64,000 bases of DNA, from assembly GCF_037042905.1 (NCBI RefSeq), contig NC_087251.1, positions 1,426,001 through 1,490,000 of the forward strand, in the 5' to 3' direction. The notes beneath the pieces were generated by a model, which saw only the letters and a program-made list of their open reading frames with translations, was not told where the DNA came from and did no database searches. This document shows positions 1 to 64,000 of this stretch, piece after piece (the stretch's first letter is position 1; every line of letters starts with the position of its first letter). The position numbers and the translations under genes are program-made. This DNA is from Lytechinus pictus. Its lineage: Eukaryota.

Positions 1-1282
1 TTCACCCGAGCGCATAGGTTTGTAAAATAATGCCTGATACTGTTCAAGGATGCTGCAAGATAAATCCAACCAAAACACAGAAACGATAACCTTCCATTCC
101 CTGCTTCCATTCCCCCGAAACATCATAATCTCCAGAAAGAAGAACATTACTTATTACTTCGAGGTTACATGATATTATACCGTATACGTGTTTGAGAATT
201 GATACTGCTTTGGCTAATCAAAAGGCTTATAAATGGAAATCAATTTAAGAAAGCTAAATTAATATTTGTTGCTGTCGGTTTAATGATGATGATTGTACTT
301 ATTCTTTTAACACTGAATACGAATGTATAAGCGCTTCGTTACGCCGGTTTGGCACAGCTTTAGTGATAAGGCGCTCAAAATTGATAATATTACACTATTC
401 TATAGGTTTATTTACGTTATGGTATCCTTTAATGTAAGATAGTGGATATTTATCTTTCTAGAGATGTCTTGCGTCCTATACACTGAGTCGCTTGTTGTGC
501 GTTTATCATTGATGCAATCATGTACGAGAAGATGGAGGGCCAATAAAGAGGTGAAATTCAGAATACTAATAGGAAAGAACATGTATGTTTAGCTTTCAAA
601 CGATCTTGAAAGAGACAAGAGTATTTCCCTTGGGGTCTACCTAAGTTCGCTGTTGGTTGTCTAATTTTCTTCATGATCACTCAAAGGAGCTTCGACAAAG
701 AATGAGAGAAAAACAAATATCGGAGGGATAAAATGCACCAAGTCTGTCCTAACAAGAGAGATTTTATAGGCCTGCAACTTTTACGATTGTATTAGTTTAC
801 ACAAATTGTTTGTTCCCATGCTCCATACTGATTTAATTTGGACATATTAATAAGCGATAATAATTATTATTCAACCAAAATACTCTCGGAAGCATTCGTT
901 GGTGAATCCTTGATTGTATTAAAAGTATACATTAGCAAGTAAAATAAAGATTGAAGGAAATCCATGTCAAGCAAATCTTTCTGGTCCCTTAATTTGAGAG
1001 AAATAATAAGAAACGATTCGGCCTATGCAACACAGGAATCTTTTACTCAACAAGAAATAATACCAAGTTTAGGGGACGGAGAGAGAGCGAGTGAAGATGG
1101 AATGAGAGAAGAAAGAGAACATAAGCATCGCATCACTGGTATATTGCATGAGTTGGTCTCACTGATGAGAATCTCTTTAACCGATGGTGCCCTTCCACTC
1201 CAAGTCTCTATAGCAATTCATCATCATGTCATCATGCTAATGATCCATAATCAAAGACAATGGTAATATAATTACCGAACTG

Positions 1283-1332
1283 ATCATAGCTGGAGCAACA
1301 GGCGAGGCGTGACCTGTTGCTCCAGCTATGAT
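1283..1332. repeat. Perfect 20-bp inverted repeat with 10-nt spacer
   Basis: atcatagctggagcaacagg-cgaggcgtga-cctgttgctccagctatgat. Confidence 0.95.
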
Positions 1333-1773
1333 AATATTCTTCATAGTGGTAGGCACCGATGACTATTATGCTCCGACGTCAATATCCCAGGCGAAGACCA
1401 TACACAGCAACACTAATAAGCTGCGAAATTTCTGACGATATTTTGCCCCGATCTCCCTAAAAATATGGTTTGTTACTAATGAAACATGACAACATAGGCC
1501 TACATTGCTCCATGACGTTCATATTATGTATTTATCTTCCGTCACCGAGACTCTGGCGGCTATTACTCCCAATACACGACAGGAATGGGTCCGACGACAA
1601 TGATCAGAACATTTATTTAATCAATCTCTGGCGATAAATTCTCTCGCAACGCTAGATTGCTGGAATTCAGAAATAATTAGGCGAATGCATGCAGCATTGA
1701 TGTTTCTAGCATTTTTCTCTGATGGGAATCCACAACATAAACATTAATTAATTTATACACTGTTTAGCTAGGC

Positions 1774-3616
1774 TGTTGCACCACAAAATGTCGACCCTGC
1801 ACAATATTTGCGAATTTTGACACCACAAATTGTCACCCCTGCACAAATTGTCGCCTTATTTAGGCGACAATTTGTGGAGGAGGGGACACCACAAATTGTC
1901 ACCCCATTTCACTTAACACAACAAACAAAACAGGTCATGTAGGGTTGCAAATGCAATTAGACCATTTGGTTATTAGACGAATTGGTCATTAGACCAAATG
2001 AGAATTAGACCAAGTATATATTGGACCAAATTATTAGTAGACCAAATCGGTTAAGCCCATGTGTTATTAGACAAACGGAGAATTAGTACAATTGTTGTTA
2101 GACCTAGTGATTAAAATCCGAATTTTCCACGGGCTCTGCTGCTGTTCTTTCCTTAAGGTCAATTGCCAGTTGGTCTAAACCTGATTTAGCCTCATCCTAT
2201 ACATGGCCTAATTCCATTTCATCTACAACCAGTTTATTTTTTGGTCTAATTGTCATTTTGCCAATTTACAATTCCGTTTAATTTCCATTTGGTCTAAATT
2301 TTATTTGGTCTAATATCAAATTGGTCTAACCACCAAATGGTCAATTCCTGTAACAGACTGAAAATATTCATTTGTAAATTAGTAAAATCCGTAGGTTTCT
2401 TTACCAGAATACAGCCCATCGTCTTATTCATGCTTTTGTCACATCTCGCTTAGATAATTGTAATTTCCTTCTCTTTGGACTTTCTACAAAAATGACCTCA
2501 AAGCTCCAGCGCATCCAAAACATCGCGGCTCGTCTTGTTTCCAGTGTCCCTCGTTCTTCCCACATTACTCCTGTGCTTTGCAAACTCCACTGGCTTCCTA
2601 TTACTTCTCGTATCATCTACAAAATTCTTCTTCTTGCTTTCAAGTCATATCATGGTCTAGCTCCTTCATACTTTTCTGAACTCCTTCCTTGATATCAGGC
2701 AGTTCGAGTTCTACGTTCTGCTTCTCAATCTCTTCTTTCTCGATCTCATATTTCTTACAAACAATACGGTCAACGTTTATTCTCTTATACAGCTTCATTT
2801 CTTTGGAACAATCTCCCCCTACAAATTCGCAATGCTGACTGTGTTAATACATTTAAAGTTATGCTTAAAACTTATCTTTTTAAATCTTAAATTGATCATT
2901 ATGTTTGTTGGCCCATTTGATGGTATTTATTTATTCATGATCTGGTGAGAAAAAGTTGTAAATTGTAATATTAGTTTTGATACATTTTGTTGTGCAAAGT
3001 ATTTATATTTCCTTTATACTTCATATTTCCTTTCTCTTAATCGCTTAGAGGCAATTTGCGAATTTGCGGTATATAAAATTGTTATTATTATTATTATATA
3101 TTTGGGATTTAGACGAAAAGGCGATTATACCGACCAATTATATTCGACCAAGTCCTATACATTAGACCAAACTGTTACTAGAGCAAATAAGTTTAGCTTG
3201 CATGGTATTACACGATTAAAGTTTGACCAACTGCTACTGCTAGACCAAGTGGATATAATCCCCCCCCCCCAAAAAAAAAAAAAAAAAAAAACTAATAATA
3301 ATAAAAAATGATAATAATACACACATACACACACGCACATCCCCCACACACACACTACACACTAGACTTGTGGTTGAAGACTATTTGTGTAATGGAAAAA
3401 GAGCTCTGAACAAGCGCAGCTGAATATATCCATATAAAAGCTGCGCTATACAAATTAATGTTTAATACTACTATGGGCAACAATTTGTGGTTCTATATAG
3501 GTTTCTGTTTGCCGACACAAATTGGCACAATATGCTTAAAAATTGAGACCGGCACGTGCAACACAAATTGTCGTGAGGCGACAATTTGTGCAGGGATGAT
3601 AATTTGTGGTGAAACA
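1774..3616. mobile_element. Non-autonomous DNA transposon with TGT...ACA ends and 5-bp TSD (Ginger-like), containing the L2 insertion
   Basis: Imperfect ~31-bp TIRs tgttgcaccacaaaatgtcgaccctgcacaa / ttgtgcagggatgataatttgtggtgaaaca. taggc is duplicated at 1769-1773 and 3617-3621. Subterminal cacaaattgtc repeats occur at both ends. Confidence 0.7.
2375..3098 (+). mobile_element. L2-clade LINE 3' fragment (ORF2 C-terminus, 3' UTR, (tta)n tail)
   Basis: One frame reads KIRRFL..LIHAFVTSRLDNCN..KLQRIQNIAARLV..HITPVLCKLHWLPI..YKILLL, then one in-frame TGA (2690-2692), then LWNNLP..FKVMLKTYLF* (2890). Tail is cgcttagag...gcggtatataaa...ttattattatt. Confidence 0.9.
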
Positions 3617-3724
3617 TAGGCTTAGATGGCAATAACAATAATGTCGATCTGTACAGTATCAACTACGGAATTTAGGGTTCATTAGGAAGTATCTCACTAA
3701 GTCTTGTACAGAGAAGATTGCACA

Positions 3725-4297
3725 TGCACTTATTAGTTTTTTGTCTTGATTTCTGCAATGCTCTACTATCTAACGTTTTACAATCTCAGTTAGATCGCCT
3801 TAGGAAACTACAACATAATGCTGCCCGTATAGTCACCATGTCCCGTAAGAGGACCCTACTGGTTACCTGTTGTACATCGCATCATTTTTAAATTGCTCCT
3901 ATTTGTTTTCCATTCATTACCCGGGACTGCACCACAATACAGCTCTATAATATAACTCCTTATAATCCCTCTCGCAACCTTAGGTCTGCTAGTTCATCTT
4001 TACTTGATGTACCACAATCTCATAAATCATGGGGGTCGATCATTTCAACATGCTGGGCCATTCCTATGGAATAAACTTCCAAAAGAAATCCGCAAGATTT
4101 CTTTTCTCACCACTTTAAAATTTTCTCTGAAAACCTGGTTATTCACACATGCTATTAAGTAATTATTATTCTTCCCCCCTTTTTAGTAGGTTTCTATTTT
4201 CTTCGTCCTTTCTTTTCTTTATTGCGCCATGACCATCTTTTTATGATGGATACCGGCGAATTACAAATGTTAACATTATTATTAATACTATTATTAT
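3725..4297 (+). mobile_element. Second, more degenerate L2-clade LINE 3' fragment
   Basis: Frameshifted remnants of LDFCNALL, LQHNAARIV, YWLPV..RIIFKLLL, RNLRS, LWNKLP, LKTWLF; tail of (att/act)n. Confidence 0.8.
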
Positions 4298-7200
4298 ACT
4301 GTTAACGGTAACTAGAAGAACAATTCTTTATATTCCAACTTAAACTGAATGGATTGAGCAACACAATAAGGTTTGGCATATTCCAAACAATGAATGCAAT
4401 TCGTTGGTTACTTTGTGAAAATCTCTGATGTAAAACATCCCCTTCGCCCCAGCGATGCTTAATTATTGCGTATGTGCATTGACTTACAGTGCTTTGCCCT
4501 ACAAGTAAAATCTAAGGAGTTTATAATAGTATTTTGATGACCCCACCCTACCGATCGGCCGAAATCCTGAATGAAGTCGACTGTGTATGGTATATACATC
4601 CATTTTTCAGTGGATAAGAACATTCTGGGCCAGAAAATCGAGAGAAATCCACTTTGCCTTTCAAATGAGATGTTTGTAGAGCTTCCAAAATGTAAGAGGG
4701 TCGCCATGAATATAGGAGCCCCGCGGCTTCGGCACAATTTCTTCCTTCTTAAGGATTCATGCTGAATGTGCGTTAGGTGTGTCAAGTATCGTCAAGTTCG
4801 ATTCTAAATGATCAGGTTAGATGTAGGTCCAATGACATCAGGACATTCGCTGCATAATCGAGTTGCTTTTAATGTCACACAAAGTATGTAGGCGAATTTG
4901 TTAAAGTATGGAGTGTATGTGTCTCTAGACACGTCATGATGTTGTTGATCTACATTTAACTAGCTTTATCTGCTGAGAACCGATTCATAAAAATATAAGG
5001 TTATTTTTTACTTTTCCGTGGTAACTACATGTATATCGTAGTAAGGAGGCTCATAAGCTAGTCAAATACATGTGTCCAGAAAAGTTACCACAACTGAAGT
5101 CTTTGTCTATCGAGCCTTATATGTTTTCCATTTTGTTCAATTGTTATGTGATATTAATACTGCACAGTCTGTGCACCCTAATGTTAATTCAACTATCCAT
5201 GGAGGATGAGATGAAGCTTGAATCCCTTTCTGACATTCTTAATCACCACAATCCAAAAAAACCGAAGAGCTGAAACTACTCAACAGGTGCTCACAGAGTA
5301 TTACACAGAATAATTTTATACTCCAATATATACTTTGAAATTTTCAGGTATCTACTGTAGTGTGCTGAGAACAAAAGTTTATTTAATACTTTGTAATCTG
5401 AACGGTAGGGAATGCATTATCAATTATGATTGAGAGACTTTTCAACACACTCTCAATTAAAGACAAACAAAACAAACTAAACCTTTCGCAATACTACAAT
5501 TACAAATATTCAAATTTGATGCCCCATATATATTTTTTTCAATTTTTAACCGATTCGAGACCACGTCATTTCGTCGAGTTGACCATGGCTTCTCTTCGTT
5601 CGGCAACTATTGGTCAAAACAGTTAGCAGGGCCCACCGCAAAGAGGCTAACTTTGTACTACGCGGCTATGACGTCTTTTGCCATGTTTACTCGTTCAATA
5701 AGTGTTATTCCTTTAACGTGTTTAAAGCAAAATTTCGTCGAATTTTGTCAGGCGATGTAGCCATTCGAAACTCTTTAGAAACCACTATCGCGCAATGAAC
5801 AAATAGGTTTGCAGAATATATTGTGATTTTAGTCTCTTTATATCAAGAAAGGGTCTACTTTGAAGTAATTGAATCTATCTTTTCATGGCTGTTTTGTGTT
5901 TGTAAGTACTTTGAGATGGAGACTAGAATCACAACTTTGGCCACATACTGACTCGTGTTACCTGTTAGACTTTGTGTTGATATACATAACGATGGAGATA
6001 CTGAGCTAGAACTCACATCCATATAGAAAAAAAGATCAGTATATGAAGTGTGCAACCAATCGTGCACAGACAACACAAGTTTAGGAGAACAATATTATTC
6101 ATAAATTATTTAGAAGCAAAATTAATTGGGGAATAAATGAGAAGACAGGAGAAAGGTATAAATAATAAAGTACATTTTTACCACTAGTCCAGCGCTTTTG
6201 AGCCGGTGTACCACTGGGCCAAATTCTTTCTTTGATGAGTCACAACGTCAGCCAAAAAATATTTTGAAAATAAGAATCTGAAATAGATATTGTAATTTTA
6301 TTAGAAAACACGGAAATGGCCCTGCATTGCATTGCCCCATAATAAAAATACACTGGGACCACCTTTAATTTTGAGTAAAGTTTCAATCGTTTCTTTCCGA
6401 GTCAAATGTTAATTCAACCACGTTTAGACGATTATCCATAGTTCAGAAAAGGGTATGCATACAGCAATCAACATACAAAAATCATTCAATAAACTACACT
6501 AGTTGATGTTGTGAGGAAACCATACCCTCATGTTTTACACCCTGGAGTTTGAACGACAAATACATGCAGTGTCAGTAAAGTACATGATGATGATAACACC
6601 AAAACGTATTGAACTAGCACCATAAATTTAACGCAGGTGTACAATGCTATAATATAAAGCATGATCCCCTGTGAACAGCAGTAGTGTTAATATAACGCCC
6701 AGGTTTGTGCAGTGCTAAAACACTCTTAATGAAATGAGAATTAAGAACTAAAGAACCTTTCATACACTTGACATGTTGGCCCGAGGCTCTTCCTATAGCC
6801 CCAAAGGCATAATAGTTGTTGACTGTCTCTTCTTCTAACTTGCGTAGTACCTCTATATGAAATTTCAGTAGAAACGGCGACAGGTTGGTGAAAGAGAGAA
6901 ATCTTTGACAAGAGAATCCTTATGAAAAGGGAAACAGACAGTGCTCAAGGCAAGCAAGATAAAGTACATCGTTCAGCTGATTATCTAAAGAAAAGTTCAG
7001 CCTACGTCAAGTAGGCTTCCATAAAAGTAGATAAATAAGAGAAACATATCAACATATTCATCGAATAATAAAAGTTTATGTATTTTAGGTTTCTATTTGT
7101 CGACATCTAATGAAATTAATCTGCTTTCCTAAAGAAATACTTTCCAGAAACTGCAATTTTATCGAAATTATGAATAAATTTACCATGTTCATTACATACA

Positions 7201-10200
7201 TTTACCATATACGCTCCAATTAGAAACAAATGATTCATTCATCATGTACCGAAAAATGTAATAACGGTATTTTTAAAACTTGGTATAAATATGGGAGAGC
7301 TGCGAGCGACCAACGTCAGACAATTATTAATCCGGCTTTTTATAAAAGGTCGTGTATAAAAGTGGTGCGTATAAAGTTTCGGGTAGATTTCTTTGGGTAG
7401 CCATAAGGGCAAAAATTAAAAGGCCGTGTAAGTGGTGTGGAGTGGAAGCTACCCAGTCGGCCAATCATTGTTTATTGATTTTGTTATTTCTTGCTTATAA
7501 CAGTCCTTTCATCCTTGAGAAAACTTATTTCAATAATTTGATATCAGAATTATTCACTAAAAATAAAAATATTTCGTGTAAATTATCATATCTATTTCAT
7601 ATATATTATTTTTGCTATTTTGTTTGATTTACTGTATTGGTTATGTTTCTTTCCTATTGTGTTTGCTTTTTACTGTAGGCCTATATGGACCCAATGGAAG
7701 AGCAGTAATGCCATGTTGACAAAATTGAATATGGGCTACACATCTGTTTTGTATTTTTGTTGTTTTTATATGGAAAATAGATTTCATACTATACTATACT
7801 ATTGATTTCTGTGTATAAACCATTCAGGTAGAAACTTTATCCATAGACATGAAAGAAAAAGTGATAAAATCGGAACACCTCGAGTATGCAACTATATGCT
7901 TGACTTTTGGGTAACATCGATACCAAACATGTTGTATAAGATGCAAAAACTGGGTCAGATGGAATCATATTTCAAAGAATTTAAATCTTTCCAAATCTGG
8001 TGAGAAAACTGTCATGTCACATGAGGTCTGTCTTCAGAGATGACTCTAACATCAGCGACATTAATAAATCACATATAGCACGACAATTACATAAACGTAT
8101 GAGTGCCCAGTCTAAAAGGGATTATGGGGGGGGGGGGGGTGAGGGGGCTTGATCCCCACTTCTTTCTGTAAACATGTAAAAATACGTGGTTAATATATTC
8201 TTATGATAATTTGCATGTTCAACCCCATTTCTGTCTCGGCACCCAATAAAAAAAAAACGCTCTGCGTTATTAAGTGTGCATTAATTTAATCAAATCCCTT
8301 AAAAACGTATGAATTGACACCAAAACTTTGGCAGTTCGACTTTATTGGTGTTCTCTGTTAAAAATGTAAATCATGTTTGTTTTGTATTTGCAAAAGTATA
8401 CTTTTATTAAAATACAACATATTTGCACGCTTTCGGTTGTATCTTCCACATTCAAACTTTAATATTATCAATTAGGTAAGAGAGAGTAGGAGAGAGAGAG
8501 AGAGTCTGAAAGAGAGGGGGAAGAGAGAGGGAGATATAATATGGAGGGAGTAGAAGAGAGAGAAAGGGGGAGGTGTATCTAGGCTGGGTGGACCTGATTC
8601 ATACATTATTAATGATTTCAAATCTCCGGAAGAAAGCAATACTAGTATTTTGACATTATTGATGCCTTAGAATAATACACTTTTTTTATAACCAAAGCTG
8701 TTAAAGATATAGTAAAGTTGGAATATTACTGTACTCAAAAGCGTAATGAACCAAACATAATTATTGAAAAGGCGGTTGGGGAAAAATCATTCTGAAATTC
8801 GCGAGTGAGGAAAGCGAGCGACGGAGTGAGCGAAAATTGTGATCTGTTTGAATTGAAAATCTTATTTTGTGATATATTTTAACACAATATGCACAACATT
8901 ATTTCACAATTTTAACGTTTATTTTATTTCTTTCTCTTCCTCTTGCCCCCCTTTTTTTGCTTGTGAAAATTTTCGGGATCCATTGCCACCTAACGCCGCC
9001 ATCTATACGCCAGTGATTGTAATTATTGTCTCAATTTCATTTACAAATAAAGAGATAAGGGGGATATTAGAGAGCGGGAGGAGGAGGGGCAGATGAAAAA
9101 TACGACAGTAAAACCTTTCTGCCGAAACCGTCATTTTCTGTCTGATCAGAGTCCCGGAAAGTAATCATCTTTAAGCGCTGGTTACACTCAGGAGTTAGCC
9201 TTGTACAAATTGCCAATTTCCACTATGTAAGTGCTTCTATTTATCATAAGGAAAATATATAGGCCTACCTTACAAAAGTCCAGCAATATTTCAAGGAAAT
9301 GGGGACTGAGATTACCAATTATGTTTCATGCGGAAATCTGGGGTCATAGACATCCATGTTATTTGAGGAAAGAGAGAAAGAAGAGAGCAAGCGGGAGAAA
9401 GCAAGTGTGAGATAAAGAGATAATGGAGAGGGGGAGAGGTGAAAAGTATAGATGAGAGAATGAATTATTTCACTATAATCGTCAAATATGATTTATGATT
9501 AAAAAAAAATTGCATCGACAATAATGAAAATACATTTTTAGGCCTATGTTTCCATCTAGAGTAATTGAGGGAATTTTCAATTCTTGTTTCGTTAATAAAT
9601 CATCCATTATTATCTGTGCAAAATTTATTGCTAGACCCATTCTCCTAATTTCTCCCCATCTCCCATGTTGTCAGTATGATTTGTTTCAGGAAGTAGTTCT
9701 GGAAAAAGAGGTCTGCTGAATTCTATTATGAATGGATTAAACATTCCAAAGATATTTATCTTATCACGACCAAGACAAAGGCTGTTTTGATCGGAGGAGG
9801 TGTCGGAGGAGACACAGTCAGGGTAGTGCCGGTCTGGACAAAATTTCTCCGACTTTCCTTCGACCAAGATATACCATATCTTGCTACTGGTTTCGATGTT
9901 TTTAATATTCTGTATTTTCATATTGAATGATATTTGTTTAACTGCAGAGAGCCTTTGTAAAGCAGTTTTTCAGAAATGAATAGGTCAATCCTGCAGTATA
10001 AAATAAATAAAACAACATAAATAAATACTGTATACTGTAGGCAATGAAAATAAATGAAGTTGTGATATGTATTGAAGTTTGAAGCAGGCATGTATTAATT
10101 GATACCCAAAGCTTTTAAGTATTATCAAAGGTCTACAGAAGCATGGACCCTACCACAAATGACAGAAGCAACACATTTTTTCTTGAACCTTAGCTTGAAG

Positions 10201-10300
10201 AGGAAAAAGTAATCTGGTAATTAACACCCTAAGCATTGCAATGAATGTAAAGAAAACAATACTTTTTGATTTCGAGGCTTCGATTAAAGCAGTATTCGTG

Positions 10301-10371
10301 AGGTGACGTGGCCGAGTGGTCTAAGGCGCCTGACTATACATGGAAAGCCCGGGGTTCGATCCCCGGCCGCT
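10301..10371 (+). mobile_element. tRNA-derived SINE head or tRNA pseudogene
   Basis: A box tggccgagtgg (10309-10319) followed by tctaaggcg; B box ggttcgatccc (10353-10363); anticodon arm not canonical. Confidence 0.7.
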
Positions 10372-10643
10372 GTATATCTTCCCTTACACGCTTTCAAGCT
10401 TTAATGGGGTAAACCTATTTTGATCAATACCCTTCGATACATTCAGGAAAATGGCCCGTTCTTGATTTAGAGTGCGTTTCAGTCATCCAACCTTCTCTCT
10501 TCAATCTAGCTACTCTGATGCTCTTCGTGTTTTTTGTACAAGCACTTATATTAATAATTTAACATAAAGTGACTCTTGTCAATGGTGTGTTGAGCACACT
10601 GCAAAAACTCCGGTGTTGATTTAACACCAGATCGGAATCTATA

Positions 10644-12807
10644 CACAGCAAAAAAGTAAGTCCCCCCTAAACAAACATCAATAATTTCCGAACCAATACG
10701 AGTTTTCAATATATTTTTACATGAGCGTATAGGTAATTTTATAAACTACCCTCTGAGTAAAATATGGACGTATTTTACGTCATGCTTCAGTGAGCACCGT
10801 CAGAAGGCAAAAATGTCACTTTTCAAAAGTCACAAGCCAAATATCATGACTTTGATTCCATTTTATTGGAACTAATTCTACATTCTCATCATGAAAAATA
10901 GTCAGAAGGCTTGTAAAACGTCCTTTCTAAAAGACGATACAACTTTTTTGGTTAAATTTCACGGTTGAATAAACACTAGTCAAAATTTGCTATGATTTGA
11001 TTTTTTACACATTTTTATCAATAAAAATGATAAAATATGATGACAGTTATTTTGGGGAAGAGTATCTTCAACAATATTCATCGTTTCACGGTTCAATGAA
11101 CATTTATTGAAAACAAAAAATACGATTTTCAAATATCATAGGCAAGTATTGTTTCATTTTGGTAACTGAAACTGATCTTTTATCAACTTTTTCGTTATGT
11201 TTATGACCAATGAACATGCTTCAATGATTCAAAGGCGTTTGATTAAACATTCACGCTTGAATGAAGATGTGGAATGTGATAAGCTCTTTTTTACGTTATT
11301 GGAAAAAAATGCAATTTGTAACTATGGATATCTGTCACAAACCTCCTTGCATGGTTCATTTGATTTGATTTTTATGAAAATCCCGATGTTTAATGCATCA
11401 GTGAGCACACAATATTCGAAAATTATGGAAATGAGAAGAAAGTTTAAGGCCTTGGCCCCACTCTGTGCCGTACCGAATTGTTATTTTGGTGTGCGCGCCT
11501 TTTGGATAGTGTTACTCTGAAGCCATGTGCGAAGTTTCATGAAATAACTGTCGGCAGAAGTAACAAAAACCGTCCATGAAACAAACCCTCATTTCATATT
11601 TGTTAAAAATTTGACTTCCTCTCTCATAGACTTGTGTACATTATCGGTGCATAATTATGTATAAGAATAAGTAACCCCTTATTCAATATGGTGGAACTTT
11701 TTTCAAGGCTGTCTTTAGCAATGTCATTTGGCAGTAATGTTTATCAACCTATCGCCAGAATTCTGTGTAAAAATGAAAATCGATTTGTTCATTTATGGAT
11801 GAGTGAGCACGCATCAAAGTGGGAAAATGGGTATTTTCAATGTTACAGACTCATTTTAAAGGGTAATAAGGTGAATATTGGGGGCAAATTCGGTTTCAAA
11901 TGTGACTTTAATTGCTGTTGTTTTTATCATCCATCATTTCTATCACCACACACTTTTCGAACTTTTAACATTTTCATGGTTGAGCGAGCACATTCAAAAC
12001 TTAGGAATGAATACCCTTTATACTGCATAAATGTATTCTTTTCCTAACAATTTCTCATGATCAGTTTAATTTATGGAAAAATCAGTGGTGGATCCATAAT
12101 TTAAAAATGGGGGAGGGGCCTATAATCTGGGGAGCCACCAACATTTTCAAATTTTAATATGACATAACAAGTTGTAGAGGATACTACCAAAAAACCCTAT
12201 GATGATACGTCACAATACAGGGGCCGCGGAACGGTTTTCAAAGTGTGCATGGGGGAGGGGCTGAGCCAAAAGTGGGGAGGGGGCTGACCATGCACAAAAT
12301 CACAATCGTATGGTCATTTTTACATTTTTTAACATGCTTTTGGAAAAATTCTGAAAAACGACTCTTGTGACTTTCAAAAATTGTAATTTTTAAGTCAATC
12401 TTTAATTACTCATGCATGACTCAACCGATCAATCTCATTTTTCCCCAGGAGTTGCTTAATGAGTGCAGAAAACCATCTATACGAAATATCATATCTCAAA
12501 ATAATTCCGTTCAAAAGTTACAGTTTTTTTTTATAATAAATTTAATTATGATTTATGTTATGTTATCTATTTCATTATATTCATTTTCTGTAATTTATTC
12601 ATTTACTATGTATGTGTTCTGCTTTTCATTTATCATGTTTATGTTTCTTTTTATTCGTGGAGGGCTCCGTTGTAAAACAGTTTTGTAACTGAACCGGACT
12701 ACCCTCCACTGTTCTTTTTATCGATTTTTGTTAAATAAAACATGAATAAATAATAAATAAATCAATACAGCAATTTGATTTAGGGGGGACTTACTTTTTT
12801 TGTTGTG
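10644..12807. mobile_element. Non-autonomous Tc1/mariner-like DNA transposon with TA TSD, nested in the MITE
   Basis: TIRs cacagcaaaaaagtaagtcccccctaa / ttaggggggacttactttttttgttgtg; TA at 10642-10643 and 12808-12809; no transposase ORF seen. Confidence 0.85.
12535..12762 (+). mobile_element. Short retroposon 3' tail inserted near the right end of the Tc1-like element
   Basis: T-rich UTR, stem gtggaggg...ccctccac (12657-12709), and (aataa)n tail. Confidence 0.55.
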
Positions 12808-13500
12808 TATATAATATGTCCACACCAGAAAAGTGTTAAACAACACCATTTTCGTTTTGGTCTAACACCAGAAAGGTGTTTATACAATACCAATTAGTAT
12901 TAAAACAGCATCGGTTTGATTCCAAACTGGTGTTGTTTCAATACTTCTCTGGTGTGGACCTATATAGATTCCGGGCTGGTGTTAAATCAACACCGGAATT
13001 TTTGCAGTGCATTTACCCCTAACTCCATCAGTTGAATGATGTTGTTTTGTTGTTGCTGTAATGCAGATCACTGTCGACCTGTCTACTCAGGTTTCAACCT
13101 CCAACAAAGATAATCTCTTCGATATATTTTTTCATATTTGTGTTATCAATAAAAATATGCGCGATGAGTCATGAAAGACTAAACCCCAAACTAAAATTTA
13201 GTGCCAAACTTTCCTGTTGTGAGAAACACCCCTGTTCCTCTATGCATTCATAATTTTACATCGTGAATCGATATCACAATGACGTGCAAATTGAAGCCCT
13301 TGCATAAACTTTATAAATTCTTTTAAAACAAAAATAAGACAATTACCTAACAGCTGAGGAGGTGAGTAGGGGAGTTGAAACTGCACACAATGTCAGTTAT
13401 TATTATAGAAGCATGCTAATACCCAAAATGAATTGTATTTGCAAAGACATAATATAATACCTCATTTAAAACGAATCAAAATATGCGGAATCACATAAGA

Positions 13501-13800
13501 ATTTGATTTGATTTGATTTATTTATTTCCGTTTCACATTCGTGCATAATATGATAAACATAACATAACAAGGTCGAAAATACTACAAGACAAACTATAAT
13601 ATATATATAACATAATCATAGATTTAAGGAACACAATTCAGTAAATAAAGATATCTCAAATGACATTTGTATTTAAAAGTAAAACGGAGGGACTTGCCGA
13701 AAAAAGCAAAGCTTGTACAAGAGGCAAGCCCCTTTCTTATAGTTACATTACAAAATTACAACAAATAAATATTGGGTCTTAATAATAGTTTTGTTTAAAA
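13501..13800 (-). mobile_element. LINE 3' UTR remnant on the minus strand
   Basis: Minus-strand stem-loop aggggcttgcc-tcttgtacaagctttgcttttttc-ggcaagtccct, followed by aataaataaat(caaat)3. Left end is defined by the tail; right end is approximate. Confidence 0.65.
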
Positions 13801-14743
13801 ATAAATACAAACAATTTTTGTGCACTTGACAAAAACGTATCTGATGGATACTCTGAATGATACTCTTTTATTTGAATTTGAATTCACAAGACGGAATATT
13901 TCATAATCATAGGTATCTTCAGACATAAGGGTAGTAAAATAACTATTTGCATCTTCACTTGACAGACGGGGGTAACTTATTGTTTAAAAAAAAAGCAGGT
14001 TGAACAATATTTTCTGTAAAAATCACTCAAAATAATTGAATAAAGGGAAAGGAGGATACTGCTCTACCATTTGAGTTTTGTACACATGGTACGTATACGC
14101 CTTTGGGGGAGAGTTCACGAGACATGGGATAGTCATTAGATGTGATTGCATTTTCTTGCTTGTCGGTGTTCATTTTATACCATGACCTACCACCATGAGC
14201 AATATTAGGGGGAAGCAGGTTGAATAAAGGGGTTTCCCCGAAGAACAGGGAGAGTAGATTCACACAGATTGTTTATATGCCAAGCTACAACATAGTTTTA
14301 AGTGAACTATGTAGACATACCATTGTCAGGATCGAGCTTGGATTTTTCGTTTAAATTAACTTTACACTAAAATTCTCTTCCGTTTTGTAATTCAAACTTG
14401 AAAAATAAAGTTTTAGAAGCCTGCTGCCAAAACCTAATATAGATAAATTATAACAGCTTATAACTCTGTCATTCAATCATGTGTTTATACATGGAGCTAT
14501 TTCACATGATTATTGCATTTATATTTCGTTTGATCCATATATTTGATTTTGTAAGAAGAAAATAAATATGAAGAAGGTCCAAAGCAAACAATATAATAAT
14601 ACATAATTCACATTCGGAACAATAATCGGATCTTAAATAAGGGTTCAAATAAGGTATGAAAAGTTTCAAGTTTGTTCAAAGTTCATTAAGCTCATTTTAG
14701 ATTAAGAAACTTAATACTTACATAAATAGAAATGAAGGTGTGA

Positions 14744-14812
14744 ATAATGATAATAATGATAATAATAACGGTTATTTATATGCGCTATACACAAAAAGTA
14801 TCACAGCGCTTA
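14744..14812 (-). mobile_element. L2/SINE-type 3' terminal tail remnant; similar plus-strand tails at ~329-391 and ~3400-3472
   Basis: Minus strand reads aagcgctgtga...agcgcatataaataa followed by (tta/tca)n, the same layout as the L2 tail at 3040-3098. Confidence 0.55.
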
Positions 14813-15600
14813 CAATTGTCAGAAATAAAAATGGCCTTTAATAGGTTTTAAACTTAAAGCCCCTCGATATTTGCAAATAGTCCCCCGTTATTTTTATTTC
14901 AAAGAATGTATAATATCATGAGCCCGATACAGCAGTATATCGGGCAGTTTTGTTATATTAACAAAGCTGAGTGGGCTTATCCAGCCATCTCACTATACTT
15001 TTGATTTTATTATGTACATACATTTACCTTGTATTGTTTTTAACATTGTGATATGGAAAATAAATACCAATACCAATAAATGATAGGTGTAAAAGAAATA
15101 GCATTTTCATCACAGATACGGATCCCCAAAGTTTCCTATACTAGGATAAAAGAAGTAGGAGCTTGTCACTCCAGTCCCCCCAGTTCAGACTACACTCCTT
15201 CCTTTATCATACAACTTACGACGCCATATTAACAAGACAAGACGTGTATCATCAATATAGATAAAATTATCATGCCGCCCCGGGTGCATTCTAGCGGTAA
15301 TAATCCCTCCAATTTCATCAATATAATAATAGTACAAGCATAATACATTCACCTCAAACGAACTTCTTCCTCGTTTGGTTCTACCATTTCTCTCCAAATA
15401 CATGGGCCCTTTATTTTCGTTCACATAAAATGAAATTCATCTTAAATGGAGTACCATTCGATAGAGACATCTACATATCTTAATACAAAAATCAAACACC
15501 TTCCATAGTCTAAGTATAAAGCATGATGTGGCTGTGCACCCCCCTTCTATTTCACACAGATATAACACATAGTACAGGAGCTTGTTTTGCATCAGGCGAA

Positions 15601-15668
15601 ATGATGATGATGATGATGTTGATGATGATGTTGATGATGATGATGATAATAATGATGATGATGTTGAT
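15601..15668. repeat. (ATG)n microsatellite
   Basis: Imperfect atg/ttg/ata run; explains the poly-Met ORF. Confidence 0.95.
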
Positions 15669-16119
15669 TATATTTTTTAAGGTGCGAATTATAATACCAA
15701 GGATTTATATATCTTTGCAAATGAAAACAAACTATGATAGAATTACATGAGAGTACATCTTTTTAAACCGGTGATTAATGTGTTATAAAACGATGGACTG
15801 TTTAATTTTAAATGACTTCCATCCTCTTTAATAAAAATCAACAATAAAATAAAGATAAGCAGATACAAGTAAATAGCGGCAGACAGCATACATGGTATAA
15901 GCAAATACCATTATATGTATTCAAATTATATTGAAAAAGAAGAACACAAGCTAAAACGCCATTTCCTATTCTTTATTCTTATTTTATTTTCAAATTCGTG
16001 AGTTTGTTTTTATTCATCTTCAACTAAGAACTGAAGAACTTATGAAAAATAATCATCATTTTCGTTAAAGAAAAATAAGTTATAATTTACCACCCCAATA
16101 AATGGAAATACGAATTTAA

Positions 16120-16702
16120 AGGAGAATGAAACCCTTGAAACCAGCTGAATCCATATCAAAGAGAAAAATCAAAGAAACATATTGCTGAAAGTTTGAGGAA
16201 GATTGAATGAATAATAAGAAAGTTATGAGCATTCGAATATTGAGATCACTAGTGCCATGTAGATCCTCCCAACGGCAATGCGACCAAGATCTGTGATATC
16301 ACACACGTACAACTCCCTCATTACTTTAGTACTTATTTCACTTATATTCTTACTTTTATAGAGTCTATCACAAGGTGAGGTGTTCTCTTTATGAGATGAC
16401 AAGTACAGAGGTTTCACAACATTATATCATTGATGAATCGTTTGTCAGATGATTAGAATGAGCAAAAAGAGATGTTTTGGGGTATATTTTCAGTGTCCAA
16501 ATGGGAGAGTTGTACGTGTGTGACATCACAGATCTTGGTCGCATTGCCAATAGGAGGATCTCCATAGCATTAGTGATCTCGACATTCAAATGCTCATAAC
16601 TCTTTTATTGCTAGTCCTATTTTTCTCAAAGTTTTGTTGATCTTATTCTTTGATTTTTCTGCTTTCACAAAAGCTAACTTGCTCCAAGAGTTTCATTCTC
16701 CT
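16120..16702. mobile_element. Palindromic MITE with TTAA TSD and AGG... termini (Kolobok-like)
   Basis: ttaa|aggagaatgaaac ... gtttcattctcct|ttaa, with imperfect inverted arms of ~200 bp (e.g. gcaatgcgaccaagatctgtgat / atcacagatcttggtcgcattgc). Confidence 0.88.
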
Positions 16703-19700
16703 TTAAATGAATTTCCATAGGCATGTAGACTACATGGCGGGGGGGGGGGCGGCTCTGTGCTTTATACATCTATGTTATTATGCTATTCTCAGGAAACATG
16801 ATACTTGACACTATAGGGAAGGATGGGCTATAGGTTTAACTGCAAGCCATTATTATACATATTGCAAGTATTCAAGTCATTACGTTTAATTGGATGACAT
16901 AATGGTGGTACTGATCATGACTGAGAACTAATGGTATATGGACGGCCTCGGATTGCATTCGGTTTAAACTCGTCTTTTCGGTTAAAGTTTGAAACGAAAG
17001 GTCAATTTTTTGGTGGTGGTGTTGTACGTGAAAAGACCGTCAGTTTCTGTTTCAGCTCAGACATATTCGTGTCTCTTCCGTCAAAATTTGTTCGTTATGT
17101 CTTCCTCTATATAGGGATTGAACATGGTACTTTTACACACAAAAAAAAGTTTCGAAGCTGTCACGGGTTTGACACGGAGTTCACAGGACGGATGTACGGA
17201 GAGGTAACGATTAGAATTAGAGAGTGGATTGGGGTATCATCCATCTTTAGAGGCTTGTCTGAATTCCCCTTTCGTATTTCAGTGATCCGTCTTACTATAC
17301 CGCACCAATCTGAGTTGAAGATGGAGAACGGCACTGAATCTAAACATGCAATGTGTGATTGCCCCTTAAGCATCGCCCAAACATCGGCCTCTTTGCTAAA
17401 GTAACGGAGTGGTAACGGAGGCTCTAAGATAGAAACAACAAATCTTCTTATCTGTGTTATTATAATGTTGTTGAATGTATTATTTCCCACTTCTTCCTGA
17501 GGGATCAATATTGGCTGAGACACACATGATCTCATTAGACCTTGTGAACCCCCTAAAGACCATATACTTGCGAGAACTAGATTATCTAAGGTCTTCAAAC
17601 GAATGAAGCATTCACACAGGACTGTGACCTCGCATGTACATGTGTTCTTAATAGTCTAGAAGAAGGGCAAGGCGATGGTTATGAAAAATATTTAGATATG
17701 CTCTTACCTCAGTACTATGAGATATTTAAAGTGGCATACATCCCTCACCTATTTATGATTTTATTGAATCCAAATTAATGTCACTTTTGTAAACAAATTT
17801 GTAAGATAATGACTGGCAGTGTAAACATTTGTTGGCAAATGGAAGGCTAGTTTTAAAATAAATGTACATCTTATAATCCTGTTTGGTAATTGATTTTTTT
17901 TTGTTACCACTGTTTAAAATAATGGCTCAGTAATTATTCGAGTAGATTTGCAGCTGCCTACTTCCAATGCTTACTTCTAATTCTATTGTTTTTGTATCAT
18001 GATTTATATTATAATAATATTGACACTGGTTTATCATTATCATTGTAACCACTATTCACTATAATCACTATCATAATCCCGGCTGAAAAGTATGAAGGGG
18101 GGAGAAACACACCCTCATCCACACCCCACATATCCGTTCCTTTACACATGCCCTACACCTTCACACACCAAACGATTCAAATACTTCCACATTATTCTAT
18201 CACCCCCAACGCACTGAATTGAATGATATTTATTCTATCGGAAATTAGTACATATTAATAGAATAAAACGTATTCAAAAATCTGTCCTGTATGTATATAA
18301 GCTATATGTATATACAACGATGAACAAACTTCTTCTTATGTCATTTGTAAAGGATTTTATCGTCTACAAATGACTCAGGAATTGAATTCCTAGATATCGA
18401 ATATTCATGTGGTTTCTATAATAGACTACGTATAAATACTTGATGAAACCGCGAGTATTGATAAAGAAGAAGTCGGAAGATTCAAGCGGAAAATAAAATG
18501 CAGCAAGGGAAGAAATTTTCTGCTTGAACATCGCCTGAAATGCTAATAGCAAACCCAAATGTACTTTGACAATTTCCAACTAGGGAAACAACTCTTCAAC
18601 TTAGAGGCAATGACTCTATAAAACCAGCCGTCTGTCACTAATAATCGAATATCATGGAGCCAGCTATAAAGATTCATCTTACGTCTTTTGTGTGGGAGTG
18701 TTGTGGTGCAACAACAAGTTTGAATAACATTAATAAAGTACTTTAAAGTACTTTTTAATTAAACAAGCTGTCACGTTTCATTGTAAACATACAGTTATAA
18801 CAGTCCTTGTAACACATCATAATTCAGTCGTACTTTTTATGTCAATGTAAACGAACATATGATTCGAGTAAGATCCTCTGACGTTTATTGTTCTCTGAAT
18901 GTCTTCGACGCCGTGCTATCAACTCTAATTTTGGTTGATTTACGATGATTTTCATGAAAATGAGAATCTTTTCCCCCTAAATTTACACCGAATAATGAGT
19001 TCGATGGCAGGAGTGTGTTTATGCAAGCATGAGAATTGTCGTGTTGTTTAGCATCGAGGATAAACGATGAAGTGTACCGCTAGAGATTTGGCCATAATAA
19101 TTCCCCGTTCATCAATATAAGGACCGTCACGGTAGAAGTGGAATAATGGTCGTAATGGGGGTTATAATCAATCAATAGTTGACATATCTTTTCCATGAAT
19201 TATTGAGAACAAATGCCTTTTAAAAAATCAACGAGGGAAGTGATAAGAGAGGGAAAGTGATGATTTCAAGTACCAAGGATGGTATTAGGCCATTTTGAAT
19301 GGAAGGAAAGATAATAATGTAGAACTAAGGACTTTCAATCAATTCATGATTTATCAAAATGTCTGTCCCTCTGTGACACGTTATTAAACTGTTATATACC
19401 GCACGAAAATAAGATGGAACTTGTTGATATGACTTATTCATCCATGGGTAAATCTTTAACTTACTAAACAAACCACTAGCTGATGAATCGGTCGCGAGTA
19501 TATTGTCCATGCTTCTTTTCAGTACCATTAAAAGCAAAAGACTGTTTTCGCAAACGCAACGCGGACGTAGAATCTGTGGTTTAGTGCGCAAAAATGGTGA
19601 AGCTGACATGGTCTTGCTGATTCCAGGATTGTTCTGTAACGATCTTCGTCAAAATATCTGTCTATCATGTCCGTGGCGATCTAGGACGCGGGCCAGTTCC

Positions 19701-20191
19701 CTGGAAGTAAGAGCCAATCGGCGCGCTCCAAATTCGTACAATTTTAGGGAGCTTTCTCTTCCCTAATCGAACATCAATTGATTGGGGAGATCAATACTGC
19801 CTGTGGAGGAGAACGCATCGTTAAGGGATAGAAGATTCCGCGTCGTGGGCTAATTCCACAACACACTTTGGATTCAAGAACATAGAAAATGTAATGTATT
19901 GTCAAATTTCCTTAATGACAATGAACAACCAAAACTCTTTGTCAAAAAGTGGTGAATCTACGTAGCAGTTTGGTTCTGCATGGACTATATGGACAAACGA
20001 CACATTTACATTTTTTCGTCAGCTATGAAACAATAATTGTTCATAAATTCTCGACAAAGGCCTCTCGGCTGTTCATTGTAATTTGACGGGTAGTTTCAAT
20101 ACGAAAAATTATTGATTGACTTTAATCTTCATTACTCAAACACTCATACTTTTGGATATAGCATGTATGGCCTTACGAATACACTTATGCA

Positions 20192-21024
20192 CAGAGGCGT
20201 CGATCCTGGGGGGGAGGGGGGGCAGGGGGGCGATCGCCCCACCAATGAAAATATGGGGGGGGGGGCAAACGTATCATTTTGCCCCCCCAATAATTCCGGA
20301 TATACAAAAAAAAACAAGATTGTAATGTTCAGCAAGCGAGATTGAGATACACAACTCGTTTTTTATTTAAAATCGTGCTCAAAATGTTTGCTTTTCAGAT
20401 TGGAATATAAATTTTTTTAGCTCGCGCTTCGCGCTCGCATCATTTCTGTAGTAAAAACCCATACTTTTCATGATTGAATAGGTGAATGTAAATGTCCCAT
20501 TTTTAGTTTTAAGCTTCAAAAGAACTCCTGCTTCGATTTGCAATCATCTTTTCTTGGATATATATCTTGTTCTTTATCAAAAACTTCCATTAAACTGTCA
20601 TTTTTTCAGATCGAAATATCAAAATTATCAGCTCGGGCTTCGCACTCGCATCTATTCTTATTTTAGATACCAATCTTAATCATTAGTACCAAAAATGCTT
20701 AGAATATCAAGCTTTCAGGTCAGAATATAAAGAAATTTCAGCTCACTTTCGGCACTCGTACTATCTGTGTAGTGAGATATGTATCCTCATGAGTTACAAA
20801 CAGCCCAAAACAGGCACGCTTTTCCTGTCAGTATGCTAAAAAAAAATCAGCTCGCGCTTCGCGCTCGCATTAATTTGTTGGTGAGATACGTTTCTGTGTC
20901 TCATGTGTCTCATGTGTGTGTGTGTGTTGTGTGTGTGTGTGTGTGTGGGGGGGGGTGTGGATGGGTGCCTTTGGAACGTTAATGATTTTGCCCCCCCAAT
21001 CTGAAAAATGGATCGACGCCCCTG
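20192..21024. mobile_element. Non-autonomous hAT-like element with 8-bp TSD
   Basis: TIRs cagaggcgtcgatcc / ggatcgacgcccctg (14/15). TSD cttatgca at 20184-20191 and 21025-21032. Internal gctcgcgcttcgcgctcgcat-type motif recurs about 4 times. Confidence 0.9.
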
Positions 21025-21116
21025 CTTATGCATCCCTATCATTGTTCTGTTGATGAGTGAGATTCGCTGTGAGTGCCGGGGCAAGATTCTGGAAATCTTT
21101 AATCTTTATCTTTCTC

Positions 21117-24100
21117 ATTAGGTGGTCTGTCTATGACAGATCACCTATTGATTTCGCTAGAATTTTCTTTCTTTATTTATTCTTTATTCTTTATTTATTA
21201 GGTGGTCTGTCAACGACAGATCACCTATTGATTTCGCCAGAATTTTCTTTCTTTATTATTCTTTATTAGGTGGTCTGTCAACGACAGATCACCTATTGAT
21301 TTCGCCAGAATTTTCTTTCTTTATTATTCTTTATTCTTTATTAGGTGGTCTGTCAACGACAGATCACCTATTGATTTCGCCAGAATTTTCTTTCTTTATT
21401 TATTTATTTATTTATTTATTTTTATTTCTTCCGTACACTTTTTTGTACACACGTTCACTCGAAATCGACATGGTCAATTTCCTTCAAATTTCTGTCAGTC
21501 ATCAAGCCGTATGATTTCAAGTAAAATCAACTTTTTCAAGGTCATCAGGTCATGATGACGTCATCCAGGCGCCATTTTGTAAAATCACATTGTCGATCAT
21601 ATCTCCATTATCAATTATCAAAAATCGATCAAATTAACATCACATCAACTTCAGGTCAAGGGTCAACAGGTCATGTCATCAAAGGTCACCTGGAGGTCAC
21701 GACGCGCGCGTACGCGCTCGTCAAATTTTTAAAATGCTCAAAATCACTTTTTGACCAAAGTAAAGTACGTTTCAGGTCATTTTAAGCATTTCAAAAATTT
21801 GCGCACGCACAGGTATGCGCGCGCGTTTCCGCGCGTAACGCCTTCAAAACAACGCAGAAACGCCGTTTTTTTTATATCGTTGCATTGATAATATAATTCT
21901 GAGCAATTTGATACCTTGATCAACCTTCTACGACCATTAATAACGAAATTAACACCCGTTAAACTTTGCAGCACGTGTGCGCGCGAGCTCTTACTATAGG
22001 CCATATACGGGCAAAAACATGCCTATTAAAAATTCACTGTAGCTCTTTAAATAGTCCGTTGACCCCCAATTTTTTTTCATATATCGATAGAGTATGAGTT
22101 GTAAATTTGATTTCATGTCACCATTGTCCCTCAATTTGATCATGACGTCATCAAAATTGCGCCTAAACTGAAAATTTCATTTTTTCAAAAATGACGTCAT
22201 CAAATTTATGCAAATTTGATCATAACTCCATGAATATTGATCATTTGTCGCCCAGATTCCGATATGTTGTAGTTTAGAATGTACTCTTTCTCGTCAGTTT
22301 ACATGAATTTTCATTTTGAAAAACGCATCATGGTGTAAAATTGCGATGAAAAGAGGCATGTCATTTTTCCTCATTTTACGTGTAATCTCTATGGGACATG
22401 ACTTTTTCTCAAAACTAGATTCTACATTCCTCTATTTCGTGAGCTATATCTCCATTTTTTCTTGTTAGTTATCCCTGAGCTTTTGGTATGATGTAGCTGA
22501 GATTCTAAGCTTTCGGAAGTGTGCCCTCCATTTTTCGATCAGATGTCAGGATCATGCCCGTTTTTCGCTTGCAAAATTGGATTTGTAATTCTCAAATTTG
22601 CTTGCGTGTAATCTCTATGGGAACGTGTAATCTCTATGGGGAATATCGTGGCTCAATGGATAACGCACTTGACTTGAGTTCTCGGGGGCACAGGTTCGAG
22701 TCCTGGGGGTGAACAAGATGATTTTTTTCCATTTTTTTTTTTTTTTACCACCTCGTACATGATCCTTTATGATAATTAAAAGGTATGAAAGTTAAAATTT
22801 AGCAAGATTAAACAGATTATAATTACTTTTTTCAAATCACATGTATTTTCATATATCAAAGAGACCCTTTTCACAGTGCTTTATCATCTCCCGTCTTTCA
22901 CAAGTATTCCATCCATAATGAGCATTCCGTTGTCATCATGAAGATCATATTGATCTGTTTGAACATGGTAATAGTGATCATGATGGCGAGAATAAGGACA
23001 GACCACCTAATTCGTCCGCATGACGAATTAAAATCTAGTTTATTTTTATTTCTTCCGTACACTTTTTTGTACACACGTTCATTCGAAATTGACATGATCA
23101 ATTTCCTTCAAATTTCTGTCAGTCATCAAGCCATATGATTTCTAGTAAAATTAACTTTTTCAAGGTCATTAGGTCATCGTGACGTCATCCAGGCGCCATT
23201 TTGTAAAAATCAGGTCATTATCATATCTCGATAACGAGTGATCAAAAATCAACTATATTTGGTATACATCAACTTCAGGTCAACGGTCAACTAAAAATTT
23301 CATCAAATTCCGCGCGCGCACCTCGACGCGCACGTACGCGCGCATTAAAATTTTAAAATGCTCAAATTCGTTCCAAATTAATTTTCCATACGTTTTAGGC
23401 CATTTTAAGCATTTTGCAAAAAAACGCGCGCACGCACATGCGCGCGCGTTTTTGCGCGTAATTGCATCTTTCAACATAGAATCGCCAATTTTTTTTATAT
23501 CAATGCACCGATAATATAATTCTGAACAATTTGATACCTTGATCAACCTTCTACGACAAGTAATAACGAAATTATCACCCGTTATACTTTGCAGCACGTG
23601 TGCGCGCGAGCTCTCACTACAGGCCATATATGGGCAAAAACATGTCTATTGAAAATTCACTGTAGCTCTTTAAATAGTCCGTTGACCCCAATTTTTCTTT
23701 CATATATCGATAGAGTATGAGTTGTAGATTTGATTTCATGTCACCATTGTCCCTCAATTTGATCATGACGTCATCAAAATTGCGCCTAAACTGAAAATTT
23801 CATTTTTTCAAAAATGACGTCATCAAATTTATGCAAATTTGATCATAACTCCGTAAATATTGATCATTTGTCGCCCAGATTTCAATATGTTGTAGGTTAG
23901 AATGTACTCTTTCTCGTCAGTTAACATAAATTTTCATTTTGAAAAACGCATCATGGTGTAAAATTGCGATGAAAAGAGGCATGTCATTTTTCCTCATTTT
24001 ACGTGTAATCTCTATGGGACATGACTTTTTCTCAAAACTAGATTCTACATTCCTCTATTTCGTGAGCTATATCTCCATTTTTTCTTGTTAGTTATCCCTG

Positions 24101-27100
24101 AGCTTTTGGTATGATGTAGCTGAGATTCTAAGCTTTCGGAAGTGTGCCCTCCATTTTTCGATCAGATGTCAGGATCATGCCCGTTTTTCGCTTGCAAAAT
24201 TGGATTTGTAATTCTCAAATTTGCTTACGTGTAATCTCTATGGGAACGTGTAATCTCTATGGGGAATATCGTGGCTCAATGGATAACGCACTTGCCTTGA
24301 GTTCTCGGGGGCGCAGGTTCGAGTCCTGGGGGTGAACAAGATGATTTTTTTTTCCATTTTTTTTTTCTTTTTACCACCTCGTACATGATCCGTTATGATA
24401 ATTAAAAGGTATGAAAGTTAAAATTTAGCAAGATTTAACAGATTATAATAACTTTTTTCATATCACTTGTATGTTCATATATCAAAGAGACCCTTTTCAC
24501 AGTGCTTTATCATCTCCCGTCTTTTACAAGTATTCCATCCATAATGAACATTCCGTTGTCATCATGAAGATCATATTGATCTGCTTGAACATGGTAATAG
24601 TGATCATGATGGCGAGAATAAGGACAGACCACCTAATTCGTCCGCATGACGAATTAAAATCTAGTTTATTTTTATTTCTTCCGTACACTTTTTTGTACAC
24701 ACGTTCATTCGAAATTGACATGATCAATTTCCTTCAAATTTCTGTCAGTCATCAAGCCATATGATTTCTAGTAAAATTAACTTTTTCAAGGTCATTAGGT
24801 CATCGTGACGTCATCCAGGCGCCATTTTGTAAAAATCAGGTCATTATCATATCTCGATAACGAGTCATCAAAAATCAACTATATTTGGTATACATCAACT
24901 TCAGGTCAACGGTCAACTAAAAATTTCATCAAATTCCGCGCACGCACCTCGACGCGCACGTACGCGCGCATTAAAATTTTAAAATGCTCAAATTCGTTCC
25001 AAATTAATTTTCCATACGTTTCAGACCATTTTAAGCATTTTGCAAAAAAACGCGCGCACGCACATGCGCGCGCGTTTTTGCGCGTAATTGCATCTTTCAA
25101 CATAGAATCGCCAATTTTTTTTATATCAATGCACCGATAATATAATTCTGAACAATTTGATACCTTGATCAACCTTCTACGACAAGTAATAACGAAATTA
25201 TCACCCGTTATACTTTGCAGCACGTGTGCGCGCGAGCTCTCACTACAGGCCATATATGGGCAAAAACATGTCTATTGAAAATTCACTGTAGCTCTTTAAA
25301 TAGTCCGTTGACCCCCAATTTTTTTTCATATATCAATAGAGTATGAGTTGTAGATTTAATTTCATGTCACCATTGTCCCTCAATTTGATCATGACGTCAT
25401 CAAAATTGCGCCTAAATTGAAAATTTCATTTTTTCAAAAATGACGTCATCAAATTTATGCAAATTTGATCATAACTCCGTGAATATTTATCGTTTTTCGC
25501 CCAGATTTCGATATGTTGTAGTTTAGAATGTACCCTTTCTCGTCAGTTGACATGAATTTTCATTTTGAAAAATGCATCATTGTGTAAAATTGCAATGAAA
25601 AGAGGCATGTCATTTTTCCTCATTTTACGTGTAATCTCTATGGGACATGACTTTTTCTCAAAACTAGATTCTACATTCCTCTATTTCGTGAGCTGTATCT
25701 CCATTTTTTCTTGTTAGTTATCCCTGAGCTTTTGGTATGATGTAGCTGAGATTCTAAGCTTTCGGAAGTGTGCCCTCCTTTTTTCAAGGTCATTAGGTCA
25801 TTGTGACGTCATCCAGGCGCCATTATGTAAAAATCAGGTCATTATCATATCTCGATAACGAGTCATCAAAAATCAACTATATTTGGTATACATCAACTTC
25901 AGGTCAACAGTCAACTACAAAATTCATCAAATTCCGCGCGCGCACCTCGACGCGCACGTACGCGCGCATTAAAATTTTAAAATGCTCAAATTCGTTCCAA
26001 ATTAATTTTCCATACGTTTTAGGCCATTTCAAGCATTTTGCAAAAAAACGCGCGCACGCACATGCGCGCGCGTTTTCGCGCGTAATTGCATCTTCCAACA
26101 TAGAATCGCCAATTTTTTTATATCAATGCACCGATAATATAATTCTGAACAATTTGATACCTTGATCAACCTTCTACGACAAGTAATAACGAAATTAACA
26201 CCCGTTAAAGTTTGCAGCACGTGTGCGTGCGAGCTCTCACTACAGGCCATATATGGGCAAAAACATGTCTATTGAAAATTCACTGTAGCTCTTTAAATAG
26301 TCCGTTGACCCCAATTTTTTTTTTCATATATCGATAGAGTATGAGTTGTAGATTTGATTTCATGTCACCATTGTCCCTCAATTTGATCATGACGTCATCA
26401 AAATTGCGCCTAAACTGAAAATTTCATTTTTTCAAAAATGACGTCATCAAATTTATGCAAATTTGATCATAACTCCGTGAATATTGATCATTTTTTGCCC
26501 AAATTTCGATATGTTGTGGTTTAGAATGTACTCTTTCTCATAAATAGGCATGGCTTTTCATTTTGAAAAACGCATCATGGTGTAAAATTGCGATGAAAAG
26601 AGGCATGTCATTTTTCCTCATTTTACGTGTAATCTCTATGGGACATGACTTTTTCTCAAAACTAGATTCTACATTCCTCTATTTCGTTAGCTATATCTCC
26701 ATTTTTTCTTGCTAGTTTTCCCCGAGCTTTTGGTATGATGTAGCTGAGATTCTAAGCTTTTGGAAGTATGCCCTCCATTTTTCGATCAGATGCCAGGATC
26801 ATGCCCGTTTTTCGCTTGCAAAATTGGATTTGTAATTCTCAAAGTTGCTTACGTGTAATCTCTATGGGAACGTGTAATCTCTATGGGGAATATCGTGGCT
26901 CAGTGGATAACGCACTTGACTTGAGTTCTCGGGGGCGCAGGTTCGAGTCCTGGGGGTGAACAAGATAATTTTTTTTTTTCATTTTTATTTTCTTTTTACC
27001 ACCTCGTACATGATCCATTATGATAAGTAAAAGGTATGAAAGTTAAAATTTAGCAAGATTAAACAGATTATAATTACTTTTTTCATATCACATGTATTTT

Positions 27101-30100
27101 CATATATCAAAGAGACCCTTTTCACAGTGCTTTATCATCTCCCGTCTTTCACAAGTATTCCATCAATAATGAACATTCCGTTGTCATCATGAAGATCATA
27201 TTGATCTGCTTGAACATGGTAATAGTGATCATGATGGCGAGAATAAGGACAGACCACCTAATTCGTCCGCATGACGAATTAAAATCTAGTTTATTTTTAT
27301 TTCTTCCGTACACTTTTTTGTACACACGTTCACTCGAAATCGACATGGTCAATTTCCTTCAAATTTCTGTCAGTCATCAAGCCCTATGATTTCAAGTTAA
27401 ATCAACTTTTTCAAGGTCATTAGGTCATCGTGACGTCATCCAGGCGCCATTTTGTAAAAATCAGGTCATTATCATATCTCGATAACGAGTCATCAAAAAT
27501 CAACTATATTTGGTATACATCAATTTCAGGTCAACGGTCAACGAAAAATTTCATCAAATTCCGCGCGCGCACCTCGACGCGCACGTACGCGCGCATTAAA
27601 ATTTTAAAATGCTCAAATTCGTTCCAAATTAATTTTCCATACGTTTCAGGCCATTTTAAGCATTTTGCAAAAAAACGCGCGCACGCACATGCGCGCGCGT
27701 TTTCGCGCGTAATTGCATCTTCCAACATAGAATCGCCAAATTTTTTCTGTCATCATATTTGGCACATTTTTTCAAGCATTTTGATACCTTGATCAACCTT
27801 CTACGACAAGTAATAACGAAATTATCACCCGTTAAACTTTGCAGCACGTGTGCGCGCGAGCTCTCACTACAGGCCATATATGGGCAAAAACATGTCTATT
27901 GAAAATTCACTCTAGCTCTTTAAATAGTCCGTTGACCCCCATTTTTTTTTCATATATCGATAGAGTATGAGTTGTAGATATGATATCATGTCACCATTGT
28001 CCCTCAATTTGATCATGACGTCATCAAAATTGCGCCTAAACTGAAAATTTCATTTTTTCAAAAATGACGTCATCAAATTTATGCAAATTTGATCATAACT
28101 CCGTGAATATTGATCATTTTTCGCCCAGATTTCGATATGTTGTAGTTTAGAATGTACTCTTTTTCGTCAGTTTTCATGAATTTTCATTTTGAAAAACGCA
28201 TCATGGTGTAAAATTGCGATGAAAAGAGGCATGTCATTTTTCCTCATTTTACGTGTAATCTCTATGGGACATGACTTTTTCTCAAAACTAGATTCTACAT
28301 TCCTCTATTTCGTGAGCTATATCTCCATTTTTTCTTGTTAGTTATCCCTGAGCTTTTGGTATGATGTAGCTGAGATTCTAAGCTTTCGGAAGTGTGCCCT
28401 CCATTTTTCGATCAGATGCCAGGATCATGCCCGTTTTTCGCTTGCAAAATTGGATTTGTAATTCTCAAATTTGCTTACGTGTAATCTCTATGGGAACGTG
28501 TAATCTCTATGGGGAATATCGTGGCTCAATGGATAACGCACTTGACTTGAGTTCTCGGGGGCGCAGGTTCGAGTCCTGGGGGTGAACAAGATGATTTTTT
28601 TTTTCATTAGGTGGTCTGTCGATGACAGATCACCTATTGATTTCGCCAGAATTTTCTTTCTTTATTTATTAGGTGGTCTGTCAACGACAGATCACCTATT
28701 GATTTCGCTAGAATTTTCTTTCTTTATTTCTTTATTTATTTTTATTTCTTCCGTACACTTTTTTGTACACACGTTCACTCAAAATCGACATGGTCAATTT
28801 CCTTCAAATTTCTGTCAGTCATCAAGCCCTATGATTTCAAGTAAAATCAACTTTTTCAAGGTCATCAGGTCATGATGACGTCATCCAGGCGCCATTTTGT
28901 AAAATCACATTGTCGATCATATCTCCATTATCAATTATCAAAAATCAATCAAATGAACATCACATCAACTTCAGGTCAAGGGTCAACAGGTCATGTCATC
29001 AAAGGTCACCTGGAGGTCACGACGCGCGCGTACGCGCTCGTCAAATTTTTAAAATGCTCAAAATCACTTTTTGACCAAAGTAAAGTACGTTTCAGGTCAT
29101 TTTAAGCATTTCAAAAATTTGCGCACGCACACGTATGCGCACGCGTTTCCGCGCGTAACGCCTTCAACGCAACGCAGAAACGCCGTTTCTTTTATATCAT
29201 TGCATTGATAATATAATTCTGAGCAATTTGATACCTTGATCAACCTTCTACGACCATTAATAACGAAATTAACACCCGTTAAAGTTTGCAGCACGTGTGC
29301 GCGCGAGCTCTTACTATAGGCCATATATGGGCAAAAACATGCCTATTAAAAATTCACTGTAGCTCTTTAAATAGTCCGTTGACCCCCAATTTTTTTTCAT
29401 ATATCGATAGAGTATGAGTTGTAGATTTGATTTCATGTCACCATTGTCCCTCAATTTGATCATGACGTCATCAAAATTGCGCCTAAACTGAAAATTTCAT
29501 TTTTTTAAAAATGACGTCATCAAATTTATGCAAATTTAATCATAACTCCGTGAATATTGATCATTTTTCGCCCAGATTTCGATATGTTGTAGTTAAGAAT
29601 GTACTCTTTCTCGTCAGTTAACCTAAATTTTCATTTTGAAAAACGCATCATGGTGTAAAATTGCGATGAAAAGAGGCATGTCATTTTTCCTCATTTTACG
29701 TGTAATCTCTATGGGACATGACTTTTTCTCAAAACTAGATTCTACATTCCTCTATTTCGTGAGCTATATCTCCATTTTTCCGTGTTAGTTATCCCTGAGC
29801 TTTTGGTATGATGTAGCTGAGATTCTAAGCTTTCGGAAATGTGCCCTCCATTTTTCGATCAGATGACAGAATCATGCCCGTTTTTCGCTTGCAAAATTGG
29901 ATTTGTAATTCTCAAATTTGCTTACGTGTAATCTCTATGGGAACGTGTAATCTCTATGGGGAATATCGTGGCTCAATGGATAACGCACTTGACTTGAGTT
30001 CTCGGGGGCGCAGGTTCGAGTCCTGGGGGTGAACAAGATGATTTTTTCTTCTTTTTTTTCCCCTTTTACCACCTCGTACATGATAATTAAAAGGTATGAA

Positions 30101-31993
30101 AGTTAAAATTTAGCAAGATTAAACAGATTATAATTACTTTTTTCATATCACATGTATTTTCATATATCAAAGAGACCCTTTTCACAGTGCTTTATCATCT
30201 CCCGTCTTTCACAAGTATTCCATCCATAATGAACATTCCGTTGTCATCATGAAGATCATATTGATCTGCTTGAACATGGTAATAGTGATCATGATGGCGA
30301 GAATAAGGACAGACCACCTAATTCGTCCGCATGACGAATTAAAATCTAGTTTATTTTTATTCTTTATTTATTTTTATTTCTTCCGTACACTTTTTTGTAC
30401 ACACGTTCATTCGAAATTGACATGATCAATTTCCTTCAAATTTCTGTCAGTCATCAAGCCATATGATTTCTAGTAAAATTAACTTTTTTAAGGTCATTAG
30501 GTCATCGTGACGTCATCCAGGCGCCATTTTGTAAAATCACATTGTCGATCATATCTCCATTATCAATTATCAAAAATCAATCAAATTAACATCACATCAA
30601 CTTCAGGTCAAAAGTCAACAAGTCATGTCATCAAAGGTCACCTGGAGGTCACGACGCGCGCGTACGCGCTCGTCAAATTTTTTAAATGCTCAAAATCACT
30701 TTTTGACCAAAGTAAAGTACGTTTCAGGTCAATTCAAGCATTTCAAAAATTTGCGCGCGCACACGTATGCGCGCGCGTTTCCGCGCGTAACGCCTTCAAC
30801 GCAACGCAGAAACGCAGTTTTTTTTATATCATTGCATTTATAATATAATTCTGAACAATTTGATACCTTGATCAACCTTCTACGACAAGTAATAACGAAA
30901 TTATCACCCGTTAAACTTTGCAGCACGTGTGCGCGCGAGCTCTCACTACAGGCCATATATGGGCAAAAACATGTCTATTGAAAATTCACTGTAGCTCTTT
31001 AAAATGTCCGTTGACCCCAATTTTTTTTTCATATATCGATAGAGTATAAGTTGTAGATTTGATTTCATGTCACCATTGTCCCTCAATTTGATCATGACGT
31101 CATCAAAATTGCGCCTAAACTGAAAATTTCATTTTTTCAAAAATGACGTCATCAAATTTATGCAAATTTGATCATAACTCCGTGAATATTGATCATTTAT
31201 CGCCCAGATTTCGATAAGTTGTAGTTTAGAATGCACTCTTTCTCGTCAATTTACATGAATTTTCATTTTGAAAAACGCATCATGGTGTAAAATTGCGATG
31301 AAAAGAGGCATGTCATTTTTCCTCATTTTACGTGTAATCTCTATGGGACATGACTTTTTCTCAAAACTAGATTCTACATTCCTCTATTTCGTGAGCTATA
31401 TCTCCATTTTTTCTTGTTAGTTATCCCTGAGCTTTTGGTATGATGTAGCTGAGATTCTAAGCTTTCGGAAGTGTGCCCTCCATTTTTCGATCAGATGTCA
31501 GGATCATGCCCGTTTTTCGCTTGCAAAATTGGATTTGTAATTCTCAAATTTGCTTACGTGTAATCTCTATGGGAACGTGTAATCTCTTTGGGGAATATCG
31601 TGGCTCAATGGATAACGCACTTGACTTGAGTTCTCGGGGGCGCAGGTTCGAGTCCTGGGGGTGAACAAGATGATTTTTTTTTTCATTTTTTTTTTCTTTT
31701 TACCACCTCGTACATGATCCTTTATGATAATTAAAAGGTATGAAAGTTAAAATTTAGCAAGATTAAACAGATTATAATAACTTTTTTCATATCACATGTA
31801 TTTTCATATATCAAAGAGACCCTTTTCACAGTGCTTTATCATCTCCCGTCTTTCACAAGTATTCCATCCATAATGAACATTCCGTTGTCATCATGAAGAT
31901 CATATTGATCTGCTTGAACATGGTAATAGTGATCATGATGGCGAGAATAAGGACAGACCACCTAATTCGTCCGCATGACGAATTAAAATCTAG
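21117..31993 (+). mobile_element. Cluster of a ~1.7-kb non-autonomous Helentron/Helitron2-like (DINE-1/HINE-type) element: 6 heads, 7 body segments, 5 intact 3' ends
   Basis: The 5' subTIR attaggtggtctgtc has an adjacent partial inverted copy (gacagatcacctatt) and is followed by a T-rich (ttta/ttct) microsatellite. The 3' subTIR gacagaccacctaat is the exact reverse complement. It is followed by a 9-bp-stem hairpin taattcgtc-cgcat-gacgaatta and then aaatCTAG (23035, 24661, 27286, 30346, 31990). No credible ORF. Confidence 0.8.
22642..22728 (+). pseudogene. tRNA-derived (tRNA-Arg-like) Pol III cassette inside the clustered element; further copies near 24265, 26889, 28515, 29962, 31594
   Basis: A box tggctcaatgg (22649-22659), B box ggttcgagtcc (22693-22703), T-run at 22722. 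D and T arms resemble eukaryotic tRNA-Arg; acceptor and anticodon stems do not pair. Confidence 0.7.
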
Positions 31994-32440
31994 TTTTATC
32001 TTTCTTTTTGCTTTATCTTTGTTCCCTGTATGTACTTTAAACTGGTTTTAAGTTGTCATTTTGTATTTTTGGTGGTACTATTTAAAAGAATATATATATA
32101 ATAGGAGGCTGCACGCTACAAGTTGGTGACAAACGAAATGAAATTCATTTTCTGTGTTTTTAAATCCGTCGTCTGTTGTGGAAGCAAACAAAATCCCTAG
32201 TTAATCAAGCATCACGGACGAATATCATTATCTCCTTTGCGTCACTGACCATTGGGTGTTTTATAAATCTGGGTGTCAATAGAGAGTCTGGGAATTAGTG
32301 GAATTATAGAAAATGAAATAGTTTTCTCGAGCATTGTTTATTAGATACCAATAAAAACACGGATATTTTAACAAATTTCATATCATTAATGAATATTAAT
32401 GAATGAATGGTATGAATGAAAATTCATACCATTAATGAAA

Positions 32441-32630
32441 GGAGGCTGCAACCTACAAGCTCCGCTTTTTAGCAGCCTCCTCCATTTCCAACCTGCTATT
32501 ATGATAATCGTAACTATAATTTTTGCACATAAAAATATGCTATGTTTCATTGCTTATAAAGTTCTGTATTATAATTATTATTGTACGAAGAAAAATGTAA
32601 TTGTTGGAAATGGAAATGAATGAAATGAAT
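32441..32630 (+). mobile_element. LINE 3' UTR remnant
   Basis: Stem ggaggctgc/gcagcctcc enclosing tacaagc-tcc-gctttt, followed by a (gaaat/gaat)n tail. A partial copy of the stem start lies at 32104-32122. Confidence 0.6.
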
Positions 32631-33428
32631 ATAAAATGCGGTCTATGATATTTTCTACTTAAAGTTATATGAAATAATAACAAAAAGTGATACTTTATTA
32701 AATTGCTTGAAGAGACTTTGGGTTCGCATTGGTGATCGATATTTCGATTGTTCTTGAAAAAAAAGTTTTATCAACTAGCATAACCGTACCCAAGAAAGTA
32801 AAAATGTATTGAAATAATTGACTCATGATTACTGCTATATGGTTATATCTGCTATGTCAGGCAATAGATTGCTTTTACTTCGTATATCCGACCTAAACAT
32901 TTTTTTTCGATGACACTGAAAAACAGCCATACGTTAAACTAATACTACTCATGAAATCAAATCAGGAACATATTAAAGAGATAGATCAATAACAAGTAAA
33001 AGGGTAGTTATTTCACCTGACATGAGCCTGGCTGTATAGACAAGAAAAAGACAACAAAGAAGGACTGCTATTCGGTATAAACCTTTGTAATTGTCTAGGC
33101 ACGTACCGCTCGATATAAAGTTTCGGATTCAAGATTTATCGTCCATCGTGTGTGATACATAATGGAAATCTATATCGTTCGCACATTATCAATAAAAGCA
33201 TTAATTCTAAAGATATTCATTAAACATGAAAGAGATTACTATCTGAAGGTTATCAAAAATTAATTGAGTCACATTGATATAAATTGGATTATGGCTCTCA
33301 AGCTTCACCATAGGACCATCACATTAAGTATCAAAATCAAACGTCTCAAACAAACGAAGAAGATTCAGAACTAGAAAATTTTATTATAAAGTCACCATAA
33401 TCCTAGTTCAGGATAGAATCATCGGATA

Positions 33429-33502
33429 GTCGTGGGTTCGAATCTTAGCCATGGTGCGTTTTCCTTCAGCAAGAAATAGTAATCCATTCTGAACTCGACC
33501 CG
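33429..33502 (+). mobile_element. tRNA-derived SINE fragment (B box plus start of body)
   Basis: gtgggttcgaatc B box followed by a ttccttcagcaaga...actcgaccc body of the kind recalled from deuterostome SINEs; A box not seen. Confidence 0.5.
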
Positions 33503-33507
33503 ATACG

Positions 33508-33713
33508 TCATGGGCAGAGAGAGGGAGGGGGTGACAGCCTCTTGTACTTTTTCAAATTAACATAAAAGAAGAAAATGAGGAGAAAAGCGAAAGGAATGAA
33601 AGTAAGAAGAATATTTTACTGGAATGGTTCAAATAATCATATTGAGTTTGATTTTGGGCAAATAAATTCATCTGTAGGTCACCCTGCCCTTTAAATCCTT
33701 GCGCTGCCCATGA
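33508..33713. mobile_element. Small degenerate MITE
   Basis: 10-bp TIR tcatgggcag / ctgcccatga; G-rich left and C-rich right subterminal tracts; no TSD visible. Confidence 0.4.
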
Positions 33714-34728
33714 ACATTGGTACTCTCTCTTTCCTTCCCTTCCTATCTCTCTCTCTCTCTACTCACTAAGCCATAATAGTCTGGAGCTTATGTCTATAGA
33801 TATACGGCACTCGAAAATGAATCTTTCAACTACTGACTAATTGAAAGGGTATTTCAATGATACTTGATATGAAAATGTTATCACAAAATGATGATGGTTT
33901 TATATCCACGCTTATCATCGGGTTCTTACAAGACTATAGAGAGGGGCAAAACACACAAAAAGGGTGTCTATAGTGACGCAGAATAGTTTTTATATGAAAT
34001 TGAAGAAAAATCGTACGTCACAGCATAAAAAAACTGTGACGCACAGTTTGATATGAAAATTTACGAACAATCTTATGCCTATAATATAAATGAGTTAAGA
34101 AGATAATTTGAATTTGAAGTAGGGTTAGAAATAGAATTCAGAAAAAAATAATACGATACATAGTGTATAGAGTTCACTTATAGAATCACTATTTTTCCAA
34201 TTATTAAATATTTCTTATAATTTTGGAATCATTTGACATTATAATTACACAAAATTTATTTGTATCTTATCTGTATATGATATTCATAATCATTTTTTTA
34301 CTTAAAATTTCGTTTAAAAATAAGTAATGAAAAATTGTTTGTTGGCAAGATTAATTTTCAACACAAAAATGCACTGGTCATTGTCATGCGCATTGCATGT
34401 GACGTATGAATAATAATAATATATCATTATTATCATTTGTTTTTAATAAAACAATTTTTTTTTAAAATAAAAACTGATTATGCCGATTTATGAATGTCAT
34501 TTTTAAGGGATGTACCATCGATAACTAGATTAGATTAGATTGGGCCAATATCTTACCTGTCTCTCTTCGTTGTATAAAAAACTGTTTGCCTTTGTCAATG
34601 ATTTCGGTATCAAATTTAATTTCTTGTGTATTTTTTATTGTTTTGTACAATTTGTAGTTATGTCTAGTAAGCGTCATATGTCATGAGGAGATCTATGCAG
34701 TGATATACATGTATTGTAATACTATTTA

Positions 34729-36024
34729 CAAGTAGAAGATTGAGTTGCCTGTGTTGATTAACTGTTTGTGCAAGTATACTGAGTAGAATTTGTTGATTAA
34801 CTGTTTGTGCAAGTAGAACATTGAGTAGCCTGTGTTGATTAACTGTTTGTGCAAGTAGAAAATTGAGTAGCCTTTGTTTATTAACTGTTTGTGCAAGTAG
34901 AACATTGAGTAGCCTTTGTTTATTAACTGTTTGTGCAAGTAGAACATTGAGTAGCCTGTGTTGATTAACTGTTTGTGCAAGTAGAAAATTGAGTAGCCTT
35001 TGTTGTTTAACTATTTGTGCAAGTAGAAAATTGAGTAGCCTTTGTTGATTAACTGTTTGTGAAGTAGAAAAATGAGTAGCCTTTGTTGATTAACTGTTTG
35101 TGCAAGTAGAAAATTGAGTAGCCTTTAATGATTAACTGTTTGTGCAAGTAGAACATTGAGTAGCCTGTGTTGATTAACTGTTTGTGCAAGTAGAAAATTG
35201 AGTAGCCTTTGTTTATTAACTGTTTGTGCAAGTAGAACATTGAGTAGCCTTTGTTTATTAACTGTTTGTGCAAGTAGAACATTGAGTAGCCTGTGTTGAT
35301 TAACTGTTTGTGCAAGTAGAAAATTGAGTAGCCCTTGTTGTTTAACTGTTTGTGTCTTAGTAGAAAATTGAGTAGCCTTTGTTGATTAACTGTTTGTGAA
35401 GTAGAAAAATGAGTAGCCTTTGTTGATTAACTGTTTGTGCAAGTAGAAAATTGAGTAGCCTTTAATGATTAACTGTTTGTGCAAGTAGAATATTGAGTAG
35501 CCTTTTTTTGATTAACTGTTTGTGCAAGTAGAAAATTGAGTAGCCTTTGTTGAAAACTGTTTGTGCAAGTAGAAAATTGAGTAGCCTTTAATGATTAACT
35601 GTTTGTGCAAGTAGAACATTGAGTAGCCTTTGTTGATTAAATGTTTGTGCAAGTAGAATATTGAGTAGCCTTTGTTGATTAACTGTTTGTGCAAGTACAA
35701 AATTGAGTAGCCTTTGTTGATTAACTGTTTGTGCAAGTAGAACATTGAGTAGCCTTTTGTCATTTCCGTCTTTTCAGTGTGAATTTTCACCTCTGTTGGA
35801 GTGAAAGTGAAAAAAAAAAAGCACACTCTCACTCCTAAAAAGGTGAAAATTCACTCTTAAAAAAGACCAAAATCTCACTTCATCAGGACTGGTACCTCAT
35901 CTCACTCTGAGAGAAGCGTGGTTAGGGACTAGATTAGATCCTTTGCATTTACAGAGTAGCCTTTGATGATTGAATGTTTGTGAAAGTTGAACATTGGGTA
36001 GCCTATGTTGATTTACTGTTTGTG
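34729..36024. repeat. 42-bp minisatellite (~24 copies to 35760, then a ~190-bp interruption and ~1.7 degenerate copies)
   Basis: Consensus caagtagaaaattgagtagcctttgttgattaactgtttgtg. Confidence 0.97.
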
Positions 36025-39000
36025 TAATGCGCCCCTACGTTAATATCTACCGTAGATCCGTAGATTCTGAGATTGAAGAAAGTTTGTTATTGATGTCAGT
36101 ATTGATACAATGGAAGCGATTTAAAATTAATTTAAATATTATTTTGTTCTTTATATCGAGATACTATATATTATCAGCCTTTGTCTATTTTTCACAGAAT
36201 ATAATATTTTAAAAATAATAATCCTTTCACTTATTAAAGGTTATATTGGTAGCATTCTGTTATGATAGATGGTATTTTAAACAACAAATTATAGAGAAAA
36301 CGGGCGAAAAATGGAGAGAAAATGAGGGAGAGAGAGAGAGAGGGGAGGGAGTAGAGATAGCGATTAAGGGGGAATACTTGATATATTTCGTGGGAAATGT
36401 TGTCCTGGCTTAAACGAAATATCAAGTACCTCTCTGGTTTTTAGACGTTTTTCAGGAAGGACGTCCAATATGTCAGTTCAACCGTGAAGAAAGCAAGTTT
36501 ATGATAACAATAATGCATAATGCATATTTTCAATAACTCGTTTCTAGCAGAAATCGTCAATCTAACCACAAACTTATCTAACCAGACGTTCCAATTGAAG
36601 CGCTTGACCCAAAACAATAGCGACGAAACATTCAAAACCAAAAGCATGTTAAATAAATCCTCCGAAAACCCCCCTATAATGGAATCTCCGTATCATGGTC
36701 GTCCGTAAAGTGTATTCCAATCTGAAATCAATACAGATAAACAAAACAGACAATTTACTAACTGGCCAAAATGACCAATGTTTTGGTGAATTTGTGTCCG
36801 GCAGATACCAAATGGTCAAATTCAAACAAATTATTTGGTAAAATTTATCAAAGTTCTGGCTGATTTATTTATTTTATTATCGGTTTGATACATTTATTTT
36901 TACAAATCTTTCATAAAGTGTATTCTGTCATGCAACGGTAATTAACTGAACAATTTCCCATATTTTACAACCCACGTTTTTCATAGTTTTGGTCAGTCGA
37001 AGGGACAGGCGTGAGTTCATTGGTCTGTGGGTTAACATCTTCTTTCAATCTACTTCAATCAATCTCGGGTATGCGCTTTCCATTTCTAGAGCAAGGTTAT
37101 TTTGGGGAAAAAAATTAGGTCCTTTCATGCAAAACGAAAAAAAATTGATTTCTTTTTAAAAAACAGAGATTGCCTTAGGCTACATACCTGTATTCAATTT
37201 GAATTGTCTTTGACCTTGTTATAAGTGGATTTGGTTCTTCTCAGTTCGTTTCTTCTCAATTTCACTTGATCAAATTAGATTTTGGAGCACAATTTTTCAA
37301 ATACTTTAGAAAATCACAAGGTATCATTTGGTGCATTTTTGCTATAAAGTGCTGATTTAAAGTTCTACTTAGGAGAAAATAAATACATATATTCTACAGT
37401 TCTCACTTGCCCATGCATGGTAAACTAAATGAATAATGGACTTTTCATGAAGTATATCTATAAAGTATTCAGCGATTAGAATATGGGTAACCTTAATTTC
37501 GGGAGTCAAAGCACTGTGGATAATTACTTGATTATCACTCGTATCAACACATTATGAATTCATTCACAATTAAACTTACTATTAAATTGACTACACCTCA
37601 AAATTGTTTGTTCTACTAAGTAATGTTTTTTCATGACGCAGCTTCATTTGAATTCAGATTCAGCATACGTCACTATCTAGATTTATTTATCCCAGGTCCT
37701 TTTAAGGACACCGTACATGGATTTACCAGGAACCGACTCGTATTAACTATACATGATTAGCATTTGATGATTGTTTTTGAGGGTGGTGTGCTTGTTCCTT
37801 CAAGGTGGATGTTTGATAGGAAAACTAATTGTTTCCTGTCTTCTATGAATCCTTGCACGTACAACTAGACAAACAACGGACACTTGAAGAGCAAACATAC
37901 TCGTTTCCTTTCTTCATCCTCGTGAGCAAAGCCTCCCCGTTCATAAGAGACTTCAAGACAAGATGGCCTCAGCCAGTATAGAGTGTTGTTCATTCACTAA
38001 TTCTGTTGCGCGTTGTAAAGAAAATTGGAGTTGTGAATGGTTGATCTTATAATATACTCATTATCTAATACAGTGAATTAAGCAACCGTTGCCCTCCATT
38101 CTTATTGTTTGAAACTAACATTTTGATCTTGGTAAAAGTAGATATTAAAGCTAACAGGAAAGTAGTTGCAGCAAATAATGTTTTTTTTTGTTTTAGGGAA
38201 GTCTTTAAAATCTTACTTTATATCGTCACCGTTTGTTTCATGGTAGATCTAGATCGGGTTTATTTACATAAATCTATCTCTCTTGTTAGGATGATGTTGT
38301 TAATTATATTGATAATCATGATGATGATCAGATAATGATGATAACAATAATGTAAACAATAATGATAATACTTCTACTACCTCTACTGCTCCTGCTACTA
38401 CTACTTTTTTAAAACATATTCAACGTTTCATTCAAATGGTCATGACTTGTACTTTTAAATTGCATGATATCCATTGGCGCTGATTTCTTATATTTGTTTT
38501 ATAAAGTTTAACTTTCTCTAATATCCTATACACCAGTCAACAAACTCGAGAAGATGATAATATACTCAGAACAACTGATAATCAATGATACCGCAAATCA
38601 AATCTTCTTAAAAATAAATTGTAACTTGAAGAAAACACAGAGCAGCATGCATAATTATTCAGGAAATTAAACCACTAGAATGATAATGTCGAATATAAAC
38701 ACATTTGATTTAAGGTTTGAGGAAGGATAGTACAAGTGAATATTTCAGTGCTTGTCTGTGTGTTTGTCAGAACAGAGAGACACAGTGAGATGGGAAAAGA
38801 CAGATAAAAAAGGGGAGGAGGAGAGATAAAGAGAGGAAGAGAGGAAGAGAGAGGGAGAAAGAAGAAGAAGAAGAGAGAGAGATAATGGGGATAAAAAATA
38901 GAAAGAGACAGATAGGAGGTGAAGGAGAAATGAAGTGCATGACAAAGAAGAAACATGGCGCCAAGCTACTTGTGGATGACATGCATGCCCTACCAGCCTA

Positions 39001-42000
39001 CTAATACGTCATTTGTGGTAAGTAAGATTGACTATACTCCACTACAAACCATTGGCGACAAACCACATCAAATCAAGATAAATTGCTCCAGATTATTCTT
39101 TCCTCTCGTGTCTCTTATTATGAAAACCCTTGTCACATCATAATTGTACTACAAATAGGACCACGTTTTTGGATGATTAAGACATTAATGAGAACACATG
39201 GGAAGAATGATTTGATGTAAATGGAGTTTAATCACACTTATGGAAAATTACCGAGCATAAAGGTGATTCGAACACTTCAAATTTTGAGTTGTTTTGCATC
39301 GCACTATCTCCTGCCTATAAAAGCCGAATTGACTCGAAAGTTCGGTACCCATATAACAATCAGTAAAGAAAAAAAAATACTTTCAAAACATTGAAAAAGA
39401 CACATTCTTAAACGTACTTGAACAAGATATTTAATATGTTAGGAAAATCATTTTTCTAAAGTATAGGTCAAACCTTTCATTATCATCAATCTTCAAAATA
39501 ATAATTAATACTCCGTTTTATTGCAAACATAACCGATTCAAGGCCTTGAGCCCCAAATCTTCATGAGTCGAATCTCCGATATTCCTAATTGAGTACTATT
39601 TTAAACATAATAGATGAAAGACAGCAACAATGATGGTGGAGTAATAATGTTACATTCCATGAGAAAGAAAGATTTCATTTGACAGCAGCTAAAAGATATT
39701 ATCAATCACCGGTCATTGAATCCTTTCATGATATGTATATAGTCATGTGATATACTGATGAAGAGTGTAATATGGCTAATTTATTCGCATTGTGAGTTTT
39801 CTGAAAGTTAATTATACTGAACATGTTTCTTAATACACAATCATCAGAAGTAATATTTGATCTAAGAGGCAGAATACAAAAAAAGAAGAAATGCAAGTGA
39901 TGTTGAATATAAAATTTGCCTTTTCTTTCATTAGACAAATGTAAGATTACACTCTTACTACAACACCAATTTATTACGACCATCCAACTGACAATCACCC
40001 ATACTCAATGTCAATTTATGACAGACAAATCGAAATTATCTATCTTTTACGAGTTTCTTGGACTTTAATCACCACGCAACTTCCAAAAATAAGAGACTCG
40101 TTTCTTTGCGATGATGAACCCGTCCGCAATCTATACTTAATGAAAAACTAGCGTAGCCAACTCGGCAGAAATTATACTTCATGGAAAAGGAATCCTGTGT
40201 TGTCCTGTCGGTATAAGGGGGGGGGGGGTGGGGAACTTTTAATCAGACTCCTATCTTGATTAAAAGTATATAGAGGTCATAATTTGTTTGTTTTTATTCA
40301 TTAATTTACTTTATTCATGCCTACATATATTATATTCAATCACTCATGCCCATTGTTACAAAGCAGCCTCGCATCTTTAATATGGCTGTAATATAGCACA
40401 AGCAATTTTTTTTCTCTCTCTCTTTGCCTCTTCCTCGAGGATTCATTATTTCAAAATATTTATATAGTTTTTACATAGATATTTTTTTTTTCAAGGGTCA
40501 AATTATACAATAGTTACAACATGCTTACTGCATAATTATCTATAATTGTTTGTCTGTAATGAATCAAATAATACTTAAACGATAAAGCAACATCAGTGAT
40601 TGCACCTACAGCTAATGCTAACACTACTTTCGCTGAATGTAATAACCATATGGCTTGTGTGTTTCCCTCAACTTAGGGACCGTCCTTTGTCTGGTTTAAT
40701 GATATCATTCGATATTGAATTCGTCTTAAAATAATTTAATTTATTTTCGAAAAGGCAAATGATCATGGGATACATGTGATTTACACAAGAACACTTTAAT
40801 GTAGACATGAAAATGCACTGTTCAGTTGAGTTCAGTTTTTATTTCAAATAGGACAGTTGTTTTAATAAAGAAACTGCACATGTAGAAACATACAAGGTTT
40901 CAATTAAACACATAGAGCATACATTCTTCTAAGATACATCTAGGCTAGGTATAATCCATGCTAGGTATAATCTAATGTTCAGCACATATTCCGCTATAAT
41001 GAAATATTAATATATTTTTTAGTATCTAACTTAGATATGAACATAGTCTCAAGGCATTAACAAACGATGAGGGCGCTATCACTCAGATAGTGAACTAGTA
41101 ACTACTACTTGGTCTTGCAGCTTTTGTGTATACGGATTTTGAGTTTAACAATTGAATGATGAGTCAATCTTAGTACGGGGGTCCCAAATAAAGGCAAAAA
41201 CAGTATTTTTACTAGTTCATTGTATTTTTTTAATCATTATCCTGTCTTAATAACCCTACATTTGATTTTTCCTTTTCACACACTTATTTATTACAAAATT
41301 AAAATGTAAAACACACACAGACCAAAAAAAAATTACCCATGCTCGTCTCGCTCGCTTGTATGTTTCGCAATACAAAACTCCATATTTAGAAACCAGGTTT
41401 ATAAAATTCATGAAATTACTGCACTTTTACGTATATTGGTTGAGTCAGCACAGCTAATAGATGTTGTTGAAATCTACATGATTGTTTATATCTTCATTTT
41501 TATCTTCAATTATCGCTAAATGAGTTCAAATTCAAGTTAATCGAAAATACACAAGCGAACCTAGGTTTCCATTTAAACATTAAGTAAATAAAGATGAATT
41601 TCATTACTTTTTTTTGTCTTATCGCATATCTTATTACCACTTATATTATAATAGAAAATCAAACTACTTTGCTGTTTTTTTTTTCAAAATGAGGAACGTA
41701 TTGCTAATCTAGAGACACGAATATCTCTCCATCTGCTTCATGAATCGCAAACCAACAAGTTATAAAATATTGTTTCATCGAACTACTCGCTTTCAGAGGT
41801 CCTCTTTCTTCTTCACGCAATCTATCTGTCTTCTTCCCATGCTCGATTTTTGATGCACATCGTATGCATGATCATGAGAGAGTCGATAAATGATTGATTT
41901 CTACGTCATCATGGTAACGGATTAAGAATTTCAAATGAACTACAAGAATATGCCCCCGTCCTCAAAATCAGACTTATTCTCTCGCGCATGGAATTCCGAA

Positions 42001-43535
42001 AGAAAAACAAATAAATTGGTTGCTTTTAAAATTATGGCCACACGGGAGCATTCTCAGTACGTCTCAATCAGATTATCTTTGTTTGAGTGAATTCCCGGAT
42101 TCTCATGCACGTGGTTGAAAATGGAGGATTTTCAAACGTCTTCAGAGAATGACACTGGTGGGCTCGCGTGGTGGTGTGAGGGTTTGGGGAGTGTTTGGTA
42201 CAGAGTGCGATAAAGAATAAGAAATGGCGAGATAATTTAATCAGGGAAAGATAGGGTTATGAGAAGAAGGGCAAACTTGATAGATAAGACAATAGCCTCT
42301 TGTTCGAATGCCCCCTGGGTAGTGGAGAAAGTGCATACATTGTGTTCGGGCATGCTTGGATCATGGAGCTAACACAGCTGATGACCAGGCTAATTACAAT
42401 ATAAAGCACTTGATGAACAGATGAGAAGAAAAACAAAATGATACTGAGATCGTATCGTGTGTGTGAAGTGTGAAAATAAGGAGAGAGAGAGAGAGAATGA
42501 AAGAGAGGGGGAGAAAGAGAGGGGGGGGGGGGTAAGGTGGTTCAGAAAGTGTGGGCGAAGGGGGATTGACAATAATCATATATAGAGTGCTGTAAATGTA
42601 TGTTCAAAGCAGCTACAAAATATTGATGAACACATGACATTTACTCCATGCTATGAAATCAACATCTAGAAATCAAAACTAAAACTTCCACGTCTAAAAA
42701 TCTTTGCTTCTCTAGCTGGCTACTGTTGGCATTGCTTCATTTCCTTTTCTCTCAGAGGATTACATATATTGCATGAATTTATCAATATTCAAGCAGAGTA
42801 TTCCTGTCTTTCATTCCAATCTAATAGAATTTCATGAAAATCCACCTGCTGCACGAGATTGCGATATCAAACCACGTCACATCCTCGCCAAATCCAGAAA
42901 CAGGTACCGAATTTTATACTTGATTCGTTCACGATGTAGCGGCGGATTTTTATTAATAAGTATTGACCCGAGGCGGCCTTATTTTGATAAAGTGGGCCTC
43001 CCCGGGGTGGTAGCCTGACTACATACCGCTCTAGGCGCGTAATTAAACTTGTCAGACGTTGAAATAAATTTGCTATACCTTCTGACAGTGTAAAAGATCG
43101 GATTGAATCAAGGTATATTGGGGAAAAAATGCATTTCGTGATACCTTGCTCTCCCAAAATAAAAAAAAAGTTCCTACAGTATTTTTATTATTTGGGTTAA
43201 AAATTATTAACGATAATTCTTAAAAGCAATCACAGAGATCATATCCATCTGTTCTGTCTATATGAAATTCAAATGGTTTCTTGGTCTTGTTATTTATACA
43301 AACCATTAACAAAAAATTCTGTCACTTTGCAACGGACTATTTTCATAATTGAATAACACAAACCCAAATCTTGTAGAATCTCGGTTTGCGAGAATTTGAA
43401 ATAAGACCTAACTAAATGATCTTTATAATTTTTTCCCTTAGGATTATATTTTGGCAAAGTGCATCGATTCTTCTTTCCTGCAATTACTGTTATGTGTACG
43501 TCCTGAAGTTTTAAAGGGTTAAGGTCTGTCTTTAG

Positions 43536-44882
43536 TTGTTTAAAAAGGGTGATAAATTAGATGTTAATAATTATCGCCCTATTTCTTTGTTATCTACATT
43601 GTCGAAAATACTTGAAAAGATTATTTATAAAAGAACTGTAAATTTTTTCAAATCAAATAATATTCTTTCAAATTCCCAATTTGGATTTAGGGAAAAGCAT
43701 AGCACCACACATGCTTTATTGACTTTCATTGAAAAAGCGGCACATTCAATCGATAAATCTTCTCATTTAATTGGTTTGTTCCTGGACTTCTCCAAGGCCT
43801 TCGACACCATTAATCATGATATTTTACTTAACAAATTACATCATTATGGAGTGCGTGGGAAGGCCTTGGAGTGGTTCAGGAGCTACCTCTTGAATAGGAA
43901 GCAATATGTCTTTTTAAACGGTTGCAATTCTCAAATGAAAAAAAATAATTGTGGAGTTCCCCAGGGTAGTATCTTAGGCCCGATTTTGTTTATAGTTTAT
44001 ATTAATGATTTTTGTAGATCATCAGACGTTCTTTCTTTCATTCTCTTTGCGGACGACTCTAACTTATTTTTTTCACATAAAAATCCTCTTCACCTTGCTA
44101 ATATAATCAACTCTGAACTAGAAAATGTTACCGAATGGATAAGAGCAAATAAATTGTCACTAAATCTTCAAAAAACAAAATACATGTTGTTTAGCAACTC
44201 CATAAATACACTTCCTGTTGATATTATTTTGGATGGAACTCCCTTGGAAAATGTATCCCATATTAAGTTTCTTGGAATAACAGTCGATAATAAGCTCTCA
44301 TGGAAATTTCACATAGATAACATATGTAAAACTATTTCACGCAACATTGGTATAATTAACAAGCTTAAATTTTGTTTACCATTATCGTCCCTGCTTACAT
44401 TATATTCATCCCTTATATTGCCTTATTTAAATTATGGAATTTTAGCGTGGGGTAACACACAACAAACACTCTTAGACAAATTACTCCTATTACAAAAGAA
44501 GTCTCTACGTATTATATGTCACACGGCATATTTGTCTCATACTGACCCATTATTTTTTGAACATAGAATATTGAAAATTAAGGACTTATATTTGTTTAAT
44601 CTCGGTCAATTTATGTATAACTATAACAACAACAACCTCCCAAATGTATTCAATTCAATGTTTCCAAAAAATCAATCCATTCACAACTATCCAACAAGGC
44701 GATTGGGTGAATTTCATTTACCACTTTTAAGAACTTTGCGGGCTCAGAACACATTTATATACGATGGACCGAAGTTATGGAACTCACTTCATAATGATAT
44801 AACAAATGCAAAATCTTTGAACTCTTTTAAGACTAAATTCAAATTATCTCTATTAAAACCTTATAATATACTCCCAAATTAA
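43536..44882 (+). CDS. Non-LTR retrotransposon reverse transcriptase (partial ORF2, 448 open codons, no true start)
   Basis: Motifs NYRPISLL, QFGFR, FLDFSKAFDTINH, GVPQGSILGPILF, LFADDSNL, NKLSLN..KT, KFLG, LNYGILAWG, GPKLWNSL. Confidence 0.93.
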   Translation: MFKKGDKLDVNNYRPISLLSTLSKILEKIIYKRTVNFFKSNNILSNSQFGFREKHSTTHALLTFIEKAAHSIDKSSHLIGLFLDFSKAFDTINHDILLNKLHHYGVRGKALEWFRSYLLNRKQYVFLNGCNSQMKKNNCGVPQGSILGPILFIVYINDFCRSSDVLSFILFADDSNLFFSHKNPLHLANIINSELENVTEWIRANKLSLNLQKTKYMLFSNSINTLPVDIILDGTPLENVSHIKFLGITVDNKLSWKFHIDNICKTISRNIGIINKLKFCLPLSSLLTLYSSLILPYLNYGILAWGNTQQTLLDKLLLLQKKSLRIICHTAYLSHTDPLFFEHRILKIKDLYLFNLGQFMYNYNNNNLPNVFNSMFPKNQSIHNYPTRRLGEFHLPLLRTLRAQNTFIYDGPKLWNSLHNDITNAKSLNSFKTKFKLSLLKPYNILPN

Positions 44883-45764
44883 TTTTAATTCATCATTTCT
44901 GTCAAGTCATCATCATTATTATGTCAAGTCATCATCATTATTACTTTAAACTAAAATTAAAACATAAAATTATTATCCTTTTTTTATTAAAAAAATCTGA
45001 CACAAGTCCTTCTCAGATGTGCTCATTATTGTGTCTATCCTCTCCTCTATTTTCTCCTCTCCAGTCCGCTTATCCGCCTTCCTACCGGTTATTTGTTTAA
45101 CGGCATCAATCACATTTTTCGTGCATTATATTATTTCCAGGTTATTTTATATATTTTTTCTCCTCTTATACACATCATTGAATCCAGTTTGCTTGAGTCC
45201 ACGACGGCATGTGTTCTATCTACGTACAGCAGCACCCATCCATCTTCTCAGGGCATTCTCCCCCTTTTTCCCTTTTTTTTTTTTTTTTCTTCTCAAGTTT
45301 TTCTGGGGGGGGGGGGGTGGGAAGGGTAGATATTTTTAGGACGGGTTGTTTTGTCCTTCACCAAACTGTATATTTTTTATTACTTTGTATTTATTTTGTG
45401 AGTATTTCCCTCTCATTTATTCATTCTTTTCTCATTTGATTATCTGTATTTATACTTTGTCATTTTGTTATTTGTTGTGTTATCTATTTCTTGAGGGGCC
45501 CACATTGTACAAGCATTGCTTTTTAGTGGGTCCCTCCATTTCCATCTTAATTTAATTTATATTGAAAAATAGTATATATATTTAAAACCTACAATGTGTT
45601 GCCCAAATCGTCTAAGTGTTTTTTTTTTTTTTTTTTTTTTTTTTCACTACATATGTATAATTAATTTTGTTTGCAACGGATACAAATATTTATGTTTTAT
45701 ATATAGTATACAATTTGTTTTTGTTTGATGGAAGTGAAATAAATGAATTTGAATTTGAATTTGA
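43536..45764 (+). mobile_element. 5'-truncated CR1/L2-group (Crack/Daphne-like) LINE: RT-containing part of ORF2, ~880-bp 3' UTR and (gaattt)n tail
   Basis: The ORF begins abruptly at LFKKGD. A 3' UTR stem-loop lies at 45493-45536, followed by aataaa and gaatttgaatttgaatttgaa at ~45738-45764. Confidence 0.92.
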
Positions 45765-47377
45765 AGGTGTCGTCACTAGTTTGAATTCAAATCTAAGAAA
45801 TTGTGAATATCCCGACAATATTGTAAAAGTGTTTACTTTATCGGAACAATACGCTCCTTATCAACTTCTACTTATAAAATGTTATATTATTTCAAAATTG
45901 GTAACACACAAGTATATAAATACAGGTAAAGATGGGAGGTATATCTGTGATTATTCGACCTTTTTGCAGCCCATGCGTTTATATTTTTTTAAATTGTTTT
46001 GGGATGTCTGCCCGAACCTTGCCTGAGGGATGTGATATCTGATGCCTATTCATGGGAAAGAGAATATTGATATAAATCGATTAAAGAAAGGTGTTCGGTA
46101 AAAGAAATAGAATACCTGCCCAGATCTCAGGTAAGCTCATATTATCGACGTCATCATATGGGCCTTTGAAATGACAGGATTTAGGAATAAAAGAGATCAT
46201 CGTTTTCGCAGGGGATAAATCAGAATTTAAAGTAGAACGTTTATTTTACTCCTTTGCTATGGGCATTATGAAAATACCATCGCATACAATTATAAAGAAA
46301 TATTGAAGTCGGGGTTTTGTGTCCACGCATTAGAGCTCGCATAAACATATGTAGTATTTCACGGACGTTATAAGATCTCTTTCCTAAATAGCGTCGGTCT
46401 GGAAATAAATACACCAGTATGATATCGACGCCTCGAGGAATGAAATACTAATATTGGCATAATTTTGATTCAGCAAAATGTCTTATTCTGATTTATTATA
46501 ACTTCTTCCCATGCAATGAACATTCGCAAAATATCGTAAGGTTTGTTTTTAAAAGGAAAAATGGCTACATGATTCTAACGTTATTTTATCTAAATACAAA
46601 TAGCAAAACTTTTGTTCTACATGTACATAAATTAAAAAAAAATTGTCTCTTCTTAATACCGTAAACAATCACTGTAGGAGCAGTGGGTGAGGGGTTTTCA
46701 TGGCCAAGATTTTAATCCGATAATGAACCTTGGGGGGGGGGAGGGGGTACCTCTGAAAACTCGTTACCTATATAGGACCAAACTCCCACCACACATGTTT
46801 TATTTTACTACCTCCCTTGTTTATCAAGTAACTACCCTTTAGAAGATTCAGAGGCTCTTTAAAATTCCTTTGAAAATTTGGAAAATATAATTCTTTCCCT
46901 CTGGATACCCGATATAATACTTGAACTTGATTCACTAATTAAGTAGGAAAATCAGTATCACATTAAAAACTCATAAAATCTGGGGGGGGGGGGGGGGTTA
47001 GATATAGGCTGAATATGGGCCCATATTTTAAAATTTTCGCGAGAAACTGTCAAATTTCAAAACGATTATAAATTGCAAGCCTCCGGATGTGGAGCAAACA
47101 AAACATACATGTGATTGGTTGGTAAACATAGATGGGAGTCAATAGCTTCTAAAACTACTAAGCATATGATCCAGACTCCACCCAGCTTTGGTTTATCACC
47201 CTTGCAATTTAAAAATAAAACTGAACCAAAGCAAGCAATATAGATACCTTCATGCCAAAGAAGGTGTAGAGATTCTGTTTCCAAACTTTGCCATTGCTTT
47301 GATGAATTTTTCTGCACTCTTGTATTTGTGGATGGGTTTGTGCAGCAGAAAAAAGAGAAAGAAATGCGAGAGTGTAT

Positions 47378-47771
47378 CTACTGCCAACTCCTTATTCACC
47401 ATATGGTCTACCTTCATTTAGTCTTATGCCATTCCGTCCGTCATCGTTTCGTCTAACAACCATTTGGTCCCATCATCACTTCATCTAATCACCAGTTCGT
47501 CAACGACCATTTCGTCTCATGTCCAGTGGGTCTAATATCCATTTTATTTCCATTGATTTCGCCCAATTAACACTTAGTCCAATTAGATCAAATAGTATAT
47601 GGACTGAATGGCTTTTGAACCAACTGGTTATTTATAGACAAAATGTTTGGTAGACGAAATGGACAGTAGACCATGTGGATAGTAGACGAACTGATGGTAG
47701 ACCGATATATTAATGATAGTAGACGAGTTGGTAATTGGACGAATTGGCATCAGACCAATTAAAAATAAACC
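47378..47771. mobile_element. Quasi-palindromic MITE built of ~15-bp tagacc/ggtcta subrepeats (copy 1)
   Basis: Left half has gtcta/gtcca motifs and right half has tagac/tggac motifs. Colinear with 53838-54288; related subrepeats at 1955-2345 and 3105-3255. Confidence 0.75.
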
Positions 47772-50700
47772 AATGAGAATGTCTGTGTCTAAATATCAGT
47801 GTATTTTTTCTTCTCTTTTACATTTATGAACTGCTACAATGCACTCAAGGGAAATCGCAAATTAAAAACGATTAGAGAAAAGAGAGCTAAAGAAACTTTG
47901 AGAGGTTTCTTAAAAGCAAGAAAAGGACATACATACAGAATATGGATGGGAGGGAGATGAGGGAAGGGGTGGGTGGGAGGTGGGGAGAATTAAAAATATT
48001 AATTAATGATCGTGGTGATGATAACAGAAAGTTGAGAAATCTCATCATGATTTTAGGAGGTATGAGAAGAGAATACCTGAGAGGGGCACTGCTCCAGGGG
48101 AAAACCAACAGTAGGGCACCTTCAAGGTAATGCAGTGTTATTGCACCCAAAGCTATTCTTGATTGAAAGCTTAGTAAACATACCACAATAGTCAACAAGT
48201 TGGAATTGATCAGTGCTCTAATGTTAGCGAAATCTAACTACATGTACTTCATTATTCGATTTAGTAGAGCCAACGATAAGTAGGCATGTTTTGTTGTGTC
48301 TTCTTCATCTTTGTGGGGGGGGGGGGGGGGGGGGGTCAGTGATAGGATCTAAAATTAAACAGTTTTTTTTCTCCTCCAGTTAATATTGACGGCAAATTCT
48401 TATTAAGAGTTATAAAGATGAACATAATCTTTAAAGATGAGGAAAGCACTAGTATCAACACAGATACCATGCTGATCTATATTTTTTTAAAAGAAAAAAT
48501 ACATCTTTTTGTTTTCATCTATTTCATGCCATATTATTTACGCTTTTAGTATGAGATCTCTGACTTTCCTTCCCGTTAAGCTTCCTTTTTTATAATTCAA
48601 GTTCTATAAGAATTCAGATATTGGACACCATGCTACGTGCGTAGAATATTCAATCAGACAGACCATAGGATTGCGGATAAAGCAGATGAGATGAAAAATA
48701 AAGACAAAATATAAAACGTCTTGGATCTTCATGGAGTGGCGGATTCATCGGGTATCTCTCATTTCGTGGAGAATGAGCCTCAAAAATTGGAACGAGGATC
48801 TTTTCTTCAAGACCTGAGCACCGCTCCAAGCCGAATAATCACCTTCAACTTGGAGACTTGTATTTCTACTTGATGACTGAGGGCCTAGATTTGCCTTCTG
48901 AATCGAGACACGGCTGTCATGGACTCTTACTCTACATAAAGCCGGGTTCTGGAGGAGTAATTGAACTACAGACCTCTGTTGGATCATTACTATCCATGTG
49001 TGTGACGTCTATCACAGTCTTCTATTTCTTAGTAGACACCGTTAAAGTGAGGAGAATGTTATAAATTGAGGTACTGATATTGCGGAATTCATCAAAATAA
49101 TATTATGCATACATTGTTTTGATGACACGTTTGTTAGCACTGTCAAATTCAAAGGCACAATACACGGCGTCTCATATTATTTTCAGTGGAGCCGATGAGG
49201 AGTGTTGGGGTTGACATTCGAGAAGGTTACTGGCCTGGAGAAGAGAGCTTTACTTTATGAATCCCAACGTTTCCCCCCTCTCTCTTCTCCCTCTGGCCGT
49301 GGTCCATCCGATATCCCAATCGCATACTAGTCAGCCACTTATCATAGATATTGCGTTTCGATAAGGCTCGTTGCAGATGTATTAGAAGGAAGATGCGCTC
49401 TTGCCGAGAACCCCGAATGAATTATCAGTGGTAACCATTGACGGATGCTAGAGGCCCTGAAAGGCTCCAAGGCACGCCGAACGACGCCGAAACACGGTCC
49501 TGTTGGGTTTGTTCGATCAACCCGCCACTGGATATGATGCCGCCTGTGCGGTACATACCAACAAGCTTCTATTTGTTTCAGCTTTTTCAGCCAATAATCT
49601 CTGCGACTAACTAGAATCGATTTTGATCAGGGGTTGTGATCAACAGGTGGTTTTAGATGCCATTCAGACAGTATAGTATCAGTCGTAATGAGTAGGGGCG
49701 TCATAATACACCGTTAGATCCACTTTCAAAACATAATTCATTGTTATATCATAGGAAAACTATAAAAAAAAAAAAAAGAAGCCTGACAACAATGCTGCGG
49801 ACGGACAAATTATAACATTCCGTGAGAAAGGATTGATAACAAATTTAAAGTTCCGTTCGGGTTTACAACAGCATTCACCAAGAAATTATTAGAAACGTCG
49901 CTTTCATTCTGCTAAAATAGCAAAGTAAAATTAAAGGTAAGACCTAAAATTGAAATGTGGAAGCAATAAGACATAAATGCTTAGGAGAAGTAGCATGTTA
50001 TTGGGATTAAAATAACCGTTATGTAAAGTAAACATTTTGTGTAATAGGATTGATAAGCAAAAATATATTTACTATTTTTGTCCCTTATCTCTTTAAAATT
50101 TGGCAGTTATGGTAATGACAAATATGTCGTTTCCCTTTACGAAAATACATTCCTAGAACTTGGTAAATGCGGTAAAGGTATAGTCATTTGAATTGTCACA
50201 GGAGGATAGGAGGAAAGCCTTAAAATGTACCAAGGACATTTAGTTTTTAACAGCGCCAGTCGCTAATGATAGATAAAATTGCCTTATTTATTGGTGATTC
50301 TGATCGTCAGCATGGTATTACTCCCCTAACTATACGAGTGACACTACGGAGCAAGATAGTCATCGACAAGGATACTCGGATTGACTAATTGATAGATTGC
50401 TGAGAATCAGTTACTTTGTTCTAGGTGGCTTTGATGAATTAAAATGTCTATATTGGGTTGGGATCGTGATTGACATGAGTTAATGGGGGATAGGTTCAAT
50501 TGCAAGGTATAAGCTGATGACAAGCGCATACGATACCGATAACATCAAACTTATGAAACATCAAATAACAACTAGTACCTATATGGGCCTCATCCCTCGA
50601 GTGAACGATTTACGAATTTATCACTTTTAAACTGTAATTGTATTCAGCGAAATTGGTATTCAGATTGCTGTCCACACCTAAATTGAAAAAAAAACTCATC

Positions 50701-52416
50701 CATTAGAGCATTCTTAACAAAATTATGTCAAGCCAGACGCTAACATCATAACAATATCTCTTCTTCGTCACATTATCCGTGTATTCTCATCCATTGTAGG
50801 CCTATATAGTGTTTCCCTGTTTACTGCAAGAAAGTTATCGATGTATATAAGATAATAAAAATGCCTTTAACATGGGTAAGATAACCCTTTTTGTGTTATT
50901 TTGCAAATTTCAAATCATAAACTGATTGGGTGACGTCGGAACCGTAACGAGGATAAAGAAGTGAATAGGCTGGGTTGTTGGTATGATGAGTGTGAATGAG
51001 AGATTTAAAAGATCTGGGGAGGGGCTAAAATAAAGTGACCCCTTTTACCTAGATTAATGTTGCTATAAATTTGGCGCGTAAGAAGTTGAACCAGCAAGAT
51101 ATGAAAAGTTATTCAATTAACGTTAAAATAACATTTTAACAACAAAAAACCTCTAAAAATAATAAATGATAAAAAGACCCGAAACCCATGTATTTGACGT
51201 CCTGAAAGAGACTATTCTTGATATAGATCATCATTAATTTGTATTTATATCATACCTACATTGGTAATATCTTTGTTGATATTTCCAGGCCTCCTTTGTC
51301 ATTTTGGTAATTATTTCACATGTATTCACTGGAAATCTATGAGGAATGCATTCGTAGTGTTTCGTTACATCTTTTGTATATAGATGAGACGAATGGCCTG
51401 TGCGAACACGGCATTGTGTATCGGACTGTCATCGGGCTTTTGACATGTGAATTCACATGCATCGATCTCCATTTTTCCATTTGAAAAAAAACCCCTCGTA
51501 ACAGCATTTTTTTAACACAAACAAATTTAAGAAAGACTCGGAATGCTAAGAAATTCCTGGGCGTTTGCGCTGTTCATCGGGTGAGGGTGTGTATGTGGGG
51601 GAGGGTGAGCGGGTGTGAGGGTGTGTGTATGTGTATGTGTGCGTGTGTGTGTGGATCTGCAAGTGTGTTTGTTGGGGTGAGGTTGGAGAAATAGAAAGAA
51701 GGGATGTTATTGAATATGGAATTCCATAAAATCGTATGCACTTTTTCACATCCTATCCGTTCCTTATTCTACCAACATATGTATTTTGTATTTGCATGTA
51801 TATGTAAGAAATAACATTTCATAAATACACATTTAGTTTTAAAAATTTAAATAAACAATACTTGGAACGTTCTCCATAATTCTATAAGTAAAGCTCGTAA
51901 AAATGGTTTGCAAGAAGATGAGATTGCATTCTCCGTTTTGCTAAACGTCCTTGACAATATGTAATCAATGGGTCGAACTAATAAGCCAGTTCACGGTTAG
52001 CTCATGATCAACTTTTCTCAAATGACCTTTGAGATTTTTCATTAGGATAAGCACTATCATTTTCAAATGTAGATGTTGCGTAAGCTTTACCGGTAGAGTA
52101 TTCAAATTCTAAGAACAAAAGGCATTTTATAGACCAGGTGACTAGAATAGTACATCAGGGATAAAGTTTGGAAATCTGTTTTATTGTCTGCCTTTGGCAC
52201 ATTTGACTATTGTTTAGGCTACTGTCAAATACCAGTGATTATGAAGGCTCTATTTATTACTCTTCAGCTTGGATGTGATAAATATTTTGAAAGGAATACA
52301 TGAATAATCATCAAATCACAAATGCCTATGTCAGTGAATTTGAAAGCCACCTTCATGGTTGTCTCCAATGACCTTTTTTCTGCTCGTGCGCAGTTTACAA
52401 CCGTGAACAGGCTTAT

Positions 52417-53175
52417 TTGATTGAATCATGGACCTATGAAAAGATGGACGATTAACGCGAGCATTTCTTTGACCCAATGATAGTCACCGTCACCTGGTTA
52501 TGCGCATCTTAATGAGAACATACTGGTGTTGTAACAATAGCAATTACCATGACTACCAAGGGTATCTGATCACTCAAAGACGGAACAGTTTCCCGGTCTT
52601 GATTTTTGTTGGCTGATCCCCTGTTTCAGTATGTGCCTTTCAGTCAATATGCTTCATATATGGATCAGCAAACTTGAGAAGCAGACGATTTTTATGATAT
52701 AAAATATGATATTATTCGATCCGCTAACTACCGCTCACACATAAGGACCTCAATAACATTGAAAGATACACGATCTACACATGTTATGTGCCACGTATAT
52801 CTGGAATATTATGGAGAAACTTGGGAAAATTGAATTTTAAATGGTAAACAATCAATCACGATATTGCCTCTATATTAAAATATGCAGACATTTCTCCAAA
52901 TAAAACACATGGAACTAAGATTAACAAAGGTAAACAAAAACTGCACATCGATTATCAATTATTTCATTGATTTTCTATCAACTGCGCATATAATTTGTGA
53001 AATATAAATGTCCAATCACGAACTAATTCAGTCCCTTCTCACGGTGACGATCATAGGACCAAAGAAGACTAGTATGAAGAGAATGTTATTCAGATGACAA
53101 TTACCGTCACCTGTTAGTGAATTCATTATCTAAGCGATGAATGTCCATCTCTTCATAGGTCCATGATTGAATCAA
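52417..53175. mobile_element. Older ~760-bp inverted-repeat element (probable MITE)
   Basis: atcatggacctatgaaaagatggac / gtccatctcttcataggtccatgat (24/25 inverted). A second inner pair is ttctttgacccaatgatagtcaccgt / acggtgacgatcataggaccaaagaa. Confidence 0.6.
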
Positions 53176-53837
53176 CATCCATGAATCATCGTTTGCAATC
53201 CTGTACAGATTAGATTCTCGGTAAGATGAGTGTATTTTATTAAAACTTTCACGATTAATATTCATCTCATTAGATGAATGCGCTTTGTATATACGATTCT
53301 ATTCTCCATAAAAACTTTACTTTGAAAAAAAAATTGATCCATTATGTTAGCAAGAATGCTTAAATATGCGATTACATTGCCTTTAGTTCGGATGCTGATC
53401 AGTCCGAGTAAATACGAATAAAATGATTTTTTTTCTTTTATCTGGAGGCTTCTTACTGAGGGAAGCCGAAACTCATCGCAAACAGTATCAGATAATAAAT
53501 AAAAAAGATAAATTTGGCCATAATTGAAATTAAACTACAGAATAACATCAAACCTAAAAAAAAAAATCGAAATCAAATGTTTCTTGATTAGTTTTCAATG
53601 TTTTGAGATGTTGTATCTTTATGAAAGAGAGATGAATCATTGAATTACAGAATGCCCAAAATGTCTCATTCCAATTATCTTTTCATGCTTTTCATTTTTT
53701 TAAAGCTAACTATATATGTTTGTTCTTTGCTGATATAGGGTTATAAACATTTATAAATTAAAACTTTTCTCGAATTTTGTAATAATTACAATCTTAAGTG
53801 AAACCATCTTTTTTAAACCATCGATAAAAAACGGTAC

Positions 53838-54288
53838 ATTGCCAATTCGTTCACTGCCAACTTGTCCACTCGCCACATGGTCTACCTTCATTTAGTCTAA
53901 TGCCATTCCGTCCATCAACTTTCGTCTAACAACCATTTGGTCCAATTATCACTTCGTCTATCATCAGTTCGTTCACGACCATCTCGTCTCACAATCAGAT
54001 GGTCTAATATTCGTTTTATTTGCATTCATTTTGCCCAATTAACACTTGATTGATTGATTGCATTACAATGTAAGGCAAAACACAAGAATATAATATACTT
54101 AGTCTAATTAGACCAAGCGGTATATGGACTCAATGGTTATTAGACCAACTGGTTATTAGACGAAATAGTGTGTGGAAGAAATGGCAATTAGACCATATGG
54201 GTATTGGACGAACTGATGGTAGACCAAATGATAATAGACGAGTTGGCAATTGGACGAATTGGCATTGGACCAAATGAAAACCAAAACC
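53838..54288. mobile_element. Same MITE family (copy 2), with a 49-bp insertion
   Basis: Shares atggtctaccttcatttagtc, ttcgtctaacaaccatttggtcc, gacgaactgatggtagacc and aattggacgaattggcat with copy 1. Confidence 0.75.
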
Positions 54289-54479
54289 AAATCGGTATGA
54301 TATTCCACTCTGTGTCATGTATTTTTAGTTTAAATCAATTTTGAAGAAAGAAAATAAATTCGCAGAATAATTTGATTACATATTCTTGTCCACGGACATG
54401 GTTATGATATGCAGGGTCTACTGCTATAGCAGTTTTCATCATCGACTCCGCCTCTACTGGGCTATAGGTCCAAAATGTC

Positions 54480-55330
54480 TTTGGTATCAACCAACTTGAT
54501 AAATATATTTTTAAAAAGAATACATTTTAAAGATGCTGTATTATGCTATTATTTCACAATTTTTTAATTATGGCATTCTTGCTTGGGGAAGTGCTGCGAA
54601 TATTTATTTAGAGAGATTACATAAACTTAAAAAACGTGCAGTCAGAATTATAAACTCCCCTTTTTACGCCCATTCTTATCCTATTGTTCATTCACTTAAA
54701 ATTTTAAATATTTATGATATGTAAAAGTATGAAATTTGACTTTTTATGTATCTATGTTCTAAAGGACTTTTACCAGCGTTTTTATTGAACTGTTTTAAAT
54801 TAAATTACAATATTCATAAATACCCTGCTAGAAATGCTGAAAACTTCCACTTTCCTAAAATAAGAACTTGCCTTTCTCATAAATCTATTTTCTTTCGTGA
54901 CCCAGTACTTTGGAATTCTTTGCCGGTTAATTTGGAAACATCTTGTTTATTTTATATTTTCAAACGTAACTTCAGAAATTTCATAATTGATAATTAAACC
55001 TGTTTGTAAATATTTTTTTTTATATAATCTAAATCTTACCACTTGTGTATCTATGCCTTTGTATTGTCTTCTAATTGTTTTTTTTATATATTTTGTTACT
55101 TTTGATATTGTCGATAATTATTATTCTTTTTTAAGTAAGTTGGGTCGGCCGTTTTATAAGGATATTATTTTCCTTTTTGGCTGTTTCCCTCTCAATGCTT
55201 TTTTGTAAACTTTTATGTCTTTGATGTTATGTAAACTTTTATGTCTTTGATGTTATGTAAACTTTGTTCCCATGTATTTTATCACAATTATGTTCATTTT
55301 ATGCAGAGAGCAAAATAAACTTGAATTGAA
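54480..55330 (+). mobile_element. Degenerate 3' fragment of a CR1-group LINE related to the 43.5-kb copy
   Basis: Broken ORFs contain FNYGILAWGS, KKRAVRII, LKILNIYD, FHFPKIRT, PVLWNSLP. A 3' UTR follows, ending aataaacttgaattgaa. Confidence 0.85.
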
Positions 55331-57834
55331 TTTTTAATTGATGAGATCGGCACAGTATCCGTGGAGCTTGATATTTCTAACAAATATTATGAACCACCCC
55401 CTCCCACATCCAACGCGAGTCAGGTCATGCATGTGAGATTGGATGTGGCTTTAGAGTTCATATCACCTTGATCGGTTCTCCCGCCATCTTCTAAACCTGA
55501 GATGAATGCGCTTTCGATCACAAGCTGACTTCATACATACTAAAGAGTTGCATTCGTACTTCCAATGAGATGCTATCCCTTCTTAAGAAAATCCCACTTG
55601 TAGAAAACTCCATAATAAGAAGCTTAATTTGACCGTTAGCAAGAATTTCAGATTTGAAAATGTGAAGTGTGATATTTAGTGATTTGCGTTTCATTGATAA
55701 TAATTATTTTTGTTCTGCTACAGAGAGCTGATGATAGTGATCACACTTAGATCATGATCTGGTTAAATGATATAGTCATACCAATAAAGGAGTCTCCAAA
55801 CCAACCAATAGTATTTAATCGGTGATTACGTCATATATTTGGTCAGTCTGAAGTCGGTTTCGTCAATATTACGATGGCATGAATATGTTTCTAGCTTCAA
55901 GCATGAAAAAGACAAGTGATGAATGCTCTGTCAGAAAATAAAAGACACTAGCTATACAAAAACATTACACAAAAAGATGTTCATAGTTATAAGAGAAATA
56001 ATATTTTCAAAATTTATTATCTATTTAATATAAAATAATTTGAAAACAACTGGTTTACTGCATTATGATGACATGCGCTTCATGGTTCTCTGACAATACA
56101 GTGATACATAACATTTCACGAATACATTACTACGATTATCTTCTATTTCTTATTTCAACATTCTTTGTTTTTTTTCTAATGTAACACTTACAAAAAATAG
56201 AATCTACAATAGATATATATGAACATGAATTCGCAGCCATGAAGATGAAATCCTTACCTAAAGAGTAAATGTAATTCATTTTGAAGGGTGTTCACACAGC
56301 TAAGCATTTATTTCAGATACAAGTGAAAAAAAAAAACTTGTACATATCAAATGACGCAATAGTCGTAAATTTGTAATTTGTATAGCCATCCACGTCTCAA
56401 GAGCCTTAGTTGATAACTTCCTTGACCTGTCAATATAACTAATATACAAAAGTGTCAATGTTTATAAACTCTGCTTTCAATGCATGCAAAATATGACAAG
56501 AGATGGGTCATCATTGTGTAGTTACCCTTTGACGCAAACTAGTGATAATACCAGACGAAAGCTTTATCTGAGTGCGACTATCTTTTGAATTTTCTATTAC
56601 TTTCAACTCGTATTTGACTATAACATTGATTTATGACTAGAAAATGTTAAGGTATGTGAATATATCGGTTGCATCCAGTTGTTGTTAATTGGGCAACTGT
56701 TGAAGGTGGAATAATTATTTTTGTCAGAAACTTAGTCTTTCTAATTCATGGACTGCAACACTTTATCTACGTATGACAAATGAAATAACACATCGGTGTA
56801 ACAATAATAATATTAAAATTTGACATTAGTACAATATTTAACTACACAATTTTATGTGATACAGATTGATTTATCCATGATATCGTAATATCTCATTTAA
56901 TAAAAAGTATATATCATGCCATAAATGAGTGCATGCATCTCACAGGCCTTGAAAATAGATCAAAAGTGTTTTAGTGACATACCGGCATTTTAATTCGGTT
57001 TATCATTACAACCATGAAATGCTTTTAACTTTTGCCTCTGAAAGAGGTAATTTCTAACACGACCAGCTGTGTATTTCCACTGGTTGCTTTATTGGAAGCG
57101 CTACAGGTTATCCATCCAATCTAGAACCACAGCAAAAGGCCAATCGTCGCTAGAAGGCTACCAACTATTTCTCAGATAATTGCCAATTTCCGATTCAAAC
57201 TGGAATTTGAGATACCATATACATGAACACGGTGAATTTGACCAGTGTCTTATCCCGTCGCTGTTATTTCACCAAGAATGTGTAATATTGAGATCCACAA
57301 ACATACAAATGAAGTTTATGTCTGTCATACCATTGATTTAGCTTTTAGAATGACGAAATTTTGTTTATTTCAACATTTTTAAAAGATATTTAGCTAATTT
57401 GGCAAGCTCGAGGTTTTACAAATCACGCCATTTCCTGTTATTTCTTGAGTAATGTTAGTAACAATAGGCTTTGCTTTAATGACACACGGGATAATCACTC
57501 CTTAATGTTAAACAATTTAGGTTAATACAACATTACCAAATTGACAGTGCTCACAATCATGATCAAGGGATGTATTCTGTCATTATCATTTTGAAATATT
57601 TGAAGAATAGAATTTGACACATAAATTAGTTTTTATAATACTGTACATGTAATTTCTACCTAAATACACCACAGTTGACAAAAAAAAAAGAAAACGGGCG
57701 CATGTATACTTTACAGTTATTTCAGTTTACTGGTTTATTTCAATTTCCTTGTATGGAAATGCTACATGACAAACGACACCTGCGAGGACAAATACAGACC
57801 ACCAACAATGACACTAACAACAACGAAACATATA

Positions 57835-57945
57835 AGTCAGCTGATTTTAACCCGATTTATCTATGGGGAGTTATATTTGTAACGTCACACATCAGTCAGC
57901 TGATTTTAACCCGATTTATCTACGGGGAGTTGCTATTTGTAACGT
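57835..57945. repeat. Local tandem duplication, period 59 bp
   Basis: agtcagctgattttaacccgatttatcta(t/c)ggggagtt...atttgtaacgt at 57835 and 57894. Confidence 0.9.
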
Positions 57946-60280
57946 AAAAAAGAGTAACATAGTGATGAAACAAATGAACAACGAAACGTGATGTGCATTT
58001 AAACAAAATATATATTGCCCATTATTGCCTAGGCATTATCATATCACCAACCTTTTTAATTTGAAATTTGATAATAATAATGTATCCCTTATGTTATGGT
58101 GTATGGAGATGTTCCGCATAGTGTAATATGAATCGCTATAGTTTCTTCCACCTTTTTTTTCATGAGACCCCTACAAACACGAATACTCCCAAATGATAAC
58201 ATCCATTTCATCTGCAGGGAAAATAACGAATTGAATATATTTGCCTTTCTGAAAGATGCCAGCTATGGGATGGAACTAAAATTACAAACTCTATGGATTA
58301 AGGCTATGTGATTATACCACCTTATCTTAATAAATTAGTAGAAAGACAACAAAAATAACTTGTGATTGACATTTGTGAAATATTATCATTCAAATTAAAT
58401 AGGAATGTGTTCAAAATCATGACATATTTCTTTTTTTACTAAACTCTTTTTTACGGATGGATGATCAGTTTCTTTTCAAAACTGTAATTTTCTATGACTA
58501 TGAGGAATATCCTATGTGCATTCTTATTGGGTTTTGTGATGCAATTGCATCTACACTAATCATTAGGTATAGAATAAAAAAAAAATCCGCATACTTTCAT
58601 TATAAAGCAAACATGTAGTGTGGATACATTCTCATTCATTAAGTTTATCAAGAAAATGATAATCATCGAAAATGAAAGTAAAACAAAAAATCTCGGTGAG
58701 ATTTTACTTCTATATAGAGTAAAATTGAATCACATAAATCAAAGAAAATGATTGATAATAAAAAGGAAGACTTAGACGATTTCAGTAGTACATTTATGGA
58801 GTGACTATGATTCCGATTTCTTTCGAAAAGAAGAATAATGCAAATTGACCAACATAAACGGGGAAAAGGTTTATTTTCTCGAAAGGATAACAATAAATTA
58901 GATTATGAATGCATTGACGTGCTATTGTACGATCACAGAAGGGAAATGCGTAGCAAAGCAACAAATGACATTTCAAAGCAAGGTAAATTCCCACTAAGTT
59001 TAGCAACCGAATACATCTATCTTAGCCCCAAATTGACACAAGAAATCAATATCCATTAAGCATCCGTAATTCTACATGTATTTGCTTCAAGTGTCTCTAT
59101 TCTAAATTCCTGGATTCTTCACCGAACTGAATTCCCCCTCTTGCCGTCACTCAACTAAGTACAAACACACCGTGTAAGTTGTTTTCTCGATATTGTAACA
59201 CGAATCACTAACAACTTTCTGCCTCACCTATACCATAGTACACTTTTCTTACCACTGGGAAGTGAGAGAGAAATGAAAATACAGAGAAATTGAAAGAGAG
59301 AGAAAGAGAGAGACTGACAGAAGGGAGGAGATAAACAAAGAGAGAATGACAAGGAGCGCTGACATAGGGGGGGGGGGGGGGTTCCAGATATTCAGATACT
59401 TCAATCTCACTTAAGCTGTATTTGTCAGCACGCTTTCATTTCCAATCTTATATATGGAAGGAGTTAAGGCTCTTGGAAGACAAAGTTCTCCCCGTACCAA
59501 TTCACATTTCTCAAAGCTAACTATTCGATGGTGATGAGTTATCACTTTATATTGGGCTGTATTTGAAATAGTTTAATCTGTAATCGGTGAACAGTTTCGC
59601 TGAAAATTTGTACCTTAAAAATTAAAGAATTTATTTTGCTACGTATTTTACCACTAGTGTTGACTAACAGTACAAACATTACAGTGCTTAACGTCAGTGA
59701 TTTTGATGGGGGAAGACGACATAAACATGACGTCATATTCGTCCAAATGTGGTGGTGACCCTTGATCTCCTTATATTTTCTCTATTTAACCATCATTTTT
59801 GTTTGCCTCTTCTTGATGAGGATTGCCTCCTCCCGTCAAGTAAATTGTAGATATTCCACTGATTGGCAGAATTACTGGATTTATTCTTACTTTTGTGTTT
59901 ACATTCCTGACTATCAAAGACATATAATATCCGAAACATCCCGTTCTGACTTAAATATCGCCGTTTGCACGAATGAACGCAAGAATATGACAAAATACAT
60001 GAAAGTTAAACACAAAAGGAAGATATTAGTAAACATGAAAGTACACCTTCATTGGAATTTTCACCTCCGAAGGTCATGGTAACGGAAACATGCTATTGTA
60101 CCTAACACTGATGATATTTCTCTGGTAGCATATCGACTATTCCCTTGGATATTATAATGCTTACATAAAACACTCTATCAAAAGGAAGAAAATCTCAGAA
60201 ACAAACAAAATACTTAATAATTACAGATTAAACATATATATGGAAAGTAATAAAATCTTTTCGGAAGCTCTGCGATTATA

Positions 60281-62140
60281 TTATACAGACGTCTCAACAC
60301 TGTCTTCGGCTTGCGTCTCTCCTTCTTCTGCATCTTCATCATCAGGATCGTTCATATTAAGTGCAGCGTCGTAAGGTGGAGGTGAGTCGATGGGTACAAC
60401 TACCATTCCACCTGTACCTTGACTGTTTTGATTGAATCCATTGGCTCTATGCCACGTGACAGTCCGAACCCCACCATCACCATCCATCAAGACCAACGAT
60501 TCTATTTGATTCTCATCAGTCTGACTGTCCTCCATACCTTCACTATCTTCTTGCTGACTTCCTTGGCTACCGAAGCACAGTGGCAGAGATGTCGGTCGTC
60601 TATGGCGTCTGTTACTTGGTGTCGACGATGCAGACATTAGTGGTTTTCTCTGATTAGCGTTCGGCTCGGTATCATCTGTTGGGATCAGTGCAGCCCTATT
60701 TTCAGTTTCGCTTGCAGCTCCTGCCGTATTGGAGGAGTTCGTAAATGGTTTAACGCGGTTAAACATATTGCTAATACCTATGGTGTGACTAGATGAACTA
60801 CGGGATGGAAGTATCCGTAGACTAGTCGAAGGTGTGTGTCCATTGGAAAGAGATCTATTGTGAGTCAAAGGTGATCGCAGTGTCCAGTCACTCGTTGATG
60901 ACTGCGCTTCTCGATCGTTTGATAAGCTCGATACATAACAGAGACCTATAGCTGTTGTCGCAGATCTTTGTAATGTTCTTGAACGTAAAGATCCATGTAT
61001 GTAGTTGTGTCTCGTGTTTGTATCATGACTGTTGTGTTCGTGCTTAGCTCGCTGAGCAGCAAATGGCGGACCCGGTCCAGTCGGTGTAAGGCCTGACCGA
61101 AGATGGTTTCCATTTGCTATGTCCATAAGGAGTGCCTCTGAGTAGCTGGGGACAACATGTCTATTGTCACGTATAAGTAACTCAAGACTCCTATTACTAC
61201 CTACAGTATTGAATCTATTTCCATTTGCCCCCTCGCCTGTCCAAGACTCAACTGTGATCATTCCACTATTGTAGTTCGTTCCAAATAATTTCTCGATCTG
61301 GTAGTCAACTATTGCAGTTTGCATTGATATTAGGATTCTAAAAGGCCATGAAAGCAATGATAGAGAAGTCACCCAAAACATTGACATTGACACATACCAT
61401 GGAAGGTTTTCAGAACACGCGTATGTCACCATTTCATCGGTGAACTCAACTTCAGTGAGACCAAGCCCTTCTCGTGTTTCTAAATTTTCATCCCGACCCT
61501 CATTCTCTGTAAAGAAACGTGACCTCTGTGATAGATAGTCATTCTCCGCTTCCTCATTTAAAAACATGAAGTTTTTGGTAAACGTGATCCTTGTTAAAGG
61601 GTGAAGTTCTAATCCATTCAACTGTCTCGAAACATCTTTTACACCACATTCTCCAAAATCAAATGCCCCAGCTGCTGAGTGTGTGTTTATCCTTTCGAAA
61701 TACTCTTGAGTCGTTGTGTAGGCATCTCCATGTCTATACCGCGTAACCTGGCGCGTATGTCTGTTGTAATGATAGGAGATAGCCCTCCACCAAACCACTG
61801 GGTAGGCATTGCGTATCCTACGGACCCGACTGTAAACCGTACTCACGTCTTCCCGATATTGGATCTCAATGCGGACGTCACTGTACCAACATTCCACTAG
61901 GTAGACAAGATAGAGCAGGACGAGAAAAGCAACAGGGATGAAGGTGTACCCATCTTGACAAGGACTATCCTTGATCGTGATTGGTTCCTGTTGATAGTTG
62001 AGAGCTATGACCTCTACTATGCTGGTCTGACACCAGAATACCACAGCCAGACTGCCATACATTAGGAGGGTTAAGATCAAGCACTTCCAGTGGGTCTCTT
62101 CCCGAAGACTGGTACAAGCTGTACGCCGAATCGGTGTTTG
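60281..62140 (-). CDS. TMEM151: TMEM151-family transmembrane protein, large terminal coding exon (619 codons + stop); upstream exon(s) needed
   Basis: Uninterrupted ORF with motifs recalled from TMEM151A/B: SLREETHWKCLILTLLMYG, IPVAFLVLLYLVYLVECW, WWRAISYHY, RQVTRYRHGDAYTTTQ, LLSWPFR, PSYSEALLM, C-terminal ETSV. A polypyrimidine tract plus CAG acceptor (minus strand tttctctgtttctctttcag) ends at 62141, phase 0. ORF-track residues from 62185 to 62141 are intronic. Confidence 0.93.
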   Translation of the reverse strand, partial: QTPIRRTACTSLREETHWKCLILTLLMYGSLAVVFWCQTSIVEVIALNYQQEPITIKDSPCQDGYTFIPVAFLVLLYLVYLVECWYSDVRIEIQYREDVSTVYSRVRRIRNAYPVVWWRAISYHYNRHTRQVTRYRHGDAYTTTQEYFERINTHSAAGAFDFGECGVKDVSRQLNGLELHPLTRITFTKNFMFLNEEAENDYLSQRSRFFTENEGRDENLETREGLGLTEVEFTDEMVTYACSENLPWYVSMSMFWVTSLSLLSWPFRILISMQTAIVDYQIEKLFGTNYNSGMITVESWTGEGANGNRFNTVGSNRSLELLIRDNRHVVPSYSEALLMDIANGNHLRSGLTPTGPGPPFAAQRAKHEHNSHDTNTRHNYIHGSLRSRTLQRSATTAIGLCYVSSLSNDREAQSSTSDWTLRSPLTHNRSLSNGHTPSTSLRILPSRSSSSHTIGISNMFNRVKPFTNSSNTAGAASETENRAALIPTDDTEPNANQRKPLMSASSTPSNRRHRRPTSLPLCFGSQGSQQEDSEGMEDSQTDENQIESLVLMDGDGGVRTVTWHRANGFNQNSQGTGGMVVVPIDSPPPYDAALNMNDPDDEDAEEGETQAEDSVETSV

Positions 62141-62437
62141 CTGAAAGAGAAACAGAGAAAATATGGTAAAATAAATAAGGGTCAAATTTTTTACAACCTT
62201 AATACATTAAGGTAAATTTTGATAAACAATAATTAGAAACATTGTACTTTGTCTTATTTTGATGTATAGGCTACCCTTGACCCTTTTTAAACATGCATTC
62301 TTGATTGACCTATCACACCTTTGCACCAACAGATGTCTGAAGAATTAATATTGTGTTCAATTGTTGAGATTTTTCAAGTAAGGCGTCAGTATAAGAAGAA
62401 AAGAAAAAGTAGACCAAAGAATAGAGTGTGTACTCAC

Positions 62438-62461
62438 AGGTAAGAGAGATTTTTTCCACAT
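62438..62461 (-). CDS. Candidate short first coding exon of the TMEM151 gene (MWKKSLLP)
   Basis: Minus strand reads aaaATG TGG AAA AAA TCT CTC TTA CCT|GTGAGT. The phase 0 donor matches the phase 0 acceptor at 62141 and implies a 297-bp intron. No homology support. Confidence 0.25.
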
Positions 62462-64000
62462 TTTAATTCTTATTTAGGAAGCACTGTGATAGAGATATTG
62501 CACGTTGCAGTTCATGCAAAACGCCTTGAGCAATTGTCAACGCTGTTCTTTTTTCGTCTAGCTATAATGACATTTTTATAACTTCACATCTTACATTCAC
62601 TTATCTCAAACAAAGAATTGTATAAAACTAATTTGGTAGGGATCGTGTAGGAAATAATACCATATAAAAACACTGTCTTTCAAAGACGGCATGGAATTGC
62701 TCATCCCTGTGAGATTATGAATGTTTTATGGAAACACTAGGAATTAATAAGGCAATTTATACCCTAGTTTTGTCAAAATCTTAGGGTATGTTATTCTTTA
62801 TCACGTCACTTCGCATGCAGTACACTTTCTATTAGCTTGTAATATGGCTGATAAAGGGCATGGCGAGCGATACAATTGAGTAGTTACATTCTAAACAACC
62901 CAAACTAGATACCATCAATCTAAATAGACTCAGAATATCCATTGACATTTCGTGTTGGTCGAATACCATGAACAAATTGCTACATTCTACTTCTAAACAA
63001 AAGCAAGCTATATGACCTTAGTGTACTTTTCAATATTTTTCCTACGTCGAATTGAAATAGGGATGCCATGTAGCCTTTGACAAATCGAAGGAAGACAAAC
63101 ACAATACTACATACAATAGTACCAGATGTTCTATTACCGTCTAATGCTATTAAGGAAAGATTTTGTTTCGTAAACCAATTTGGGAAAATAACAATATTTC
63201 CCTTAAGTTCATTTTGATTTGAATTCATCAGAACAAGCACTGTAATATGATGACTATTATAGTTTTCTTGCCCCTTCTCTCTCTTTCTTTGATTTGATTG
63301 ACTTTTACCTTTGCATTTCTTGTCATCATGTTTAAACCGTTTTCTTTTGTAGGTTTCAGTCTCTGCATATATTTCGAAACCGTGTAGGGTCATCACACAT
63401 TGCTCTCAAGTTGATTTCAACATATTTATTATATTAAAAAGGAATGTTGTGATTATTTATCGAGTAAGAGCTATTACATTTTGTGTATGAAGTATGTTGC
63501 CTGATTATTCGTTTTATAACACATTTTGTGTGAGAGGGTGTGTGAAATACAATTCTGTCCTTATATCTGATTTACTACTAACAAATCAACTTGTACACCA
63601 TGTGATGTCTAAAATCGAGAAGATGCAATTTTAGTATTGCTACTCGACTATTCCAATTTCCGTAAACAATTTGTGTAATTTCTCATGTTTTATTTTTCTT
63701 ATGTTGCATTATTCCGCCCACAATCGAGAGAGATTCAGAACGTCATTACCACAATCCTACCAACACAAGATAGCTTTCTATAGATTAGTGGAATCTACCT
63801 CTCTCACTGCCGTGCTTCATTTAAATTTATGCCCGCCTGCTCGTGCTGCAAGGATATGTTAAAAGAACAGCAACATGCAATTCACATTTCTGAAGCAGTC
63901 TCTTCAATCTAGAAATGACATGTTGCTTTAAAGTGCAACTAGTGCGAGTGGGTGATTTGTTGTTTATAACAATTCTTTTCAATGTTCAGGAAAGCAAAGC

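Follow-up and report, generated by a model that had tools for sequence, protein, structure and literature searches.

Insertion of short elements into members of their own family is familiar from MITEs and from Alu elements, the latter in their A-rich tails. For rolling-circle transposons, a model of self-insertion and re-mobilization has been published for Fusarium and maize Helitrons, and stacked 5′ ends have already been attributed to Helitron self-insertion. In the FoHeli composites of Fusarium oxysporum, according to the available text, self-insertion takes place near the 5′ end, with a repeat of 31–85 nt; mobile multi-head elements arise where copying begins at the leftmost 5′ end and runs to the first 3′ end, and some subgroups have a reversed ORF orientation (PMC5148889). 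HINE/DINE-1 elements, in the accessible parts of their descriptions, have a 5′ subterminal repeat with a short inverted repeat, a microsatellite, a 3′ subterminal repeat, and a 3′ stem-loop, lack a coding frame, and occupy T-rich targets without target duplication (PMC4067079; oyster Cg_HINE, PMC7492417). The accessible text of two further papers makes only general statements on nested insertion (PMC13085455; PMC12628747), and that of the DTC84 paper contains neither "nested" nor "inserted" (PMC3879986). Titles and abstract openings from a literature search, whose coverage mostly excluded subscription papers, described no HINE nests of n heads followed by n bodies.

Within the 64,000-nt window of Lytechinus pictus contig NC_087251.1 (the whole stretch analyzed, numbered from its first base), six copies of a small rolling-circle transposon are stacked in a 10.9-kb nest, in the order read from the assembly, giving six heads, six bodies, and five CTAG-ended tails (Table 1). 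The first-pass annotation had recognized the stack of four heads but placed it at 21117, 21197, 21265, and 21340, in each case on the A one base before the TTAGG at which the head starts; the later pair, given as 28606 and 28668, likewise starts at 28607 and 28669, and its order ahead of the bodies at 28751 and 30383 is correct. The four bodies that follow the stack begin where they had been placed (21431, 23055, 24681, and 27306). It had also been noted that internal CTAG ends meet the second half of the spacer and never a head, which is borne out at all four internal tails: what comes next is always the right half of the T-rich spacer (16 nt at three, 33 nt at one) and then a body. On the reference copy (21340–23038), the body start falls at position 76 after the 16-nt half (n = 3) and at 60 after the 33-nt half (n = 1). 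The sequence into which the nest is inserted is rich in pyrimidines, and no duplication of the target site can be seen.

Table 1. Parts of the nest in window coordinates (H, head; B, body; T, tail; partners follow last-in-first-out, LIFO, pairing)
Feature	Position	Strand	Remark
Whole nest, H1 H2 H3 H4 B1 T B2 T B3(long) T B4(cut) H5 H6 B5 T B6 T	21118..31993	+	
Head 1 with left half of its own spacer	21118..21197	+	Outermost; LIFO partner B4
Head 2 with left half-spacer	21198..21265	+	Partner, long body B3
Head 3 with left half-spacer	21266..21340	+	Partner, B2
Innermost intact element, 1,698 bp	21341..23038	+	5′ subterminal repeat with hairpin, 21341–21370
Innermost element, inner parts		+	Intact (TTTA)n spacer to 21430; body B1 from 21431
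Innermost element, 3′ part		+	Subterminal repeat from 22997, 3′ hairpin, CTAG end
Right half-spacer (16 nt), body B2, tail	23039..24664	+	
Right half-spacer, long body B3, tail	24665..27289	+	1-kb internal duplication, junction 25780–25785
Right half-spacer, body B4	27290..28606	+	Cut at poly-T run (reference 1389); ~310-bp remainder absent
Head 5 with short left half-spacer	28607..28668	+	Partner, B6; loop type common to ORF-bearing element
Intact element H6-B5-tail	28669..30349	+	Inside spacer of head 5
Long right half-spacer (33 nt), body B6, last tail	30350..31993	+	

Judged by its sequence, the unit is a 1.7-kb nonautonomous Helentron of HINE/DINE-1 anatomy. It carries an exact 14-nt subterminal inverted repeat, the 3′ copy of which ends 28 nt before the CTAG end; a 5′ hairpin (13-bp stem, 3-nt loop, z −4.59); downstream of the 3′ subterminal repeat, a second hairpin with a 9-bp stem and a 5-nt loop (z −2.8 and −3.1); and, behind the 5′ end, a (TTTA)n microsatellite (21387–21421) that varies among 36 intact copies. 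No coding frame longer than 122 aa is present in 21118–31993, i.e. the unit has no transposase capacity. Rejoined half-spacers reproduce intact spacers, with zero added bases in exact cases, in a T-rich target without target-site duplication; the genome showed no empty allele. These features match the anatomy of HINE/DINE-1 in the available descriptions (PMC4067079; PMC7492417). Assignment to canonical Helitron1 (HLE1), which has a 5′ TC start and no subterminal inverted repeats, was rejected, since the unit starts with TTAGG and has inverted repeats. The unit nevertheless ends in a hairpin and CTAG.

We consider it very probable that this nonautonomous Helentron, moved in trans, repeatedly self-inserts into its spacer and that the resulting nests act as donors in turn. 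Each new copy that lands in the spacer would split its host into a head with the left half-spacer and a body preceded by the right half; only the innermost copy would keep an intact spacer, so that repetition would give stacked heads and then bodies in reverse order. Structure and haplotypes show that the stacked heads and reverse-ordered bodies come from repeated insertion into the spacer. Rolling-circle concatemers or end-bypass alone might be suggested by the tail-to-head junctions, of which there are at least 122 genome-wide, some within nests; however, no internal tail of the window meets a head, the bodies differ by 2–12% where identical ones would be expected, and such a process cannot make head-head or tail-half-spacer junctions, both of which are observed. 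We regard it as extremely improbable.

The family numbers roughly 900 copies. Genome-wide counts were obtained with exact-match patterns and are lower bounds (loci L050 and L051, for example, hold more heads than the pattern matched). Reversed patterns gave 0 matches in 812 Mb in every pattern search, so the observed junctions are not products of chance. There are at least 218 head-head junctions and at least 150 tail-spacer-body junctions (138 + 12, in the main and second subfamilies). Lone copies read head-spacer-body-tail, as the first-pass annotation predicted, at five of seven single-head loci, the other two running beyond the fetched sequence, and at five more (L044–L048). The nest grammar recurs at more than 20 loci, each with its own flanks, including balanced nests with five heads and five tails (C2:66.30 Mb), four and four (C14:25.39 Mb), and two and two (C5:46.16 Mb). 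Equality of head and body counts, also predicted, holds as a tendency and fails as a rule: in 20 multi-body clusters the counts correlate (rho 0.90, permutation p 0.0006) and are equal in 11, but with all 31 clusters included the correlation drops to 0.36 (p 0.047). Stacked heads without a split body occur in 11/31 clusters and the reverse in one; copies with several heads and a single tail, each ending in its own flank, have five heads (L030), three (L032), or two (L055 and L057), and one locus has two heads and three tails (G000:C2:70.13 Mb). Plain tandem arrays and tail-less tandem arrays also exist in the family, among them a near-identical local array (1,277-bp period, 1 mismatch in 700).

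The head excess (218 versus 150), the loci with three to five heads and one tail, and such near-identical arrays would also fit slippage of the heads as a minisatellite combined with local tandem duplication of bodies, the matching numbers being coincidental. Against this, adjacent head units are identical in just 2 of 91 junctions (89 distinct outer-inner pairs, 27 loci), head and body counts correlate, haplotypes pair in reverse order, and the closest relative of each of the six window bodies lies on another contig, none being nearest to a body in the nest. Slippage with duplication is largely refuted by these observations, and we judge it very improbable. Insertion into the head-body spacer is instead supported by lone-copy anatomy, balanced nests, counts, cross-contig bodies, nonidentical heads, and haplotype pairing.

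The window bodies are 88–98% identical to one another and are mosaics of subfamily segments. The innermost intact element has a 99% identical copy at G000:C11:4358047, B6 matches an intact copy at C14:25.39 Mb with 99.7% identity, and the type of head 1 and its half-spacer pairs with near-identical bodies in two further nests (C11:4.36 Mb and C2:66.30 Mb). The proposed LIFO pairing was favored over shuffled heads in five of six settings of the largest haplotype test (p 0.004–0.02; summed distance p 0.016 with the intact library, 19 bodies, and 0.004 with all, 21 bodies), and the reversed order was worse than the shuffle mean in all six; however, the strictest setting gave p 0.15, and two earlier tests with fewer nests were weak (product of ranks 0.03–0.10; p 0.11–0.27). 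Several pairs match poorly (distances 10–41). Repeats of 1.7 kb are prone to misassembly, but the bodies carry distinct haplotypes, the same grammar is found at the many loci with flanks of their own, and the right flank is single copy except for a 200-bp repeat, a search for a second haplotype or paralogue having found only the window itself and that repeat; an assembly artefact is thus scarcely credible.

Insertions of the family are strand-specific, produce no duplication, and fall at T-N-N^T-T sites that run on into T-rich DNA: in unrelated genomic flanks, T is found at −3 in 31/31 cases and at +1 and +2 in 20/21 each. When the element is scored with a matrix built on those flanks, the top places go to the sites used in the spacer (16 and 12 bases ahead of the body) and to the poly-T run near position 1390, in agreement with the earlier proposal that the element carries its own preferred target in the (ttta)n spacer. 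Among the matches listed, the same 16-base right half is present in 92/100 tail-body junctions of the main subfamily, the other eight having 12, 33, or 34 nt, and the second subfamily has six different right halves among 12 junctions. Self-insertion exceeds the prediction from the target motif roughly 100-fold (a rough estimate); since copies land in each other so far above that prediction, an additional bias is needed. The most likely source would be transposase bound at a resident head, drawing incoming copies to the target 60–80 bases away. True self-targeting of this kind, hitting one spacer base and placing about one copy in six inside another, is a reading to which we give slightly less than even weight. 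Few self-insertions followed by homing-like conversion, in which a nicked intact spacer would be repaired by recombination and copy the inner element from a nested copy, would likewise keep the right half fixed while the left half varies, and would produce LIFO order. The predominance of one right half fits the copying of one junction, the bodies are mosaic, and the excess calls for some homology-dependent step; yet the used sites are those predicted from unrelated flanks, other right halves exist in both subfamilies, a sister-family element sits at a CTAG^T junction inside a nest (L085), and 89/91 outer-inner pairs are unique. We therefore think conversion unlikely. A rarer subfamily nests mostly within itself (L032, L041, and L061), which hints at local or recombinational routes.

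Two irregularities of the nest had been set aside as caveats. The "extra partial body" near 25780 has a real junction (reference 1197 back to 193) but is not a local oddity: B3 aligns with a lone copy of the same form (L044, G000:C2:41.10 Mb) at 96% identity across 2,613 columns and, on this sequence match, represents a mobile 2.6-kb variant. The body lacking its tail is likewise real, the fourth body being cut at reference 1389 (window 28601), but a local deletion was rejected, as the same body-to-head junction is found at at least 11 loci and an exact pattern for a tail followed by the missing remainder had 0 matches genome-wide. Copying of a nest from an outer head, with a stop at the first or a later tail, would yield both multi-head, single-tail copies and the tail-less fourth body, as in the model for FoHeli (PMC5148889). 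Re-mobilization of nests from outer head to early tail appears to explain the head/body mismatch best; nests are probably not built solely in place, and composites move too.

For its movement in trans the unit would depend on an autonomous partner that has the same ends, of which the 5′ end is seen in common, and supplies the Rep-helicase-endonuclease. A candidate elsewhere in the genome has, behind the same heads, an intact 3,525-codon frame with Herpes_teg_N, DUF6570, Helitron_like_N, PIF1, and Exo_endo_phos domains, and its first 1.4 kb is 74% alike to the unit; the 26 kb that were read do not contain its 3′ end, and family tails lie 36–48 kb on. DUF6570 is the HLE2 marker, with Herpes_teg_N and Exo_endo_phos enriched in subgroup b, according to the available text (PMC11417382). 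The candidate resembles HLE2 subgroup b/Helentron transposases in these three domains and in Rep and PIF1, a likeness of domain content, but differs in that its frame runs antisense to the head-to-tail direction (PMC11417382).

In the accessible text of the cited papers, how Helentrons (HLE2) choose their targets and with which start/stop polarity they are copied is inferred and not measured. In the Lytechinus family there is evidence that can be counted: the internal target is a single base, the stacks give relative dates for the subfamilies, and the surplus of heads suggests that copying starts at the head and terminates leakily at the tail. The family also shows a route from dispersed transposon to satellite-like arrays via nesting rather than concatemers, at loci that repeat annotation will split into a minisatellite and a tandem array. 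An element that provides its own landing pad would also do less harm to host genes. If self-targeting is true, nests would be ordered transposition records; together with the intact autonomous partners that the genome contains, the nests would further allow assays of Helentron target choice and of the points where copying starts and stops.

MITE and Alu nesting likewise involves a short element carrying a good target for its own transposase, but with other chemistry and no ordered head stack. Compared with HINE/DINE-1, as far as their available descriptions go, the Lytechinus unit lacks a central tandem array, its microsatellite is itself the favored target, and head stacks followed by bodies are not described there (PMC4067079; PMC7492417). 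Published nested Helitrons with Helitron1 ends are likewise intermediates on the way to elements that have more than one 5′ or 3′ end, but their ends are canonical, the extra ends are mostly 3′ ones with a degenerate CTAG, and the accessible text reports no fixed target inside the element. The FoHeli model is matched by mobile copies that carry multiple 5′ ends but a single 3′ end and sit at unrelated sites (L030, L032, L055, and L057) and by the 11 body-to-head junctions without remainder. In the available text, FoHeli self-insertion is inferred from multi-5′ copies and one nested case, and Table S6 and Figure S11 of that paper may show deeper stacks (PMC5148889). Lytechinus differs in showing complete intermediates, with up to five heads and then five bodies, beside their products at dozens of loci, and adds haplotype order and a defined target base (PMC5148889); what is new is the one favored spacer base and the large, roughly estimated excess of self-insertion over the motif.

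The window nest is built from heads (TTAGG 5' ends with the left half of the T-rich spacer), bodies and tails closing in CTAG, and the right half of the spacer followed by a body lies directly 3' of all four internal tails; the first-pass description of the region agrees with the coordinates as assembled. The window occupies G000:C7:1426001-1490000 of an 812-Mb genome, in which the right flank of the nest is single-copy except for a short repeat. The copy at 21341-23038 is intact, with subterminal inverted repeats of 14 nt, hairpins at its 5' end (z -4.6) and 3' end (z about -3), a (TTTA)n spacer and no long open frame, matching the subterminal inverted repeats, terminal hairpins, microsatellite spacer and non-coding nature that PMC4067079 and PMC7492417 give as HINE/DINE-1 hallmarks. 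Lone copies have the predicted order head-spacer-body-tail at five of seven single-head loci (the remaining two extend past the stretch read) and at five further loci (L044-L048). Exact patterns matched 600 heads and 909 tails genome-wide, the latter including sister families.

Features of the window and of nests elsewhere in the genome (C, contig; L, stretch read around another copy)
Feature	Position	Description
Heads H1-H6	21118, 21198, 21266, 21341, 28607, 28669	Starts, assembled sequence
Bodies B1-B6	21431, 23055, 24681, 27306, 28751, 30383	Starts, assembled sequence
Tails (five)	23038, 24664, 27289, 30349, 31993	CTAG ends, assembled sequence
Dispersed repeat, right flank	32440-32640	~200 bp; at least 40 relatives at 76-93%
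Tandem array	34729-35757	42 bp, 24.6 copies, 91% matches
Degenerate tandem repeats	1956-2329, 54107-54270	16 bp, one kind, two distant places
Open frame	43536-44882 (+)	448 aa; by eye resembles a LINE reverse transcriptase fragment
Open frame	60281-62206 (-)	641 aa; looks like a large host exon (putative membrane protein)
Nest, fully read	C2:66.30 Mb	5 heads followed by 5 tailed bodies
Nest, fully read	C14:25.39 Mb	4 heads, 4 tails
Nest, fully read	C5:46.16 Mb	2 heads, 2 tails
Nest, fully read	C11:4.36 Mb	8 heads, 5 tails
L030		5 heads, 1 tail
L032		3 heads, 1 tail
L055, L057		2 heads, 1 tail each
Locus	C2:70.13 Mb	2 heads, 3 tails

A Rep search of the genome returned 35 Helitron_like_N matches, 21 of them in open frames of >3,000 codons, which suggests that the autonomous copies are young and may still be active. 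At G000:C14:10.007 Mb, a 3,525-codon frame (Herpes_teg_N, DUF6570, Helitron_like_N, PIF1 and Exo_endo_phos, a domain set that PMC11417382 links to HLE2 subgroup b, the Helentrons) lies behind these same heads, with a 5' body that is 74% related in between; because the element's own 3' end was not found within 26 kb, it is a likely, rather than proven, autonomous partner of the 1.7-kb unit. In front of this element lie a stack of four heads and a truncated non-autonomous body (L062, 1-1800), and its frame is antisense to the head-to-tail direction.

Nesting recurs across the genome, with 218 head-head junctions and 138 (main subfamily) plus 12 (second subfamily) tail-spacer-body junctions by pattern count. 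Clusters were formed from the junctions listed on C1-C9 (100/218 and 65/138, respectively) using a joining distance of 45 kb of our choosing; six of the 37 were dropped (five second-subfamily, one incomplete at the end of the matches listed). Among the matches listed, head and body counts correlate closely wherever a cluster contains a split body (20 clusters; rho 0.90), being equal in 11 (permutation p 0.0006) and within one of each other in 17. The proposed equality of heads and bodies holds to this extent, but not generally: heads are stacked but no body is split in 11 of the 31 clusters kept (the reverse occurs in one), and the overall correlation is therefore only 0.36.

Slippage of heads combined with local duplication of bodies is a rival explanation. 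The six window bodies share 88-98% identity over 1,100 bp, but each is closer still (98.5-99.7%) to a copy on another contig, contrary to the mutual nearest relationship that the first-pass annotation associated with pure local duplication. Neighbouring units are identical at only two of 91 head-head junctions (27 loci read), and 89 distinct outer-inner head pairs occur among them, a number possibly inflated by spacer slippage after copying. We therefore reject this explanation for the nest. True local amplification within a larger nest is seen in the tail-less arrays of head and shortened body (period 1,277-1,280 bp) at G000:C2:2201363-2239702 (L027), with at least 31 heads among the matches listed and near-identical neighbours (1 mismatch in 700); further such arrays lie at C1:24.68 Mb, C2:10.76 Mb and C2:33.54 Mb.

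Flanks outside the element carry T at -3 (31/31 left flanks) and at both +1 and +2 (20/21 right flanks each), and their first 16 bases are 62% T versus a background of 33%. A small matrix made solely from these flanks places the site 16 bases ahead of the body in the top two for 30-32 of the 32 intact spacers, whichever of three settings is used, in keeping with the proposal that the element carries its own preferred target; a 12-base site tops the ranking in one setting, and the best sites of the element, all on the + strand, include a poly-T run. Right halves at the listed tail-spacer-body junctions agree with the favoured site, 92 of 100 being 16 nt (12 nt in five, longer in three). About 0.8 million genomic sites score equally well (extrapolated from 52-54 in 53 kb) and spacers hold one or two thousand, predicting ~0.1-0.2% of insertions, versus 150 of 909 tails (16%) that abut a half-spacer. 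This crude comparison suggests a roughly 100-fold excess of self-insertion, partly due to composite copying. A sister-family element directly behind a CTAG end within a nest (L085) and a copy lying four bases beyond an older relative's worn tail (L047) suggest, by placement, that each copy's end recreates a target. Half-megabase tail-to-head-rich clusters with many long open Rep frames (G000:C10:0.01-0.47 Mb, C12:7.8-8.3 Mb, C16:19.85-20.06 Mb) look like sister-family piles inserted behind one another's ends.

Insertion would be performed by the partner's transposase, with a bias toward resident copies, in the simplest form through transposase bound to the head of a resident copy. Homing-like conversion from donors that are already nested is the main rival and would explain the same bias, but the variation of right halves in the main and second subfamilies and the sister family at the L085 tail junction argue against it as the sole route.

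Last-in-first-out pairing, in which the innermost head belongs to the first body, was weakly supported in two tests on few nests (product of ranks 0.03-0.10; p 0.11-0.27). With pieces of four more nests added (31 split and 31 intact bodies, of which 11-24 entered depending on threshold), the head so assigned to each split body was compared with that of the nearest body elsewhere over 3,000 within-stack shuffles. Summed distances were better than shuffled in five of six settings (p 0.15, 0.016 and 0.020 with the intact library; 0.015, 0.004 and 0.007 with all bodies), although, because nests may have common ancestry, these values are not fully independent; the reversed order did less well than the average shuffle in every setting. 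Window head 1 and its letter-identical half-spacer recur at different depths in two other nests, paired with bodies that are 98-99% identical. Some pairs fit poorly (distances 10-41), and multi-head units closed by a single tail, noticed post hoc, would shift the count. The haplotype signal is moderate.

The supposed extra partial body is instead a variant of 2.6 kb in which 1 kb is duplicated internally; L044, a solitary copy between flanks of its own, is 96% identical to it. The body reported to lack its tail does lack it, stopping at the poly-T run exactly where head 5 starts, but this is not local to the window: the same junction recurs at 11 loci on nine contigs, and a genome pattern search for a tail followed by the missing body remainder gave no occurrence. 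The outermost unit is therefore a mobile chimera, H1-B4(cut)-H5-B6-tail, host to four nested copies. If copying ran from an outer head and stopped at an early tail, it would produce such a chimera and leave the cut body tail-less, and the excess of head-head over tail-spacer-body junctions (218 vs 150) suggests that copying begins at the head and stops leakily at the tail.

Nesting is well supported and represents a variation on known Helitron self-insertion, which, like composites with multiple 5' ends, is already published; among the titles and abstract openings of a mainly open-access literature, we found no description of HINE nests that order n heads before n bodies around one internal target base. 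The chimera fits the outer-5'-end-to-early-3'-end copying model set out in PMC5148889 for multi-5'-end FoHeli elements of Fusarium, and a similar model is drawn for extra ends of maize Helitrons in PMC3288121.
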